From an uncultured Bacilli bacterium (lineage in GTDB: Bacteria; Bacillota_I; Bacilli_A; RF39; UBA660), in contig CANQZW010000001.1 of assembly GCA_947628435.1 (NCBI GenBank), positions 12,013 through 76,012 of the forward strand: a DNA stretch of 64,000 nt, in the 5' to 3' direction. The notes below the pieces were generated by a model. That model was not told the DNA's origin and searched no databases. It was given only the letters and a program-made list of their open reading frames with translations. How positions within the stretch are numbered: the stretch's first letter is position 1; every line of letters starts with the position of its first letter. This document shows, piece after piece, positions 1 to 64,000 of this stretch. Both the position numbers and the translations under genes were made by a program.

Positions 1-7272: not shown

Positions 7273-8463
7273 TTACATTTTTCTTTGATTATTTATTTCC
7301 TTGTTAACAAACGAACTTTGAAGTGTTTTTGCCTTTACAAATTCATTAACTAAATAATTTATATTCTTTATTATTTTATCTAGATTTTCATTTCCTAAAT
7401 AATTTGCATACATATTAATTATCATCTGTTTTAGCATCTCAGCCTCTCCCAAAACTCTAGATGTTCCGTCTTCATCATCACTAGAAAGAGCTAAATTAAA
7501 CCTATAATTAAGTATGTCTATTTTTTTCATAACATTTTTCATGGCTATTTTCTTTATAAATTCATCTTTAACAATAAGAATTTTATTAACTTTTTTATCT
7601 TTGTTTTTACCTTTTAATTTATATCCTTTAATTAGATTTGGCATAAAAAGAGTAATTGCTTTAATATCAGAATTTTTGGATAATTTATATACGTTAGTTT
7701 TTTCTTTTTCTTTAACCTTAGTAACCTTTATATTTTTAATATCATCAACATAAATCTTATTCTTTTTTTCATTAACACCATTTTTTTCAATTATAATCTT
7801 ATTTTTTAATAAATCTGGTCTTTTTTCATTAGTTACCTTTAATCTTTTTTCTTTACGCCATTTATCTATTTGTAAATGATTTCCATTTAATAATACTTCA
7901 GGTACTTTCATACCATTATAATTTCTAGGTTTAGTATATGTTGGATAATCAAGAAGATTATCATTGAATGATTCATTTTTAGAAGATTCTGTATTAATTA
8001 CTCCATCAATTAATCTAACGACCGAATCAGTAATTACCATTGCAGGTAATTCACCACCAGTTAAAACATAATCTCCAATTGATATTTCCTCATCACATAT
8101 ACTTCTTATTCGTTCATCAAATCCCTCATAATGACCACAAATTAATATTAAATGTTCTTCCTTTGATAATTCATATGCCTTTTTTTGATTAAATTTTTTT
8201 CCTTGTGGAGTTAGTAATATAACTTTAGAATTTTTCTTTTTAATACTATTTACAGCATCAAAGATAGGTTGACACATAAGTACCATACCACTACCACCAC
8301 CGTACGGTGTATCATCTACTTTTTTATGTTTGTTTTTTGAAAAATTTCTAAAATTAATAGTATTTATAGATACTTTTTTATCTTCTATTGCCCTTTTTAT
8401 AATTGATTCGTTCTTAAATCCATTAAACATATTCGGAAATAAAGTTAATATATCTATTTTCAT
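7273..8463 (-). CDS. trmD: tRNA (guanine37-N1)-methyltransferase TrmD with a ~160-aa Lys-rich C-terminal extension
   Basis: The first ~235 aa are a canonical TrmD (ILTLFPNMF, GYEGFDERI, VLTGGELPAMVITDSV). The ORF then continues as one frame to 396 aa. Confidence 0.85.
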   Translation of the reverse strand: MKIDILTLFPNMFNGFKNESIIKRAIEDKKVSINTINFRNFSKNKHKKVDDTPYGGGSGMVLMCQPIFDAVNSIKKKNSKVILLTPQGKKFNQKKAYELSKEEHLILICGHYEGFDERIRSICDEEISIGDYVLTGGELPAMVITDSVVRLIDGVINTESSKNESFNDNLLDYPTYTKPRNYNGMKVPEVLLNGNHLQIDKWRKEKRLKVTNEKRPDLLKNKIIIEKNGVNEKKNKIYVDDIKNIKVTKVKEKEKTNVYKLSKNSDIKAITLFMPNLIKGYKLKGKNKDKKVNKILIVKDEFIKKIAMKNVMKKIDILNYRFNLALSSDDEDGTSRVLGEAEMLKQMIINMYANYLGNENLDKIIKNINYLVNEFVKAKTLQSSFVNKEINNQRKM

Positions 8464-8945
8464 GATAATAGCCCTTTCACATCATTCACAATTATCTTCT
8501 TTTTATTAGTATCAATCTTATTAATAAAAGCTTTAACATAAGGTATCATAACTTTATTATCTAATACTAATACTTCATTTGCAGGCGTTGTTAAAACATC
8601 TTTAACAACACCAATTAATTTATCATTTATTATAACATTAAATCCAATTAAATCAACCGCTAAAAAAGTATTTTTATCTAATATTAAATCTTGTTTATTT
8701 ATATATACATAGCATCCTTTTAAATGTTCAACCTGATTAATATCATAATATCCTTTAAATACTAACATATCAAAATTTTTATGTTTTCTATAAGATTCTA
8801 TAACATATTCTTTTTTATCTTTTCCAATATATATTTTAAATCCTGGAATAAATATTTTATTTTTATACCTAAAGTTGCTAAGTAATCTTACCTCACCTTT
8901 TATTCCATGAGTATTGACTAATTTACCTATATAAAAAAACTCCAT
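8460..8945 (-). CDS. rimM: 16S rRNA processing protein RimM
   Basis: YIGKLVNTHGIKGEVRL... plus a PRC barrel. Its end overlaps the trmD start by 4 nt. Confidence 0.85.
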   Translation of the reverse strand: MEFFYIGKLVNTHGIKGEVRLLSNFRYKNKIFIPGFKIYIGKDKKEYVIESYRKHKNFDMLVFKGYYDINQVEHLKGCYVYINKQDLILDKNTFLAVDLIGFNVIINDKLIGVVKDVLTTPANEVLVLDNKVMIPYVKAFINKIDTNKKKIIVNDVKGLLS

Positions 8946-8998
8946 AAATACATCACCTATCTTATTATAACATCATATAAAATTAATACATAACAATT

Positions 8999-9718
8999 TT
9001 ACTTTAATTCATGCATTATTATCGAGGCTGCAACCGCAACATTCAAACTTTCACATTCATCATTTATTGGTATGTATATGTTTTTTGAAATGCAATTTTT
9101 TATTTCAGCTGAAATTCCATTTCCTTCACTACCCATTATTACTGCAATTTTTTTATCATCATGAACATTTTTAACATCTATTCCATTAGATACATCTGTT
9201 CCGTATATTTTATAACCATCATTTTTTAAAGATTTAATAAGGTTAGTTAAATCTTTAGTTACAACATTTGTTTTAAAAAGCATTCCTTGAGTTGCTCTTA
9301 TTACTTTTTCATTATATTTTTTTACACAAGACGAACTTAAAACAACGCTTGTAAACCCAAAAGCAACAGAACTTCTTATTATTGTTCCTAAATTACCTGG
9401 ATCTTGTATTCCATCTAAGATTATTACTTTATTACCTAATTCATTGTTTTCTTTTACATACCTACAAAGACCTATTATATTTGGAGTATTGCAAAGATTT
9501 GTTATACTTTTTAATACATTATTAGTTACAACAATATTTTCAACACCATAATCTTCATCATTTAAAGATAAAGTAAGATATAATAAACCTGCTTTTTTAG
9601 CTTCTTTAACAAGATGATCACCTTCTATTATAAATAGTTTTTGCTCCTGCGAAAACTTAGCGTTTTTAAGCTTTTTTATATACTTAATTCTTTCGTTGTT
9701 TACTGAGGTTATAATCAT
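8999..9718 (-). CDS. TrmH/SpoU-family RNA 2'-O-methyltransferase
   Basis: SpoU motifs VILDGIQDPGNLGTIIRSS and VIMGSEGNGIS. N-terminal L30e-like substrate-binding domain. Confidence 0.8.
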   Translation of the reverse strand: MIITSVNNERIKYIKKLKNAKFSQEQKLFIIEGDHLVKEAKKAGLLYLTLSLNDEDYGVENIVVTNNVLKSITNLCNTPNIIGLCRYVKENNELGNKVIILDGIQDPGNLGTIIRSSVAFGFTSVVLSSSCVKKYNEKVIRATQGMLFKTNVVTKDLTNLIKSLKNDGYKIYGTDVSNGIDVKNVHDDKKIAVIMGSEGNGISAEIKNCISKNIYIPINDECESLNVAVAASIIMHELK

Positions 9719-10353
9719 TATTTTAATTCCTTTCTAATTTCTTTATAATCCTTACAATATTTAGATACTAATTTCCAAAAATCCTTACCATGATTAAAAT
9801 GTACAAAATGAGATAATTCATGAATAATTACGTACTTTAAAAACTTACTATCCTTTCTTATTAATTCTAAGTTAAGTGTAATACAATTATTTTTACGGTT
9901 ACAAACTCCCCATCTTGTTTTCATTAATCTTATTTTAAGTGATGGATAAGGTATTTTTTCTTCAAACAAATAATATAATTCATCTAAATATTGTGCAAAT
10001 ATATTTTTAGCCATATTTTTATACCAATTTGAAAGCATTTTACTATCTTTTACAATTAAATTATCTCCGTCATAAAAAGGAGTTTTAACTGGTTTATATA
10101 TAATATTTATCTTTTTTGATAATAGTTTATTATCATCTTGTTTTTTAATCTCATTTTTTTTACTTTGTTTATCTATCATTTTATATATACTATTTATATT
10201 ATCTTCGATAACCTTATTAATCATTTTTTTTGTGTAAAAATATGGACAAGTTATTTTTATATTAAGATCCGTATCAACTTTGATATACAAATTTTTATTA
10301 TTTTTCTTAATTATGAAAACAGGATATTCTTTTTCGTTATATTTTATATGCAT
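9718..10353 (-). CDS. YgjP-like M48/DUF45 zinc metallohydrolase
   Basis: HELSHFVHFNHGKDFW motif. The likely start is MHIKYNEKEY. Confidence 0.65.
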   Translation of the reverse strand: MHIKYNEKEYPVFIIKKNNKNLYIKVDTDLNIKITCPYFYTKKMINKVIEDNINSIYKMIDKQSKKNEIKKQDDNKLLSKKINIIYKPVKTPFYDGDNLIVKDSKMLSNWYKNMAKNIFAQYLDELYYLFEEKIPYPSLKIRLMKTRWGVCNRKNNCITLNLELIRKDSKFLKYVIIHELSHFVHFNHGKDFWKLVSKYCKDYKEIRKELK

Positions 10354-10423
10354 AACATCACCATAGTGATATTTTAACACAAAAAAGAGATAAAAAACCA
10401 TTTATCTCCATATATTTTTTTAC

Positions 10424-13400
10424 TTAGAACAAAGATAACTGACTAGACTCAGGCATATCATTTAAAATACCCATCATTTTCATTTTATCGGTAATTGTTT
10501 GAGATACCTTAGCTCTAGCCTGAAAATCTTCAATACTAATAAAGTTTGATTTACTTCTTTCTTGCTCGATTTTATATGCAACTGTATCCCCTAGTCCATC
10601 AATTGAAGAAAAAGGTGGATATATTGACGTTTCATCTTTAACATTCCATGTTGTTGCTTTACTATTATAAAGTTCTATTGGTAAGAATTTAATTCCTCTT
10701 GCAGTTGCCTCAAGAGCAACTCTTAAGCTTTCTAGTTGACCTGTTTCCTTATTTGATGCTTCAAAACCTTTATTTTGTATTTCTAATATTTTTGCTTTTA
10801 TCGCATCATAACCTTTTATCATTACATCAACATCTACGTCTGTTGCTTTTGTTGAAAACCAAGATGCATAAAAATATACTGGCATATGAACTTTATACCA
10901 TGCTATTCTAAATGCGGAAATAACATAAGCAGCAGCATGAGCTTTTGGAAACATATACTTTATTTTTCCGCATGATGAAATAAACCAATCAGGTATATTT
11001 TTTTCGATCATAACCTTTTTATGTTCATTCCAAGTATCTGGATCTTTTGATGCTCTTCCTTTACGAACAAATTCCATTATTTTAAACGCTTTTATAGGCT
11101 CTACTCCCTTATACATTAAATAAACCATTATATCATCACGACAGCCTATTACGTCTTTAAAAGGAACTATATTATTCTTTATTAAATCTTGTGCATTACC
11201 GACCCAAACATCAGTACCATGCGATAGACCAGAAATTTTAATTAATTCTGCAAACGTAGTTGGTTTTGTTTCCGCTACCATACTAATGGTAAAATTCGTA
11301 CCAAATTCTGGTATTCCTAAGGTTCCAGTTTTACACATAATCTGTTCGTTTGTTACACCAAGTGCTTTAGTAGATGTAAAAATACTCATAGTTTGCTTAT
11401 CGTCTAATGGCACTTTTGTTATATCGGTTTTGGTTAAATCTTGAATCATTCTTAATTGTGTAGGATCTGAATGTCCTAATATATCTAATTTCAAAACACA
11501 TTCATCAATCGCATGATAATCAAAGTGAGTAGTTTTCCATACGCTTTTTTCATCGTCTGCTGGAAACTGAAATGGAGTAAAATCAAAAACTTCCATATAA
11601 TCAGGAATAACAACAATTCCACCCGGATGCTGACCAGTAGTTCTTTTAACACCCGTACAACCCATAGCAAGTCTTTCTACTTCTGCCGCACGTTTGTTTA
11701 TACCATTATCTTCTAAATAACCTTTTACGAAACCAAAAGCTGTTTTTTCTGCCACAGTACCTATCGTACCTGCTCTATACACGTTATCACTACCAAATAA
11801 AACTTTAGTATAAGAATGTGCTGATGCTTGATTTAATTCACTAAAATTAAGATCAATATCAGGTACTTTATCAGCATTAAAACCTAAGAAGGTTGCAAAA
11901 GGCATATCTTGACCATCCTTATACATGTTTTCATTACATTTTGGACATTTTTTATCAGGTAAATCAAATCCCGTAGAATATACACTTCCTAATGGTGTTT
12001 TATCATCAAAAGTAAAAATACTATGTTGACAATTTAAGCACCTGTAATGGGCTGGTAAAGGATTAACCTCAGTTATTCCCATCATAGTTGCAACAAAAGA
12101 TGAACCAACAGAACCACGTGAACCAACTAAATAGCCCTCATCATTTGAATGCTTAACCAATCTTTGGGCTATTAAATATATAGGATCAAATCCTCCACCA
12201 ATTATTCCTCCTAGTTCTTTATTTACTTTCTCATCTATTTGTTCATTACTAAGTTTTTCTTCTTCATTATCATTATTTTTCTCAAAATATTCTTTTAAAA
12301 GTTTTTTAACAGAGTCAAATCCTTTTATTATAACGTTATGTAAATAAGTAAACGTTTTATCCTTTAGGTCATCTTCAGCCATATTAGGATTATCATTTTT
12401 AACATTTTCATAACATACTTTATATACAATATTACCATAAAGTTCCATTGAAATACGTTCTTCTATATTATGAGGTAGTGGATTCCCATACCATTTAGCA
12501 GCTTTTTCATAAACTAAGTCAGTAACAACTCTTGGGCAATCAAGATAACACGTACCATCATCTGATTTTACTCTTGGAGAAAAAGGTATTCCATGAGTGT
12601 CAATAATAACCTCAATTTCATCTGTCATATCAAGTATTTTATTAGTATTTGTAACAACTATCTCATATGCTAAATCTTTATCTAAAAACGAAAAATTATC
12701 TAACATTTCATTAGTTGTTCTAAAGTGCTGTGATGGTATTTTCTTAATGTCTTTTTTTGCAAGAGGATGCCTTCCACCACCTGGCACTTTTTGATTAACA
12801 ATTATTTCACGATATATTCTATCTTCTTTTTTAAAATGATGAACATCGCCGGTTGCTACAATTATTTTACCTGCTTGCTTAGTTGAATCTATTATTTTGG
12901 TAATATGCTTTTTAAGTTCGGTTTCATTTTTAAAATCACCAAGTTGAATTAAGTGATCATACTCATCTGGTGGTTGGACCTCAACATAATCATAAAAATT
13001 AATTATGTTAGAAAGCTCTTCTTTTTCTTTACTTCTTGCTTCTATAAATACCTCTGATTCATAACATCCGCTGCCTATTAAAACACCTTCTCTTAACCTT
13101 TGAACCTCACTTCTTAATATCCTAGGCGTTTTATATAAGTACTTTGTATTTGCAAGCGATATCATTTTAAATATATTTTTAAGACCCGTTTTATTTACCG
13201 CGATAGCATTAAAATGATATGTTCTTCCAAATTTATATATTTCTTGTTTTGAGACTAATTTATCAAGATCTTTAATTTTTTCATAATTTTGGGAAATAAG
13301 TTTTTGTAACATTTTATCAAAAACTAAAGCAGTACCCTTAGCATCGTAATCTGCTCTATGATGTGAATCCTCATCCCAAGGAACATTATACCTTTTAACT

Positions 13401-15028
13401 AATGCTGATAAACTATGCCTTGAATAACCTTGATCTAGCGCCCTAGATAATTCTAACGTATCTATTACCGTATTATTAAATTCCCCTAAATTATATTTTT
13501 TAATTGCCATCGTAAGAAAAGAAATATCAAACTTAGCGTTGTGGGCAACCATTGGTAAATCACCAACCCACTTTAAAAATTTATTAGTTACGGTTTTTTC
13601 ATCATCACAACCTTTTACCATTTCATCCGTTATGTAAGTTAACTCTGTTATCTTATCTGGTATGTGTCTTTTTGGATCAATTAATTCATCAAAAGTATCT
13701 ATTATTTGACCATCTTTTAATTTGACCGCACCAATTTCAATCATCTGATCACTACCACCAGCATTAAAACCAGTTGTTTCAGTATCAAATACAACGTATG
13801 TTGATTTTTTTAAACTATCATCAGTTGGTCTTATTACAATATCAATAGTATCATCAACAAGCGTTAACTCAGTTCCGTATAATCCTTTAAAATGCTTGCT
13901 TTTATCTTCAATTTGTTTGTTATGAGCCTTTATAATCCCATATGCTATTGGAAATGCTTGACACCCATTATGGTCCGTTATCGCAACACCACGATAACCC
14001 ATATTAATTGCATTAGTAACTAATTCACAAGTGTGTTTTCCTAAATCCAATTTAGTTAGTCCGTCCATTTGACTCATCATCGTATGAGCATGAAGCTCTA
14101 CTCTTTTTTCTTTAGCATCATCTTTTATAACAACGTCTTTAGAAGGTATTTTAACAACGTTTCTAAGGTTTAAAACCAAGTCCTTTGCATAAACATCTTG
14201 TTTAACATAACCATTTAACCTAAACCATCCAGACTTCATTTTTTTTGATAAATTTTTGTATAAGTCAGCATCTTTAGTAAAAATTTTAGCATATATACTA
14301 TCAGTATTATCACTTATTTTAAAGGTTAGTATTTTAAAGGCACTTTTGCTTGATTCAAACTCCTCAACTCCAAAAACATATGCCTCTACTGTTACATTTG
14401 ATTCTTCAGTAATAATATCTTTTATTTTGGTAATGTTACCTTTAACATCATCACCAAGTATTATTGGGCTTTCTTCTTTAGTTTCAATAGCTACCTTTTT
14501 TTGAACTTCTAATTTTAATTCTTCATTTATTCTTTTTGATTCTTCCTCATTAATATTAATCTTTATTTTAAGATTTCTAAAACCAAGTTTATTATAAAAA
14601 CTTAATATACTTTCCTCATGATTTTTAAAAATTGTTTGTTCTGCAATATTATCTAAGTCTACTAAAAGATTATTTTCTTTAACACTTATTTTTTTTTCTT
14701 TAAAAAGTTCTTTCATTGGTTTTGTTAAAGTACTATTATCTATTGCCTTATAAAAATATTTAACGGCATCATTATAATCAATAATTTTAGGTATAAATAT
14801 TGCTTTAATAGATTCCATGTCAGGAAAACCACTAGAAATATTATCATCAATAAAATCTAAAACATCATCACTAAGCATTTTTTCTATTTCTATTTCAAAA
14901 ACGCCATTTTTCCTAGATGAATCAAGTTTAAGTTTTAATATTTTCCCATTTTTAAAAAAATCGTAATACTCTTTAGGTAAACCAATTTTATCTAAAAATA
15001 ACTTAAGCTTATCATGCATCTTTATCAC
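10424..15028 (-). CDS. polC: DNA polymerase III PolC-type (Gram-positive replicative polymerase)
   Basis: 1534 aa. PHP domain (RVELHAHTMMSQMDG), DnaQ-like exonuclease (VVFDTETTGF...HNAKFDISFL, HRADYDA), Zn module (CLNCQH...CPKCN) and polymerase core. Confidence 0.97.
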   Translation of the reverse strand: MIKMHDKLKLFLDKIGLPKEYYDFFKNGKILKLKLDSSRKNGVFEIEIEKMLSDDVLDFIDDNISSGFPDMESIKAIFIPKIIDYNDAVKYFYKAIDNSTLTKPMKELFKEKKISVKENNLLVDLDNIAEQTIFKNHEESILSFYNKLGFRNLKIKININEEESKRINEELKLEVQKKVAIETKEESPIILGDDVKGNITKIKDIITEESNVTVEAYVFGVEEFESSKSAFKILTFKISDNTDSIYAKIFTKDADLYKNLSKKMKSGWFRLNGYVKQDVYAKDLVLNLRNVVKIPSKDVVIKDDAKEKRVELHAHTMMSQMDGLTKLDLGKHTCELVTNAINMGYRGVAITDHNGCQAFPIAYGIIKAHNKQIEDKSKHFKGLYGTELTLVDDTIDIVIRPTDDSLKKSTYVVFDTETTGFNAGGSDQMIEIGAVKLKDGQIIDTFDELIDPKRHIPDKITELTYITDEMVKGCDDEKTVTNKFLKWVGDLPMVAHNAKFDISFLTMAIKKYNLGEFNNTVIDTLELSRALDQGYSRHSLSALVKRYNVPWDEDSHHRADYDAKGTALVFDKMLQKLISQNYEKIKDLDKLVSKQEIYKFGRTYHFNAIAVNKTGLKNIFKMISLANTKYLYKTPRILRSEVQRLREGVLIGSGCYESEVFIEARSKEKEELSNIINFYDYVEVQPPDEYDHLIQLGDFKNETELKKHITKIIDSTKQAGKIIVATGDVHHFKKEDRIYREIIVNQKVPGGGRHPLAKKDIKKIPSQHFRTTNEMLDNFSFLDKDLAYEIVVTNTNKILDMTDEIEVIIDTHGIPFSPRVKSDDGTCYLDCPRVVTDLVYEKAAKWYGNPLPHNIEERISMELYGNIVYKVCYENVKNDNPNMAEDDLKDKTFTYLHNVIIKGFDSVKKLLKEYFEKNNDNEEEKLSNEQIDEKVNKELGGIIGGGFDPIYLIAQRLVKHSNDEGYLVGSRGSVGSSFVATMMGITEVNPLPAHYRCLNCQHSIFTFDDKTPLGSVYSTGFDLPDKKCPKCNENMYKDGQDMPFATFLGFNADKVPDIDLNFSELNQASAHSYTKVLFGSDNVYRAGTIGTVAEKTAFGFVKGYLEDNGINKRAAEVERLAMGCTGVKRTTGQHPGGIVVIPDYMEVFDFTPFQFPADDEKSVWKTTHFDYHAIDECVLKLDILGHSDPTQLRMIQDLTKTDITKVPLDDKQTMSIFTSTKALGVTNEQIMCKTGTLGIPEFGTNFTISMVAETKPTTFAELIKISGLSHGTDVWVGNAQDLIKNNIVPFKDVIGCRDDIMVYLMYKGVEPIKAFKIMEFVRKGRASKDPDTWNEHKKVMIEKNIPDWFISSCGKIKYMFPKAHAAAYVISAFRIAWYKVHMPVYFYASWFSTKATDVDVDVMIKGYDAIKAKILEIQNKGFEASNKETGQLESLRVALEATARGIKFLPIELYNSKATTWNVKDETSIYPPFSSIDGLGDTVAYKIEQERSKSNFISIEDFQARAKVSQTITDKMKMMGILNDMPESSQLSLF

Positions 15029-15087
15029 CTTACTTCGTTATTAATTATTATAACATTTTAATATTTTTTATTAAATACTTTCTAATT

Positions 15088-15118
15088 AAAAAAGCAACAT
15101 TTTTAGTTGCTTTTTATA
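15088..15118. terminator. bidirectional intrinsic terminator
   Basis: aaaaagcaac-atttttag-ttgcttttt, a hairpin flanked by an A-run and a T-run. Confidence 0.6.
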
Positions 15119-15152
15119 AAATAATCACTTATTATACAAAATAAACATTATA

Positions 15153-15995
15153 CTATTCTTTAATTAAATCTGATAAACCAACGATTTTATATCCCCTACT
15201 AATTATTGTATTTATCATTAAACTAAAAGTTGTATAATCGTATAAAGATGCATCATACGCAATCATTTGCCCTTTATCTAAACTATTTTTCAATTGAGAT
15301 ATACTAGGATTAATTACACTTGGTAATAAGCTATACATCTTCTTTTTAGAACATAGCTTTTTTTCTTCATCTTTTTTATTTTCAAATAAACAAAAATTAG
15401 CATCTTTTAAAGTAATACTTTCTATTAAATTATTTGTTGTATCAATAAAATTTTTTTGATATTTTTCATTAAAACCTAAATTATATATTTCACAATTTAA
15501 ATTAACCATAGAAAATGCCGAAGAAATATTTTGTTGTAAAAATTCTCCATCAATAAATATGTTTATTTTAATATTATTTTTAGCGACATACTTAAGTAAA
15601 GTATCTGCTGTATATGAATCTTTTACCTTAAAAATTAATGCTACGTTTTTCTTAGACGGATTTCCTTTTTTTATATAATAATCATAAGTCTTAGTAATAC
15701 TTTTTTTTGGAAGAGAATCGTTAAAAACAAGCATATTTTCATCAAAATGATTATTATTTTTCATATTTTTATATGATTCATCTTCATTAACAACGATTCC
15801 AGAATATCCTATTATCATTTCATCATTTTTTATTATTGGTTCAACACCTAAAGTATCATTTTTTGTTTTATAATTTAAAATTTCTTTCATTACAGGATCA
15901 TTTTTTCTAGCACTATCAAATACACTATCGGTATATATAAAACTAAGCACTAACAACATAAATAATCCCGCTAATTTAATAGCACTTTTAAACAT
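15153..15995 (-). CDS. secreted NodB-like (polysaccharide deacetylase fold) protein, possibly degenerate
   Basis: N-terminal signal or TM segment. The C-terminal GQMIAYDASLYDYTTFSLMINTIISRGYKIVGLSDL resembles the NodB C-terminus. The first catalytic motif is not clear. Confidence 0.4.
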   Translation of the reverse strand: MFKSAIKLAGLFMLLVLSFIYTDSVFDSARKNDPVMKEILNYKTKNDTLGVEPIIKNDEMIIGYSGIVVNEDESYKNMKNNNHFDENMLVFNDSLPKKSITKTYDYYIKKGNPSKKNVALIFKVKDSYTADTLLKYVAKNNIKINIFIDGEFLQQNISSAFSMVNLNCEIYNLGFNEKYQKNFIDTTNNLIESITLKDANFCLFENKKDEEKKLCSKKKMYSLLPSVINPSISQLKNSLDKGQMIAYDASLYDYTTFSLMINTIISRGYKIVGLSDLIKE

Positions 15996-16032
15996 ATAAA
16001 ATCACCTAATAAATGATATGTGTAGCATAAAA

Positions 16033-16060
16033 AAAAAGAACAATGTTCTTTTTAGTTAGT
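16033..16060. terminator. intrinsic terminator (bidirectional)
   Basis: aaaaaaaaagaacaatgttcttttt. Confidence 0.5.
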
Positions 16061-16069
16061 TATAAATAA

Positions 16070-17017
16070 TTAATAACTTTTTTCTGGTTTTAAAAAATAT
16101 GATGCGAAAACATAATAATTACCAGTTTTATCTTTTTTTATGTTCCAATTAGATAGTTTTATCTTTTCTAATTGCTGTTTATCTATATTATTTACAAACA
16201 CCTTAATTGTTACTTTGGTACTTTTATTTACACTCGGAATATTATAAATGCTTTGTCCAAAAAGATTATGATTATTACTTAAAGTTATTTCTTTTCCATC
16301 ATCATCGGTATATTTAACTAAAGCATCATAATTATAATTAGGAACGTTTAATATGAATTTTCTAGGATTATTTTTTGATGTAGATACGTTAATAACATCT
16401 TTTTTATTATCCGTCTCATTGATTTCTTTAATACTTATTGGACTATAATATCCTTTAACAGTAAATACCTTATATGCATGTTTTTCGTTTTGAACAGAAG
16501 AATCACTAAAGCTCCACTTTGGTGGTGCAAACGATTTATTTATTAAAGAACCGTTTAATATATATAAACATATTTTATAAGTTACATTTTTATTTTTTAA
16601 TGATTTTATTTTTATTTTAATAGAATTATTATTTAAAGCAAATTCTTTTTCTTCAAACACCTTCCATTTTTGACCAGATAACTCATATAGTACGTATTTA
16701 TATTTTCCAGAATAGCTTTTAACCGTATCAGATGGTTTAATTTCTATTATATAATCATTATTACTATCATAACTTTCTTTTACATAAAAACCATCTTCAT
16801 TTCCAATTACACCTTGCAATTTAGATGTTATTAAATTACTTAGATATTTTGATGGGGTTACACCTTCTAAAGAACACGTAAAACAAAAGCAAAATATAAA
16901 ACAAACTATTATGCAAACACTAACTAATATAATTGATTTTTTTACGGTAGTATCATCTGCTAACCTTGGTCTTCCAACCTTATTTTTTTCTTCTTTATTT
17001 TTAATAATTTCTTTCAC
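16070..17017 (-). CDS. single-pass membrane protein with N-terminal KVGRPRLAD motif (paralog family member 1)
   Basis: MKEIIKNKEEKNKVGRPRLADDTTVKKSIIL followed by a TM helix and a ~270-aa extracytoplasmic region. The same N-terminal motif occurs at 39583-39969 and 39985-41046. Confidence 0.5.
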   Translation of the reverse strand: MKEIIKNKEEKNKVGRPRLADDTTVKKSIILVSVCIIVCFIFCFCFTCSLEGVTPSKYLSNLITSKLQGVIGNEDGFYVKESYDSNNDYIIEIKPSDTVKSYSGKYKYVLYELSGQKWKVFEEKEFALNNNSIKIKIKSLKNKNVTYKICLYILNGSLINKSFAPPKWSFSDSSVQNEKHAYKVFTVKGYYSPISIKEINETDNKKDVINVSTSKNNPRKFILNVPNYNYDALVKYTDDDGKEITLSNNHNLFGQSIYNIPSVNKSTKVTIKVFVNNIDKQQLEKIKLSNWNIKKDKTGNYYVFASYFLKPEKSY

Positions 17018-17028
17018 AATAGCACCTT

Positions 17029-18735
17029 TTATTTACCATAATCCAATATTTTTTTATGAATTCCTGGTTCTACCGTATCAAGCGTGCTGATGCTTAGATC
17101 TAATGATTTTTTATATTCACCATCAAAAAATAGTTTCTCGGCCTTTATTAAATCCTCATTAATACTTGGTTTAGATGATCTATATCTGTTACCATAAACA
17201 ATTGCATATTCCGATAAAAGAGCTAACCTAATCATATCACTTGTAGTATTATGTAACTTAAATACTAAATCTCTTGCGGTATCAACTCTTATATTTAAAG
17301 TATCTACATCAAGAGGCTTTTTATTTAATTCCTTTTGTATTTCTTTTATTGCATCTGCTGCTTCACGTAATTCTACGTAATAATTATCAGGGATAATTGG
17401 AAGCCTATTTTTTCTAATTTGATACTTTGATTGTTTTAGCAATATTTTAATATCCTCAAGTTGTCCTCTTGCTCTTTCTTCATCATCTTTTAAATTACCA
17501 ACTTTTTGAAGAAGATTACTTAGTTTTTCATGTAATTTTGATAACTTTAAAGAAATAATTTCTAATTCTTGATTAAGTTTTGAAAATGCAAAAGAATGAT
17601 TTTTATCAAGTGTCATAAGCTTTTCATAATCTTCATTTATTTTCTTAAATTCATCTGAAAATAATTTTATTGAATCAATTGTATCATTAGTTAAATTATA
17701 CTGATTTTTCATTTCTGGTATTTTTAAATTAATCATGGATAATATTTTAGCAACATGATTATTTTTCTTTTTAAATTCTTTTAAACCTTCTTCATAATAT
17801 TTCCTGGTTAATTTTTCAGTTTCAAAGTCATTAAATAATGAATCAAAATACTCTAATATAGTTTTTAACTCAAAACTAACATCTTCTAGATTTAAAACTC
17901 TTACCCTATCAAATATGGCGTTTACTTTTTTTTCTGTTTCTACGATGTTATATTCTACATTTAAATAATCTAATTGATAATCTTCCCTGGTTAATTTTAT
18001 GTATTCACTTGAAATATCCTCAGTCCTTTTAGGTATAAGACTTTTTCCCATTAACATAATTTCAGGTATTTCATTAATAACAATAGTCATATGTTCAATC
18101 ATTTCAGTAAGTCCTTTAACTACGTATATAACCTCTTCATAATCTTTTCTTTCCATGACTTGTTCAAACTCTTCAAAACGTCTTTCAATATTTTCAAATT
18201 GTAATTCTATTGTTTTTGCAGTTTCTTCATAATCAGACTTTGTATCTTCAAACCTTTTTTTCAACTTACGATAAGTGCTTTTTAATTTAGTTATTGTGTT
18301 TCTATTTCTTTGTTCACTTGAGGTAATTTCTTTTATTTCAGACATTATTGTTTTTATTTTTACTTTAACTTCATATAATTTTATTTGTATCTCAGAAATT
18401 TTTTTGTAAACCTCTGAAGCCTTGCTTTTTTCCACCATAAAATCTGCTTCTATTAGCATATCACTAACCTCAGGAATTATTTCTGTTTCGATAACTTCAA
18501 ATTTTAATTTCCAAATATTATATTTTTCTTCTAATTTATTATTTTTAACTAATGCTTCTACTTTGCTAAATTCATTTAGTACGGGTACGTTTATTAATAA
18601 ATTTTTTTCTTTTTCTAAATCATTAATGATTTTAATCATTGTTTTTTTCTTTTTATTCTTATATATAAATAAAAATGCTAGTGTTATTATAATAAAAAGT
18701 ATAACAATCGTGCCAATATACAAACCCTTTCCCAT
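17029..18735 (-). CDS. ezrA: septation ring formation regulator EzrA
   Basis: N-terminal TM followed by ~540 aa of coiled coil. Divergent from rpsD as in Bacillus. Start MGKGLYIG with RBS AGGAGG. Confidence 0.8.
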   Translation of the reverse strand: MGKGLYIGTIVILFIIITLAFLFIYKNKKKKTMIKIINDLEKEKNLLINVPVLNEFSKVEALVKNNKLEEKYNIWKLKFEVIETEIIPEVSDMLIEADFMVEKSKASEVYKKISEIQIKLYEVKVKIKTIMSEIKEITSSEQRNRNTITKLKSTYRKLKKRFEDTKSDYEETAKTIELQFENIERRFEEFEQVMERKDYEEVIYVVKGLTEMIEHMTIVINEIPEIMLMGKSLIPKRTEDISSEYIKLTREDYQLDYLNVEYNIVETEKKVNAIFDRVRVLNLEDVSFELKTILEYFDSLFNDFETEKLTRKYYEEGLKEFKKKNNHVAKILSMINLKIPEMKNQYNLTNDTIDSIKLFSDEFKKINEDYEKLMTLDKNHSFAFSKLNQELEIISLKLSKLHEKLSNLLQKVGNLKDDEERARGQLEDIKILLKQSKYQIRKNRLPIIPDNYYVELREAADAIKEIQKELNKKPLDVDTLNIRVDTARDLVFKLHNTTSDMIRLALLSEYAIVYGNRYRSSKPSINEDLIKAEKLFFDGEYKKSLDLSISTLDTVEPGIHKKILDYGK

Positions 18736-18895
18736 TATATTACCTCCTACTATATAATACATTTTAACATATTTTTCTACAAATTGCATCATTTAAAGAA
18801 AAAATAAAAAAGCATTAACCTTTTTTATATCATTTAGCATAATACTTTATAATTTTCTTAGCATGATATTATAAAAATGACAATTTATCAATAAA

Positions 18896-18930
18896 TATTG
18901 ACTATTTTCATATAATTAGTTATAATTAAT
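18896..18930 (+). promoter_or_regulatory. sigmaA-type promoter of rpsD
   Basis: TTGACT, 17-nt spacer, TATAAT. Confidence 0.55.
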
Positions 18931-18934
18931 AACG

Positions 18935-19092
18935 CGTAAACGAAAAGCAGCACTTTTTGAATTTAATAACGTGTTTGTTGCAATATAAGTTATGTTAGTA
19001 TTCCTTATAGCTGCGAGGTTGAAAACATTAAAACAAACTCCCTATTAAATGGCAAAAGTCCTTTAGTTTACAAAAATAAAGGAGGAATAAAA
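18935..19092 (+). promoter_or_regulatory. rpsD 5' leader, candidate S4 autoregulatory structure
   Basis: ~160-nt untranslated leader between the promoter and the RBS AAAGGAGGAATAAAAATG. S4 autoregulates through its leader in Bacillus. Confidence 0.35.
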
Positions 19093-19698
19093 ATGTCAAG
19101 ATACACAGGTCCAGTATATAAGAAAAGTCGTCATTTAGGTTTTTCAATATTAGAAACTGGTAAAGAATTAACAAAAAGACCTTATCAACCAGGTCAACAC
19201 GGAAATGATAAAAGGCGTGGAAAAGCATCAGAATACAAACTTCAATTAATGGAAAAACAAAAAGTTAGATTAATGTATGGAGTTAATGAAAAACAATTTA
19301 GATTAACTTTTGAAAAAGCAGCTAAAATGAAAGGTATACAAGGTGAAAATTTCCTTAAACTACTTGAAAGCAGATTAGATAACGTAGTATATCGTATGGG
19401 TATGGCCACAACAAGAAAAGCTGCACGTCAAATAGTTAATCACGGACACATAACCGTTAATGGAAAAAAAGTTGATATTCCATCATATCAAGTAAAACCT
19501 GGAGATGTTGTTGCAGTTAAAGAATCATCAAAGAATCATAAGGCTATTTTAGAAGCTTTAGAAAAAATAAATAAAACGGTTGAATACGTAGAATTTGATA
19601 AGAAAAAATTATCAGGTACTTACGTTCGTATGCCTGAAAGAAATGAACTTCAAGCAGACATTAAAGAATCTATGATTGTTGAATTTTATAACAAATAA
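19093..19698 (+). CDS. rpsD: 30S ribosomal protein S4
   Basis: [16 protein letters not shown]... full-length S4. The only clear plus-strand gene of the backbone. Confidence 0.97.
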
Positions 19699-19727
19699 GA
19701 CTATTAATAGTCTTATTTTTTTAATAT
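19699..19727 (+). terminator. intrinsic terminator of rpsD
   Basis: gactattaatagtc hairpin followed by tattttttt. Confidence 0.6.
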
Positions 19728-19737
19728 TAAAACGTTG

Positions 19738-20010
19738 TTATTTTAACAACGTTTTTGCTTTTTTTATATCAATTAGTAATTTTTTAATATCATCAGGTAC
19801 TTTATCAATTGAAATATTGTTTTTTTTAACAAAATAATCATACTTAATGATATATGTATTTAAAAGGTCATTAACATATGAATATAATTCTTTATCATTA
19901 TTTCCTAAAGAGTTTAAAAATTCAATATTATTATGAATTATAAAATTAAATTCATAAAAAGTATTTTCTATATCATCAACGTATTTCATATCCACCTCAC
20001 ATTTATTCAT
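19738..20010 (-). CDS. hypothetical small protein
   Basis: 90-aa ORF, no recognisable motif. Confidence 0.35.
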   Translation of the reverse strand: MNKCEVDMKYVDDIENTFYEFNFIIHNNIEFLNSLGNNDKELYSYVNDLLNTYIIKYDYFVKKNNISIDKVPDDIKKLLIDIKKAKTLLK

Positions 20011-20014
20011 AATT

Positions 20015-21409
20015 TTAACTTCGTATTTTTTTTAATAAGTACTGGTACTTCATTAAAGATGCTAACATAACAAATCCAGCTAATACCAATATAAATATAA
20101 TAGGAATTTTTATAAATCCATAAATAATTGGTAAACTACCATTTATTTTATAATATACTAAATCAAATAATAGTGATGCTTTAAAAACAGATGACAATAA
20201 GTTATCTTTAAAAGTGTCTAAAAACTTAAAATGTTTACCAGTATTAATATTATAAATAAACATTGATATAAAACCTGCTACTAATGCTAGAAAAAAAGCT
20301 ATAAAACAAATTTTTTTATTAAATAAAACAATAATACTAATTATACTAATAATAAGCATAATAACTAACGTAATAATATCAAGTTTATTAACCTTTTTCA
20401 TTAATATTGCTTGACTTTGTATACTTTTTTTCTCATTTGATTTTTCGTTTATATAATCACTTAATTCGTTATTTTTATTTTCTAATTCTTGTTTAATATG
20501 ATTAGTAATTTCCTCGGTATTTAAATTAGTATTATTTTCTAATAGCATAGAAAATTTAATTACATCACCCGATAAAAAAGCTTGTGAAATTTCATTTGCT
20601 ATTTTATCTTCATCATTAATTTTCAATTCATCATGCTCTTGCAAAAAAAGTTCAGGAACTTTACCAATAGAAGAAATTTTTTGACTTTTTAAAAATTCTA
20701 ATTCTTCATTTATCTTACTTAGTTCTTGCTTTATACTATTTACCTTTTCTTTAGCCTCATTAATTATCTTTTGATAAGTTTCTTTTTCTAATTTATATTT
20801 ACCCTCATTAAAAAAATTCATTTCAATAAAACTATAAATTGTTATTAGTCCAAATATACCAAACGGAATAGTTAAAATAAGTAGATAATTTGGATTTATA
20901 ACGTTGTATATTAATAAACAAAAAAGAAAAATACCATTTATTAAATCATATTTATTCTTAATCTTAGTACCATTTTTTCCATAAGACAATACAATTGGAA
21001 TATTTTGGTTTATGAAAGATAAAGTATCATTATATACATTTTTAATAAATTCTTTAGATATAATATCTTTTTTTATCTTTTTTAAATTTTCTACTTCTTT
21101 TAAATCATATAAATAATCATCAAATTCTTGTTTTAAAATCTTTTTATCATTAATACTAGATAATGAATATCCTTTTTCAAAAGTATTTTTTAAATCTTTA
21201 ACCTTTTCTTGTCCAATATAATTATTATAATTATTAGTTATTACTTTCACAAACATTATGTAACCATAAGCATCTTTAGGATATAATTCAATTGCTTTAT
21301 CACATAATTCTTTTGCTTTTTCATAATCCTTATTACTAAAATATAATTCTATATCAGACTTTAACTTTTTTAAAGAACACTTACTATCCTTGTTAAGAGA
21401 TTTTTTCAT
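20015..21409 (-). CDS. hypothetical membrane protein with N-terminal TPR-like region
   Basis: 464 aa. An N-terminal helical repeat region, several TM segments and a central coiled coil. Confidence 0.4.
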   Translation of the reverse strand: MKKSLNKDSKCSLKKLKSDIELYFSNKDYEKAKELCDKAIELYPKDAYGYIMFVKVITNNYNNYIGQEKVKDLKNTFEKGYSLSSINDKKILKQEFDDYLYDLKEVENLKKIKKDIISKEFIKNVYNDTLSFINQNIPIVLSYGKNGTKIKNKYDLINGIFLFCLLIYNVINPNYLLILTIPFGIFGLITIYSFIEMNFFNEGKYKLEKETYQKIINEAKEKVNSIKQELSKINEELEFLKSQKISSIGKVPELFLQEHDELKINDEDKIANEISQAFLSGDVIKFSMLLENNTNLNTEEITNHIKQELENKNNELSDYINEKSNEKKSIQSQAILMKKVNKLDIITLVIMLIISIISIIVLFNKKICFIAFFLALVAGFISMFIYNINTGKHFKFLDTFKDNLLSSVFKASLLFDLVYYKINGSLPIIYGFIKIPIIFILVLAGFVMLASLMKYQYLLKKIRS

Positions 21410-21421
21410 AATATAACTTCC

Positions 21422-22792
21422 TTAAAATACTATTCTTTCTTTTATATAATCAATTACCTCATTAACTGGTAAAGTTATCTGCTGCATAGTATCTCTATTT
21501 CTTAGTGTTACCGTATTATTTTCAATACTTTGATCATCAACCGTTACACACCAAGGAGTACCAATAATATCTTGACGTCTATATCGTTTTCCAATTGATC
21601 CTGTATCATCATAAGTAGTCATTAATTCATTTGAAAATAGTTCATATATTTCATTTGCTTTTTCTTTATGATATTTTTTTACAAGTGGTAAAACCGCTAC
21701 TTTATATGGTGCTAAAAAAGGTTTAAAATGCATAACTTCTCTTTCTTCATTATTATCTAATAATTCGCATTCATAAGAATCAAATAAAATAGCTAAAACA
21801 GTTCTATCTAAACCATAAGTTGATTCAATTATATATGGAATATATTTTTCATTAGTTTCTGGGTCTAAATACTCGGTTGATACACCTGAAAACTCTTTAT
21901 GTCTTGAAAGATCAAAATCAGTTCTATTATGAGTACCATTTATTTCTCCCCAACCAAATGGAAATTTATACTCTATATCACATGCTGCTTTAGCATAATG
22001 TGCTAATTTTTCATGATCATGAAATCTTAATTTATCTTTTGATAAACCTAAATCAACATAAAATTTTTTTCCGTATTCTTTGAAATATTCATAGAGTTTT
22101 TCATCATCAGTCTTTTTACAAAAAGTTTGATATTCCATTTGTTCAAACTCAATTGTTCTAAACGTAAAATTACCTGGCGTAATTTCGTTTCTAAAAGCTT
22201 TACCAATTTGTCCAATAGAAAAAGGTAGTTTGCTACGCATACTTCTTTGAACATTTAAAAAATTAACATATTCTCCTTGTGCGTTTTCAGGTCTTAAATA
22301 AACCGTATTTTTTCCGTCATTAGTAACTCCTCTTTGAGTTTCAAACATTAAATTAAATTGTCTTATGTCAGTAAAATTACTTTTGCCACACTTAGGACAT
22401 GGCACCTTTTTTGATTTTATAAATTCAACCATTTGTTTTTCCGTTAAAGAATCACCCTTAGATGAATTAGTATAATCATTTATTAAATTATCTGCTCTAT
22501 ATCTTGTTTTACATTCTTTACAATCAATTAAAGGATCAGAAAAGCTTCCAACATGACCTGATGCTTCCCAAACTTTTGGATGCATCAAAATATCAGCATC
22601 TAACTCATATGCGTTTTTTCTTTGCTGTATAAATCTTTTTCTCCAACAATCTTTTACGTTATTTTTAAGTCTTGTACCTAAAGGCCCATAGTCCCAAGTA
22701 TTTGCAAGACCTCCATAAATCTCACTACCTTGATAAATAAAACCATATTGTTTACATAAATTTACCATTTTATCCATATTAATATTACTCAT
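21422..22792 (-). CDS. glyQS: glycine--tRNA ligase (homodimeric class II type)
   Basis: 456 aa. Class II motifs and the anticodon-binding domain collinear with GlyQS. Confidence 0.95.
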   Translation of the reverse strand: MSNINMDKMVNLCKQYGFIYQGSEIYGGLANTWDYGPLGTRLKNNVKDCWRKRFIQQRKNAYELDADILMHPKVWEASGHVGSFSDPLIDCKECKTRYRADNLINDYTNSSKGDSLTEKQMVEFIKSKKVPCPKCGKSNFTDIRQFNLMFETQRGVTNDGKNTVYLRPENAQGEYVNFLNVQRSMRSKLPFSIGQIGKAFRNEITPGNFTFRTIEFEQMEYQTFCKKTDDEKLYEYFKEYGKKFYVDLGLSKDKLRFHDHEKLAHYAKAACDIEYKFPFGWGEINGTHNRTDFDLSRHKEFSGVSTEYLDPETNEKYIPYIIESTYGLDRTVLAILFDSYECELLDNNEEREVMHFKPFLAPYKVAVLPLVKKYHKEKANEIYELFSNELMTTYDDTGSIGKRYRRQDIIGTPWCVTVDDQSIENNTVTLRNRDTMQQITLPVNEVIDYIKERIVF

Positions 22793-22806
22793 TGCTATCC
22801 TCCACT

Positions 22807-23460
22807 TTATTTAGAAATACCATTTTTATTTGTAATGTTTAATTCTCTTAATATGTTAATCATTAAATCATATGATTTATTATTAATAGTGATTTGTCTT
22901 TTGCCTGCTTTTAATAAAATATCATTATTTTCATTAAATTCATAACTTGGTTTGTCATTTGAAATAACATTTTTTAATATAGAACTAAATAGTTTAATAT
23001 CAGATGGTTGCGTATATGATAGATATAACTCATCTAACCCAATAATATTTTCTTTGTTATTTTCATCTTTAAGTTTATATTTACATCCTCTTTTTGAAAA
23101 ATTACATATAATTTTAGTTTCTCCATCATTAATATATTTTTCAGCTGATTTCATCATATTTCTTTCTAAAATATTATCAATTTCTTCTTTATAGTACTCA
23201 TAAATAGGTCTTTGAATTTCTAAAGAACAATCAAATGAGGTTAATATAATCATATCCTTATTCCATGTTTGATAAGAAAAGCGAGAATTCATTAACATAC
23301 CTGTTATAAAGTTATTCTTTAAAAATTCTCCTATAATACCACCTATATTAGAAATATTACTTACCTCTTGATACTCAACAGAAAAATAATTTTTATCATG
23401 ATTTTTTATTATCCTATATAAATATTTAGTGTTTTCTTTTTCGTTTTTGTTATTTATCAT
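22807..23460 (-). CDS. hypothetical protein, first gene behind the glycine T-box leader
   Basis: Start MINNKNEKEN with RBS GGGAGG directly after the T-box terminator. No recognised domain. Confidence 0.5.
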   Translation of the reverse strand: MINNKNEKENTKYLYRIIKNHDKNYFSVEYQEVSNISNIGGIIGEFLKNNFITGMLMNSRFSYQTWNKDMIILTSFDCSLEIQRPIYEYYKEEIDNILERNMMKSAEKYINDGETKIICNFSKRGCKYKLKDENNKENIIGLDELYLSYTQPSDIKLFSSILKNVISNDKPSYEFNENNDILLKAGKRQITINNKSYDLMINILRELNITNKNGISK

Positions 23461-23479
23461 AATTACCTCCCATAAAACA

Positions 23480-23602
23480 AAAAAATTCCTAGATATCAAA
23501 GGGACGAGATAACCCGCGGTTCCACCCTTTTTATTCTAGAAGAATCACTTTTAATACATTGCTGATAAGGTTTCCAATCCTCGTTTTCGCATCCATATAT
23601 CG
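23480..23602 (-). promoter_or_regulatory. T-box riboswitch leader (glycine class; compact glyQS-type)
   Basis: Minus strand AAAAAGGGTGGAACCGCGGGTTATCTCGTCCCTTTG matches the T-box/antiterminator consensus AGGGUGGNACCGCG...CGUCCC, followed by a terminator T-run. Upstream promoter TTGTTA-17-TATAAT. The candidate specifier is GGA in UUGGAAACC. Confidence 0.75.
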
Positions 23603-23621
23603 AGTAATATTATAACATAAA

Positions 23622-24356
23622 TTATTTTAATTTAACAACGTTTTTTAAAAACTTTTTACTTTTAAGATAAAGACCAGTATATCTTTCATAATACTCATCA
23701 ATAAAATCATTAATTTCTTTTTTAACTACGTCTGATATATCTAACTTACTTATCTTAGATATATCAACAAACTTTAACATTCTAATAATTTTTATTGTCT
23801 TATCACTAATAATATATTCTCCTGATACATGATTTTTACATAAAAAACCACCCTTGTCTGCTGATAGAGTAACTACGTTTTTACTACCACAAACAACGCA
23901 TCCATTTAACTCGGGATTTACACCTAAAAAATCAAGATACTTAAGTTCTAATATATTAGTTATGCTCATAGGATCATATCCGTTTTCTATTTTTAGTACG
24001 CATGAAACAAAAGAATCATAAATACTCTTACTTTTAGATTGTTTTAATACTTGCATTGTTAATTCAGATATATAATTAATATAAGATATTTTTTCAATGT
24101 CCTTTTTAATGTTATTTAGCGGATTTATAACGTCTGCAGATAATAAAGTTGATAGCTTATCTTCCTTATAACTAATACAAAAAGAGGCATAAGTAAACAT
24201 TTGGCTAACGCTTCTTAAAGTATTTTTTAATCTTTTAGACCCCTTTGATAATACTCCAATTACACCATATTCTTTAGTTATAATGTTTAATATCTTACTT
24301 GTTTCCCCAAACGATTTTTCACCTATTATAATTCCATCAATTGTCTTTATCTGCAA
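23622..24356 (-). CDS. recO: DNA repair protein RecO
   Basis: Collinear with B. subtilis RecO, including the Zn motif CVVCG...CKNH. The true start is probably TTG at ~24356, because the longer ORF overlaps yqzL. Confidence 0.85.
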   Translation of the reverse strand: MQIKTIDGIIIGEKSFGETSKILNIITKEYGVIGVLSKGSKRLKNTLRSVSQMFTYASFCISYKEDKLSTLLSADVINPLNNIKKDIEKISYINYISELTMQVLKQSKSKSIYDSFVSCVLKIENGYDPMSITNILELKYLDFLGVNPELNGCVVCGSKNVVTLSADKGGFLCKNHVSGEYIISDKTIKIIRMLKFVDISKISKLDISDVVKKEINDFIDEYYERYTGLYLKSKKFLKNVVKLK

Positions 24357-24453
24357 GTGTATCAATCTTCCTTTCAAGCATTTGTTGATACTTAATAAAA
24401 TACTCAACTTTACCAGTTAATTTAAATAAATTCCAAACATCATCTTTAGTCAT
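24337..24453 (-). CDS. yqzL: YqzL-family small protein
   Basis: MTKDDVWNLFKLTGKVEYFIKYQQMLERKIDTLADKDN, 38 aa, RBS AAGGTGAT. It lies between era and recO as in B. subtilis. Confidence 0.55.
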   Translation of the reverse strand: MTKDDVWNLFKLTGKVEYFIKYQQMLERKIDTLADKDN

Positions 24454-24529
24454 ATTAATCACCTTCCATTAATATGGTGGTTATTAATTTATTTATTTAT
24501 ACAATATCTATAATTTTATATTTATCATA

Positions 24530-25420
24530 CTAATTATCATCAATGTCATAAAAACCTAGTTCCTTTAAATATTTTTCTTTATCTCTCCAATTTTTTATGG
24601 TTTTAACAAATAAACTTAGATATACTTTTTTATCAAGCATTTTTTCAATATCAATCCTTGCTTTAGTGCCAATTTGTTTTAACATTGAACCTTGTTTTCC
24701 AATTATTATACTTTTTACAGAATCTCTTTCTACAATTATTGTGGCATTAATAATTACTTTTTCTTTTTTTTCAATATATTCATCAACAACACACGTAACC
24801 GTATGTGGAACCTCATCATTTGTTAATCTTAATACTTTTTCTCTAATTAATTCAGAAACTCTAAACTCTTTAGTAGTATTAGTTAAGTCCTCATCTGGAA
24901 AATATTTAACATTATCTTTTAAATATTTTTTCAAAGTTTTAATTAACTGGTCAATACCATCATTTTTAAGAGCTGATATTGGAATTACCTCTTTAAATTC
25001 GTAAAGTTTATTGTATGATAGTATTATTTCAAATAATTTTTCTTTTTTTATTTTATCTATTTTATTTAGTAATAGAAAAACTGGTTTATCAAGCTCTTTA
25101 AACTTATTAATTATATATTTATCTCCTGCTCCAATTTTTTCAGTTACATCAACTAAAAATAAAACAATATCAACATCATTAACCGAATAATAAGCCTCAT
25201 CATTTAGTCTTTGTCCTAATTTATGTTTTGGTTTATGGATACCAGGAGTATCAACAAATACAATTTGACAATCATCATCATTATAAATTCCTTGTATATT
25301 ATTTCTAGTTGTTTGAGCTTTATCAGATGTAATTGCTATTTTATATCCTACTAAAGTATTTATTAAAGTAGATTTACCTACATTTGGTCTTCCAGTTAAA
25401 CTAACAAACCCAGATTTCAT
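24530..25420 (-). CDS. era: GTPase Era
   Basis: GRPNVGKSTLIN, DTPG, NKID and a C-terminal KH domain. Start MKSGF with RBS AGGAGA. Confidence 0.93.
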   Translation of the reverse strand: MKSGFVSLTGRPNVGKSTLINTLVGYKIAITSDKAQTTRNNIQGIYNDDDCQIVFVDTPGIHKPKHKLGQRLNDEAYYSVNDVDIVLFLVDVTEKIGAGDKYIINKFKELDKPVFLLLNKIDKIKKEKLFEIILSYNKLYEFKEVIPISALKNDGIDQLIKTLKKYLKDNVKYFPDEDLTNTTKEFRVSELIREKVLRLTNDEVPHTVTCVVDEYIEKKEKVIINATIIVERDSVKSIIIGKQGSMLKQIGTKARIDIEKMLDKKVYLSLFVKTIKNWRDKEKYLKELGFYDIDDN

Positions 25421-25499
25421 AAAAACGTCTCCTATCAAATTTATTATATCATAACTTAATTAATTATTTTTCTTTAATTAAAAAAATTAGAAATGAATT

Positions 25500-25829
25500 C
25501 TAATTTAGTAGGTTTAATACTTTTGGTAAAAATACATACAAACCTATAAAAGCTGCTGTAAAAGCCGAGATAACTACTGCCGCTGCAGCGGTATCTTTTG
25601 CTACCATAGCAAGAGAGTTAAATTTTGTTGTATATAAGTCTACCGCAAGTTCTATTGACGAATTTATTAACTCTGATATTAATACTAGCGAGATTGCAAA
25701 AAATACTAATATCCATTCACTAATTGATAAATTAAAATAAATTCCAAAAATTATAACTAATATTGCTGCTGTTATATGAATTAAAAGATTTTGTTCTCGG
25801 TTAAAAAAACTTTTAATTTTATTAAACAT
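25500..25829 (-). CDS. dgkA: diacylglycerol/undecaprenol kinase DgkA paralog 2
   Basis: ELINSSIELAVDL and AKDTAAAAV motifs of the prokaryotic DAGK family. Three TM helices. Confidence 0.8.
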   Translation of the reverse strand: MFNKIKSFFNREQNLLIHITAAILVIIFGIYFNLSISEWILVFFAISLVLISELINSSIELAVDLYTTKFNSLAMVAKDTAAAAVVISAFTAAFIGLYVFLPKVLNLLN

Positions 25830-25830
25830 A

Positions 25831-26268
25831 TTATCTAAACAATGAGATTATCTTAGGTACGAATACCACAAGCCACATACCAGTAGCGGTAATATCTGCT
25901 ATAAAACAAGCAGCTGATGCGGTATCTTTTGCAACCTTAGCAAGAGGATGATACTCACCAGTTACCATATCAACAACAGCCTCAATAGACGTATTAAATA
26001 ATTCAGCAACTAATATTAATGCTCCCATAACAAGGGTTATTACCCATTGCATAGGAGTTATTTTAAAGCCTATACCACATATGATAATTATACTCATAAC
26101 AATAACGTGTAGTAATAAGCTTTGCTCATGTAAATAAGCATACTTTAACCCATCAAAAGAAAACTTAAAACTTTTTAAAATTCTTTTAAAACCTAATTTT
26201 TTCAAATTTAAAGATTCAACATATTTCCCTCTTGAAATTTCAACCTTAACTTTATTTTTTGATGCCAT
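25831..26268 (-). CDS. dgkA: diacylglycerol/undecaprenol kinase DgkA paralog 1
   Basis: ELFNTSIEAVVDMVTGEYHPLAKVAKDTASAA closely matches B. subtilis DgkA. It is adjacent to paralog 2 with a 1-nt gap. Confidence 0.85.
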   Translation of the reverse strand: MASKNKVKVEISRGKYVESLNLKKLGFKRILKSFKFSFDGLKYAYLHEQSLLLHVIVMSIIIICGIGFKITPMQWVITLVMGALILVAELFNTSIEAVVDMVTGEYHPLAKVAKDTASAACFIADITATGMWLVVFVPKIISLFR

Positions 26269-26713
26269 AAGTATTTAACAACTCCTTTTGTAAACTAAAC
26301 ATTTCATCTTCATCTTCCTTATTCATATGATCATAGCCTAACAAATGAAGTAAACCATGAACTGCTAAAAAGCATATTTCTCTTTCGGTGCTATGAGCAT
26401 ATTCTAAGGCTTGTTTTTTTACCATATCGTATGAAATATAAATATCTCCAAGAACTCTAATGTTTAACGCTAAATCATCTTTATTATCTTCAAGTGCAAA
26501 GCTTATAACATCAGTTGGCCTATCAATATTACGATATTTCTTATTTAAAAAATGAATCTGTTCATTATCTATTATTATAACATTAAACATGACATTTTTC
26601 AATTTTAATTTGTCTGCACAGTAATTTATAAATTCTTTTAATTTTTTTTGTTCTTTTATTTGCTGATCTAAATTATTTATAATTTCTATATAATTCACAA
26701 GATAATCCTCCAA
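26252..26713 (-). CDS. ybeY: rRNA maturation endoribonuclease YbeY
   Basis: HGLLHLLGYDH metal-binding motif. Confidence 0.92.
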   Translation of the reverse strand: MEDYLVNYIEIINNLDQQIKEQKKLKEFINYCADKLKLKNVMFNVIIIDNEQIHFLNKKYRNIDRPTDVISFALEDNKDDLALNIRVLGDIYISYDMVKKQALEYAHSTEREICFLAVHGLLHLLGYDHMNKEDEDEMFSLQKELLNTYGIKK

Positions 26714-27309
26714 AACTCATATTTAAATGCTAAGTATATTATAACTAAAATAAGTATTAATGACAATATGTCCAAAAATATTTGCTGTTTCATAAACTTT
26801 GGTAAATGTACCGCTGATTTAGCAACAAATTTATAAATTAAATATCCTATAATGCCTCCTATGGTATTTAATATAACATCATCAATATCCAACGTTCTAC
26901 CAATAGCACTTTGAGCAAATTCTATTGAACAAGATATCAAACAAGAGATAAATAAAGTTGGTAATATCGTTTTATTTTTAACATAATTAGTTACAAAAAT
27001 ACCAAACGGAATGAACAAAAAAATGTTTCCAACTACGTTTTTAAAAAACAAACTAGAATTAATTTTATATCTAAAAATTTCTTTAAATGGTATAAAATTA
27101 TTAACACCATAATTATTATCTTGAAAAGTTACTATGTAATAAAGTAATAATATATAAATTATAAAACAAAAGGTAGTTAATTCCTTATATAATACTAATT
27201 TTTGTCTATTTAATATAAGATAAGTTATTCTAATTGTAACTATTATTACTGTAAAAATAAAAATCATTGGCCATACTTCATGAGCAACTTTCAAAAACAT
27301 TTTTAACAT
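26695..27309 (-). CDS. VanZ-family membrane protein
   Basis: GNIFLFIPFG...EFAQSAIGRTLDIDDVILNTIGG, the VanZ-like signature. Confidence 0.65.
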   Translation of the reverse strand: MLKMFLKVAHEVWPMIFIFTVIIVTIRITYLILNRQKLVLYKELTTFCFIIYILLLYYIVTFQDNNYGVNNFIPFKEIFRYKINSSLFFKNVVGNIFLFIPFGIFVTNYVKNKTILPTLFISCLISCSIEFAQSAIGRTLDIDDVILNTIGGIIGYLIYKFVAKSAVHLPKFMKQQIFLDILSLILILVIIYLAFKYEFWRIIL

Positions 27310-27318
27310 AATATCCTC

Positions 27319-28494
27319 TTATTCGTTTATTGGTGTATTTATTATATTTGGATCTGCTTTTTTGTAATCTGTTATATTTTCATATACCTTAAAAAAAACA
27401 TCCATTTTTATTTTACTATTAGTAGTAGAAAAATTCAAAGTTTTTTTACTTATTATGTACTCATCACTATCAAGTTTAGTTTTAATTTTATTTTCCGCAA
27501 CTACCATAGCCTTTTTTATGGCCTCGTTAGAAGTTAAAATTTGTTTTTTAACTTTTATTTTTCTTTGCTTTTGTAAACTTATTTCAAATGGGAAAATTTT
27601 TTCGCTTATTAATATTTTCTTTTTTTCTAAATAAGAATCAGTATAATTCTTTTTAAGCGCAATATTTTTATTCATAAACTTAATTATATAATTATTTTTT
27701 ATTTCGTTTAAATATTTAGTTTCTTTATAATATAATGGATATTCTATCTTAACATTATACCATGTTTCAGCATAAACTAATCCTTTGCTACATACTTGTC
27801 CTTTTACTGTATCATCTTTTATTATATCCCCAGAAACTATAATATCACCTTTTTGTACATAATCATTTTTCTTTTTTACTATAACTCCGGTAGACGCTTC
27901 AATTTTTTTTATTATTCCACTTTTTTTTGCAACAATATGCCTATTTTCCTCTTCTATTTTTTTAGGATTTATTTTTCTTTCTGTTACCTTTACTATTAAT
28001 TTACCACCCAATTTTTCTATTTCAAGCCATTCTATCTTATTTTTATTATTTTTTATAATTTTGTTTATAATATTTCTTCTTTTTTTAAAACTTGGAATAA
28101 AATAATATTGTTTTATATTATAAGCGTTTAACTGTTTTATTACTAAATTTCTTATTTTGCTATCATTATGTACTATTTCTAGAGTAAAACATACGTTAGA
28201 TATTATAAACAAAAATATAATTGATATGATAAAACAAATTATAAAAGAAAAATTATTTTTAATAAAATTAACATACTTAACAATGCCATAATATTTAATA
28301 ATACTTATATCATAAATGCTTGTTTTCGATGCTAATAAAAGATAATCATCATAAGAAATTCTTAGCACTATTTTATTATGGTTTATTTGTTTATACATAT
28401 CAAACTTTATTTTATTTACTACATAACGATTCATAAAAAGCATAGGATTTTTTCCGGTGATACATATTTTTACATAGCTATTATTCATTATCAT
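27319..28494 (-). CDS. yqfD: sporulation protein YqfD (stage IV)
   Basis: ~390-aa protein with a central TM, directly after yqfC and before phoH/ybeY-type genes as in Bacillus. Confidence 0.7.
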   Translation of the reverse strand: MIMNNSYVKICITGKNPMLFMNRYVVNKIKFDMYKQINHNKIVLRISYDDYLLLASKTSIYDISIIKYYGIVKYVNFIKNNFSFIICFIISIIFLFIISNVCFTLEIVHNDSKIRNLVIKQLNAYNIKQYYFIPSFKKRRNIINKIIKNNKNKIEWLEIEKLGGKLIVKVTERKINPKKIEEENRHIVAKKSGIIKKIEASTGVIVKKKNDYVQKGDIIVSGDIIKDDTVKGQVCSKGLVYAETWYNVKIEYPLYYKETKYLNEIKNNYIIKFMNKNIALKKNYTDSYLEKKKILISEKIFPFEISLQKQRKIKVKKQILTSNEAIKKAMVVAENKIKTKLDSDEYIISKKTLNFSTTNSKIKMDVFFKVYENITDYKKADPNIINTPINE

Positions 28495-28741
28495 AACCTA
28501 ATGATATTTTCTTTATTTGACCAGATATAATAATAAATTCTTTAAACATAGTTTCAATGGCTAAATTTTTTCCTTCAATAAGATACTTATTATTCTTTTT
28601 AGAAATTATTATTTTATCATTTGAAAAATGATCAATTTTATCATGGTAATATACTTTTACTTTTCCACCTATAATTTTTATTTCAAACTCGCCACACTCT
28701 ACGTAATCACCAAAAATCTTTTTGATATTCACATTTATCAC
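28481..28741 (-). CDS. yqfC: sporulation protein YqfC
   Basis: 86 aa, precedes yqfD with an overlapping stop and start. Confidence 0.65.
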   Translation of the reverse strand: MINVNIKKIFGDYVECGEFEIKIIGGKVKVYYHDKIDHFSNDKIIISKKNNKYLIEGKNLAIETMFKEFIIISGQIKKISLGYDNE

Positions 28742-28754
28742 CAGTTAATTTTAT

Positions 28755-28790
28755 GCAAAAAAAAAGTTACTATGTAAAATAGCAACTTAT
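28755..28790 (-). terminator. intrinsic terminator after rpsU
   Basis: AAGTTGCTA/TAGTAACTT hairpin followed by a T9 run. Confidence 0.55.
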
Positions 28791-28809
28791 AAATATGAGT
28801 AAAGAAAAA

Positions 28810-29010
28810 CTATGCGGCATTTTTTTCACGTTTTGCAGCCTTACGACTGTTTTTTATTGCTTCTTTTTTTGCGTTTCTTCTTTCAACTCCAGGTTTATCA
28901 AAAGCTTGCTTTTTCTTAACTTCTGAAGGGAGACCACTTTTTGCAACTTTTTGCTTAAATCTCTTTAACGCTGCATCAACGTTTCCGTTCTTAACTTGTA
29001 CGGTTATCAT
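28810..29010 (-). CDS. rpsU: 30S ribosomal protein S21
   Basis: MITVQVKNGNVDAALKRFKQKVAKSGL... Confidence 0.9.
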   Translation of the reverse strand: MITVQVKNGNVDAALKRFKQKVAKSGLPSEVKKKQAFDKPGVERRNAKKEAIKNSRKAAKREKNAA

Positions 29011-29099
29011 TTTTCTTTTCCCCCCTCTCCTTTTTACTAAAGTAATTATAACACCCGTTTTAAAATATGACAATATATTTTTGTTTATTTATAACAAAA

Positions 29100-29145
29100 A
29101 ATAGCATATTTTTAACAAAAAATGCTATTTTTTTATTAAAATCAG
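29100..29145. terminator. bidirectional intrinsic terminator between the bacteriocin locus and rpsU
   Basis: aaaaaatagcat-atttttaacaaaaa-atgctattttttt, an 11-bp stem. Confidence 0.7.
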
Positions 29146-29175
29146 CAAATAAATAGTTTACTTTAATACCATTTA

Positions 29176-29343
29176 TTAACCAATTGGGCAGGATCTACCA
29201 CTAATTAATCTTCTTAACCCGCTTCCAAGATATCTTCCAATATCTAAAAATGAATTAAAACCTTTTATTAAAGAGTTAATTAATGACGCTGATAAACTAG
29301 CACCTGCTTTTATACTTTTAGCCTCATTTTTTGATAATTTCAT
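29176..29343 (-). CDS. double-glycine-leader bacteriocin-like peptide 1 (55 aa)
   Basis: RBS AAAGGAGA. MKLSKNEAKSIKAG|ASLSASLINSLIKGFNSFLDIGRYLGSGLRRLISGRSCPIG. The leader fits the LSxxELxxIxGG consensus (Leu-12, Ser-11, Glu-8, Ile-4, Ala-Gly at -2/-1). Cationic amphipathic core. Confidence 0.7.
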   Translation of the reverse strand: MKLSKNEAKSIKAGASLSASLINSLIKGFNSFLDIGRYLGSGLRRLISGRSCPIG

Positions 29344-29356
29344 GTAATTCTCCTTT

Positions 29357-29497
29357 CTATCTGCATTTAAATGGTCTTGTAAAGCCATCTAATATTCCTA
29401 CCAAAAAAGTGATTCCTGTTATTATACCTGCTGCTATTAATCCCACAGACGCACCAGCTTTTATCGTTAAAGATTCTTCATATGATAACTTTTGCAT
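29357..29497 (-). CDS. double-glycine-leader bacteriocin-like peptide 2 (46 aa; not in the ORF track)
   Basis: RBS AAGGGGGAT. MQKLSYEESLTIKAG|ASVGLIAAGIITGITFLVGILDGFTRPFKCR. Leader paralogous to peptide 1. Hydrophobic core with GxxxG motifs. Confidence 0.65.
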   Translation of the reverse strand: MQKLSYEESLTIKAGASVGLIAAGIITGITFLVGILDGFTRPFKCR

Positions 29498-29506
29498 ATA
29501 TCCCCC

Positions 29507-31531
29507 TTATGATGATATTATTTTACCATTTTTAAACGTCATAATCTTATTAAAAAAATTAACGTTTGATTTTCTGTGAGTTATTAATATAATTGTTTTA
29601 TCTTTATAATTTTTCTTAATATTTTCTAATATCATTTTTTCATCTAAAACATCTAAACTACTTGTAGTTTCATCAAATATTATAAAATCACATTTAGTAT
29701 TTATAGCTTGTGCAATAGCGATTTTCCCTATTTGTCCGGTAGATAAATTTGAATTTGTATTATCTATTATATAATCATAATTAATATTATTTTTCCTTAA
29801 AACCTCATTAACACATGCGGTTTTAACAACCTTATTATCAAAAGGTTCACCTAAAAATATATTATCCTTAATACTTTCGTTGATAAGTCTTATTTTTTGG
29901 TCTACATATATAATTGAGTTTCTAAGCGTTGATTCATCTATCTGACATAAGTTTTTTTTATTAATATAAATACCATTACCATCATATCTTATTTGCTTAG
30001 TAAGTAATTTAAAAAGAGTTGTTTTTCCACTACCAGATGGTCCATTAATCATGATCCAATCGCCTTTATTAATTTCTAAGGAAACATCTTTTAAAATTTC
30101 TTTATCATTATAGTTATATTTTAAATTTTTAATACTTATATTATTTATTAAAATATTATCTTTAGTTTCTTTAATCTCATTATTTTTCATAACCTCATTT
30201 ATCCTATAATAGACGTTCTTAAAATCAATATAAAGTGGTAATAATTTATAAACTTCTAATACTGAATTTATTAACGAAGATTGTAATGAAAACAACAATA
30301 ATATATGAGTTAAGGATTCTTTTTTTAATAACAACAAAATAAGATTTAGGATGTAAAAGAAAGTAGTAAGAGTATTAATTAATAAATCCTTTTTTTGATG
30401 TGATGTTACAAATTCTTTATATTTTAATAAAATATTATTATACATTTTATCTATTTTATCTTTAAAATAATTTTCTTTAGATAAATTCTTAATAGTTAAA
30501 ATAAAATTAAAAGTATCCGTAAGTTTATTATTAAACTTCTCATTTAAATACTGCAAATCATATGACTTACTAATGTTTTTATTATAATAAAAATCGTTTA
30601 TTAAATAACTTATAAAAATAAATATAATACATATAATTGCAATTATCCAATTAATATAAGTTATTATAAACAAACTAAATAATACTAATAATATGTTTAA
30701 AATAACTATTTCAACGAAACTAAATATTGCATCTTTAATATAAGATAAATCATTAATTTTAGAAATTAACTCACCAGAACCATTTTTATGGTAAAACATG
30801 TGAGGAAGACTGATAATTTTATTAATTGTTGGAATTGTAATAAACTTATCAATAAATAACTGAAACTTAACCGAAAAAGAAGATTTAATATAGGTAAAGA
30901 AGTCCTTTAATATCCCTATTATAAAAAATATTACGATAGCTAAAATAATAACTAAATTACTCTTATTAGTACTTATAAAATTTATTATTAATGGAAAAAA
31001 GCATGAAAATAAAATATTAAGTAGTGTAAGCATAAAAGAAAGGAAAACAGACTTAATTATTATTTTCTTGTTTTTAAATATTAATTTAATAGGATTTTTT
31101 TTAGGCTCAAATTTAATTATTACTCCAGTATATTTTTTTAAAAAATCAGTTTTATCATAATACATTATCCTTCTTGCTGGATCAGCTACTAAAACTTTAT
31201 TTTTTAAAACTTTAATAACAACAACAAAATGTTGCCTTTCATTTTCTATTATGTGTGCAATAGAAGAACAGGGAATATCTTGTATTAATACCTTTTTATA
31301 TCCTTGTGCTTCAATACCTTTTTTCTTTGAAAGTTTAACAATATCATAAACACTTAATTCATCATCACCATTATAATTAAAATCTTTTTTTAATTCTTCT
31401 AACGATGTTTTTACACCTAAATTTTTTAATATCATTGTTAAACAAGCTAATCCACAGTCATTATATGATGTTTGATTTACAAAGCAATTTTCTTTTATTT
31501 TTATCATCTCCTCAGTTATATTGTTATACAT
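29507..31531 (-). CDS. peptidase-containing ABC transporter (C39 peptidase + 6TM + NBD), bacteriocin processing and export type
   Basis: N-terminal C39 domain with catalytic Cys (QTSYNDCGLACLTMIL), Walker A GPSGSGKTT, ABC signature LSTGQ, Walker B IIFDETTSSLD. Confidence 0.85.
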   Translation of the reverse strand: MYNNITEEMIKIKENCFVNQTSYNDCGLACLTMILKNLGVKTSLEELKKDFNYNGDDELSVYDIVKLSKKKGIEAQGYKKVLIQDIPCSSIAHIIENERQHFVVVIKVLKNKVLVADPARRIMYYDKTDFLKKYTGVIIKFEPKKNPIKLIFKNKKIIIKSVFLSFMLTLLNILFSCFFPLIINFISTNKSNLVIILAIVIFFIIGILKDFFTYIKSSFSVKFQLFIDKFITIPTINKIISLPHMFYHKNGSGELISKINDLSYIKDAIFSFVEIVILNILLVLFSLFIITYINWIIAIICIIFIFISYLINDFYYNKNISKSYDLQYLNEKFNNKLTDTFNFILTIKNLSKENYFKDKIDKMYNNILLKYKEFVTSHQKKDLLINTLTTFFYILNLILLLLKKESLTHILLLFSLQSSLINSVLEVYKLLPLYIDFKNVYYRINEVMKNNEIKETKDNILINNISIKNLKYNYNDKEILKDVSLEINKGDWIMINGPSGSGKTTLFKLLTKQIRYDGNGIYINKKNLCQIDESTLRNSIIYVDQKIRLINESIKDNIFLGEPFDNKVVKTACVNEVLRKNNINYDYIIDNTNSNLSTGQIGKIAIAQAINTKCDFIIFDETTSSLDVLDEKMILENIKKNYKDKTIILITHRKSNVNFFNKIMTFKNGKIISS

Positions 31532-31580
31532 TAATTATTAAAACCCTCGGATTTGATAAATTTTTTTAATTTTTTTAAAT

Positions 31581-31614
31581 AAAAAAAGTTATCCAAAGAT
31601 AACTTGTTATTTTT
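31581..31614 (-). terminator. intrinsic terminator downstream of tRNA-Arg
   Basis: aagttatc-tttg-gataactt followed by a T-run on the minus strand. Confidence 0.55.
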
Positions 31615-31617
31615 AAG

Positions 31618-31694
<77 letters not shown>

Positions 31695-31742
31695 ATTGAT
31701 TAGTTCTTGAAGAACAAATCAATTATAACAAAAAATAAATTA

Positions 31743-32699
31743 TTATTCAATATTTTTTATAACACTTTTTGTAATTCCCTTACCATCAACGTTAAACACT
31801 ATTTCATTAACATCATAATTTTCTCTTACCGATAATGAAATAGAATATATTACCTCTTCTAATATATTTTTAGTACTACTATCATCAAATAAAAAATCAT
31901 TGAAATTAAGGGTTAATACATCATCTTTTAAATCATAATCTAATAACTTAGTATTATAATTTAAAAAACTCATTAAATTAGTTTCATATATATGTGATGA
32001 TGTTAGTTCATCAATTATAATTTTTATCTTATCCCTATCATCGTTAGTCATTTTTGTTACTGGAACATAATAATAATTATTATTGTTTTCACTAACATAA
32101 TATATTGTAACAGCATTCACCTTTTTATAATCAGTTGCATCAAAAATAGTATTTATACCATCTTGCCTCTTAAAGGGTTGTAAAACGTTTTTTAAAGATT
32201 TTGATAAAGTTTTAAGTGGATCACCATTAATGTTAATATAAAGATTAGATACACCCTTTATTGATGTCAAATTAAACGTTAAAGCCTCTATTGCTTTTTG
32301 TTCTTGATTTTTAGGTAAATTATAAAACTCTTCAGATAAATCAATAGTAATGTCAGAATCTTTTATACTTACACTATTTACTTTAAGATCAGTTGGTAAT
32401 ATAGCTCTAAAACCATTAGGAATTTTTTGCTCGTATTTACCATCAATAACTAATAATTCAATTAATTTCTTTGCATATTCTTCTTTTGTTGCTGCACTAA
32501 TATCTATTTTGCATCTTGCTATATATCCATTTTTATCTAGTAAAAAAACCTCGTTTTTCTTTATGGTAGATATTGTCTTTACAACTTGATCATCTTCAAG
32601 TGAATATTCCTTTGAGGCTGGAAATAAAAGAAGTAATAAAAGTAATAAAAGCATACCTGTTGTTCTAAATATTTTATTATACGCAAATTTTCTTAGCAT
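31743..32699 (-). CDS. gerM: GerM-like germination/sporulation lipoprotein (two GerMN-type domains)
   Basis: Signal and lipobox-like N-terminus (LLLLLLFPASKEY), then two ~130-aa repeats resembling GerMN. Confidence 0.55.
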   Translation of the reverse strand: MLRKFAYNKIFRTTGMLLLLLLLLLFPASKEYSLEDDQVVKTISTIKKNEVFLLDKNGYIARCKIDISAATKEEYAKKLIELLVIDGKYEQKIPNGFRAILPTDLKVNSVSIKDSDITIDLSEEFYNLPKNQEQKAIEALTFNLTSIKGVSNLYININGDPLKTLSKSLKNVLQPFKRQDGINTIFDATDYKKVNAVTIYYVSENNNNYYYVPVTKMTNDDRDKIKIIIDELTSSHIYETNLMSFLNYNTKLLDYDLKDDVLTLNFNDFLFDDSSTKNILEEVIYSISLSVRENYDVNEIVFNVDGKGITKSVIKNIE

Positions 32700-32747
32700 A
32701 ACTACCTCCTTTACATTATATGAAAAAATCGCATTTAATATGCGATT

Positions 32748-32954
32748 TTATAAAGTAATCTCATTTAGTTTTATAAGTTCAATTACCGCACAAGCTCTTC
32801 CTTTAACACCAAGTTTTTGCATTACGTTAGATATGTGATTCCTAACAGTTTTTTCACTTATTCCAAGTTTTTGTGCTATTTCTTTTGTTGTTTTATTCGT
32901 TATAAGATAATCAAAGATTTCTTTTTCCCTTTTAGTTAGTATTGCCTTTCCCAT
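32748..32954 (-). CDS. gerE: GerE-like LuxR-family HTH transcription regulator (68 aa)
   Basis: LTKREKEIFDYLITNKTTKEIAQKLGISEKTVRNHISNVMQKLGV. It is a stand-alone LuxR HTH of GerE size. Confidence 0.65.
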   Translation of the reverse strand: MGKAILTKREKEIFDYLITNKTTKEIAQKLGISEKTVRNHISNVMQKLGVKGRACAVIELIKLNEITL

Positions 32955-33034
32955 ATTTTCCCCACTTTCTTATCATAAGAGGTATTTTAATATTTTTTCT
33001 ATATTATTTTATGAGTTAAGGCATAAAAAGGTAC

Positions 33035-33538
33035 TTAATTTTGAAATTTAACAGAAATGTACATCTTATTTTGATACTCTTCTTGAATAAGTCTCATTAC
33101 ATTATTAGCAAGAGAATAATCATGATCTTTTTTCTTTATTGTTACACTAATGTTATTTGAATCTATTTTAATAAATGAATCTAGCTTTAATTGTTTTTTT
33201 ATTTTTTTCTTTAATTCTTCTTCTTTTGCTTTTACATCATCTATTTCTTTAAGACCGTTATAAGCATTATTTTTTTCTTCAGTTGACGCTCCTTTATTAG
33301 TTAATATTTCATTATACTCCGCTGCAAGTGCTGCTCTTTCTTCATCTGATTCGACTTGAAGAGCAGTTAAAACATCAGACTGTTCTACACTTACTTTTGT
33401 AGTTGTTTTATTTTCTCGAGTATTTGTAGTATTTTTTGTTGTAGTTAAAAGTTCACTAGGCATCGTAATATAATACACGCTTAAAACTAATATTAAACTA
33501 AATAAAGTTAAAAACCATAATTTTTGTTTATTAATCAT
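33035..33538 (-). CDS. spoIIIAH: stage III sporulation protein AH-like (SpoIIIAH)
   Basis: KQKLWFLTLFSLILVLSVYYITMPSE matches B. subtilis SpoIIIAH KKQTVWLLTMLSLVVVLSVYYIMSPES. Similar size and C-terminal domain. Confidence 0.7.
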   Translation of the reverse strand: MINKQKLWFLTLFSLILVLSVYYITMPSELLTTTKNTTNTRENKTTTKVSVEQSDVLTALQVESDEERAALAAEYNEILTNKGASTEEKNNAYNGLKEIDDVKAKEEELKKKIKKQLKLDSFIKIDSNNISVTIKKKDHDYSLANNVMRLIQEEYQNKMYISVKFQN

Positions 33539-33609
33539 ATTATCCTCCAAATCTTTCTAATTAACTATATGTTAAACTTTTAAAAAAATGAATAAAAAAA
33601 AAGAAGTAA

Positions 33610-35013
33610 TTAATCTTCTTTTTTATCCGTTTTCATTATCGCATCTGCAAAAGGTAAAACATCATTTATTTTCTTATCTAATTCTTTTTGTTTTTCACCA
33701 ATTTCTTTTTCCTTTGCATTTAATTCTTCTTCAAACTTATCTAATTGTTCATGTTTATTATTTGAACTTTCGATCAAATCATTAACAAAAGTTTCATCTT
33801 CCTTTAACTTTCGTTTTTCTTCATTATATTTTTCAGTTCTTTCGTTTATAATTGCTAAACGTTTATTTAACCTAGAAATCATTTCTTCTACAATTTCTTT
33901 TTCATCAAATTCTGAGTTAAATGATTCAGTTTCTAAGGAAGGTGCTATTTGAGAAACATTTAAATATTCATTTTCGCTATTTTTTTCTTCAGTAGGCATA
34001 GTAACTACTGGTGATTTAGCGATTTTAAGAATTTCATCAACATCATACGTCTTTTTTATAGCTTCTTCTTTTTTTGGTTCATCCACTTCTATTGGAGAAA
34101 TACTAGGAATATCCATTAAAGATGACGCATCATCAGTTTTTTCATCAGAAATAATTGGAACCTCTGGTACGTTTATAACATCAGGTATAGCAGGGATTTC
34201 TGGAACGTCTGGAATAACTGGTATAGCATCTTTGTTTTCCTCATTTAAATTATAAGAAGAAGGCTCTAGCTCATCAGGTGTTAAAGGTACTTCTGGAATA
34301 TTTGGAATTTCAACATTTAAATTAGGATTAATTTCTGGCATGTATGGTTTAAATGAATCAGTATTCATATTATCATTAACATCAATGCTATTATTTGCAG
34401 AATCCATTATAGCATCAAGAAAGTTTTTTAAATAAAGATTACTAATTTCATTTAAAACTAAAGATATGTTATCATATAAACTATTTTTATACGAAACAAT
34501 TAAATCATCCAAGTTATTCTTAACACTTTGTTCTATTTTTAAATTAGATAAAAAATCATTAATACTATTTTCAATATCATCATTTAAATTATTTTCGTTT
34601 AAGAAACTAACTCTTTTAATATTTACTATCTGTAAATATTTATCATTTAATAAAGCTCTTAAATTTTCAATAAAATTATTTTTTTCTTCAACAGAGTTTA
34701 TATTAGACTGACTAATCTTATAATTTATTTTATCAACAAATTGTTCGTTTACTGTCTCAACGCTTCTTAAATCCTTAATAACATATGACTCGATAACTTT
34801 TGAAATAGGTTCAACTATTTTTTCTTTTGAAGATACAAGCGTACTTGAAAAGTCAATTGTATAATTAGAAAGTGTAACAATATCTCCTACTAAAGCAGTA
34901 GTTTTCTCATCGATGGTTTTATTTAAATTTCTTAGTTTAACACGATAAGCGTTATTATCTTCGCTAACTTTAGTTAAAACATCGCCTAACATTTTACTCA
35001 CCATCATTACCAC
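33610..35013 (-). CDS. hypothetical acidic coiled-coil protein with a Pro-rich PEVP/PDVP repeat tract
   Basis: 467 aa. N-terminal ~200-aa domain, then IPNIPEVPLTPDELEP...IPVIPDVPEIPAIPDVINVPEVPI repeats, then a C-terminal KE-rich coiled coil. Confidence 0.45.
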   Translation of the reverse strand: MVMMVSKMLGDVLTKVSEDNNAYRVKLRNLNKTIDEKTTALVGDIVTLSNYTIDFSSTLVSSKEKIVEPISKVIESYVIKDLRSVETVNEQFVDKINYKISQSNINSVEEKNNFIENLRALLNDKYLQIVNIKRVSFLNENNLNDDIENSINDFLSNLKIEQSVKNNLDDLIVSYKNSLYDNISLVLNEISNLYLKNFLDAIMDSANNSIDVNDNMNTDSFKPYMPEINPNLNVEIPNIPEVPLTPDELEPSSYNLNEENKDAIPVIPDVPEIPAIPDVINVPEVPIISDEKTDDASSLMDIPSISPIEVDEPKKEEAIKKTYDVDEILKIAKSPVVTMPTEEKNSENEYLNVSQIAPSLETESFNSEFDEKEIVEEMISRLNKRLAIINERTEKYNEEKRKLKEDETFVNDLIESSNNKHEQLDKFEEELNAKEKEIGEKQKELDKKINDVLPFADAIMKTDKKED

Positions 35014-36025
35014 CTTTCATATCAGATTCCTTAATTTTATTTAAACCATTTATAAGAGGCTTCATATTAAGGAAAATAACCTCTGCTTCAGATAATTTAG
35101 AATTTAACTCGACTTCCTTAGAATTTAATTCTAATTTTCTTTTTGACAAACTATTTTCTCTTTCTATATTAGACTCAATATTTTTATTAGTCATACTTAA
35201 ACGCTCATCAATGTCTTTTTTTCTTTTTTCTAATTCACTTTCTTTTCTAGATAATTTTTCTTCTTTAGTATTAAGGCTTAAAATCATTTTATTAAATAAT
35301 GTCATATCATCATATTTATCAAATTTATTTATGTCTTTATCATTTTTTTCTTCTTTAGTATTAGTGTTTAATAAGCTTTCGTTTTCCATCACTTTTTCAT
35401 CCCCTTTATTTTCTTTATTTAATTCTTTATCATTTTCTCTTAACTCATTTATTAAAATATCTAAATATTTTAAATCCGCATCATCAATCATCTTTTTTAA
35501 GTTGTTTTCTAATTCTTCTTTGGTATTATCTATTAAAGAACTTATAGCACTTGCTAAAAACGTGTTTTCTTTTATTAAATTTATGATGTTTTCATCTACG
35601 TACAAACGAAGTTCTTGTAAAATACTATAAAGATTAAGATCCTCAGTCATATTTAACTGATTTGAACTTTTATTAACATTAAGTTCTTTAACATAATTAG
35701 TTTTTAATTTATCAATTGTAATTTGATTATTAAAGTACTCCTCAACGTATGAATCATTTGTTATTTGAAGTGCAAGTGAATCAATAAAAAGCTTCCTTTT
35801 AATCTTTTTTATAATTGGAACTTTAATAATATCACTCGTATTATTTCTTATATCTTCCTCAGATAAATTAAATTGCATATCATTTATCATACTTGATAAT
35901 TCTTCAGCAAAATGATAAATACTCTCATCTATAACGTTAATTAAGGTTTTAGAAATAATATCATTATTTAAAGTGCTACACTTTAATAAAACTGCATTCT
36001 TGACCCTTTCAATTACGCCAATCAT
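34994..36025 (-). CDS. hypothetical coiled-coil protein; its stop overlaps the start of the next gene by 20 nt
   Basis: Start MIGVIERVK with RBS AAGGAGG. N-terminal ~200-aa domain plus a K/E-rich coiled-coil tail. Confidence 0.45.
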   Translation of the reverse strand: MIGVIERVKNAVLLKCSTLNNDIISKTLINVIDESIYHFAEELSSMINDMQFNLSEEDIRNNTSDIIKVPIIKKIKRKLFIDSLALQITNDSYVEEYFNNQITIDKLKTNYVKELNVNKSSNQLNMTEDLNLYSILQELRLYVDENIINLIKENTFLASAISSLIDNTKEELENNLKKMIDDADLKYLDILINELRENDKELNKENKGDEKVMENESLLNTNTKEEKNDKDINKFDKYDDMTLFNKMILSLNTKEEKLSRKESELEKRKKDIDERLSMTNKNIESNIERENSLSKRKLELNSKEVELNSKLSEAEVIFLNMKPLINGLNKIKESDMKGGNDGE

Positions 36026-36151
36026 AACTAGCCTCCTTACAAAAATAACCTTCCCCTTACAAATACGCAAAGCAAATTACTATCTTCACATATTCTAACT
36101 ATAAACATTCTATCACAAAAAAAGATAAATTTAAACAATAAATTTATCTTT

Positions 36152-38716
36152 TTAATCTTTTTTAGTTTTTTTGTTATTATTTAATAAAATATATAACAAC
36201 ATTAAAACTGCCGAAACACAAGTAATTATAAGGCCTTCTTTAAGTTTAACAGGATAAAAAACAAGTTTAATTTCATGCTCTTTAGAATCAACATCAAATC
36301 CTAAATATGAATTTGCTATTTTGTATGTGTTTGTCTTTTTTCCATCAACATAAACACTCCAGCCCTTATCATAAGCAATTGTTGTAAACGCACATTGATC
36401 ATTTTTAGCTTTTATTGTTCCTTTGATTAAAGAATCACTATATTTTTGTACCTTTAATTCACCATCTCTTATGTCATTATAAAAGTTTTTAAATACCTTA
36501 TCATTTATTTTATATGCATAAAACCTTAAATCCGCATCTGCGTTATCATTTAAATTAATTTTAATATCAAGATTATTACTTTCTTTATTTGTAGTACTTG
36601 CTATGTAATATTCATCAGACGTTATTGAATAATACTTACCATTAACTTCAAAACTATTAATTTTACTTCCTGCGATATATAAGTATATATCATCATTAAT
36701 AGAACTATCTAAAGTAATATTAAAACTATTTTCCGCTGAATTTAGTTTATATGTAAAAGATCCATTCGTATTATTTTTAAATGATTGCTCATTAATTGTA
36801 GCACCTGTTACGTTTAATACTTTAATTGGTATAAAAATATTATCATTACCAGTTGCCAAAGATACAAAATTTCTTTGATTTAAAAATGGATCATTTGACG
36901 TTAAACTCCAATTTTTAATATCTTTATTTACCATGTATATAATAGACGATGGATATTTATATTCACTTAAATTATAAGAATTACTAGAGGTTATGTATTT
37001 ATAATTTTTATTATCTATATAATCACCCATTATGTATTTTATATTAAACATCGTATTATAAACTGGAGTATTTAAATAGTTATAATAATAACTATTTATG
37101 TCATTACCAGCAATACCAATCATTCTTTGAAATTTTGCAACATCATAATAAGCCATTGATGAAAATGTAGAAATTCCTTTGTAGTTATACCATGCTCCAT
37201 CATTTAAAGTTAAGTAATCTGTTTTTTCCATTCGATAAAGATTATTATCAATGTTTTTAGCAGTTAATATCAAATTATAATATGGTTTTTTATCAGACAT
37301 AAAGGTTTTAATATCATGATCTATTTTCCAATTAACATTAATTGAATAAACGCATTCAAAACATGTAACTAAAATCATTAGAATACTTATTATTTTTGAT
37401 GGAATTTTTTTATTAAAGGATAACAAATATATAATGTAATAGCAAGCAACAATTATAAGACATATTATTATTCTATCATCACTTAAATTTTTAAATGATA
37501 ATTTAGATGCCAACATAATAAATAAAAATATTATCATAAAACAAATGCTAACTAATAACTTATTTGTTTTATTTATATTAATACATGAATAATACGCTAA
37601 TGATACTAAGCCAAATACATATATAAAAGAATAACGCCATGGCAAATCATTTGGAACATGAAAAGCATGCCAAATAAAATCTATTGTATTTAAATTAAAT
37701 GACAAGTAAAAAAATACAAAAAATAATATAGCTAATAATTTTACTTTTTTATTTATTTTTTTATTTATAAATAAAACTAGCAACATTAAAAGTGTTATTA
37801 ACCCACAATATACGTTAGGCAAAGGTAATACATCACTTGAAAAAACAGTTCTATTACTAGATGATATATGATTAAATAAATAATCTAGTATTTTAAAATT
37901 CGTACTTAATTGAGGAAAAGAATCTTTTGTTGCAGAAATACTTTGAAGTGAATAAAAAAGTGGTAATAGCAAAAAAGAAACAAGACCTGCTGCTAAAATA
38001 GAAAAACAAAAAAACATTAAAAACTTTGAAATTATATTTTTTATTTTAAAATTACCCCTATACCAAAAATAACCTAAGAAATAAAATACGCTAAAAATAC
38101 ATATCATATATCCAATAAAATAATTAGAAAATAACATTATTGCTAATGCTATGGTATAAAAAACAGGTTTTTTTTCATCTACTATTTTATTTATACCGAG
38201 CATGATAAGAGGTAAAAAAACCATTCCATCAAGCCACATTATGTTCCAATAATAAGCGCAAAAGTATCCTGAAAAAGCGTATAAAATTGAAAAAACGCAT
38301 AAAAGAAAATTATTATTTTTAAAAGTATTTTTTAAATAATAACACATCGTTACAGAACCAAAAATAACTTTTAAAGCTATAATTATCGAAAATGAAACAA
38401 CAATGTTTTCTTTTTTAAATAAAAACATTACAATATTAAAAGGACTAGATAAATAATTTGCAAAATTACGATAAAAAGCAATACCACCACCAGTATTAAA
38501 TGAGTATAAAATACCTTGTCCATGTTTTAACCGATCATATAACTCATTTAATAAAGGGCCATACTGATGATAAAAATCTACGTCTAACATTGAATTATTT
38601 CCAAAAGGAGATATTTTTTGAAGAGTATAGATAACTATCATTGAAAATGTTGATAAAATAAAAGTTAATAATATCCATTTATTTTTTTTAATAACATCTA
38701 AAAACTTTTTTTTCAT
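36152..38716 (-). CDS. YfhO-family polytopic membrane glycosyltransferase-like protein
   Basis: ~855 aa. Many N-terminal TM helices and a large C-terminal extracytoplasmic domain ending in a TM, the YfhO architecture. Confidence 0.7.
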   Translation of the reverse strand: MKKKFLDVIKKNKWILLTFILSTFSMIVIYTLQKISPFGNNSMLDVDFYHQYGPLLNELYDRLKHGQGILYSFNTGGGIAFYRNFANYLSSPFNIVMFLFKKENIVVSFSIIIALKVIFGSVTMCYYLKNTFKNNNFLLCVFSILYAFSGYFCAYYWNIMWLDGMVFLPLIMLGINKIVDEKKPVFYTIALAIMLFSNYFIGYMICIFSVFYFLGYFWYRGNFKIKNIISKFLMFFCFSILAAGLVSFLLLPLFYSLQSISATKDSFPQLSTNFKILDYLFNHISSSNRTVFSSDVLPLPNVYCGLITLLMLLVLFINKKINKKVKLLAILFFVFFYLSFNLNTIDFIWHAFHVPNDLPWRYSFIYVFGLVSLAYYSCININKTNKLLVSICFMIIFLFIMLASKLSFKNLSDDRIIICLIIVACYYIIYLLSFNKKIPSKIISILMILVTCFECVYSINVNWKIDHDIKTFMSDKKPYYNLILTAKNIDNNLYRMEKTDYLTLNDGAWYNYKGISTFSSMAYYDVAKFQRMIGIAGNDINSYYYNYLNTPVYNTMFNIKYIMGDYIDNKNYKYITSSNSYNLSEYKYPSSIIYMVNKDIKNWSLTSNDPFLNQRNFVSLATGNDNIFIPIKVLNVTGATINEQSFKNNTNGSFTYKLNSAENSFNITLDSSINDDIYLYIAGSKINSFEVNGKYYSITSDEYYIASTTNKESNNLDIKINLNDNADADLRFYAYKINDKVFKNFYNDIRDGELKVQKYSDSLIKGTIKAKNDQCAFTTIAYDKGWSVYVDGKKTNTYKIANSYLGFDVDSKEHEIKLVFYPVKLKEGLIITCVSAVLMLLYILLNNNKKTKKD

Positions 38717-38770
38717 ATTATCACCATGTAAATGATAACATAAAAATATAATTATAAGCAATTACTTTTA

Positions 38771-39508
38771 TTACTCTAATACGTTTTTAATGTTATTTAT
38801 ATTATTTTTCTCATATACACATAGCTTATCATTTATATCGACAGTAGCTAACAAAATGTTATCATATGATTTATATCCTTTTATTTTTAAAGCTTTTTTT
38901 AACCACTGTTCATCTTTTCCAATCTTTTGTAAATTTTTAGGAATTATTTTTTCATCTATAATAACATTTGCACATAATCCTTTTTTTGAAGGCTTTAAAT
39001 TCATATCCTTTACGGTAACAGGATTATTTTCATCTTTAAGTAGGAAACTAACCTTTCCATTAGCCTCCATTAATGCATATTTTATTTCGCTAATATCAAA
39101 ATATCCTGCTATTCTAGCTGTTTCTAAAAAATCATTAATATCTAATTTTAATCTTTTTAAATTCTTATATATAAACTTACCATCTTCTATTATAAGAGTT
39201 GGACTACCAATTAAAAATCTTCTTAATAAAATACTTTTCATAGTAAATATAGATACTAACGTAGCAATAAGTCCAAATATTATAACCGCTATAAAACCAT
39301 TCATAATTTGAACATCCAAATTCATTGAAATTTCGGCAGCAAAATTACCTATTGAAATACTTATAACATAGTCAAACAAACTAAGCTCTGATACTTGTTT
39401 TTTACCAATTATTTTAGTTATAAAAAATAAAGTAGCTAAACAAAACAAAGCACGACAGGATACAACCCAAACTTCATACCAATTTGTATTTAAAATATCA
39501 TTTAACAT
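38771..39508 (-). CDS. DUF421/YetF-family membrane protein
   Basis: Two N-terminal TM helices and a YetF-like C-terminal domain. Confidence 0.55.
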   Translation of the reverse strand: MLNDILNTNWYEVWVVSCRALFCLATLFFITKIIGKKQVSELSLFDYVISISIGNFAAEISMNLDVQIMNGFIAVIIFGLIATLVSIFTMKSILLRRFLIGSPTLIIEDGKFIYKNLKRLKLDINDFLETARIAGYFDISEIKYALMEANGKVSFLLKDENNPVTVKDMNLKPSKKGLCANVIIDEKIIPKNLQKIGKDEQWLKKALKIKGYKSYDNILLATVDINDKLCVYEKNNINNIKNVLE

Positions 39509-39582
39509 ATAAACTCACCCATTTATATGTTTATCTTTTAATAAAATATTATACAAAAAAAGTTCCAAAGGAACTTTTACAC

Positions 39583-39969
39583 TTACTTTTTAATACACTT
39601 TAAATCACTTGTATTTGTTTTATAACAAACATTAATTTTCTTATAATCATCAACGTTTATTTCTATACTTTTATCTTCTTTATTAACACTTATTTTATCA
39701 GAGTTATCTGTTTTATATTCAACATAAATAACATTAGAACCACAATCAATCGTATTTTTACTTAATACACATGAATTTATGTGATTATTATATACGGTAC
39801 CAACCGTATATTTAGGATTAAAATCAATAGTTAATACGTTATAACCTATAACTGCTATTATTGCTACAACAACAAATACAAATAAACACATAATTATTGA
39901 TTCCTTTTTAGTTTTTTCATCTGCTAATTTTGGTCTTCCTACTTTAGCTTTTTCTTCATTTTTTTTCAT
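39583..39969 (-). CDS. small single-pass membrane protein with N-terminal KVGRPKLAD motif (family member 3)
   Basis: MKKNEEKAKVGRPKLADEKTKKESIIMCLFVFVVVAIIAV..., a 128-aa ORF directly after member 2. Confidence 0.5.
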   Translation of the reverse strand: MKKNEEKAKVGRPKLADEKTKKESIIMCLFVFVVVAIIAVIGYNVLTIDFNPKYTVGTVYNNHINSCVLSKNTIDCGSNVIYVEYKTDNSDKISVNKEDKSIEINVDDYKKINVCYKTNTSDLKCIKK

Positions 39970-39984
39970 TTTAACACCTTCCTT

Positions 39985-41046
39985 TTAATCAATATTGGAA
40001 TTTCTTCTTCCAATAATACTACTTTTTGTTATGGTTTTAAGTCTATCACTTCCATCAACGCTATACTCAACATTAAAATATAAAACCCTAGTAACATCAC
40101 TTTCCTCAAATAAAATTGTATCTGCCAAACTACTTGAATCAATTCCAACGTAACTACCATTACCTATTTTATATGCTATTTTAGAAACCGTAGCGTTATT
40201 ACAGGTGATATCATACTTAGCACTATTTAATTTTACTTCTTTAATCGTTAAAATGCAACTACCATTTGTTTTTTTAGTAGTTGAAATATTATTAATCGTT
40301 CTTGTAGAATATTTTGTAACCTTACTATTATTTGGATAATAAACTACCTTTAAAGTAATTTTCTTCTTCATTTGATTTTCAGAAAATTTAATCGTATCAC
40401 TTAACTTTTTAGTAAGTAATTTTTCATAATCTCCATCACCAATTTTATACTGAATTTCTTTTATTTTAGCATTAGAACAAGTAAGATCATAACTAATTCC
40501 ATCATTACGTTTATCAACAGAAGAAAAGCTACACTTACCATCAGCATTTTTGATAACGGTAACATTAAAGTACGCAGTTTTAAACGAACCATCAGTGGTT
40601 GTTGCTTTTATCTTAGCAGTTCCTTGTTTTAGTCCGGTAACTACTCCATTACTATCAACCTCAGCCACTTCATTATCCGAACTTTCATACATAATAGTTT
40701 TATCACTAGCACTTGCAGGCAATACCGTCAAATAAAGTTTTCTTGCAGTTTTCTCTTTTAATGTTATATCCTTATTTATAGGAGTTAAATCAGTTACTAA
40801 AACTTTTTCATTACCACTATAAGGCGTATTTACCATACCTCTTAAATTAATGTTTCTAAATCCAAATAAACTACCATAACCAAATATTAATAAAATAATA
40901 ACCGCAAAAAAAGATAAACTTGCAATAATCAATGATTTTCTTTTTGTCTTTTTATCAGCTAATTTTGGCCTTCCTACTTTTCTTTTAATATCATCATCAA
41001 AATCTAAGTATTCAATTTTCTCCTTTTTCATTATAATCACATCCAT
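39985..41046 (-). CDS. single-pass membrane protein with N-terminal KVGRPKLAD motif, a Big_2-like Ig domain and two tandem Cys-containing repeats (family member 2)
   Basis: KRKVGRPKLADKKTKRKSLIIASLSFFAVIIL. Big_2-like VAEVDSNGVVTGLKQGTAKIKATTTDG. Internal repeat DGKCSFSSV..YDLTCSNAKIKEIQYKIGDG and NGSCILTIK..YDITCNNATVSKIAYKIGNG. Confidence 0.55.
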   Translation of the reverse strand: MDVIIMKKEKIEYLDFDDDIKRKVGRPKLADKKTKRKSLIIASLSFFAVIILLIFGYGSLFGFRNINLRGMVNTPYSGNEKVLVTDLTPINKDITLKEKTARKLYLTVLPASASDKTIMYESSDNEVAEVDSNGVVTGLKQGTAKIKATTTDGSFKTAYFNVTVIKNADGKCSFSSVDKRNDGISYDLTCSNAKIKEIQYKIGDGDYEKLLTKKLSDTIKFSENQMKKKITLKVVYYPNNSKVTKYSTRTINNISTTKKTNGSCILTIKEVKLNSAKYDITCNNATVSKIAYKIGNGSYVGIDSSSLADTILFEESDVTRVLYFNVEYSVDGSDRLKTITKSSIIGRRNSNID

Positions 41047-41129
41047 TTATTACTATTATCTATTAAAATCTTATCATTAAAAATATTCCCAGTAAATATG
41101 AATATATACGTTTTGTAAACCAGTTTTAC

Positions 41130-41165
41130 ATAAAAAAAACACCTATTTTTTTAAAGGTGTTTTAT
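41130..41165 (-). terminator. intrinsic terminator after the tad operon
   Basis: Minus strand AAACACCTTTAAAAAAATAGGTGTTTTTTTT. Confidence 0.6.
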
Positions 41166-41317
41166 GATAAGTTAATATTTCTTCAGGAATTTCTTTAGAC
41201 TCATCGTTATCAACGTATTTAACAGCGTTTTGATATATCATATCTATTTTTTCTTCTTTTTACTTATTACACATATTTTATGTTTTTTTCAAGAAAAAAA
41301 GCTTATTAAATAAGATT

Positions 41318-42022
41318 TTAACCAACCATAAATTCTATTAAAACAGGGCCTAATATAATAAGTAAAATAAGAGGTATAAAAAATAGAACAGAAAATATAC
41401 TTATTTTATTTGGAATTTTATTTATTTGAGCCTTTATATCCATTATTTGTTTATCTTTTAGAAAATCTAACTGATTATACATAGTTTCTATAATACTATT
41501 ACCAAATAAATTAGATTGTTCCATATTTAAAATAATATTATTTATCGTTAAACTAGGTATTCTAAGACTCATTAAAGATAAAGCTTCTGTTAATGATTTA
41601 CCAAAATTAACTTGTTTTAGTGTTTCTTTAAATTCATCTGATATTTCAGAATCTATGTATTTACAAGCCATTTTTATGGCGTTTTCTAAGTTTCTACCCG
41701 ATTCTAGGGCTAAAGTTAATACTTCAAAATAATAATATGCCTCATTATTTAATTTAGCCTCTCTTTTTTTAAGTGGTTTATCAATCATTAAATAATTAAC
41801 AAGAAAATACCATAAAACGGTTATTATTGGTGCTAAAACAGCTCCTGAATCCACAAATAAAAATACTATTACAAAAACTACTATTGAAGTATAAAATCTA
41901 AAATTCATAAAGTAATTGGTATCGAATTTTTTACTAACCCCGAATAAATTTATTTTAGCTTCTGTTTTTTTTATATCTTTTTCACGGTATATACGGTATA
42001 TAAATGATCTTTTTTCTTTCAT
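41318..42022 (-). CDS. tadC: type II secretion system F-domain protein, TadC-like
   Basis: 234 aa, T2SSF-like helical membrane protein at the end of the cpaF operon. Confidence 0.6.
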   Translation of the reverse strand: MKEKRSFIYRIYREKDIKKTEAKINLFGVSKKFDTNYFMNFRFYTSIVVFVIVFLFVDSGAVLAPIITVLWYFLVNYLMIDKPLKKREAKLNNEAYYYFEVLTLALESGRNLENAIKMACKYIDSEISDEFKETLKQVNFGKSLTEALSLMSLRIPSLTINNIILNMEQSNLFGNSIIETMYNQLDFLKDKQIMDIKAQINKIPNKISIFSVLFFIPLILLIILGPVLIEFMVG

Positions 42023-42023
42023 A

Positions 42024-43016
42024 TTATAACCTCACCTTCATTATGCGATTAACAAAATAAGCATATAGCAAGTATATAACTATTATTATAAATAGTATAA
42101 AATTACCTAATGTTGTATTTATAAGAGGCATAAAATAATCAGGTTTTAAAAAGGTAATAAATATAACAAAAACAAAAGGACTAAAAAGTAATATTTTACA
42201 TATCATAGTCGAACTAGAGGTAAGAGATTTCATTTCTTGTTTTAACTTTCTTTTATTAAAAAGCATTTTTTCAATCGAAGAAAATACTTTTATAATATTA
42301 CCACCAGTTTTATTTAATATACTTAAAGATGAGGTAATATAATTTACTTCTTCAGATTCTACTCTCTTACTAAAACGTTCAAAAACGACATCTAAAGATA
42401 AGCCATAGCTTATTTCTAAGTGCATCTTTTTAAATTCTTGTTTAATTGGACCTTTTAGTTCTTGAGCAACAATTTCTATTGCTTGCATTGTACTTCTTCC
42501 AGATCTAAATGCATTATTCATTATTATTATTGCGTTTAATAATTCTTGTTCTACTTGTTTTTTCTTTATATAATCATTAATTTTAAAATATATATCAAGA
42601 AGGAAAAAGCCAAGTAATCCTGGAAGTAATATATCCAAAATAGTTGGTATTACTCCTTCTATTATTCTTGCAAATGATACAATAAATATGAAAAATATAC
42701 TTATTAAAAACTTATTACTAACAAAATCCATTGATATCATATTATTTTTATTTTCATATGAAATATATTTATTATATTTATATGAATATTTAACCATAAT
42801 ATCAGATTTTTTTAATATTTTACTTATTTTAAATAATAACTTTAAATACTTATTATAAAGTAAATCAAAGAGTGAAACATCATTATTTTTTATTGATTCT
42901 ATACTATACTTTGATATTCTTCGCTCTATATTAAGTGCTTTATTATAACTAATTAAATAAAAAATTATAAAAGCAAGAAATATCATAATTAATGTTTGAA
43001 TAATAAAAACATTCAT
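42024..43016 (-). CDS. tadB: type II secretion system F-domain protein, TadB-like
   Basis: 330 aa, T2SSF-type, immediately downstream of cpaF. Confidence 0.6.
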   Translation of the reverse strand: MNVFIIQTLIMIFLAFIIFYLISYNKALNIERRISKYSIESIKNNDVSLFDLLYNKYLKLLFKISKILKKSDIMVKYSYKYNKYISYENKNNMISMDFVSNKFLISIFFIFIVSFARIIEGVIPTILDILLPGLLGFFLLDIYFKINDYIKKKQVEQELLNAIIIMNNAFRSGRSTMQAIEIVAQELKGPIKQEFKKMHLEISYGLSLDVVFERFSKRVESEEVNYITSSLSILNKTGGNIIKVFSSIEKMLFNKRKLKQEMKSLTSSSTMICKILLFSPFVFVIFITFLKPDYFMPLINTTLGNFILFIIIVIYLLYAYFVNRIMKVRL

Positions 43017-43035
43017 AAAAATTCACCTTCTTTCA

Positions 43036-44370
43036 TCACTTTTTAAATTTAAATATATCTTCTATATCATCAATACCCTTATTTTTAATTTTTTTATAAA
43101 CGTTTGGTACTCTTTTTTTAAGTTCAAAAGCACCATCTACCTCTCCATCTTGAGTTAACCCTGTTTGCTTAAAACTAAAGATTTCCTTAAGTTCTATTAC
43201 ATCATCTTTAAAACCATCTACCTCACATATGCTAGTTACTTTTCTTCTACCATCTGATAGTCTTGATACGTTAACAACCAAATCAATTGCATTTTCTATA
43301 TACTCACGAATTGCTTTAATTGGAATATCCATTCCTGCCATTAAAACTAAAGTTTCTAGTCTGTTTAAAGCATCATATGGACTGTTAGCATGCATTGTTG
43401 TTAAAGACCCATCGTGACCTGTATTCATAGCTTGTAACATATCAAATGCTTCTTTTCCACGCACCTCACCAACAATAATTCTATCTGGTCTCATACGTAG
43501 GGAATTTATAACTAAATCACGTATTGTTATTTCCCCTGTTCCCTCATAATTAACAAGCCTTGTTTCAAGACCTATAACGTGGGATTGTTTAAGTCTTAAC
43601 TCCGCTGCATCCTCAATGGTTATAATACGTTCATGATCTCCTATAAACGATGATAATGCATTTAAAAGGGTTGTTTTACCACTTCCTGTACCACCACAGA
43701 TGATTATGTTTAATTTTGCACGAATAGATGCATCTAAAAATCTTGCCATATAAGGAGTTAATGCACCAGTTCTTAAAAAATCATCAATTGATTGCATATC
43801 ACGTCTGAATTTTCTTATCGTAACTACTGGTCCTTTTAAAGATAATGGTGGAATTACAGCATTTAACCTAGAGCCATCTTCTAATCTTGCATCAACCATT
43901 GGATTTGCAGTATCAATCGTTCTACCTAACGGCTGAACAATTTTTTGAATTGTTCTTATAATATGCTCATCATTTATAAATGATATGGAATCATCTTTAC
44001 TTATTTGTCCATCAATTTCAACATAAACCTCATTTTTACCATTAACCATTATTTCGGTAATATTTGGATCCTCAAGTAACTCTGTTATTGGTCCATATCC
44101 GTTTATTTCATTATCTATAAGGTTAAAAATGTGATTACGTTCTAAATTAGTCAAATCATAACCTAATAAAGCTTTATCAATCTCATCATTTATATATTCA
44201 TGTAATAACTTATTATTAGGTATTTTATCATCAATTAAATTTGATATTATGGTATTTCTTAGGTTATCTAATAACTCTTTATCTTTAAAAATTTCATAAT
44301 CTGCAACTGGTTTAGTTACAACTTTTTCCTCTTTTATTTTAAATTCATCAATTAATTTTTTCATAGCCAT
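43036..44370 (-). CDS. cpaF: CpaF/TadA-family pilus assembly ATPase (VirB11/GspE superfamily)
   Basis: Walker [15 protein letters not shown], Asp box and His box, 444 aa, typical CpaF size. Confidence 0.9.
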
Positions 44371-44372
44371 AT

Positions 44373-45152
44373 TTATTTGCCTTTCTCAGCCTTGGTTTTA
44401 GTATCTATTAAAGCCGAAGCAAGTTTAGTAAGTTTCATAATATCACTTTTTTTAGAAGATCTTATTTTTTTATTAAGAGTTAATATTTCTCCTTCAATAA
44501 CATATTTATCAATATCTTTTATGTAAAAAGATCTATCTATCGTATAATCAATATTATGCTTAATTATATTTTTAACATCAAACAAAGAAAAATAATCCTT
44601 ACCAGTATCTTTTGACGAATTAAATACGATTTTATAATTACTTTTTTCAGTATCTTCAAATATAGCAATCATACTTCTTGCATTTTTTAAATCAACTGGA
44701 TCATTAGTAATAAGAAATACCGTATTATCACTTTTATCTAAAGCGGATAAAGAAATAGGATTTAAATTATGCGCAGTATCAATTAAAATAACATCATACT
44801 TATATATACAAGATGTAATTAATAAATCAACGTATTTAGAATCAATTTTAAAAGCATTTCTAGGGTCTTTAGGAGCAGATAAAACATCTATTTTATCATT
44901 ATACTTACATACATAATTCAATATGCTTTCAAACCTATTATTACTTATATCATCTACCGCATTAAAAATTGTTTTATTAACATTAACATTTAAACTAAGT
45001 GCAATACCGCCACCATCTAAGTCTAAATCCATTATTAAAACTTTTTTATCCATTAAACTATATATTCCTGCCAAATTAATGGTAGTAGTAGTTTTACCAA
45101 CCCCACCTTTACAAGAAAAGACAGTTATTATTTTAGCAGCATCTTTTTTCAT
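44373..45152 (-). CDS. cpaE: CpaE/TadZ-like ParA/MinD-family ATPase
   Basis: Deviant Walker A SCKGGVGKTT. It sits immediately upstream of cpaF. Confidence 0.75.
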   Translation of the reverse strand: MKKDAAKIITVFSCKGGVGKTTTTINLAGIYSLMDKKVLIMDLDLDGGGIALSLNVNVNKTIFNAVDDISNNRFESILNYVCKYNDKIDVLSAPKDPRNAFKIDSKYVDLLITSCIYKYDVILIDTAHNLNPISLSALDKSDNTVFLITNDPVDLKNARSMIAIFEDTEKSNYKIVFNSSKDTGKDYFSLFDVKNIIKHNIDYTIDRSFYIKDIDKYVIEGEILTLNKKIRSSKKSDIMKLTKLASALIDTKTKAEKGK

Positions 45153-45547
45153 TTTTTATCCTCCATTATAATTATTTTTTCATCTTGTAATATTGCAGTA
45201 TACGAACATTTTTCCTTATAAAATTCTTTTCCTATTATACTCCCAAAAAATCCTTTAGTAGTTTTGTTAATACTAACATTTATCGTTTTATTATCATTAT
45301 CAATTTTAATATCATAATCATCTATTTCATTGTCATTTTTATTAATCAATGTAACCATTTGATCATAAGGATCCTCATTAATGTGACGCATTCCGTAATT
45401 TATTATCATTTTTGTTAATTCATTAAGTTTAATTTTATTATATTCAGCATAACCAACATCAATAATTAAAGTACCTATCATTATCATAAGAGGAATAAAA
45501 ACAATAAATATAACAAGACTTTGTCCACGGTTTGATAATCTATTCAT
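45149..45547 (-). CDS. TadE/TadG-like pseudopilin
   Basis: N-terminal NRGQSLVIFIVFIPLMIMIGTLIIDVG, the TadE-like N-terminal motif. Confidence 0.6.
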   Translation of the reverse strand: MNRLSNRGQSLVIFIVFIPLMIMIGTLIIDVGYAEYNKIKLNELTKMIINYGMRHINEDPYDQMVTLINKNDNEIDDYDIKIDNDNKTINVSINKTTKGFFGSIIGKEFYKEKCSYTAILQDEKIIIMEDKK

Positions 45548-45890
45548 TTTTTATCACCCTAGATACGGACACATCAAACAAATCCTTTTTTATATATGTT
45601 ATTCCAGGGGTAATTGGATTTATTTTTTTAACCAAATTAATAGTAACATATTCACCTTCTGTTACAAATTCAATATTAATTTTATCTTTAGAATTTTTAT
45701 TAATTAACTGAATTATTTCATCTTTAGAATTTCCATTTTGATAAAATGTAACAACATCTGATATTTTATTTTCTAAATCATTTTTTATTGAAATAATTCT
45801 TCCAAAATCAATCAAACAAAAAACAAGCAATATAAATATTGGAAGTATTATAACAAATTCAACAAGTGCTTGACCTTTTTTATTTCTCAT
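45540..45890 (-). CDS. tadE: TadE-like pseudopilin
   Basis: KGQALVEFVIILPIFILLVFCLIDFGRI, the canonical TadE N-terminus. Confidence 0.7.
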   Translation of the reverse strand: MRNKKGQALVEFVIILPIFILLVFCLIDFGRIISIKNDLENKISDVVTFYQNGNSKDEIIQLINKNSKDKINIEFVTEGEYVTINLVKKINPITPGITYIKKDLFDVSVSRVIKNE

Positions 45891-45993
45891 CTTCCATAGC
45901 CACCCCTACTATCAGTTCTAATTATAACAAAATAACTTAAATATTACAATTAATATTTAAAAATAATGTTGTATAATATATTTGGTGATACAA

Positions 45994-46503
45994 ATGAGAA
46001 TACTTATTATGTCTGATATTCATGGTGATTATTATGATTTATATAATATAATTAAAAAAGAAACTTTCGATCAAATTGCTATCTTAGGAGATTTATTTTC
46101 TTATGATTTTAATGATAATAAAAATAAAATAATAGAACTTTTACAAAAATATAAAAATAAACTTATTTTAATAAAAGGAAATTGTGACTCTTTAATTAAT
46201 TATGAAGCTTATATGCTCCAAAAATATGATGTTATAACACTTCCTTTTAATAATCATTTAGTAACGTTTACCCATGGAGATAAATACTCTAAAGGTTTTT
46301 TACCAAGTTATCATGGTGATATATTTATAAGTGGTCATACACACGTTTATTCTATTACAAAAGAATTTGATATGATATATGCAAATCCAGGCAGTGTAGG
46401 TTCTGCAAGATACGGAACAAAAAAATCATACATGATTTTTGATAATAACAAAATAACTATAAAAGATATTAATCAAAACATACTAAAAGAAATAGATATT
46501 TAA
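45994..46503 (+). CDS. YfcE/MJ0936-family metallophosphoesterase
   Basis: MRILIMSDIHGD...GDLF...GNCD...GHTH motifs. Confidence 0.8.
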   Translation: MRILIMSDIHGDYYDLYNIIKKETFDQIAILGDLFSYDFNDNKNKIIELLQKYKNKLILIKGNCDSLINYEAYMLQKYDVITLPFNNHLVTFTHGDKYSKGFLPSYHGDIFISGHTHVYSITKEFDMIYANPGSVGSARYGTKKSYMIFDNNKITIKDINQNILKEIDI

Positions 46504-46517
46504 AAATATTTAAAAAT

Positions 46518-46739
46518 CTATTTCTTTTCCTTTAATCTTTCCATTTTTTGTCGTATTAAAGACAAACGATCCTCCTTTGAATTCAAATCCAACACATAAA
46601 TGTAGCCTTTTTTTATAACAACATCTTTTTCATTAACTTCATAATTAAAATATTTTTTTTCAACCTCAAGCATAGTATTATCACTTAAATTTTGTAATAT
46701 TACTATATCATTTTCAATTCTATCAACCGCATATTTCAT
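46518..46739 (-). CDS. DUF3006-like small protein
   Basis: 73 aa. It is paired with a downstream MBL-fold protein, as commonly seen for DUF3006. Confidence 0.45.
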   Translation of the reverse strand: MKYAVDRIENDIVILQNLSDNTMLEVEKKYFNYEVNEKDVVIKKGYIYVLDLNSKEDRLSLIRQKMERLKEKK

Positions 46740-46747
46740 TTTATCAC

Positions 46748-47668
46748 CTATCCATTAGTATTAGTTTTAATGGTTTCAACTAATATGTTATTACCATCAC
46801 TTTTAAATATAACAGTACCAACCTCATCAGTTCTATAAACAGTAATATTTAATTTGTTTAACTTACTTAACGTAGATGAGTTAGGATGATTATAAATATT
46901 ATCTTTTCCAACCGATATAACAGCATATTTTGGACTTACAGCTCTTAAAAAATCTTCGTTAGAACTATAATTAGAGCCATGATGAGCAACCTTTAAAACA
47001 TCACTTTTTATCTCAACATTACTACTTAATATTTCTTGCTCTACCTTTTTAGTTGCATCACCAGTAAATAAAAACGAATTATTGCCATAAGTTAATCTTA
47101 AAACTATCGATGATTCATTTAAATCAGCTGCATTTTCTTTAACATGTATAACCTTTATAGTGGCATCACCTAAATTATATGATTCACCATCCTTAGGAGT
47201 AGTATAAGTAAGATTATTTTTTTCTAAAGCATCTAATACATCCTCAAATGTTTTGGTAGTAGATATTTCATCTGGCATAAAATATTTATCAATCTTAAAA
47301 TTATTAATAATATCGTCCATACCACCAATATGATCTTCATGAGGATGAGTTCCAACAAGATAATCTATTTTATCAACATTCAAAGTTTTTAAATATGAAA
47401 CTAATAATTTACCATCCTCATTATTACCAGCATCAATAAGCATATTATGATTATCAGTACTAATTAATATGCAATCAGCTTGTCCAACATCTATAAAATA
47501 AACTGATAAATTCCCGTTTTGAACTACTTTTTGTTTTGTATCATCATCTTTAAATGCTAAAGCTGATGCATCCTTTATCTGTTTAATAGCCCCAGATGAA
47601 ATAAATACATAAATAAAAATTACAACTCCTACTATTAACTTAAGTATATTTTTATTTTTTCTTTTCAT
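46748..47668 (-). CDS. secreted or membrane-anchored MBL-fold metallohydrolase (ComEC C-terminal-like lactamase_B domain)
   Basis: N-terminal TM, HPHEDHIGG and HHGS motifs. Confidence 0.7.
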   Translation of the reverse strand: MKRKNKNILKLIVGVVIFIYVFISSGAIKQIKDASALAFKDDDTKQKVVQNGNLSVYFIDVGQADCILISTDNHNMLIDAGNNEDGKLLVSYLKTLNVDKIDYLVGTHPHEDHIGGMDDIINNFKIDKYFMPDEISTTKTFEDVLDALEKNNLTYTTPKDGESYNLGDATIKVIHVKENAADLNESSIVLRLTYGNNSFLFTGDATKKVEQEILSSNVEIKSDVLKVAHHGSNYSSNEDFLRAVSPKYAVISVGKDNIYNHPNSSTLSKLNKLNITVYRTDEVGTVIFKSDGNNILVETIKTNTNG

Positions 47669-47731
47669 ATTACTCCTACTTCCTATATTAAAATTATATC
47701 ATAATAGTAAGCAAAAAATAAAAAAAACTGA

Positions 47732-47938
47732 TTACTCAGCTTCTTTTTTAATTACTTCTTTTCCTTTATAGTTACCACATTCAGGACATACTCTATGTGG
47801 TCTTATCATTTCACCACATTTAGGACATTTTACTGTTCCGTTAGCTTCAATTTTATAGTGAGTACGACGCATTCTTTTTCTTGTCTTACTTACCTTTCTG
47901 AATGGAACTGCAAATAATTGGATATCCAACTTTAACAT
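47732..47938 (-). CDS. rpmF: 50S ribosomal protein L32 (with a short N-terminal extension)
   Basis: [21 protein letters not shown] plus a CPKCG...CPECG zinc ribbon. RBS AAGGAGTGAGA. Confidence 0.85.
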
Positions 47939-47953
47939 ATTCTCACTCCTTCC

Positions 47954-48433
47954 TTACTCTTTAATGTAATCTTTTAACTTTTCAAGTCTTGGATCAATTA
48001 CTTCCTTTTTACTATCTTCCGTAATAAGACGCCACCCATCACCTAAGACAGATTCTTCTTTAGCATCAGGCGCAAGAACTCTTAAAGGAACATTTACTAA
48101 TATATATTGCCATATAATTGGCAAAATATCAAGTCTATTTTGAATAATTTCTAAAGAATTATCTTCATTTTCACCAATTATTTCATCAATATCAATGTCA
48201 AAAGGATACTCAACATCCTTTAAAGTTCTAGCACAAGCAAGTATCATCGTTCCAGTTATTTTAATATTTAATTCATACTCTTGTTCATTATTAGATATAA
48301 ATCCAATTACCTTTACTGGTGATATTCTTCTGATGTCAGTATTATTAAGTAATTCATCTGGTATGATTACCTCACCTTCAACAGGTATCTTATATAAATT
48401 ATAATTTATAAGTTTAGTTAAATCTATCTTCAT
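47954..48433 (-). CDS. yceD: YceD/DUF177 family protein (large-subunit biogenesis), upstream of rpmF
   Basis: Conserved yceD-rpmF pairing. The DUF177-like C-terminus contains no Cys. Confidence 0.6.
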   Translation of the reverse strand: MKIDLTKLINYNLYKIPVEGEVIIPDELLNNTDIRRISPVKVIGFISNNEQEYELNIKITGTMILACARTLKDVEYPFDIDIDEIIGENEDNSLEIIQNRLDILPIIWQYILVNVPLRVLAPDAKEESVLGDGWRLITEDSKKEVIDPRLEKLKDYIKE

Positions 48434-48629
48434 AGTAATCACCACCGCAAAAGTAATTATACTATCTTTTTTATTTTTTTACAAGATGTGTAAATTACGA
48501 TAATATATATTTATGAAAACAATAATAAATAAATGCTAATAAGTTAAATAATAATTAGTATAATATTTAATATTACTGATAAATAGATGCATCTTATTTT
48601 TAAAATTAAGCATTAAAAAATTAAAGTTT

Positions 48630-49547
48630 TCACTTTAATCTTTCATAGTACTTTGTAATATCATCATATAAATTCTTATTAAACTTTTTATCTTTTATCA
48701 TATCAATTTCAAACTTATAAGGAGGATATACCCTTTTATTTCCGTCTTCATCACTTACGTAAGGCGTTTCTAATATCATAGGAATATTATCCAATCTTTT
48801 ATTATAAATAACATTTAAAAGAGCATCAAAACCAATTGTACCATATCCAATGTTTTCGTGCCTATCTTTATGAGAACCAATTATATTTTTAGAATCATTA
48901 ACATGAACACAGCCTATTTTATCTATTCCAATTAACTTATCAAATTCATCCAAAAATTCATCAAATTTTGACATGTCATACCCAGCATCATTTAAATGAC
49001 AAGTATCTAAACATACCATTAATTTATCACTATACTTTACTTTATCAATTATTCTTTTAATATGGTTAATATCAAAACAAATTTCACTACCCTTACCAGC
49101 CATCGTCTCTAAACATATTTTTACACTTTGATTAGGAGCTATAACCTCATTTAAAGCATTAATTACGTTATTAATGCCCGTTTCTAGATCAAGATTAACA
49201 TAACTACCTGGATGTAAAACTAACTTTTCTATTCCCAACATAGATACTCTGTTTATTTCTTCTTTTAAAAATTTTATTGCAAACCTATAATTATCTTCTT
49301 TCTCATTATTAGCTAAATTAATAATATATGGTGCATGAACTACTATGTTTTTTAACTCAATATTATTATCATACAATAAATTTCTTGCTTTTAAAGTTAA
49401 ATCATAATCAATCTTACACCTTTTAGTATTTTGTGGTGCACCAGTATAAAACATAAACGAGTTAGCACCATAACTTATTGCTTCTTTTACACTTATAACT
49501 AACTGCTCTTTACTTGTAAAAGATACATGAGAACCTATTAATAACAT
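48630..49547 (-). CDS. nfo: deoxyribonuclease IV (endonuclease IV)
   Basis: TIM-barrel AP endonuclease motifs HAPY, LETMAGKG, CLDTCH, CVHVND. Confidence 0.9.
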   Translation of the reverse strand: MLLIGSHVSFTSKEQLVISVKEAISYGANSFMFYTGAPQNTKRCKIDYDLTLKARNLLYDNNIELKNIVVHAPYIINLANNEKEDNYRFAIKFLKEEINRVSMLGIEKLVLHPGSYVNLDLETGINNVINALNEVIAPNQSVKICLETMAGKGSEICFDINHIKRIIDKVKYSDKLMVCLDTCHLNDAGYDMSKFDEFLDEFDKLIGIDKIGCVHVNDSKNIIGSHKDRHENIGYGTIGFDALLNVIYNKRLDNIPMILETPYVSDEDGNKRVYPPYKFEIDMIKDKKFNKNLYDDITKYYERLK

Positions 49548-49597
49548 ATAACACCTCTTACTTCTATTTTTATTATACTAAATAAGATAAATTAACG

Positions 49598-49628
49598 CAA
49601 AGAAAAAAGAACTTATCGTTCTTTTAAA
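49598..49628. terminator. intrinsic terminator after the pilin gene
   Basis: aaaaaagaac-ttatc-gttcttttaaaa. Confidence 0.5.
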
Positions 49629-50076
49629 ACTCAACTTCACCAGTAATATATTTTGCATCACAACCAGTTGCTCCAAAGCCTATTTTAGCAGGGTCACATT
49701 TACCTGCATTTGATGCATTTCCATATTTTATTAAATTTAAAGTTTTAAACTTACCATCGTCACTTTTTGCTGCTAACTTTATTACATATTTTCCTTCTCC
49801 ATCTGTATTAACATAAGTGGAATCAGCATCATAATCGTCAGATAACTCATATTTTGTTAAACAAGCAGCACCAGAACACTTTGCATCTTCATCACTTGCT
49901 ATAAAAGTTTTAACTTGTTTTACAACCATTTGATATGATTCTATAAATGAATTTGATCTTGCCTTTGATATTGTTTTGTTTACTTGTTGTGTTGCTATTA
50001 CCATTATTATTGCAAGTACTACGATAACAGCAAGTAACTCGATTAATGTAAAACCTTTTTTATTTAATTTTTTCAT
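49624..50076 (-). CDS. type IV pilin/pseudopilin with prepilin N-methylation site
   Basis: MKKLNKKG|FTLIELLAVIVVLAIIMVIA, the class III signal with Gly-1/Phe+1/Glu+5. The C-terminal region has four Cys. Confidence 0.85.
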   Translation of the reverse strand: MKKLNKKGFTLIELLAVIVVLAIIMVIATQQVNKTISKARSNSFIESYQMVVKQVKTFIASDEDAKCSGAACLTKYELSDDYDADSTYVNTDGEGKYVIKLAAKSDDGKFKTLNLIKYGNASNAGKCDPAKIGFGATGCDAKYITGEVEF

Positions 50077-50191
50077 ATTTTATTCCTCCTATTATCAGTA
50101 TTAATATTATCACTATTAATTTATTTAGTCAATATTTAACAATTTATTTTTTAGTAGGTTTACGTATTTTTAACCTATCTTTTATATGTAA

Positions 50192-50740
50192 TTATATCTT
50201 TCTTAGAATGCTTACTATTTTTTCTCCGTATTTTTTTGTTTTAAAAACGATTAAATTATCATATTTAGAATAATTAATATCTAAGGTTGTTTCACATACT
50301 ATTATTCCATTATTAGATAATAAATTAATATTATGATTTATTTTAGTTAGTGCATCATCTAGTAAATTAGTATCATATGGGGGATCTAAGAAAATTATGT
50401 CAAATGTAACGTTATCTTTTATAAAACTATCTAACGCATTTTTAGCATCTGTCTTTTCAATAATAGTATTATCAATGTTTAACATTTTTATGTTATCTTT
50501 TATTATGTTTATAGCATCTTTATTTTTATCTATTAAATATGCTTTTTTAGCATTATTTGATATTGCTTCAATAGCTAAGTTACCAGAACCAGAAAATAGG
50601 TCTAAAACGGTAGAGTCTTTTATGTAATCTTGAATCATTGCAAAAACGGATTCTTTTACCCTATCCATAGTTGGTCTTGTACCATTAATATTAAAACCTT
50701 TTAATGTTCTTCCTTTATATTTACCACTTATTATTTTCAA
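50192..50740 (-). CDS. rsmD: 16S rRNA (guanine966-N2)-methyltransferase RsmD
   Basis: LDLFSGSGNLAIEA and FLDPPY motifs. Confidence 0.9.
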   Translation of the reverse strand: MKIISGKYKGRTLKGFNINGTRPTMDRVKESVFAMIQDYIKDSTVLDLFSGSGNLAIEAISNNAKKAYLIDKNKDAINIIKDNIKMLNIDNTIIEKTDAKNALDSFIKDNVTFDIIFLDPPYDTNLLDDALTKINHNINLLSNNGIIVCETTLDINYSKYDNLIVFKTKKYGEKIVSILRKI

Positions 50741-50799
50741 CTTAAATCACCTAATAAAAATTGTATCATATTTATTTATAAATGAAAAATAAAAAGGCA

Positions 50800-51108
50800 T
50801 TACTTTTTATTAGTAATACCTTTGGTTATGTTATTTATTCTGTTATTTATTTGAATAGTAAGTAAATTAACTTTATTTTGTAAATTAATATATTCTTTAA
50901 TTAATGGGTCTTTTAGCATGTTAATTTTAGCTTTAATAAAGTCATCTTTATAATTATATTTTTCATATAATTCTTTAGCTTCATTAAATTTATTTATTAA
51001 TTTTTTAGAATCTTCATTGCTAGATATTTTTTCTTTTATGTAATCTAATCTTTTTTTTATGTCACTTTTTTCAATGTAATCTATTATTTCATATGTTTTA
51101 TTAATCAT
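50800..51108 (-). CDS. ylbF: YlbF/YmcA-family protein
   Basis: 102-aa helical protein in a ylbD-ylbE-ylbF-rsmD arrangement like that of B. subtilis. Confidence 0.5.
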   Translation of the reverse strand: MINKTYEIIDYIEKSDIKKRLDYIKEKISSNEDSKKLINKFNEAKELYEKYNYKDDFIKAKINMLKDPLIKEYINLQNKVNLLTIQINNRINNITKGITNKK

Positions 51109-51114
51109 TTATCA

Positions 51115-51336
51115 TCACCTTAATACATCTATAAATTTACTTACCATATCAATTTTATCCATTAAATTATTTATTTTATCTGTTGTTCTTAACTTATATT
51201 TATCTTTTACTTCTGATATAAAAACATCAATCATTTCGGGATTTCTTATAAGTGTTTTATACCAATATGAATTATTTCTAATATACCTTTTATATTCTGG
51301 GTTTGAATCAAGAAAAAGCTTAATTCTTATATCCAT
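51115..51336 (-). CDS. ylbE: YlbE-like small protein
   Basis: LFLDSNPEYKRYIRNNSYWYKTLIRNPE resembles YlbE (LAADPELKAFLREKPIWYRRLSRHPE). Confidence 0.5.
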   Translation of the reverse strand: MDIRIKLFLDSNPEYKRYIRNNSYWYKTLIRNPEMIDVFISEVKDKYKLRTTDKINNLMDKIDMVSKFIDVLR

Positions 51337-51698
51337 TAGTCCTCAAACTTTTTAAACAATTGTCTAGGTTCATAAGCTTTAGAAGCAACCGATGATGAAG
51401 CATCTTTAGTAACAAGACCTTGAAGTAATTCAATTATTTTTTGAAGACTATTAACTCCTTTTTGAACAGAATTCATATCAACTTTTTTAATCATATCCGT
51501 TATATTTGAAAAATTAAAGGAATTTTCTTTAGAACTTGTTTTAGTATCATCTTGTCTTTTATAGTTTTCCCAAACTTTCTCATCTTCGCCATATAAAGAC
51601 CATTGCTCATAAAATTTTTGCCATGTCATTTCACCAGAATTTACGTACCTAGCTAATTCTGGTTTTTTTCTAACGAATGCTTTAAACTCCTCTTTCAT
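51336..51698 (-). CDS. ylbD: YlbD-like putative coat protein
   Basis: EFKAFVRKKPELARYVNSGEMTWQKFYEQWSLYGEDEKVWENYK resembles B. subtilis YlbD. Confidence 0.55.
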   Translation of the reverse strand: MKEEFKAFVRKKPELARYVNSGEMTWQKFYEQWSLYGEDEKVWENYKRQDDTKTSSKENSFNFSNITDMIKKVDMNSVQKGVNSLQKIIELLQGLVTKDASSSVASKAYEPRQLFKKFED

Positions 51699-51718
51699 GA
51701 TAATCACCCTATTATAAC

Positions 51719-52414
51719 CTATGCATTTTTCGATATTTTTTTCATATTCTTTAAAATAATTTTCTGTTTTTTTGAAACTCTTAAAGAATCACAAATTTTT
51801 GATATTGCTTTATTATATGTTACAGCATCTATTTTTGTTTCTTTAAAATATTTAAATGTTCTACTACTATATTTAACATAACATTCACTTAATAACCATG
51901 CTTTTGCCATCATTACATAATAAGAATTATTTTTATCTTTTTCAATAAAATCAAAAATCATATCTAAGTATTCTTCATAAACAAAATAATTAAGCAACAA
52001 AACAAACGAAAATCTAACTCTCCACATATTTTTACTTACGATATTTTTCTTTATAAACAAAAGGCACTCATCTTTTATATTACTAATTTTTTTACAAGAT
52101 GCACAAATAATATCACAAATGGCCCAATTATCAACGTTATAAAGAAAATTATCTAACTTACTTATCATTTTTTGTGGATCTTTAATATTAGAAATTACCA
52201 ATCCTTCTATTAAAACTTCTTCATAATATTCATGCTTTATGTTTTTTAAAAAATCTTCATAGCAACAGGAAGATATATATTTTGCAATTTTCTTTAAAAT
52301 AGGTGTTCTAACTCCTATTGTTTTCATTTTAGTATTTATAATTTTATCATTAAATTTTTTATATTTTTCATCTTTATTCTTAAAAAGAATATCTAATAAT
52401 TCTTCATTAGTCAT
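51719..52414 (-). CDS. DNA alkylation repair (AlkD-like HEAT-repeat) family protein
   Basis: 231-aa helical repeat protein with a C-terminal pattern typical of PF08713-like glycosylases. Confidence 0.45.
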   Translation of the reverse strand: MTNEELLDILFKNKDEKYKKFNDKIINTKMKTIGVRTPILKKIAKYISSCCYEDFLKNIKHEYYEEVLIEGLVISNIKDPQKMISKLDNFLYNVDNWAICDIICASCKKISNIKDECLLFIKKNIVSKNMWRVRFSFVLLLNYFVYEEYLDMIFDFIEKDKNNSYYVMMAKAWLLSECYVKYSSRTFKYFKETKIDAVTYNKAISKICDSLRVSKKQKIILKNMKKISKNA

Positions 52415-52465
52415 GTAAGATCACCTTATAAGTATTATAACAAAAAAATTCAGAAATTCTGAATT

Positions 52466-53149
52466 TTATCTTTCTAATGTAATAGTTATAATATTATAAT
52501 TTTTATCTTTTGACTCATTAAGATAAATGCTTACTTTTGGGCTACTTTTATCAAAATAATAAAATCCTTTTTTTTCTAAGCTTAAAATATAATTATCATC
52601 TAGTTTTACATTCATAAAATTATTTAATAAATTAATAATATTTTTTTTATTATCTCTTAAATTAAATTTCGTTTTATCATAAATTAAATTAGCATTTACG
52701 TAGTATACTACATCTTTATGATCATAATACACACTTATCGTATCAAAAACATCACTTGTATTTTCCTTCTTATGATATGCGTAAGTAGCATTATAAACCT
52801 GATCATTTAGTTTTCTTTGTTCTTCTTTTGATACATCAAAACCAATATCTTTATAAATAATACTTCTTTCTTTAGGTTCAATTAAGGCATATTTACCTGA
52901 AAATTTATTAACTAACTTATAATATGAAATATTGTTCTTATCAAGTATTTTTTGGTTTAGAAAACTAGAACCAACAAATAAGAAAGCTAAAATAATAACT
53001 AATATCGTAACATAAATTACTTTTTTGAACTTAATAATTTCATTTTTTTTATTTCTAGCTTTTAAATCGCCAGGAAATTCCTCAAATTTAATTTCATTTA
53101 CCTTTTTATTCTCTTGATTTGAATAAGAGGTTTTATTATTATCATTCAT
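52466..53149 (-). CDS. hypothetical membrane-anchored protein
   Basis: N-terminal TM (VIYVTILVIILAFLFVG), no recognised domain. Confidence 0.35.
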   Translation of the reverse strand: MNDNNKTSYSNQENKKVNEIKFEEFPGDLKARNKKNEIIKFKKVIYVTILVIILAFLFVGSSFLNQKILDKNNISYYKLVNKFSGKYALIEPKERSIIYKDIGFDVSKEEQRKLNDQVYNATYAYHKKENTSDVFDTISVYYDHKDVVYYVNANLIYDKTKFNLRDNKKNIINLLNNFMNVKLDDNYILSLEKKGFYYFDKSSPKVSIYLNESKDKNYNIITITLER

Positions 53150-53198
53150 ATTAACACCTCTACTATAAATAATACCATTAATTTAAATTTAAAACAAC

Positions 53199-54623
53199 TT
53201 ATTTTTTTGTTTTACTTTTAAGTAGTTTTAATAATTCATCTTCAAACTCACTATTGATCTTTAAGTACTCATCCCATATACATTCAACATTTCTAGCGTT
53301 TATAATAGCTTTTTCGCTTCCAATTAATTCATTATTACGATCAATGGTTGTATTTGTAACATTATAACCTTTTTTATCTTTCTTACAAAAAATACCTAAT
53401 ATTATATATAAATTATCTGATAACATTTTATAAGTTATTCTAATATTATTAATTCTTATCTTAAATACCTTTTTTATTTTAACAATTGACTTACCTTTAA
53501 TTCTTGCGGTATTATTTTTTATCATATCAATTCCTGTTAAAATATCAGGATAATATTCTTTTGGTATGTTACCTTTTTCTACATCTGCTAATACTTTATT
53601 TTTATTCCATAAAAATCCATAATAAAATATAATATTTTCTTTATCGGTTATTACGTCACTTAAAGTATCATCTAATGATTGTAAATACTTATTTAATTGT
53701 TCTTTAATTAATAAATCTTTACTTGTATTAGTTAATAAACCAATTATATTAAATATAATTAATTTTATATCATAATCATATTTTATTGATTCTAAAAATT
53801 CATTAATATCATCATAATTATCAAATGACCTTATCGTTGTTAAATAATTTTTATATAGTGTATTACTTTCTTTTTTATTATCATCATAATAATAGTAAGC
53901 ACTATTATCATCTACGTAATTCATACTTACTTGTTCTTGTTTTGGTTCATTATTTTCTTTCTTTTTTTCAGCACTAAATTTTAAAACATACGAATTTAAA
54001 ATATTTAATAGCCTATTTTTATCATCCTCATTATCAGTTTTACTTATTATTATATTTTTAATCGTACTTATATTATTATCATTTAAGTTTTGATTTGATT
54101 GATAATTTTTTAAAGCATATTCTATTTGTTTTTTATCTTCGTTTAATCTTTGCTTTTCTTTTACAATTTCATCAAAAATATTAAAAAAACAATCGCATAA
54201 ATAAGTTTCTATTTCCCTATTTAAATTACATAATAATTCATCTGTTTGTTTCATTTTATCAAGTTCATTATATACTTTTTTTAATCTTACATCATTTTTA
54301 ATACGATTCATAAAAGCATTACTATATAAAATATTTTTAGATAAATTAAATTCACTTAATTTCTTATTAACATTGCTATTATAAGTATCATATAACAACT
54401 TATTATTTATTAATTTATTTATTGCTATTGAGTTATCATGCTTCATTTTTTCAACAAAAATTTCATATGTTTTTCTATTACTAAACGGATTTTTATTATT
54501 TTTACTAGAACTCAATAAATTATATAACGGTTTATAATAGTAGTATTTTTTATTTATCTTTTTAATTAATTCATCATATTTTTTAATTTCAATAGTAAGT
54601 AACTGAACTAATTCATCATTCAT
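53199..54623 (-). CDS. hypothetical protein (474 aa) directly downstream of sigE
   Basis: Long ORF with no recognised motif. It occupies the position where sigG sits in Bacillus. Confidence 0.4.
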   Translation of the reverse strand: MNDELVQLLTIEIKKYDELIKKINKKYYYYKPLYNLLSSSKNNKNPFSNRKTYEIFVEKMKHDNSIAINKLINNKLLYDTYNSNVNKKLSEFNLSKNILYSNAFMNRIKNDVRLKKVYNELDKMKQTDELLCNLNREIETYLCDCFFNIFDEIVKEKQRLNEDKKQIEYALKNYQSNQNLNDNNISTIKNIIISKTDNEDDKNRLLNILNSYVLKFSAEKKKENNEPKQEQVSMNYVDDNSAYYYYDDNKKESNTLYKNYLTTIRSFDNYDDINEFLESIKYDYDIKLIIFNIIGLLTNTSKDLLIKEQLNKYLQSLDDTLSDVITDKENIIFYYGFLWNKNKVLADVEKGNIPKEYYPDILTGIDMIKNNTARIKGKSIVKIKKVFKIRINNIRITYKMLSDNLYIILGIFCKKDKKGYNVTNTTIDRNNELIGSEKAIINARNVECIWDEYLKINSEFEDELLKLLKSKTKK

Positions 54624-54685
54624 AATAAATCACCTTAATCATTATAACAAAAAAACTATATTGTGTTAAAAACAAAATAGTTTTT

Positions 54686-55381
54686 TTATAATTTTATGGT
54701 ATCTTTTATCCTTTTAATAACCTTTTTTTCTATTCTTGATATATAACTTTGTGATATATTTAAGCGTTCTGCTAATTCTTTTTGAGTAATTTCTTTTTCA
54801 CCAAAAAGACCATACCTTAATTTCATTATTTGTTTATCTCTTTCTGGTAACTTATCTATTTCTTTCATTAAAGTAAGTTTTAAATCATTATCTTCTAACT
54901 CTTTAGTAACTAAGTCTGGATCCGTACCTAATATATCTTCTAAATGAAGTTCATTACCCTCAGAATCAAAAGATAAAGACTCTTCTAAAGATACATCTGC
55001 ATTTCTTTTTTTATTCTTTCTTAAATACATTAATATTTCATTATCAATACATCTAGAAGCATAAGTTGCAAGTCTTATGTTTTTATCCATTTTATAAGTA
55101 TTTATTCCTTTAATTAAACCTATTGTTCCAATACTTACTAAATCTTCTAAATCTATTTTTGTATTTTCATACTTTTTTGATAAATAAACCACAAGTCTTA
55201 AATTATGTTCAATAAGTTTATTTTTAGCTTCTAAACTTCCTTCAGAAGCCTTAATTAGGCATTCTAATTCATCTTGTTTTGATAATGGTTCTGGAAGAGC
55301 ATCTAAAGACCCTACAAAAAATATAGTACTTACCTTTTTAAACAAATTTTTAATAAAATTAATTATTTTTCTCATTTTCAA
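54686..55381 (-). CDS. sigE: RNA polymerase sporulation sigma factor E (pro-sigma-E)
   Basis: Pro-sequence plus LPEPLSKQDELECLIKASEGSLEAKNKLIEHNLRLVVYLSKKYENTKIDLEDLVSIGTIGLIK, collinear with B. subtilis pro-sigmaE. It directly follows spoIIGA. Confidence 0.9.
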   Translation of the reverse strand: MKMRKIINFIKNLFKKVSTIFFVGSLDALPEPLSKQDELECLIKASEGSLEAKNKLIEHNLRLVVYLSKKYENTKIDLEDLVSIGTIGLIKGINTYKMDKNIRLATYASRCIDNEILMYLRKNKKRNADVSLEESLSFDSEGNELHLEDILGTDPDLVTKELEDNDLKLTLMKEIDKLPERDKQIMKLRYGLFGEKEITQKELAERLNISQSYISRIEKKVIKRIKDTIKL

Positions 55382-56166
55382 ATCTCCTTTATAATTTTTT
55401 TATGCAATAGTAAGTCTACTCCATCTATTTCGAATTTATTGTCACTTATTCCTACTAAGCATTCTTCTTGTATTAATTTACCATTTATGACAATTTCTTT
55501 TATTTTAAAACACTTAATTAAACTTTCATTCTTAATTGTAACGCATGGAACCATAATAAACTTTGGATTATAATCTTTTAAAATAGATTTATCAATAATT
55601 ATAATTGGTCTTTTCTTATAAGGATCATATAAATTATTACCAGTATCTAAAAAACCTGTTAATTTAACTTTTTTATTATTTAAAAAGGTTATTGTAACTT
55701 CATATTTTTTAGAATATTCTTCCTTTAATTTTCTTGTTTGTATAACGTATATGGTAATTATTATTGGTGAAAGGATAAGAACAATAAATAAATTTATTCC
55801 TGCTTTATTATGAAAAAATATTAATCCAATATTTTTATAGGATAACTCATTATTAATATAATATAAAAAACCTCCTAAAATCATGCTTAATAAATATAAA
55901 TAAATTATATTATTAAAAGTATATTTAATATTTTTATATGAAAAAGTAGCTAATACCATTAAAAAAGATATTAATAATTTAAATATAAAAAGACTTAGTG
56001 AATTTAAATTTAAAAATAAAAAAATAATACTTATACCACCAAGAATCGCACCTAAAATAACTCTTTTTATACTTACGTTTCTTTTTAGAATAAGACTTAC
56101 TGACAAAAGTAAGATAAAATCTAAGAAAAAATTTAAAAATATAATAGAATCTACATATATTTTCAT
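55378..56166 (-). CDS. spoIIGA: sigma-E processing peptidase SpoIIGA
   Basis: Polytopic N-terminus plus the GFLDTGNNLYDP aspartic-protease motif. Position ftsZ-spoIIGA-sigE. Confidence 0.85.
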   Translation of the reverse strand: MKIYVDSIIFLNFFLDFILLLSVSLILKRNVSIKRVILGAILGGISIIFLFLNLNSLSLFIFKLLISFLMVLATFSYKNIKYTFNNIIYLYLLSMILGGFLYYINNELSYKNIGLIFFHNKAGINLFIVLILSPIIITIYVIQTRKLKEEYSKKYEVTITFLNNKKVKLTGFLDTGNNLYDPYKKRPIIIIDKSILKDYNPKFIMVPCVTIKNESLIKCFKIKEIVINGKLIQEECLVGISDNKFEIDGVDLLLHKKIIKEI

Positions 56167-56235
56167 AATAAATCACCTTAAAATAATTATAAAAAAAAGA
56201 CACTTAAATAAGTGTCGAAACATAATATTTTAAAT

Positions 56236-57321
56236 TTAAAAACTTCTTCTATTTTTCAAAAAGTTTGGAATGTCATCATCATCGTCATCATCATCTTGAA
56301 TTAAATTACTAACTCTTGGATTAATCATTTGAGGTTGAACTTTTTTTTCTGGTTGTTCAGAAGCTTTTTGCTCACCTTTTTCAAAGCCAGTTGCAATAAC
56401 AGTTACAATAACCTCATCAGTTAAGTTTTCATTAATAACCGCACCAAAAATAGTATTTATATCATTATTTGAAGTTGATCTTACAACCTCCGCAGCATCT
56501 TCAGCTTCGAATAAAGTAAGGTTAGCTCCACCAGTTATGTTAATTATAGCATCAGTCGCACCTGAAATATTTGTCTCAAGAAGTGGGCTTGATACAGCTT
56601 GTCTTGCAGCTTCAACTGCTCTGTTTTCTCCTGTTCCCATACCTATACCAATAAGTGCGTTTCCACTTTTTTCCATTACTGCTTTAACATCAGCAAAATC
56701 TAGGTTTATTAAACCTGTTACAGCTATTAAATCAGAAATAGATTGAACACCTCTGTGAAGAACATTATCAACCTCGTGGAAAGCTTCTACCATTGGAGTT
56801 GACTTATCTATTATTTCTCTTAATCTATCATTTGGAATTACAATTAACGTATCTACGTTAGCCTTAAGCTCAGAAAGACCCTCTATTGCTTGAGCCATTC
56901 TTCTTTTTCCCTCAAAGCTAAAAGGTTTAGTAACAATAGCAACCGTAAGAGCACCTAAGTTTTGAGATATTTCAGCAATTACTGGTGCTGCACCAGTACC
57001 AGTTCCGCCTCCCATACCACAAGTTATAAACACCATATCAGCACCCTTTAGTGCTTCTTCAATTTCCTTTTTAGATTCTAAAGCTGCTTCTCTTCCTACC
57101 TCAGGACGACCTCCAGCACCAAGTCCTGCAGATATTTTAGAACCAATTTGTATTTTTGTTTCCGCTTTTGAACTATTTAAAACTTGCAAATCAGTATTTG
57201 CAACAATAAACTCAACACCTCTTACACCACATTCTATCATACGGTTAACAGCGTTACCACCGCCACCACCGACACCAATAACTTTAATTTTTGCTAATTG
57301 ATCTACTGGTAATCCAAACAT
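56236..57321 (-). CDS. ftsZ: cell division protein FtsZ
   Basis: [11 protein letters not shown] tubulin signature. Asp-rich C-terminal tail. Confidence 0.97.
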
Positions 57322-57333
57322 TTTTCTTCCTCC

Positions 57334-58587
57334 TTAATTATCAAAAAAGTAGCTAAAAACTCTTGCGAATACCGAATCACTTCTACCTATTCTTGTCTTA
57401 CTATGTACCAAGTTATCAGCATCGTCACTACTAAACATTGAATACTGTTTTTCTTTAAATTTTATTTTTTTAATAAAGTGCTTAATTGCACCAGATACGG
57501 TGATAAATCTTGCTTTCCTAATACCTAATGTATTTAAGCTATACGTTTTTGCATCCTTACCAAACATATCCTCTAAAACAAAATTGATACCAGGCATATC
57601 TGTTATTCCACCTATAACCATTATATAACGAATTTGTTTATTTGTTAATACTTTTAATTCATTTTTCGCAACATTTAAAATTTCTGATAGTCTTTTATTT
57701 ATGATTTGAGATAATTCAAACTGATTTATACTAACTAATTTTTCATTTATATCTCTTACCTCGTAAGTTTCACTTTTACTAGCATATCTTGGATTTGCAA
57801 TACCAAAATTTTCCTTTATTTTACGTGCGGTTTTCTTAGACGTATAATATATATAAGATATATCTTCATCAATAACCTTACTTCCGATTTTTAAAGTCGA
57901 ACTATTAGTTATTATTCCTTTATTAAATACTGAAACGACAGTAGAGTCCTTACCAATATTAATTAAAGCACCACATAAGTTATCCATCTCATCATTTTTA
58001 ACCTGCTCATAATCACAAATTGAGGATAACTCTAAATCAACCACCTGTATTCCTGCTGCCTCAACTACCTTAACATAAGATATAACATTTTGTTTTGGTA
58101 CTAATGCAAGCATTGCACGAATTGCTAACCTATCACAAATTTTATTAATTGGATCTTTTAAAGTTTCCATCTCTGAACCATTTTCATAAATAGTAAAATC
58201 TATCGGAGTTATGCTAACAAGTTCCATATTAGGTAATACCTCATTTAAGCATGCATTTTGCACTCTTATAATATCCTTTTGAGTAACCATTTTTTCATCA
58301 TTTATAATAGGAATATTTCCATGAACAAGACTATACTGAGCATCTAAACAAGGCATTATAAGGATTGCTTTTTTTATATTAACATTAATTCTTGAATTAA
58401 TATCATCGATTGCTAACTTAAGTCTTTGTAAAACAAGGTCTTCATCAGTAATCATACCATTTTTAATACCCTTCGTTCTTACCGATGAAACAGCTAAAGT
58501 ACGCTGCTTACCCTGATAATACTCACTTACTAAAATACGAATTGTATCAGACCCAATATCGATACTCGTATAAATTTTTTTCATTGG
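57334..58587 (-). CDS. ftsA: cell division protein FtsA
   Basis: Actin-like ATPase collinear with FtsA. Start MPMKKIYTSIDIG. Confidence 0.93.
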   Translation of the reverse strand, partial: PMKKIYTSIDIGSDTIRILVSEYYQGKQRTLAVSSVRTKGIKNGMITDEDLVLQRLKLAIDDINSRINVNIKKAILIMPCLDAQYSLVHGNIPIINDEKMVTQKDIIRVQNACLNEVLPNMELVSITPIDFTIYENGSEMETLKDPINKICDRLAIRAMLALVPKQNVISYVKVVEAAGIQVVDLELSSICDYEQVKNDEMDNLCGALINIGKDSTVVSVFNKGIITNSSTLKIGSKVIDEDISYIYYTSKKTARKIKENFGIANPRYASKSETYEVRDINEKLVSINQFELSQIINKRLSEILNVAKNELKVLTNKQIRYIMVIGGITDMPGINFVLEDMFGKDAKTYSLNTLGIRKARFITVSGAIKHFIKKIKFKEKQYSMFSSDDADNLVHSKTRIGRSDSVFARVFSYFFDN

Positions 58588-58736
58588 CATTACCCCTATC
58601 ATATATTTTTACCCTACAAAAGAATTATACTATATAATTTAAAATTTTAAAATACGTAATTAATATTTTATAACTCACATTACAATGCTTATATTAAAAT
58701 AATAACATAATCAAAAAATATAGTAAATAAAAAAGA

Positions 58737-59405
58737 TTATTTAACCTCAAAATAATCTCCATAGTCCAAATAAATAATCCCATTTTGCTTTCCTACGTTT
58801 TCTAAAATAGTATTATATTTATTTATTTTATTAAACTTATTAACGGTTAAATAAACCGAGTTACCATCATTCATATAAACATAATAGCGATCCTTATCTA
58901 TTTCATTAGGATCATATTTTATCTGTGACATCTGACATAAAATATCAGCATCAATTTTATTCATTGACTTTATAAATGTTTGTTTCTTATCCTTAGGAAT
59001 CTCATTAGTTAAAAACGGTGCACAAACAATTTTATCATCATTTATAATACCATTTATCGTTACTTTATCATTAGTTGATGCATCAATATATAAAACTTTT
59101 TTTTCTTTTATTTTTATTTTTATACTTAATATTGCTTTTGATACTTTAACATCAGAAACATATTGACTTTTAAGAATGTTTTTTTTAACTTGGTAAGTTA
59201 AGGTTTTGAAAAATGGTGGATAATCATCTAACTTTGCTAATTCTATTACTTCTTGATCCGTTAAAATGTTATTTCCTTTAATTATTATACTATTTATTCT
59301 AACATCAAAAACATTTATTAACGCAAAAGAAATTACTGAAAGAATCAGTAATAACAAAAACAGTCTACCTACTTTTAGTCTTCTTTTTTTCTTTTGCTTT
59401 TTCAT
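58737..59405 (-). CDS. divIB: cell division protein DivIB/FtsQ
   Basis: N-terminal TM plus POTRA-like domain, located between murB and ftsA. Confidence 0.65.
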   Translation of the reverse strand: MKKQKKKRRLKVGRLFLLLLILSVISFALINVFDVRINSIIIKGNNILTDQEVIELAKLDDYPPFFKTLTYQVKKNILKSQYVSDVKVSKAILSIKIKIKEKKVLYIDASTNDKVTINGIINDDKIVCAPFLTNEIPKDKKQTFIKSMNKIDADILCQMSQIKYDPNEIDKDRYYVYMNDGNSVYLTVNKFNKINKYNTILENVGKQNGIIYLDYGDYFEVK

Positions 59406-59408
59406 ACG

Positions 59409-60314
59409 TTACTCCCAATTAACAAATTCTTGTTCTATTTTTAAATCAACACCTGTTTTATTTTTTACCGTATCATGCACGTAATCAATTAGATTTTTAA
59501 TGTCACTTGCACTAGCACTACCACAATTAATAATAAAATTCGCATGTTTTTCACTTACCTTTGCACCACCAATAAAATATCCTTTAAGATTACAATTTTC
59601 TATTAATCTACCTGCAAAATCATCTTTTGGATTTCTAAAAACAGAACCCGCAGAAGGATATTCTAAAGGCTGTGTTAAAAGTCTTTTTTGACGCCTTGTT
59701 TCCATTAATTCTTTAATTAATTTTTTATCTCCATGTCTTAAAACCATCTTTGCTTGTAAACATATATACTCTGGATTTTGTTTTAAAAATGAATTCCTAT
59801 ATTTATAATTTAAATCTTTATTATAAAGTGTTTTAATTTTAAGTTCAGGAGTTATAACTTTAACCTCAGATACGATATATCCCATATCAGAATTATAAGC
59901 TCCAGCGTTCATAAATACCGCACCACCAACTGAACCCGGAATACCACTTGCAAATTCTAATCCAGTAAGACCCTCTTTAAATGCTTTATATGATAATTTA
60001 ACTAAACTAGCGCCAGCTTGAGCAGTTATAATAGTATCTTTAATTTTTACTTTATCAAATAAATCTAATTTAATTATAACTCCATCATAATCATCATCAC
60101 TAAAAATAAGATTAGAACCATAACCTAAAATTTTATACTTAACATTTTCTTCTTTTAATTTTTTTAATAATAATAAAAGTTTTTTTTCATTTTTAGGATA
60201 AACCATTACTTTAGCATTACCACCAACTTTATAGGTAGTATATTTTTTAAGACTTACCATTTGCTTTAAAACACCAATTTTTTTCTTTTTAATAAAACTA
60301 ATTATCTTTTCCAC
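59409..60314 (-). CDS. murB: UDP-N-acetylenolpyruvoylglucosamine reductase
   Basis: FAD-binding N-terminus and the MurB C-terminal domain (GAKVSEKHANFIIN). Confidence 0.9.
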   Translation of the reverse strand: MEKIISFIKKKKIGVLKQMVSLKKYTTYKVGGNAKVMVYPKNEKKLLLLLKKLKEENVKYKILGYGSNLIFSDDDYDGVIIKLDLFDKVKIKDTIITAQAGASLVKLSYKAFKEGLTGLEFASGIPGSVGGAVFMNAGAYNSDMGYIVSEVKVITPELKIKTLYNKDLNYKYRNSFLKQNPEYICLQAKMVLRHGDKKLIKELMETRRQKRLLTQPLEYPSAGSVFRNPKDDFAGRLIENCNLKGYFIGGAKVSEKHANFIINCGSASASDIKNLIDYVHDTVKNKTGVDLKIEQEFVNWE

Positions 60315-61398
60315 TATTATCCCCCACCAACTTTACAAGTTCATCATAAATAATAGAAGAACTGTTACTTACCTCAAAACTTTTTAAATTATTTTTTAAC
60401 TTATTAGCAAATGGTTTATCATATAATATTTTCTCTACCATACGCAAAACATCATCACCCTTTAAGTCTTTTTCTTCTAATAATAATGCCGCACCAGAAG
60501 ATACCAAATCCATAGCGTTTTTATATTGATGATTTTCCGTTACATAAGGACTTGGAACTAATATTGATGCAATATTTAAACAGGCAATCTCACTTAAAGT
60601 AGATGCACCCGCACGAGATATTAAAACGTCCGTTTTTTTCAAAAGTCTTGGTAAATTGTCAACGTAAGGAACTATTTTTATGTTTTTGGTGTATTTTGAA
60701 TTATTATACTCCTCATAATAATTTTTACCGGTTACAAACATAACCTCATACTCTTTATTATTAAATAACATAAGTATATCTTTCATCCTATCACTTATGG
60801 TTTTAGAACCCAATGAACCCATAACTATTAAAACTAATTTTTTATTAGGTGATAACCCATATTCTTGTTTGTCAGCTGGTTTAATTTTAAGAGCATTTTC
60901 ACCACACGGATTACCAGTATATATAACCTTATTTTTATCTTCCACACTATTAATTGAACTTTTAAAAGAAACAAATATTTTATCTGCAAATTTTGATGCG
61001 AATTTATTAGTAATACCAAATATAGAATTTTGTTCATGAATGCAGCATTTAACCCCTAACTTATGTGCTGCATAAACTACGGGTGCACAAACGTATCCAC
61101 CTACTCCTATTACAACATCGGGATTAAATTTTTTTATGATTTTCTTGCATCTTGAAATACCAGTTAAAAACAAATATAAACTCTTTAAATTCTTAGGACT
61201 TAAGCTACGTTTTAATCCCTCTATTTTTATTCCAATAAATTTAAAACCCTCTTTTGGAACAATATCTTTTTCCATTCTATTACTTGTTCCTATGTATAGT
61301 ATCTTAGAATTATTATCTTTTTCTTTTATTTTTTTTGCAATAGCAAGAGCAGGATAAATATGTCCTCCAGTTCCTCCTGCTGATATAATAACTTTCAA
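60298..61398 (-). CDS. murG: undecaprenyldiphospho-muramoylpentapeptide beta-N-acetylglucosaminyltransferase
   Basis: GGTGGHIYPALA N-terminus and the GT28 C-terminal domain. The likely start is TTG/GTG after AGGTG. Confidence 0.9.
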   Translation of the reverse strand: MKVIISAGGTGGHIYPALAIAKKIKEKDNNSKILYIGTSNRMEKDIVPKEGFKFIGIKIEGLKRSLSPKNLKSLYLFLTGISRCKKIIKKFNPDVVIGVGGYVCAPVVYAAHKLGVKCCIHEQNSIFGITNKFASKFADKIFVSFKSSINSVEDKNKVIYTGNPCGENALKIKPADKQEYGLSPNKKLVLIVMGSLGSKTISDRMKDILMLFNNKEYEVMFVTGKNYYEEYNNSKYTKNIKIVPYVDNLPRLLKKTDVLISRAGASTLSEIACLNIASILVPSPYVTENHQYKNAMDLVSSGAALLLEEKDLKGDDVLRMVEKILYDKPFANKLKNNLKSFEVSNSSSIIYDELVKLVGDNSGKDN

Positions 61399-61408
61399 AC
61401 GAATCACC

Positions 61409-61440
61409 TACTATAATCATTATACCATAATTATATGATT
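61409..61440 (-). promoter_or_regulatory. murG promoter with extended -10 (TGGTATAAT)
   Basis: Minus strand TATGGTATAATGATTATAGTAGGTGATTCGTTTG. Extended -10, then the RBS and start within ~20 nt. Confidence 0.5.
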
Positions 61441-61482
61441 TTAATATAAGAAAAAGAAGATGTTTACATACAACAAAAAAAT

Positions 61483-61512
61483 AACGATCCTGATAAAACC
61501 GTTATTTTTTAG
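61483..61512 (-). terminator. intrinsic terminator closing the 61515-61700 element
   Basis: Minus strand AATAACGG-TTTTATCAGGAT-CGTTATTTTTTT. Confidence 0.65.
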
Positions 61513-61514
61513 TT

Positions 61515-61700
61515 TACGAATGAAAAATCACTCTGACCATAGGCAAACCCTAAGGCCATTTTTAAATATTATCAGTATTTAATGTGACATCTTATTCTTA
61601 TGAGTTTTCTTTCTCACTTACAATTGTAAAGCCTAGATTCAAATAAGATTAGTTACCCAAACTATTTTCAACTACTATACAGTAGGCTAGATGATAAAAA
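61515..61700 (-). ncRNA. candidate structured or non-coding RNA element (unidentified)
   Basis: GC-enriched relative to its surroundings (GGCCTTAGGGTTTGCCTATGGTCAGAGTG). Local hairpins (CTACTGTATAGTAG), a perfect 12-nt palindrome TTACAATTGTAA, bracketed by two intrinsic terminators, no ORF. Confidence 0.25.
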
Positions 61701-61705
61701 TATAA

Positions 61706-61745
61706 TTTAGACAGAAACGAACTTTCTATCTAAATGCTTACCTCT
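61706..61745 (-). terminator. intrinsic terminator of the dacF-like gene (UUCG tetraloop hairpin)
   Basis: Minus strand TTTAGATAGAAAG-TTCG-TTTCTGTCTAAA followed by TTATATTTTT. Confidence 0.6.
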
Positions 61746-61839
61746 AACAACTTCCTCTAGGTTAATTTAATTGTAACATTTTATCGATTTTTGTCAATAG
61801 TATTTTTAATTTTTAGTGTAAATAGTGTAAAAATACTTT

Positions 61840-63057
61840 TTATAAGCTTCCTGATATTATACTTTTTATCGATCTTTTATATAATTGTATTATACTTGCT
61901 TTTTTAACATCTTCTTTAACAGTTAAATCGACTTTTCCAATAACTTTATTAGCATCTTTTAGTTTTAATATTCCTATTTTATCACCTTTTTTAACTGGTA
62001 ATTTTATTTTATTTAATTCTAATTCATAATTTAAGCTTTTATTTTCTTCCCCTTTTTCAATTAATATACTAGCATCTTTTTTAGGCACTATTTCAATTAC
62101 TTCATTTTTTGCCTTTGAAATATTTTTTTTAGATACTACCTGCCCTTTTTTTACCTCTACTTGCATTTCATAAGAATTAAATCCATAATCTAAAAGAGTT
62201 GACATATTACTATTTCTTTTCTTACTATCAGATGCACCCATTATAGTTGCTATAAGTCTCATATCATCTTTTTTTGCCGTTGCGGTTAAACAATAACCAG
62301 CCTCTTTTGTATAACCTGTTTTAAGTCCATCTGCACCCTCATAAGTTTTAATTAATTTATTAGTATTAACAAGCCAAAACTTATTATCAGTATTTTGTCT
62401 TAGATAATCTTCATATATAGTTGTAAACTCAAATATTTTCTCATATTTTATTAATTCTTTTGCCATCATAGCCATGTCGTATGCTGATGAGTAATGATTT
62501 GCCTCATCAAGTCCAACAGCATTCTTAAAATTAGTATCTTTAAGTCCTAATTCTTTAGCTTTTTCATTCATTTTCTTTACAAACTTTTTTTCTGTTCCAG
62601 ATATTCTTTCTGCAAAAACAACGGTTGCATCATTTGCAGAACCAATTGCTACGGCTTTAAATAAATCTTTAACACTCATTTTTTCATTTGGTTGTAAAAA
62701 TATTTGCGATCCTCCCATTGATGCAGCATACTCACTTGCAACTAAATTTTCATTCCAACTTAATTTTCCATCGCCAATTGCTTCCATAATAAGTATCATA
62801 CTCATAATTTTTGTCATAGACGCCGGAGCATACCTATCGTGAGAATTTTTTTCATATAATACTTTACCTGTTGTTGATTCAATTAAAATTGCACTTTTTC
62901 CATCATTTAACAAATCATCTTCTGTGGTTTGGTTTTCTTTTTCTTCTTTTATTACGTTTGAATTAGTTGTTTGATTTCCAGTTTCTTGCTTTGTTATAGC
63001 ACAAACAAAAGGAATAAAAACAAACATACAAACTATAAAAAGACATATTTTTTTCAT
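61840..63057 (-). CDS. D-alanyl-D-alanine carboxypeptidase (PBP5-type; DacA/DacF-like)
   Basis: Signal peptide, SMTK (SxxK), SAND (SxN) and KTGYT (KTG) motifs. C-terminal PBP5_C domain. Confidence 0.85.
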   Translation of the reverse strand: MKKICLFIVCMFVFIPFVCAITKQETGNQTTNSNVIKEEKENQTTEDDLLNDGKSAILIESTTGKVLYEKNSHDRYAPASMTKIMSMILIMEAIGDGKLSWNENLVASEYAASMGGSQIFLQPNEKMSVKDLFKAVAIGSANDATVVFAERISGTEKKFVKKMNEKAKELGLKDTNFKNAVGLDEANHYSSAYDMAMMAKELIKYEKIFEFTTIYEDYLRQNTDNKFWLVNTNKLIKTYEGADGLKTGYTKEAGYCLTATAKKDDMRLIATIMGASDSKKRNSNMSTLLDYGFNSYEMQVEVKKGQVVSKKNISKAKNEVIEIVPKKDASILIEKGEENKSLNYELELNKIKLPVKKGDKIGILKLKDANKVIGKVDLTVKEDVKKASIIQLYKRSIKSIISGSL

Positions 63058-63116
63058 TTAAACACCTCTAATAAAAAATATGTCTTTTAAACAAATTTAT
63101 ACATTTAAGTTTTACT

Positions 63117-64000
63117 TTATCTAATAATGGTATATACAAGTGGAAATCCATTATCTTTTGTATCACTTAAAATAAATGATTTTTCTACATTTTTATCATT
63201 AACTTTTTTATCATCATAATAAATAGTTGCTAATACATCACCTTTTTTTACATAATCACCTATATGCTTTTTTATAATTATTCCTACCCCATAATTTATA
63301 ACATCATCTTTATTTACTCTACCACTACCCATATATAAACATTCATTAGCAAGACAAGTTTCATCAATATCTCTTATGTATCCCTCATAATTAGCATGAA
63401 CATCATAACTATTTTTAGCTTCTTTTATGTTATTTATATCACCATGTTGATATTTAACAAATTCTTTAAATTTATTTAATGCTTTTTTACTTTTAAAAGC
63501 TTCTTCAGCTTGCATTTGAGCTTCCTGTAATGAGATGTTTTTACCCATACTAATCATATAAGAAGAAATAGTAATGCATAAGTTCGTTAACCTTTTATCA
63601 CCATGTCCCTCAAGAGTTTTTATTGCCTCTTTAACCTCTAATGCATTTCCAATCGAGCATCCTAAAGGTTCGTTCATATCCGTTATAAGTGCTATTGTTT
63701 CTTTATTAAAACGTTTACCAAGAAATACCATCATTTTTGCTAAATTCAAAGATTCTTCAAAATCAGTTATTAACGCTCCAGAGCCTGTTTTAACATCTAA
63801 TATTATTTTATCAGCTCCCGCAGCTATTTTTTTACTCATAATAGATGATGCTATTAAAGGTATTGATCTTGTAGTACCTGTAACATCTCTTAGAGCATAT
63901 ATTTTTTTATCTGCTGGAACAATATCTTTTGTTTGTTCTGCATCTACTATACCTATTTCTTTTACTTGCTTAATAAATTCTTCTTCACTTAAATTAGACT
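63117..64000 (-). CDS. pdp: pyrimidine-nucleoside phosphorylase (3' two-thirds; gene continues past the window end)
   Basis: TRSIPLIASSIMSKKIAAGADKIILDVKTGSGA and the C-terminal domain. The reading frame is open to position 64000. Confidence 0.88.
   Translation of the reverse strand, partial: SNLSEEEFIKQVKEIGIVDAEQTKDIVPADKKIYALRDVTGTTRSIPLIASSIMSKKIAAGADKIILDVKTGSGALITDFEESLNLAKMMVFLGKRFNKETIALITDMNEPLGCSIGNALEVKEAIKTLEGHGDKRLTNLCITISSYMISMGKNISLQEAQMQAEEAFKSKKALNKFKEFVKYQHGDINNIKEAKNSYDVHANYEGYIRDIDETCLANECLYMGSGRVNKDDVINYGVGIIIKKHIGDYVKKGDVLATIYYDDKKVNDKNVEKSFILSDTKDNGFPLVYTIIR

Follow-up and report, generated by a model that had tools for sequence, protein, structure and literature searches.

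The question raised by this locus is what a C39-peptidase ABC exporter (PCAT) and two adjacent short peptides, denoted A and B, do for the bacterium that encodes them. The three genes form a compact operon on the minus strand of the window, that is, the entire 64-kb stretch of DNA analyzed here, with gaps of 9 nt between the exporter and peptide A genes and 13 nt between the peptide A and peptide B genes. The initial annotation interpreted this arrangement as a two-peptide bacteriocin, and a secreted, membrane-active system of this kind, resembling class IIb, is the reading that we favor from the sequences, with a probability of about 0.55. All the elements listed in that annotation are present where it had placed them; its numbering of the cores ("core 1" and "core 2") is opposite to the gene order.

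The operon is bounded by two terminator-like hairpins. Its upstream neighbor is a tRNA-Arg with the anticodon TCT (31618..31694, on the minus strand like all features described below; detected by ARAGORN and matched by the Rfam tRNA model at 68 bits), which is the sole match in an Rfam scan of positions 28700-32000 and is followed by a hairpin with a U-run (31579..31605; -9.1 kcal/mol, z -2.6, then U7). The downstream boundary is a hairpin with a U-run located between the peptide B gene and rpsU (29087..29142; -14.1 kcal/mol, z -3.1); its equivalent in the related locus L011 has another stem sequence and folds at -15.3 kcal/mol (z -4.9). A promoter of rpsU is found at 29045..29073 (TTGTCA, 17 nt, TATAAT with TG; 11 of 12 positions matched in the promoter scan, in a region that is conserved in alignment A6), which shows that this neighboring gene has a promoter of its own. 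A scan for sigma-70-type consensus elements between the tRNA terminator and the start of the exporter gene yielded no convincing promoter for the operon.

The exporter (29507..31531, 674 aa) has a complete Pfam architecture that consists of Peptidase_C39 (aa 17-145, 31097..31483, E 2e-30), the transmembrane domain ABC_membrane (aa 159-397, 30341..31057, E 3e-16) and the nucleotide-binding domain ABC_tran (aa 480-624, 29660..30094, E 2e-24). The peptidase active site is intact (Q20, C26, H101 and D117), as are all the ATPase motifs: Walker A (GPSGSGKT), the Q-loop (VDQ) and the signature (LSTGQ) lie inside the ABC_tran span, Walker B (FIIFDE, aa 616-621) straddles its C-terminal edge, and the H-loop (THR, aa 651-653) is located just past it. 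With these motifs in place 9 nt from the peptide A gene, the earlier description of a dedicated C39-ABC exporter is borne out. The best relative of solved structure is PCAT1 of Clostridium thermocellum (4RY2, E 3e-60), which aligns over the full length and has the same catalytic motifs, with NQTSYNDCG, QHFVVV and VADP of the window protein lining up with their PCAT1 counterparts; ComA is also among the solved relatives (E 1e-49). Both PCAT1 and the window exporter are encoded beside their cargo without a large HlyD-like partner; the PCAT1 cargo, CtA, is a single, longer peptide of unassigned function, whereas the window exporter would serve two short cargos with conserved cores. The exporter gene evolves fast (median 42% identity), and no NCBIfam model reaches its cutoff in a scan of the protein (TIGR01193 scores 248.8 bits, under its cutoff of 523.85). 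The exporter is divergent and AT-biased, yet complete in architecture.

Peptide A (29357..29497) is a 46-aa precursor with AAGGGGGA positioned 5 nt upstream of its start, and comprises a 15-aa leader ending in Ala-Gly (MQKLSYEESLTIKAG) and a 31-aa core (ASVGLIAAGIITGITFLVGILDGFTRPFKCR). The core is hydrophobic (GRAVY 1.15), carries a net charge of +2 and contains two GxxxG motifs (G9xxxG13 and G19xxxG23) as well as the C-terminal motif DGxxRPFKCR. Peptide B (29176..29343) is a 55-aa precursor with a 14-aa leader, also ending in Ala-Gly (MKLSKNEAKSIKAG), and a 41-aa core (ASLSASLINSLIKGFNSFLDIGRYLGSGLRRLISGRSCPIG) that is amphipathic and helical, with a net charge of +4, an invariant GRYLGS..RR, a GxxxG motif (G22xxxG26) and a Cys four residues before the end. 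The mechanical ORF for this gene is 70 aa long and starts at 29388; homologs are 52-56 aa long in 22 of 30 cases, GAAAGGAG lies 7 nt before the ATG at 29343 as a strong ribosome-binding site for the 55-aa peptide, and the 15-codon extension of the longer ORF is the conserved 3' end of the peptide A gene in another frame. The AlphaFold2 model of peptide B is one long helix (residues 5-47) of moderate confidence (pLDDT 74). The model of a database protein in which A and B are naturally fused (P0158), computed without an alignment, has a pLDDT of 57 and is uninformative on pairing.

The leaders of the two peptides are paralogous and follow the double-glycine pattern, as had been proposed: both retain hydrophobic residues at -4 and -12 and Glu at -8. 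In the family, L(-12), E(-8), L(-7) and I(-4) are each conserved in at least 90% of the sequences and G(-1) is invariant; the window leaders are off this consensus at -7, a position occupied by Ser in A and by Ala in B, as opposed to Leu in the relatives. Leaders of this type are recognized via hydrophobic residues at -4, -7 and -12, and the usual cleavage motifs are GG, GA and GS, with Ala at -2 not among them (PMC7018657). Ala-Gly instead of Gly-Gly occurs only in the clade of the window, for which the leader consensus is MK(K)LxxxELKxIKAG. The window peptides fall short of the TIGR01847 'bacteriocin_sig' model, which GG-type relatives of B reach at 17.3 and 16.3 bits (cutoff 15.7). Among the short ORFs of the 64 kb, the leader pattern is found in A and B only; a third match lies inside a long ORF.

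Neither small ORF is a chance occurrence, given the matches to the family profiles (E 1e-27 for A and 4e-32 for B), the presence of both in every complete related locus (19 of the 20 loci from related species that constitute the comparison set) and the low dN/dS. The pooled dN/dS values of 0.22 (A) and 0.30 (B) indicate purifying selection; they are approximate, given synonymous sites close to saturation (pS ~0.55) and non-independent pairs. The peptides belong to large unnamed families of uncultured gut Bacilli, with at least 804 related clusters for A and at least 416 clusters at 50% identity for B; one B variant occurs in over 1,800 blocks of the assembly collection. The single Cys near the C-terminus and the GxxxG motifs that were pointed out in the window are conserved throughout: among the best 117 relatives of A, [DE]Gxx(x)PxxC is kept in 115, at least two GxxxG motifs in the core in 109 and a single Cys in 114, and among the best 150 representatives of B, GxxxGxx(x)R occurs in 136 and a Cys in 149. 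Neither peptide shows similarity to a named, characterized or solved bacteriocin family in Pfam, NCBIfam or the PDB. In particular, Pfam and NCBIfam scans with an E limit of 1 returned nothing beyond noise (SecE, leader_Chryseo, E ~0.04), PDB sequence searches with both profiles gave nothing meaningful, a full-text literature search for the core motifs returned nothing relevant, and the clusters of 20 family representatives are all named "unknown" or "hypothetical protein".

The proximity of the tRNA-Arg, which lies 86 nt upstream of the exporter start, had been taken as a sign of an island insertion point, and the variable genes that several relatives carry between the tRNA and the exporter gene fit with a bacteriocin island recently integrated there. 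The genomic context contradicts this explanation, which we consider highly improbable and already largely refuted. The gene order exporter-A-B is the same in all 19 complete loci and also in more distant lineages, and the cassette is located directly upstream of rpsU in 20 of 20 species loci, which all share the flanking gene set of the window, and stays on the rpsU side throughout, with a divergence that follows that of its neighbors. Several much more distant lineages also have the cassette beside rpsU, with different upstream flanks. The position is not obligatory, because at least three lineages (L003, L079 and L082) lack the cassette beside rpsU. At the site studied here, the cassette was present in all informative relatives. 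The gerM gene is found upstream wherever the upstream flank is syntenic, and the tRNA-Arg follows gerM in all 13 related loci that include gerM, so that the tRNA is tied to gerM and not to the cassette. GC3 of the cassette (0.14-0.21) matches that of the flanks (0.10-0.15) in this genome of 25% GC, and neither an integrase near the cassette nor a direct repeat of the tRNA 3' end was found. A 15-nt direct repeat that flanks the cassette (29089 and 31723) was considered as an att site and rejected, because its copies are promoter-like -10 elements that are not conserved in relatives. The conserved gene order, the rpsU synteny, the flank-like GC3 and the low dN/dS together mark this as an old cassette, inherited vertically and retained at one chromosomal position across many species, and not as a recent tRNA island.

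The absence of an immunity gene, which the initial annotation had reported, is confirmed for the window, where there is no third ORF and where a profile search of the 64 kb produced no match (best E 0.1), but does not extend to the family. In 14 of the 20 related species, the peptide B gene is followed by a translationally coupled gene, orf3, for a membrane-anchored peptide of about 50 aa that resembles the C-terminal half of B (hhalign probability 78%, E 1.8e-5); it is absent from the window genome and from the remaining 6 species. An alignment with L011, L012 and L027 reveals a remnant at 29144..29191, in which CTG stands in place of the TTG start codon and some 100 nt have been deleted compared to the closest relatives. 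By its features, orf3 likely encodes a self-protection factor in the relatives, that is, candidate immunity, and has been lost independently in several lineages in which A and B stay intact. An accessory gene is likewise missing, as had been stated, both from the window and from its clade. Only in more distant lineages is the exporter gene followed by a gene for a protein of 121-147 aa that has a membrane helix at its N-terminus, so that the fuller cassette there comprises the exporter, this membrane protein, A, B and the ~50-aa membrane peptide. PCATs are able to act alone without an accessory protein (PMC7018657).

How well do these features fit a class IIb bacteriocin? Like the lactococcin G and plantaricin EF/JK systems, the window has two side-by-side peptide genes in one operon, short double-glycine-type leaders, a dedicated C39-ABC exporter and cationic helical cores with GxxxG motifs; a gene for a small membrane protein beside the peptide genes is present only in the relatives of the window. 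Core length, net charge, helicity, operon organization and a leader of 15-30 residues that is cleaved after Gly-Gly served as the yardstick for this class (PMC2850506), and the cores of 31 and 41 aa, their charge and their helicity are typical by that description. The initial class assignment is partly supported: it stands with respect to the operon, exporter and GxxxG motifs and fails with respect to a family match, an immunity gene and an accessory gene, while the leaders of 15 and 14 aa keep the pattern at -4, -8 and -12 but end in Ala-Gly. The window cassette differs from class IIb also in the Ala-Gly cleavage motif of its clade, in the one strictly conserved Cys close to the C-terminus of each peptide, in the lack of sequence similarity to any characterized member, and in being chromosomal, syntenic and slowly evolving rather than accessory.

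If the bacteriocin reading is correct, the transcript of the operon would lie between the terminator of the tRNA-Arg and the one that follows the peptide B gene, with both peptides translated from strong ribosome-binding sites as precursors with double-glycine-type leaders of 14-15 residues. The N-terminal C39 cysteine-peptidase domain of the exporter would bind the leader and probably cut after Ala-Gly, and the ATP-driven transmembrane part would then export the mature peptides. Mature A (31 aa) would span the membrane as a hydrophobic helix that carries two GxxxG motifs and the cationic DGxxRPFKCR tail, and mature B (41 aa) would form a cationic amphipathic helix with the invariant GRYLG; the two might pack helix to helix via GxxxG in the target membrane and cause leakage, and so kill the target cell. 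Because both conserved Cys residues are near the C-terminus, a parallel arrangement of A and B is suggested, possibly locked by a disulfide, although this bond may not form in the gut lumen, which is reducing. In the relatives, orf3 would provide self-protection, which the window genome would have lost by deletion.

Several observations count against the bacteriocin reading. Typical bacteriocin loci are accessory and variable, whereas this cassette behaves like a core gene set, with a fixed position, a single A and a single B per locus without diversification, and housekeeping-like identity. The identity of A and B to the window sequences is 62-65% among the relatives, on a par with GerM and YbeY; the peptides evolve as slowly as adjacent housekeeping proteins, which is atypical for antagonistic toxins. 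Moreover, A and B are intact despite the loss of orf3 and the clade-wide absence of the accessory gene. The main rival explanation, which we regard as possible but rather doubtful, is that A and B are a conserved, non-antagonistic exported pair that serves the producer itself, for instance as a processed membrane micro-protein of two subunits or as a factor with an autocrine or envelope function. Beyond the rpsU-side synteny, including the several distant lineages, the slow evolution under purifying selection and the dispensability of orf3, this explanation is favored by the gerM-anchored metagenome loci of the close clade, all informative ones of which carry the cassette, and by sub-threshold matches to two families that NCBI defined on Mycoplasmopsis genes: the window exporter scores 234 bits against the Mbov_0121 family (NF045998, cutoff 500), and the 141-aa accessory-like protein that follows the exporter in L079 matches the whole model of the MAG1140 family (NF045999, E 7e-5, below its cutoff of 35). 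The occurrence of both matches suggests that the module of an ABC exporter and a small membrane protein is shared with Mycoplasmopsis; a literature search on Mbov_0121 and MAG1140 returned only VFDB-style BLAST table entries, with no function published. Conversely, the cationic, amphipathic or hydrophobic, GxxxG-containing cores have the features of pore-forming bacteriocins, a co-transcribed membrane paralog of B is most easily understood as immunity, the cassette is missing at the rpsU site in the three lineages named above, and no PCAT substrate pair is known to have a self-directed role. For a pair that acts on the producer, the PCAT would be a dedicated maturation and insertion machine and not a toxin pump.

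The bacteriocin reading also has to be weighed against the possibility that the cassette is in decay, a minimal relic with three genes left of an ancestral five-gene system and no active product. The recognizable orf3 remnant, the disappearance of the accessory-like gene from the whole clade, the deviation of the window leaders at -7, the fast evolution of the exporter gene and the outcome of the sigma-70-type promoter scan would fit with decay. This is nonetheless quite unlikely, considering that three ORFs are intact at 25% GC, where open frames decay quickly, that all catalytic and ATPase motifs are present, that A and B are under purifying selection across the clade and that other species without orf3 retain all three genes. 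Even less probable is that A and B serve as pheromones of the quorum-sensing or competence type, with a ComA-like PCAT as their exporter. At 31 and 41 aa, the hydrophobic or amphipathic mature peptides exceed the usual length of pheromones, and they invariably occur as a pair of distinct conserved peptides. The annotated contexts (the window, L003-L006 and L071-L082) contain neither a histidine kinase nor a response regulator nor an Rgg-type partner, and the 20 species loci share the flanking gene set of the window. Kinase-linked homologs were the finding that the initial annotation had named as pointing to signaling, and their absence from these contexts favors a non-pheromone reading. The similarity to ComA and the fact that some PCATs do export pheromones (PMC7018657) are the points in favor of signaling. 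The pneumococcal com, blp and rtg loci share with the window the combination of a PCAT with GG peptides and leader recognition at -4, -7 and -12, but are controlled by two-component or Rgg systems encoded next to them and differ strongly among strains (PMC7018657), whereas the window cassette includes no regulator and an invariant set of one A and one B.

If A and B are antimicrobial, as the bacteriocin reading holds, they would represent a large, so far unnamed class II bacteriocin family that comprises no fewer than 400-800 sequence clusters and is produced by uncultured Bacilli frequently found in the guts of humans and animals. Such a family might therefore plausibly contribute to gut colonization resistance and be a source of narrow-spectrum peptides. 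Its peculiarities, namely the Ala-Gly site, the single Cys per peptide, an immunity candidate paralogous to a toxin subunit and the core-genome behavior, could widen the definition of two-peptide bacteriocins. If the pair is not antimicrobial, the locus would point to a housekeeping role for a PCAT and offer a handle on the unexplained Mbov_0121 and MAG1140 genes of mycoplasmas. A more speculative and, in our view, improbable elaboration is that the cassette is an ancient, vertically inherited core module of an order of uncultured, small-genome gut Bacilli, perhaps shared with Mycoplasmopsis, in which a PCAT-matured, Cys-Cys-linked heterodimeric membrane complex acts on the producer itself, with orf3 as an inbuilt antagonist or regulator; bacteriocin export machinery would then have a new physiological use.

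Finally, the exporter ORF begins with a short 5' extension (MYNNITEEM, 31504..31531), delineated with a nucleotide alignment of 19 loci and frame analysis. A very strong Shine-Dalgarno-like element, TGAGGAGATGA, lies inside this extension at 31504-31514, and the stretch that matches the extension is a separate, out-of-frame mini-ORF in six related species.

The C39-ABC exporter and the two peptide genes that the initial annotation had placed at 29176-31531, close to a tRNA-Arg gene, are all present, on the minus strand. The exporter (674 aa; 29507-31531), which contains the Pfam domains Peptidase_C39, ABC_membrane and ABC_tran, is followed 9 nt past its stop by the ORF of peptide A (46 aa; 29357-29497), and 13 nt further by that of peptide B (55 aa; 29176-29343). 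The transcript of tRNA-Arg(TCT) (31618-31694, minus strand) ends in a hairpin followed by U7 (31586-31605), a hairpin with a U-run (29087-29142; -14.1 kcal/mol, z -3.1) follows peptide B, and just past the latter a promoter scan identified a sigma-70 promoter of rpsU matching 11/12. Given these bounding hairpins and the separate rpsU promoter, the exporter, A and B form one unit. The mechanical ORF of peptide B comprises 70 aa, and most of its homologues (22 of 30) are 52-56 aa long; the extension is the conserved 3' end of peptide A in another reading frame, and the internal ATG is preceded by a strong GAAAGGAG. A six-frame scan of the 64-kb window (GC 24.8%) with the leader pattern yielded three matches, of which only peptides A and B start a short ORF, the third being inside a long ORF.

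The Peptidase_C39 domain spans residues 17-145 of the exporter (Pfam, E 2e-30), and the protein can be aligned over its full length with PCAT1 (4RY2; E 3e-60) and also with ComA. The oxyanion Gln20 and the catalytic Cys26, His101 and Asp117 are all retained, as are the Walker A (GPSGSGKT), Q-loop (VDQ), signature (LSTGQ), Walker B (FIIFDE) and H-loop motifs of the NBD. The exporter falls under all NCBIfam cutoffs, with TIGR01193 as the top model (248.8 bits vs 523.85), and is therefore a divergent PCAT; the NCBIfam model of the Mbov_0121-family PCAT is likewise matched below its cutoff.

If cut after Ala-Gly, mature A would be a peptide of 31 aa (calculated average mass 3207.8 Da, GRAVY 1.15, net charge +2) that carries GxxxG twice and ends in the tail DGFTRPFKCR, and mature B a peptide of 41 aa (4311.0 Da, net charge +4, hydrophobic moment up to 0.70) that contains GRYLG and has its Cys four residues from the C-terminus; an oxidised A-B heterodimer would have a mass of 7516.8 Da. 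AF2 models peptide B as a single long helix (pLDDT 74). Single-sequence searches recovered 9 A homologues and 30 B homologues, and profile searches expanded the families to at least 804 clusters for A (E 0.01 or better) and at least 416 clusters at 50% identity for B (E at most 0.001 in a set of 1.84 billion representatives). Where these homologues are named at all, they are 'unknown' or 'hypothetical protein'; no Pfam domain is recorded among the matches listed, and no description of the A/B family was found in the literature. Mining pipelines label small ORFs beside a C39 domain as double-glycine precursors (PMC12648112) and would probably flag the A/B loci.

Among the 117 best A relatives, [DE]Gxx(x)PxxC is kept in 115, exactly one Cys is present in 114 and the C-terminal RPFKCR in 88; among the 150 best B representatives, 149 contain a Cys, the last Cys lies at most 4 residues from the end in 143, and GxxxGxx(x)R is kept in 136. 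The residues conserved in the leader are Leu(-12), Glu(-8), Leu(-7), Ile(-4) and Gly(-1). Most leaders of the wider B family (131/150 best representatives) end in Gly-Gly, and Ala-Gly endings occur mainly in the clade of the window (84/117 best A relatives); two GG-type B relatives, but not the window peptides, pass NCBIfam TIGR01847 ('bacteriocin_sig'). In one database protein of 102 aa (P0158), an A-type peptide ending in RPFNCR and a B-type peptide that has a GG leader of its own share a single ORF; whether it arose by natural fusion or by read-through, this protein supports a functional linkage of A and B.

We favor, with a probability of 0.55, the interpretation of the cassette as a secreted, membrane-active bacteriocin of the two-peptide type. 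Judging from the homology to PCAT1 and ComA and from the leader rules for C39 recognition (summarised in PMC7018657), the C39 domain is predicted to bind the amphipathic leaders of A and B and to cut the precursors after Ala-Gly, whereupon the transporter part would export both cores. The single conserved Cys near each C-terminus suggests that A and B might be packed in parallel, possibly with a disulfide. Class IIb peptides are helical and cationic, and their helices pack against each other in membranes through GxxxG motifs; the A and B cores share these reviewed properties (PMC2850506). Two defining features of class IIb, an immunity gene within the operon and an accessory protein, are missing from the window, and a test for homology of A or B to any characterised class IIb family found none. 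Accordingly, we do not count the cassette as a member of class IIb, although it would work like one.

The initial annotation had seen no immunity gene and no HlyD-like accessory gene. In distant lineages the cassette has five genes, in which ABC and A are separated by the gene of a 121-147-aa protein bearing an N-terminal membrane helix, and A and B are followed by that of a membrane peptide of 53-58 aa. The 121-147-aa protein, located between ABC and peptide A (L073 5490-5855, L075 5433-5855, L077 5398-5841, L079 5419-5844 and L081 5441-5842), is absent from the entire clade of the window. It has no significant Pfam match, and one copy matches the whole NCBIfam model MAG1140_fam (Mycoplasmopsis) at a sub-cutoff E of 7e-5; together with the sub-cutoff match of the window exporter to the neighbouring Mbov_0121 model, this hints at a homologous, uncharacterised module in mycoplasmas. 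In the clade of the window, 14 of 20 species keep the last of the five genes as orf3, a conserved 49-aa membrane ORF (MSxKxKK-TM-LQLGRIxGTxIRIIMxL; dN/dS 0.41) that overlaps the stop of peptide B (for example, L010 7153-7302 and L011 6061-6210, and 12 other loci). Columns 29-54 of orf3 align with columns 29-54 of B in a profile-profile comparison (hhalign, probability 78%, E 1.8e-5), with a shared GRxxGxxxR motif, and a distant orf3 ends in ...GRYVGTMTRLINSSYICPM; thus, orf3 seems to be a paralogue of the C-terminal half of B that lacks a leader and is anchored in the membrane, and it is the obvious candidate for the immunity peptide. In the window, orf3 is gone, and an orf3 profile found nothing within the 64 kb; alignment with L011, L012 and L027 reveals a remnant (29144-29191, minus strand) with a deletion of ~100 nt and a TTG start changed to CTG. 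Independent deletions have removed orf3 from the window and from 6 of the 20 related species.

A scan with the B profile, taking one genome per species, produced 20 loci, all from MAGs of uncultured gut Bacilli or 'Mollicutes' (mouse, rabbit, chicken, human). The gene order ABC-A-B is invariant in the 19 complete loci (L008, the twentieth, begins at B), rpsU lies downstream in 20/20, and yqfC-yqfD-vanZ-ybeY-dgkA(-era-recO) follows in nearly all, the same as in the window. Upstream, gerM is found in every locus with a syntenic flank, and tRNA-Arg(TCT) comes after it in all 13 loci that include gerM. Extra genes, when present, fall between tRNA-Arg and the ABC gene, which ties the cassette to the rpsU side. 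A gerM-anchored contig scan detected the cassette in every close-clade metagenome locus with enough flank and also in a clade at 45% identity, where inserted genes amounting to 3-5.5 kb precede it. Distant B relatives (L071-L078, L081) lie directly upstream of rpsU even when the upstream flank is unrelated; in three lineages (L003, L079, L082) the cassette is not at rpsU. Median identities to the window are 62% for A, 65% for B, 42% for ABC, 58% for YqfD, 65% for GerM, 76% for Era and 86% for S21; the synonymous sites behind the pooled dN/dS values of 0.22 (A) and 0.30 (B) are close to saturation.

The tRNA-associated island proposed in the initial annotation does not hold up: neither an integrase nor a repeat of the tRNA 3' end was found around the cassette, the GC3 of the cassette (0.14-0.21) is the same as in the flanks (0.10-0.15), and the cassette is bound to the rpsU side. 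A recent island is thus essentially refuted and, judged from these comparisons, the cassette is old and vertically inherited. The tRNA and the cassette lie between two exact copies of a 15-nt direct repeat, TTATAACAAAAAATA (29089-29113 and 31723-31747); on the coding strand this is TGTTATAA(T/A), which resembles an extended -10 box and stands ahead of the tRNA and close to the promoter of rpsU. The two copies are promoter-like -10 elements rather than island marks, and the pair is not conserved in relatives and so probably coincidental. Among the other alternatives, that A and B are exported to serve the producer in a conserved role is a tenable if doubtful reading, to which the core-genome behaviour of the cassette, the slow evolution of A and B, the single invariant A/B pair and the repeated loss of orf3 all lend weight. 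A decaying remnant is unlikely, given that ORFs and motifs are intact despite the 25%-GC genome. Less probable still is a pheromone role, for which the initial annotation had named homologues beside quorum-sensing kinases as the telling sign; no such kinase, and no regulator or Rgg partner, occurs in any annotated context.

The short stretch downstream of tRNA-Arg is a hot spot of variable DNA (1.2-2.4 kb in L010, L014, L015, L017, L019, L023 and L025), and has no insert in the window. Six of these seven inserts contain an opposite-strand ORF of 250-321 aa that resembles a YegS/DAGK-type lipid kinase, and L017 has other ORFs. We also observe two neighbouring DAGK_prokar-type ORFs (145 and 109 aa) between ybeY and era in the window (25500-26268, minus strand), a pair kept in most related loci.

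The 5' end of the ABC gene (31504-31531, minus strand) has a leader that is conserved at the nucleotide level and contains a very strong internal Shine-Dalgarno element, in the form ...TAGGGGAATTTTAAAAGTT-ATG-xCTAAxTATAAxxxTGAGGAGGTGATAA, where the ATG opens M[AS]NYK[YH]EEVI. In the window and some species, this ATG-initiated stretch shares the frame of the C39 domain, and in 6 of the 20 it is out of frame (-1) and reaches a stop after 11-17 codons; a seventh species (L020) yielded no upstream mini-ORF before ABC. Upstream of the ABC ORFs in these seven deviating loci (L007, L009, L015, L016, L017, L019 and L020), no ATG, GTG or TTG precedes the conserved Gln-Cys active-site motif in the ABC frame; ATA or ATT lies 6-8 nt past the internal Shine-Dalgarno element in five, and ACG in one. 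The indels differ between species pairs and hence do not reflect a single recurrent assembly error; the arrangement suggests non-canonical initiation, coupling by termination-reinitiation or a -1 frameshift.
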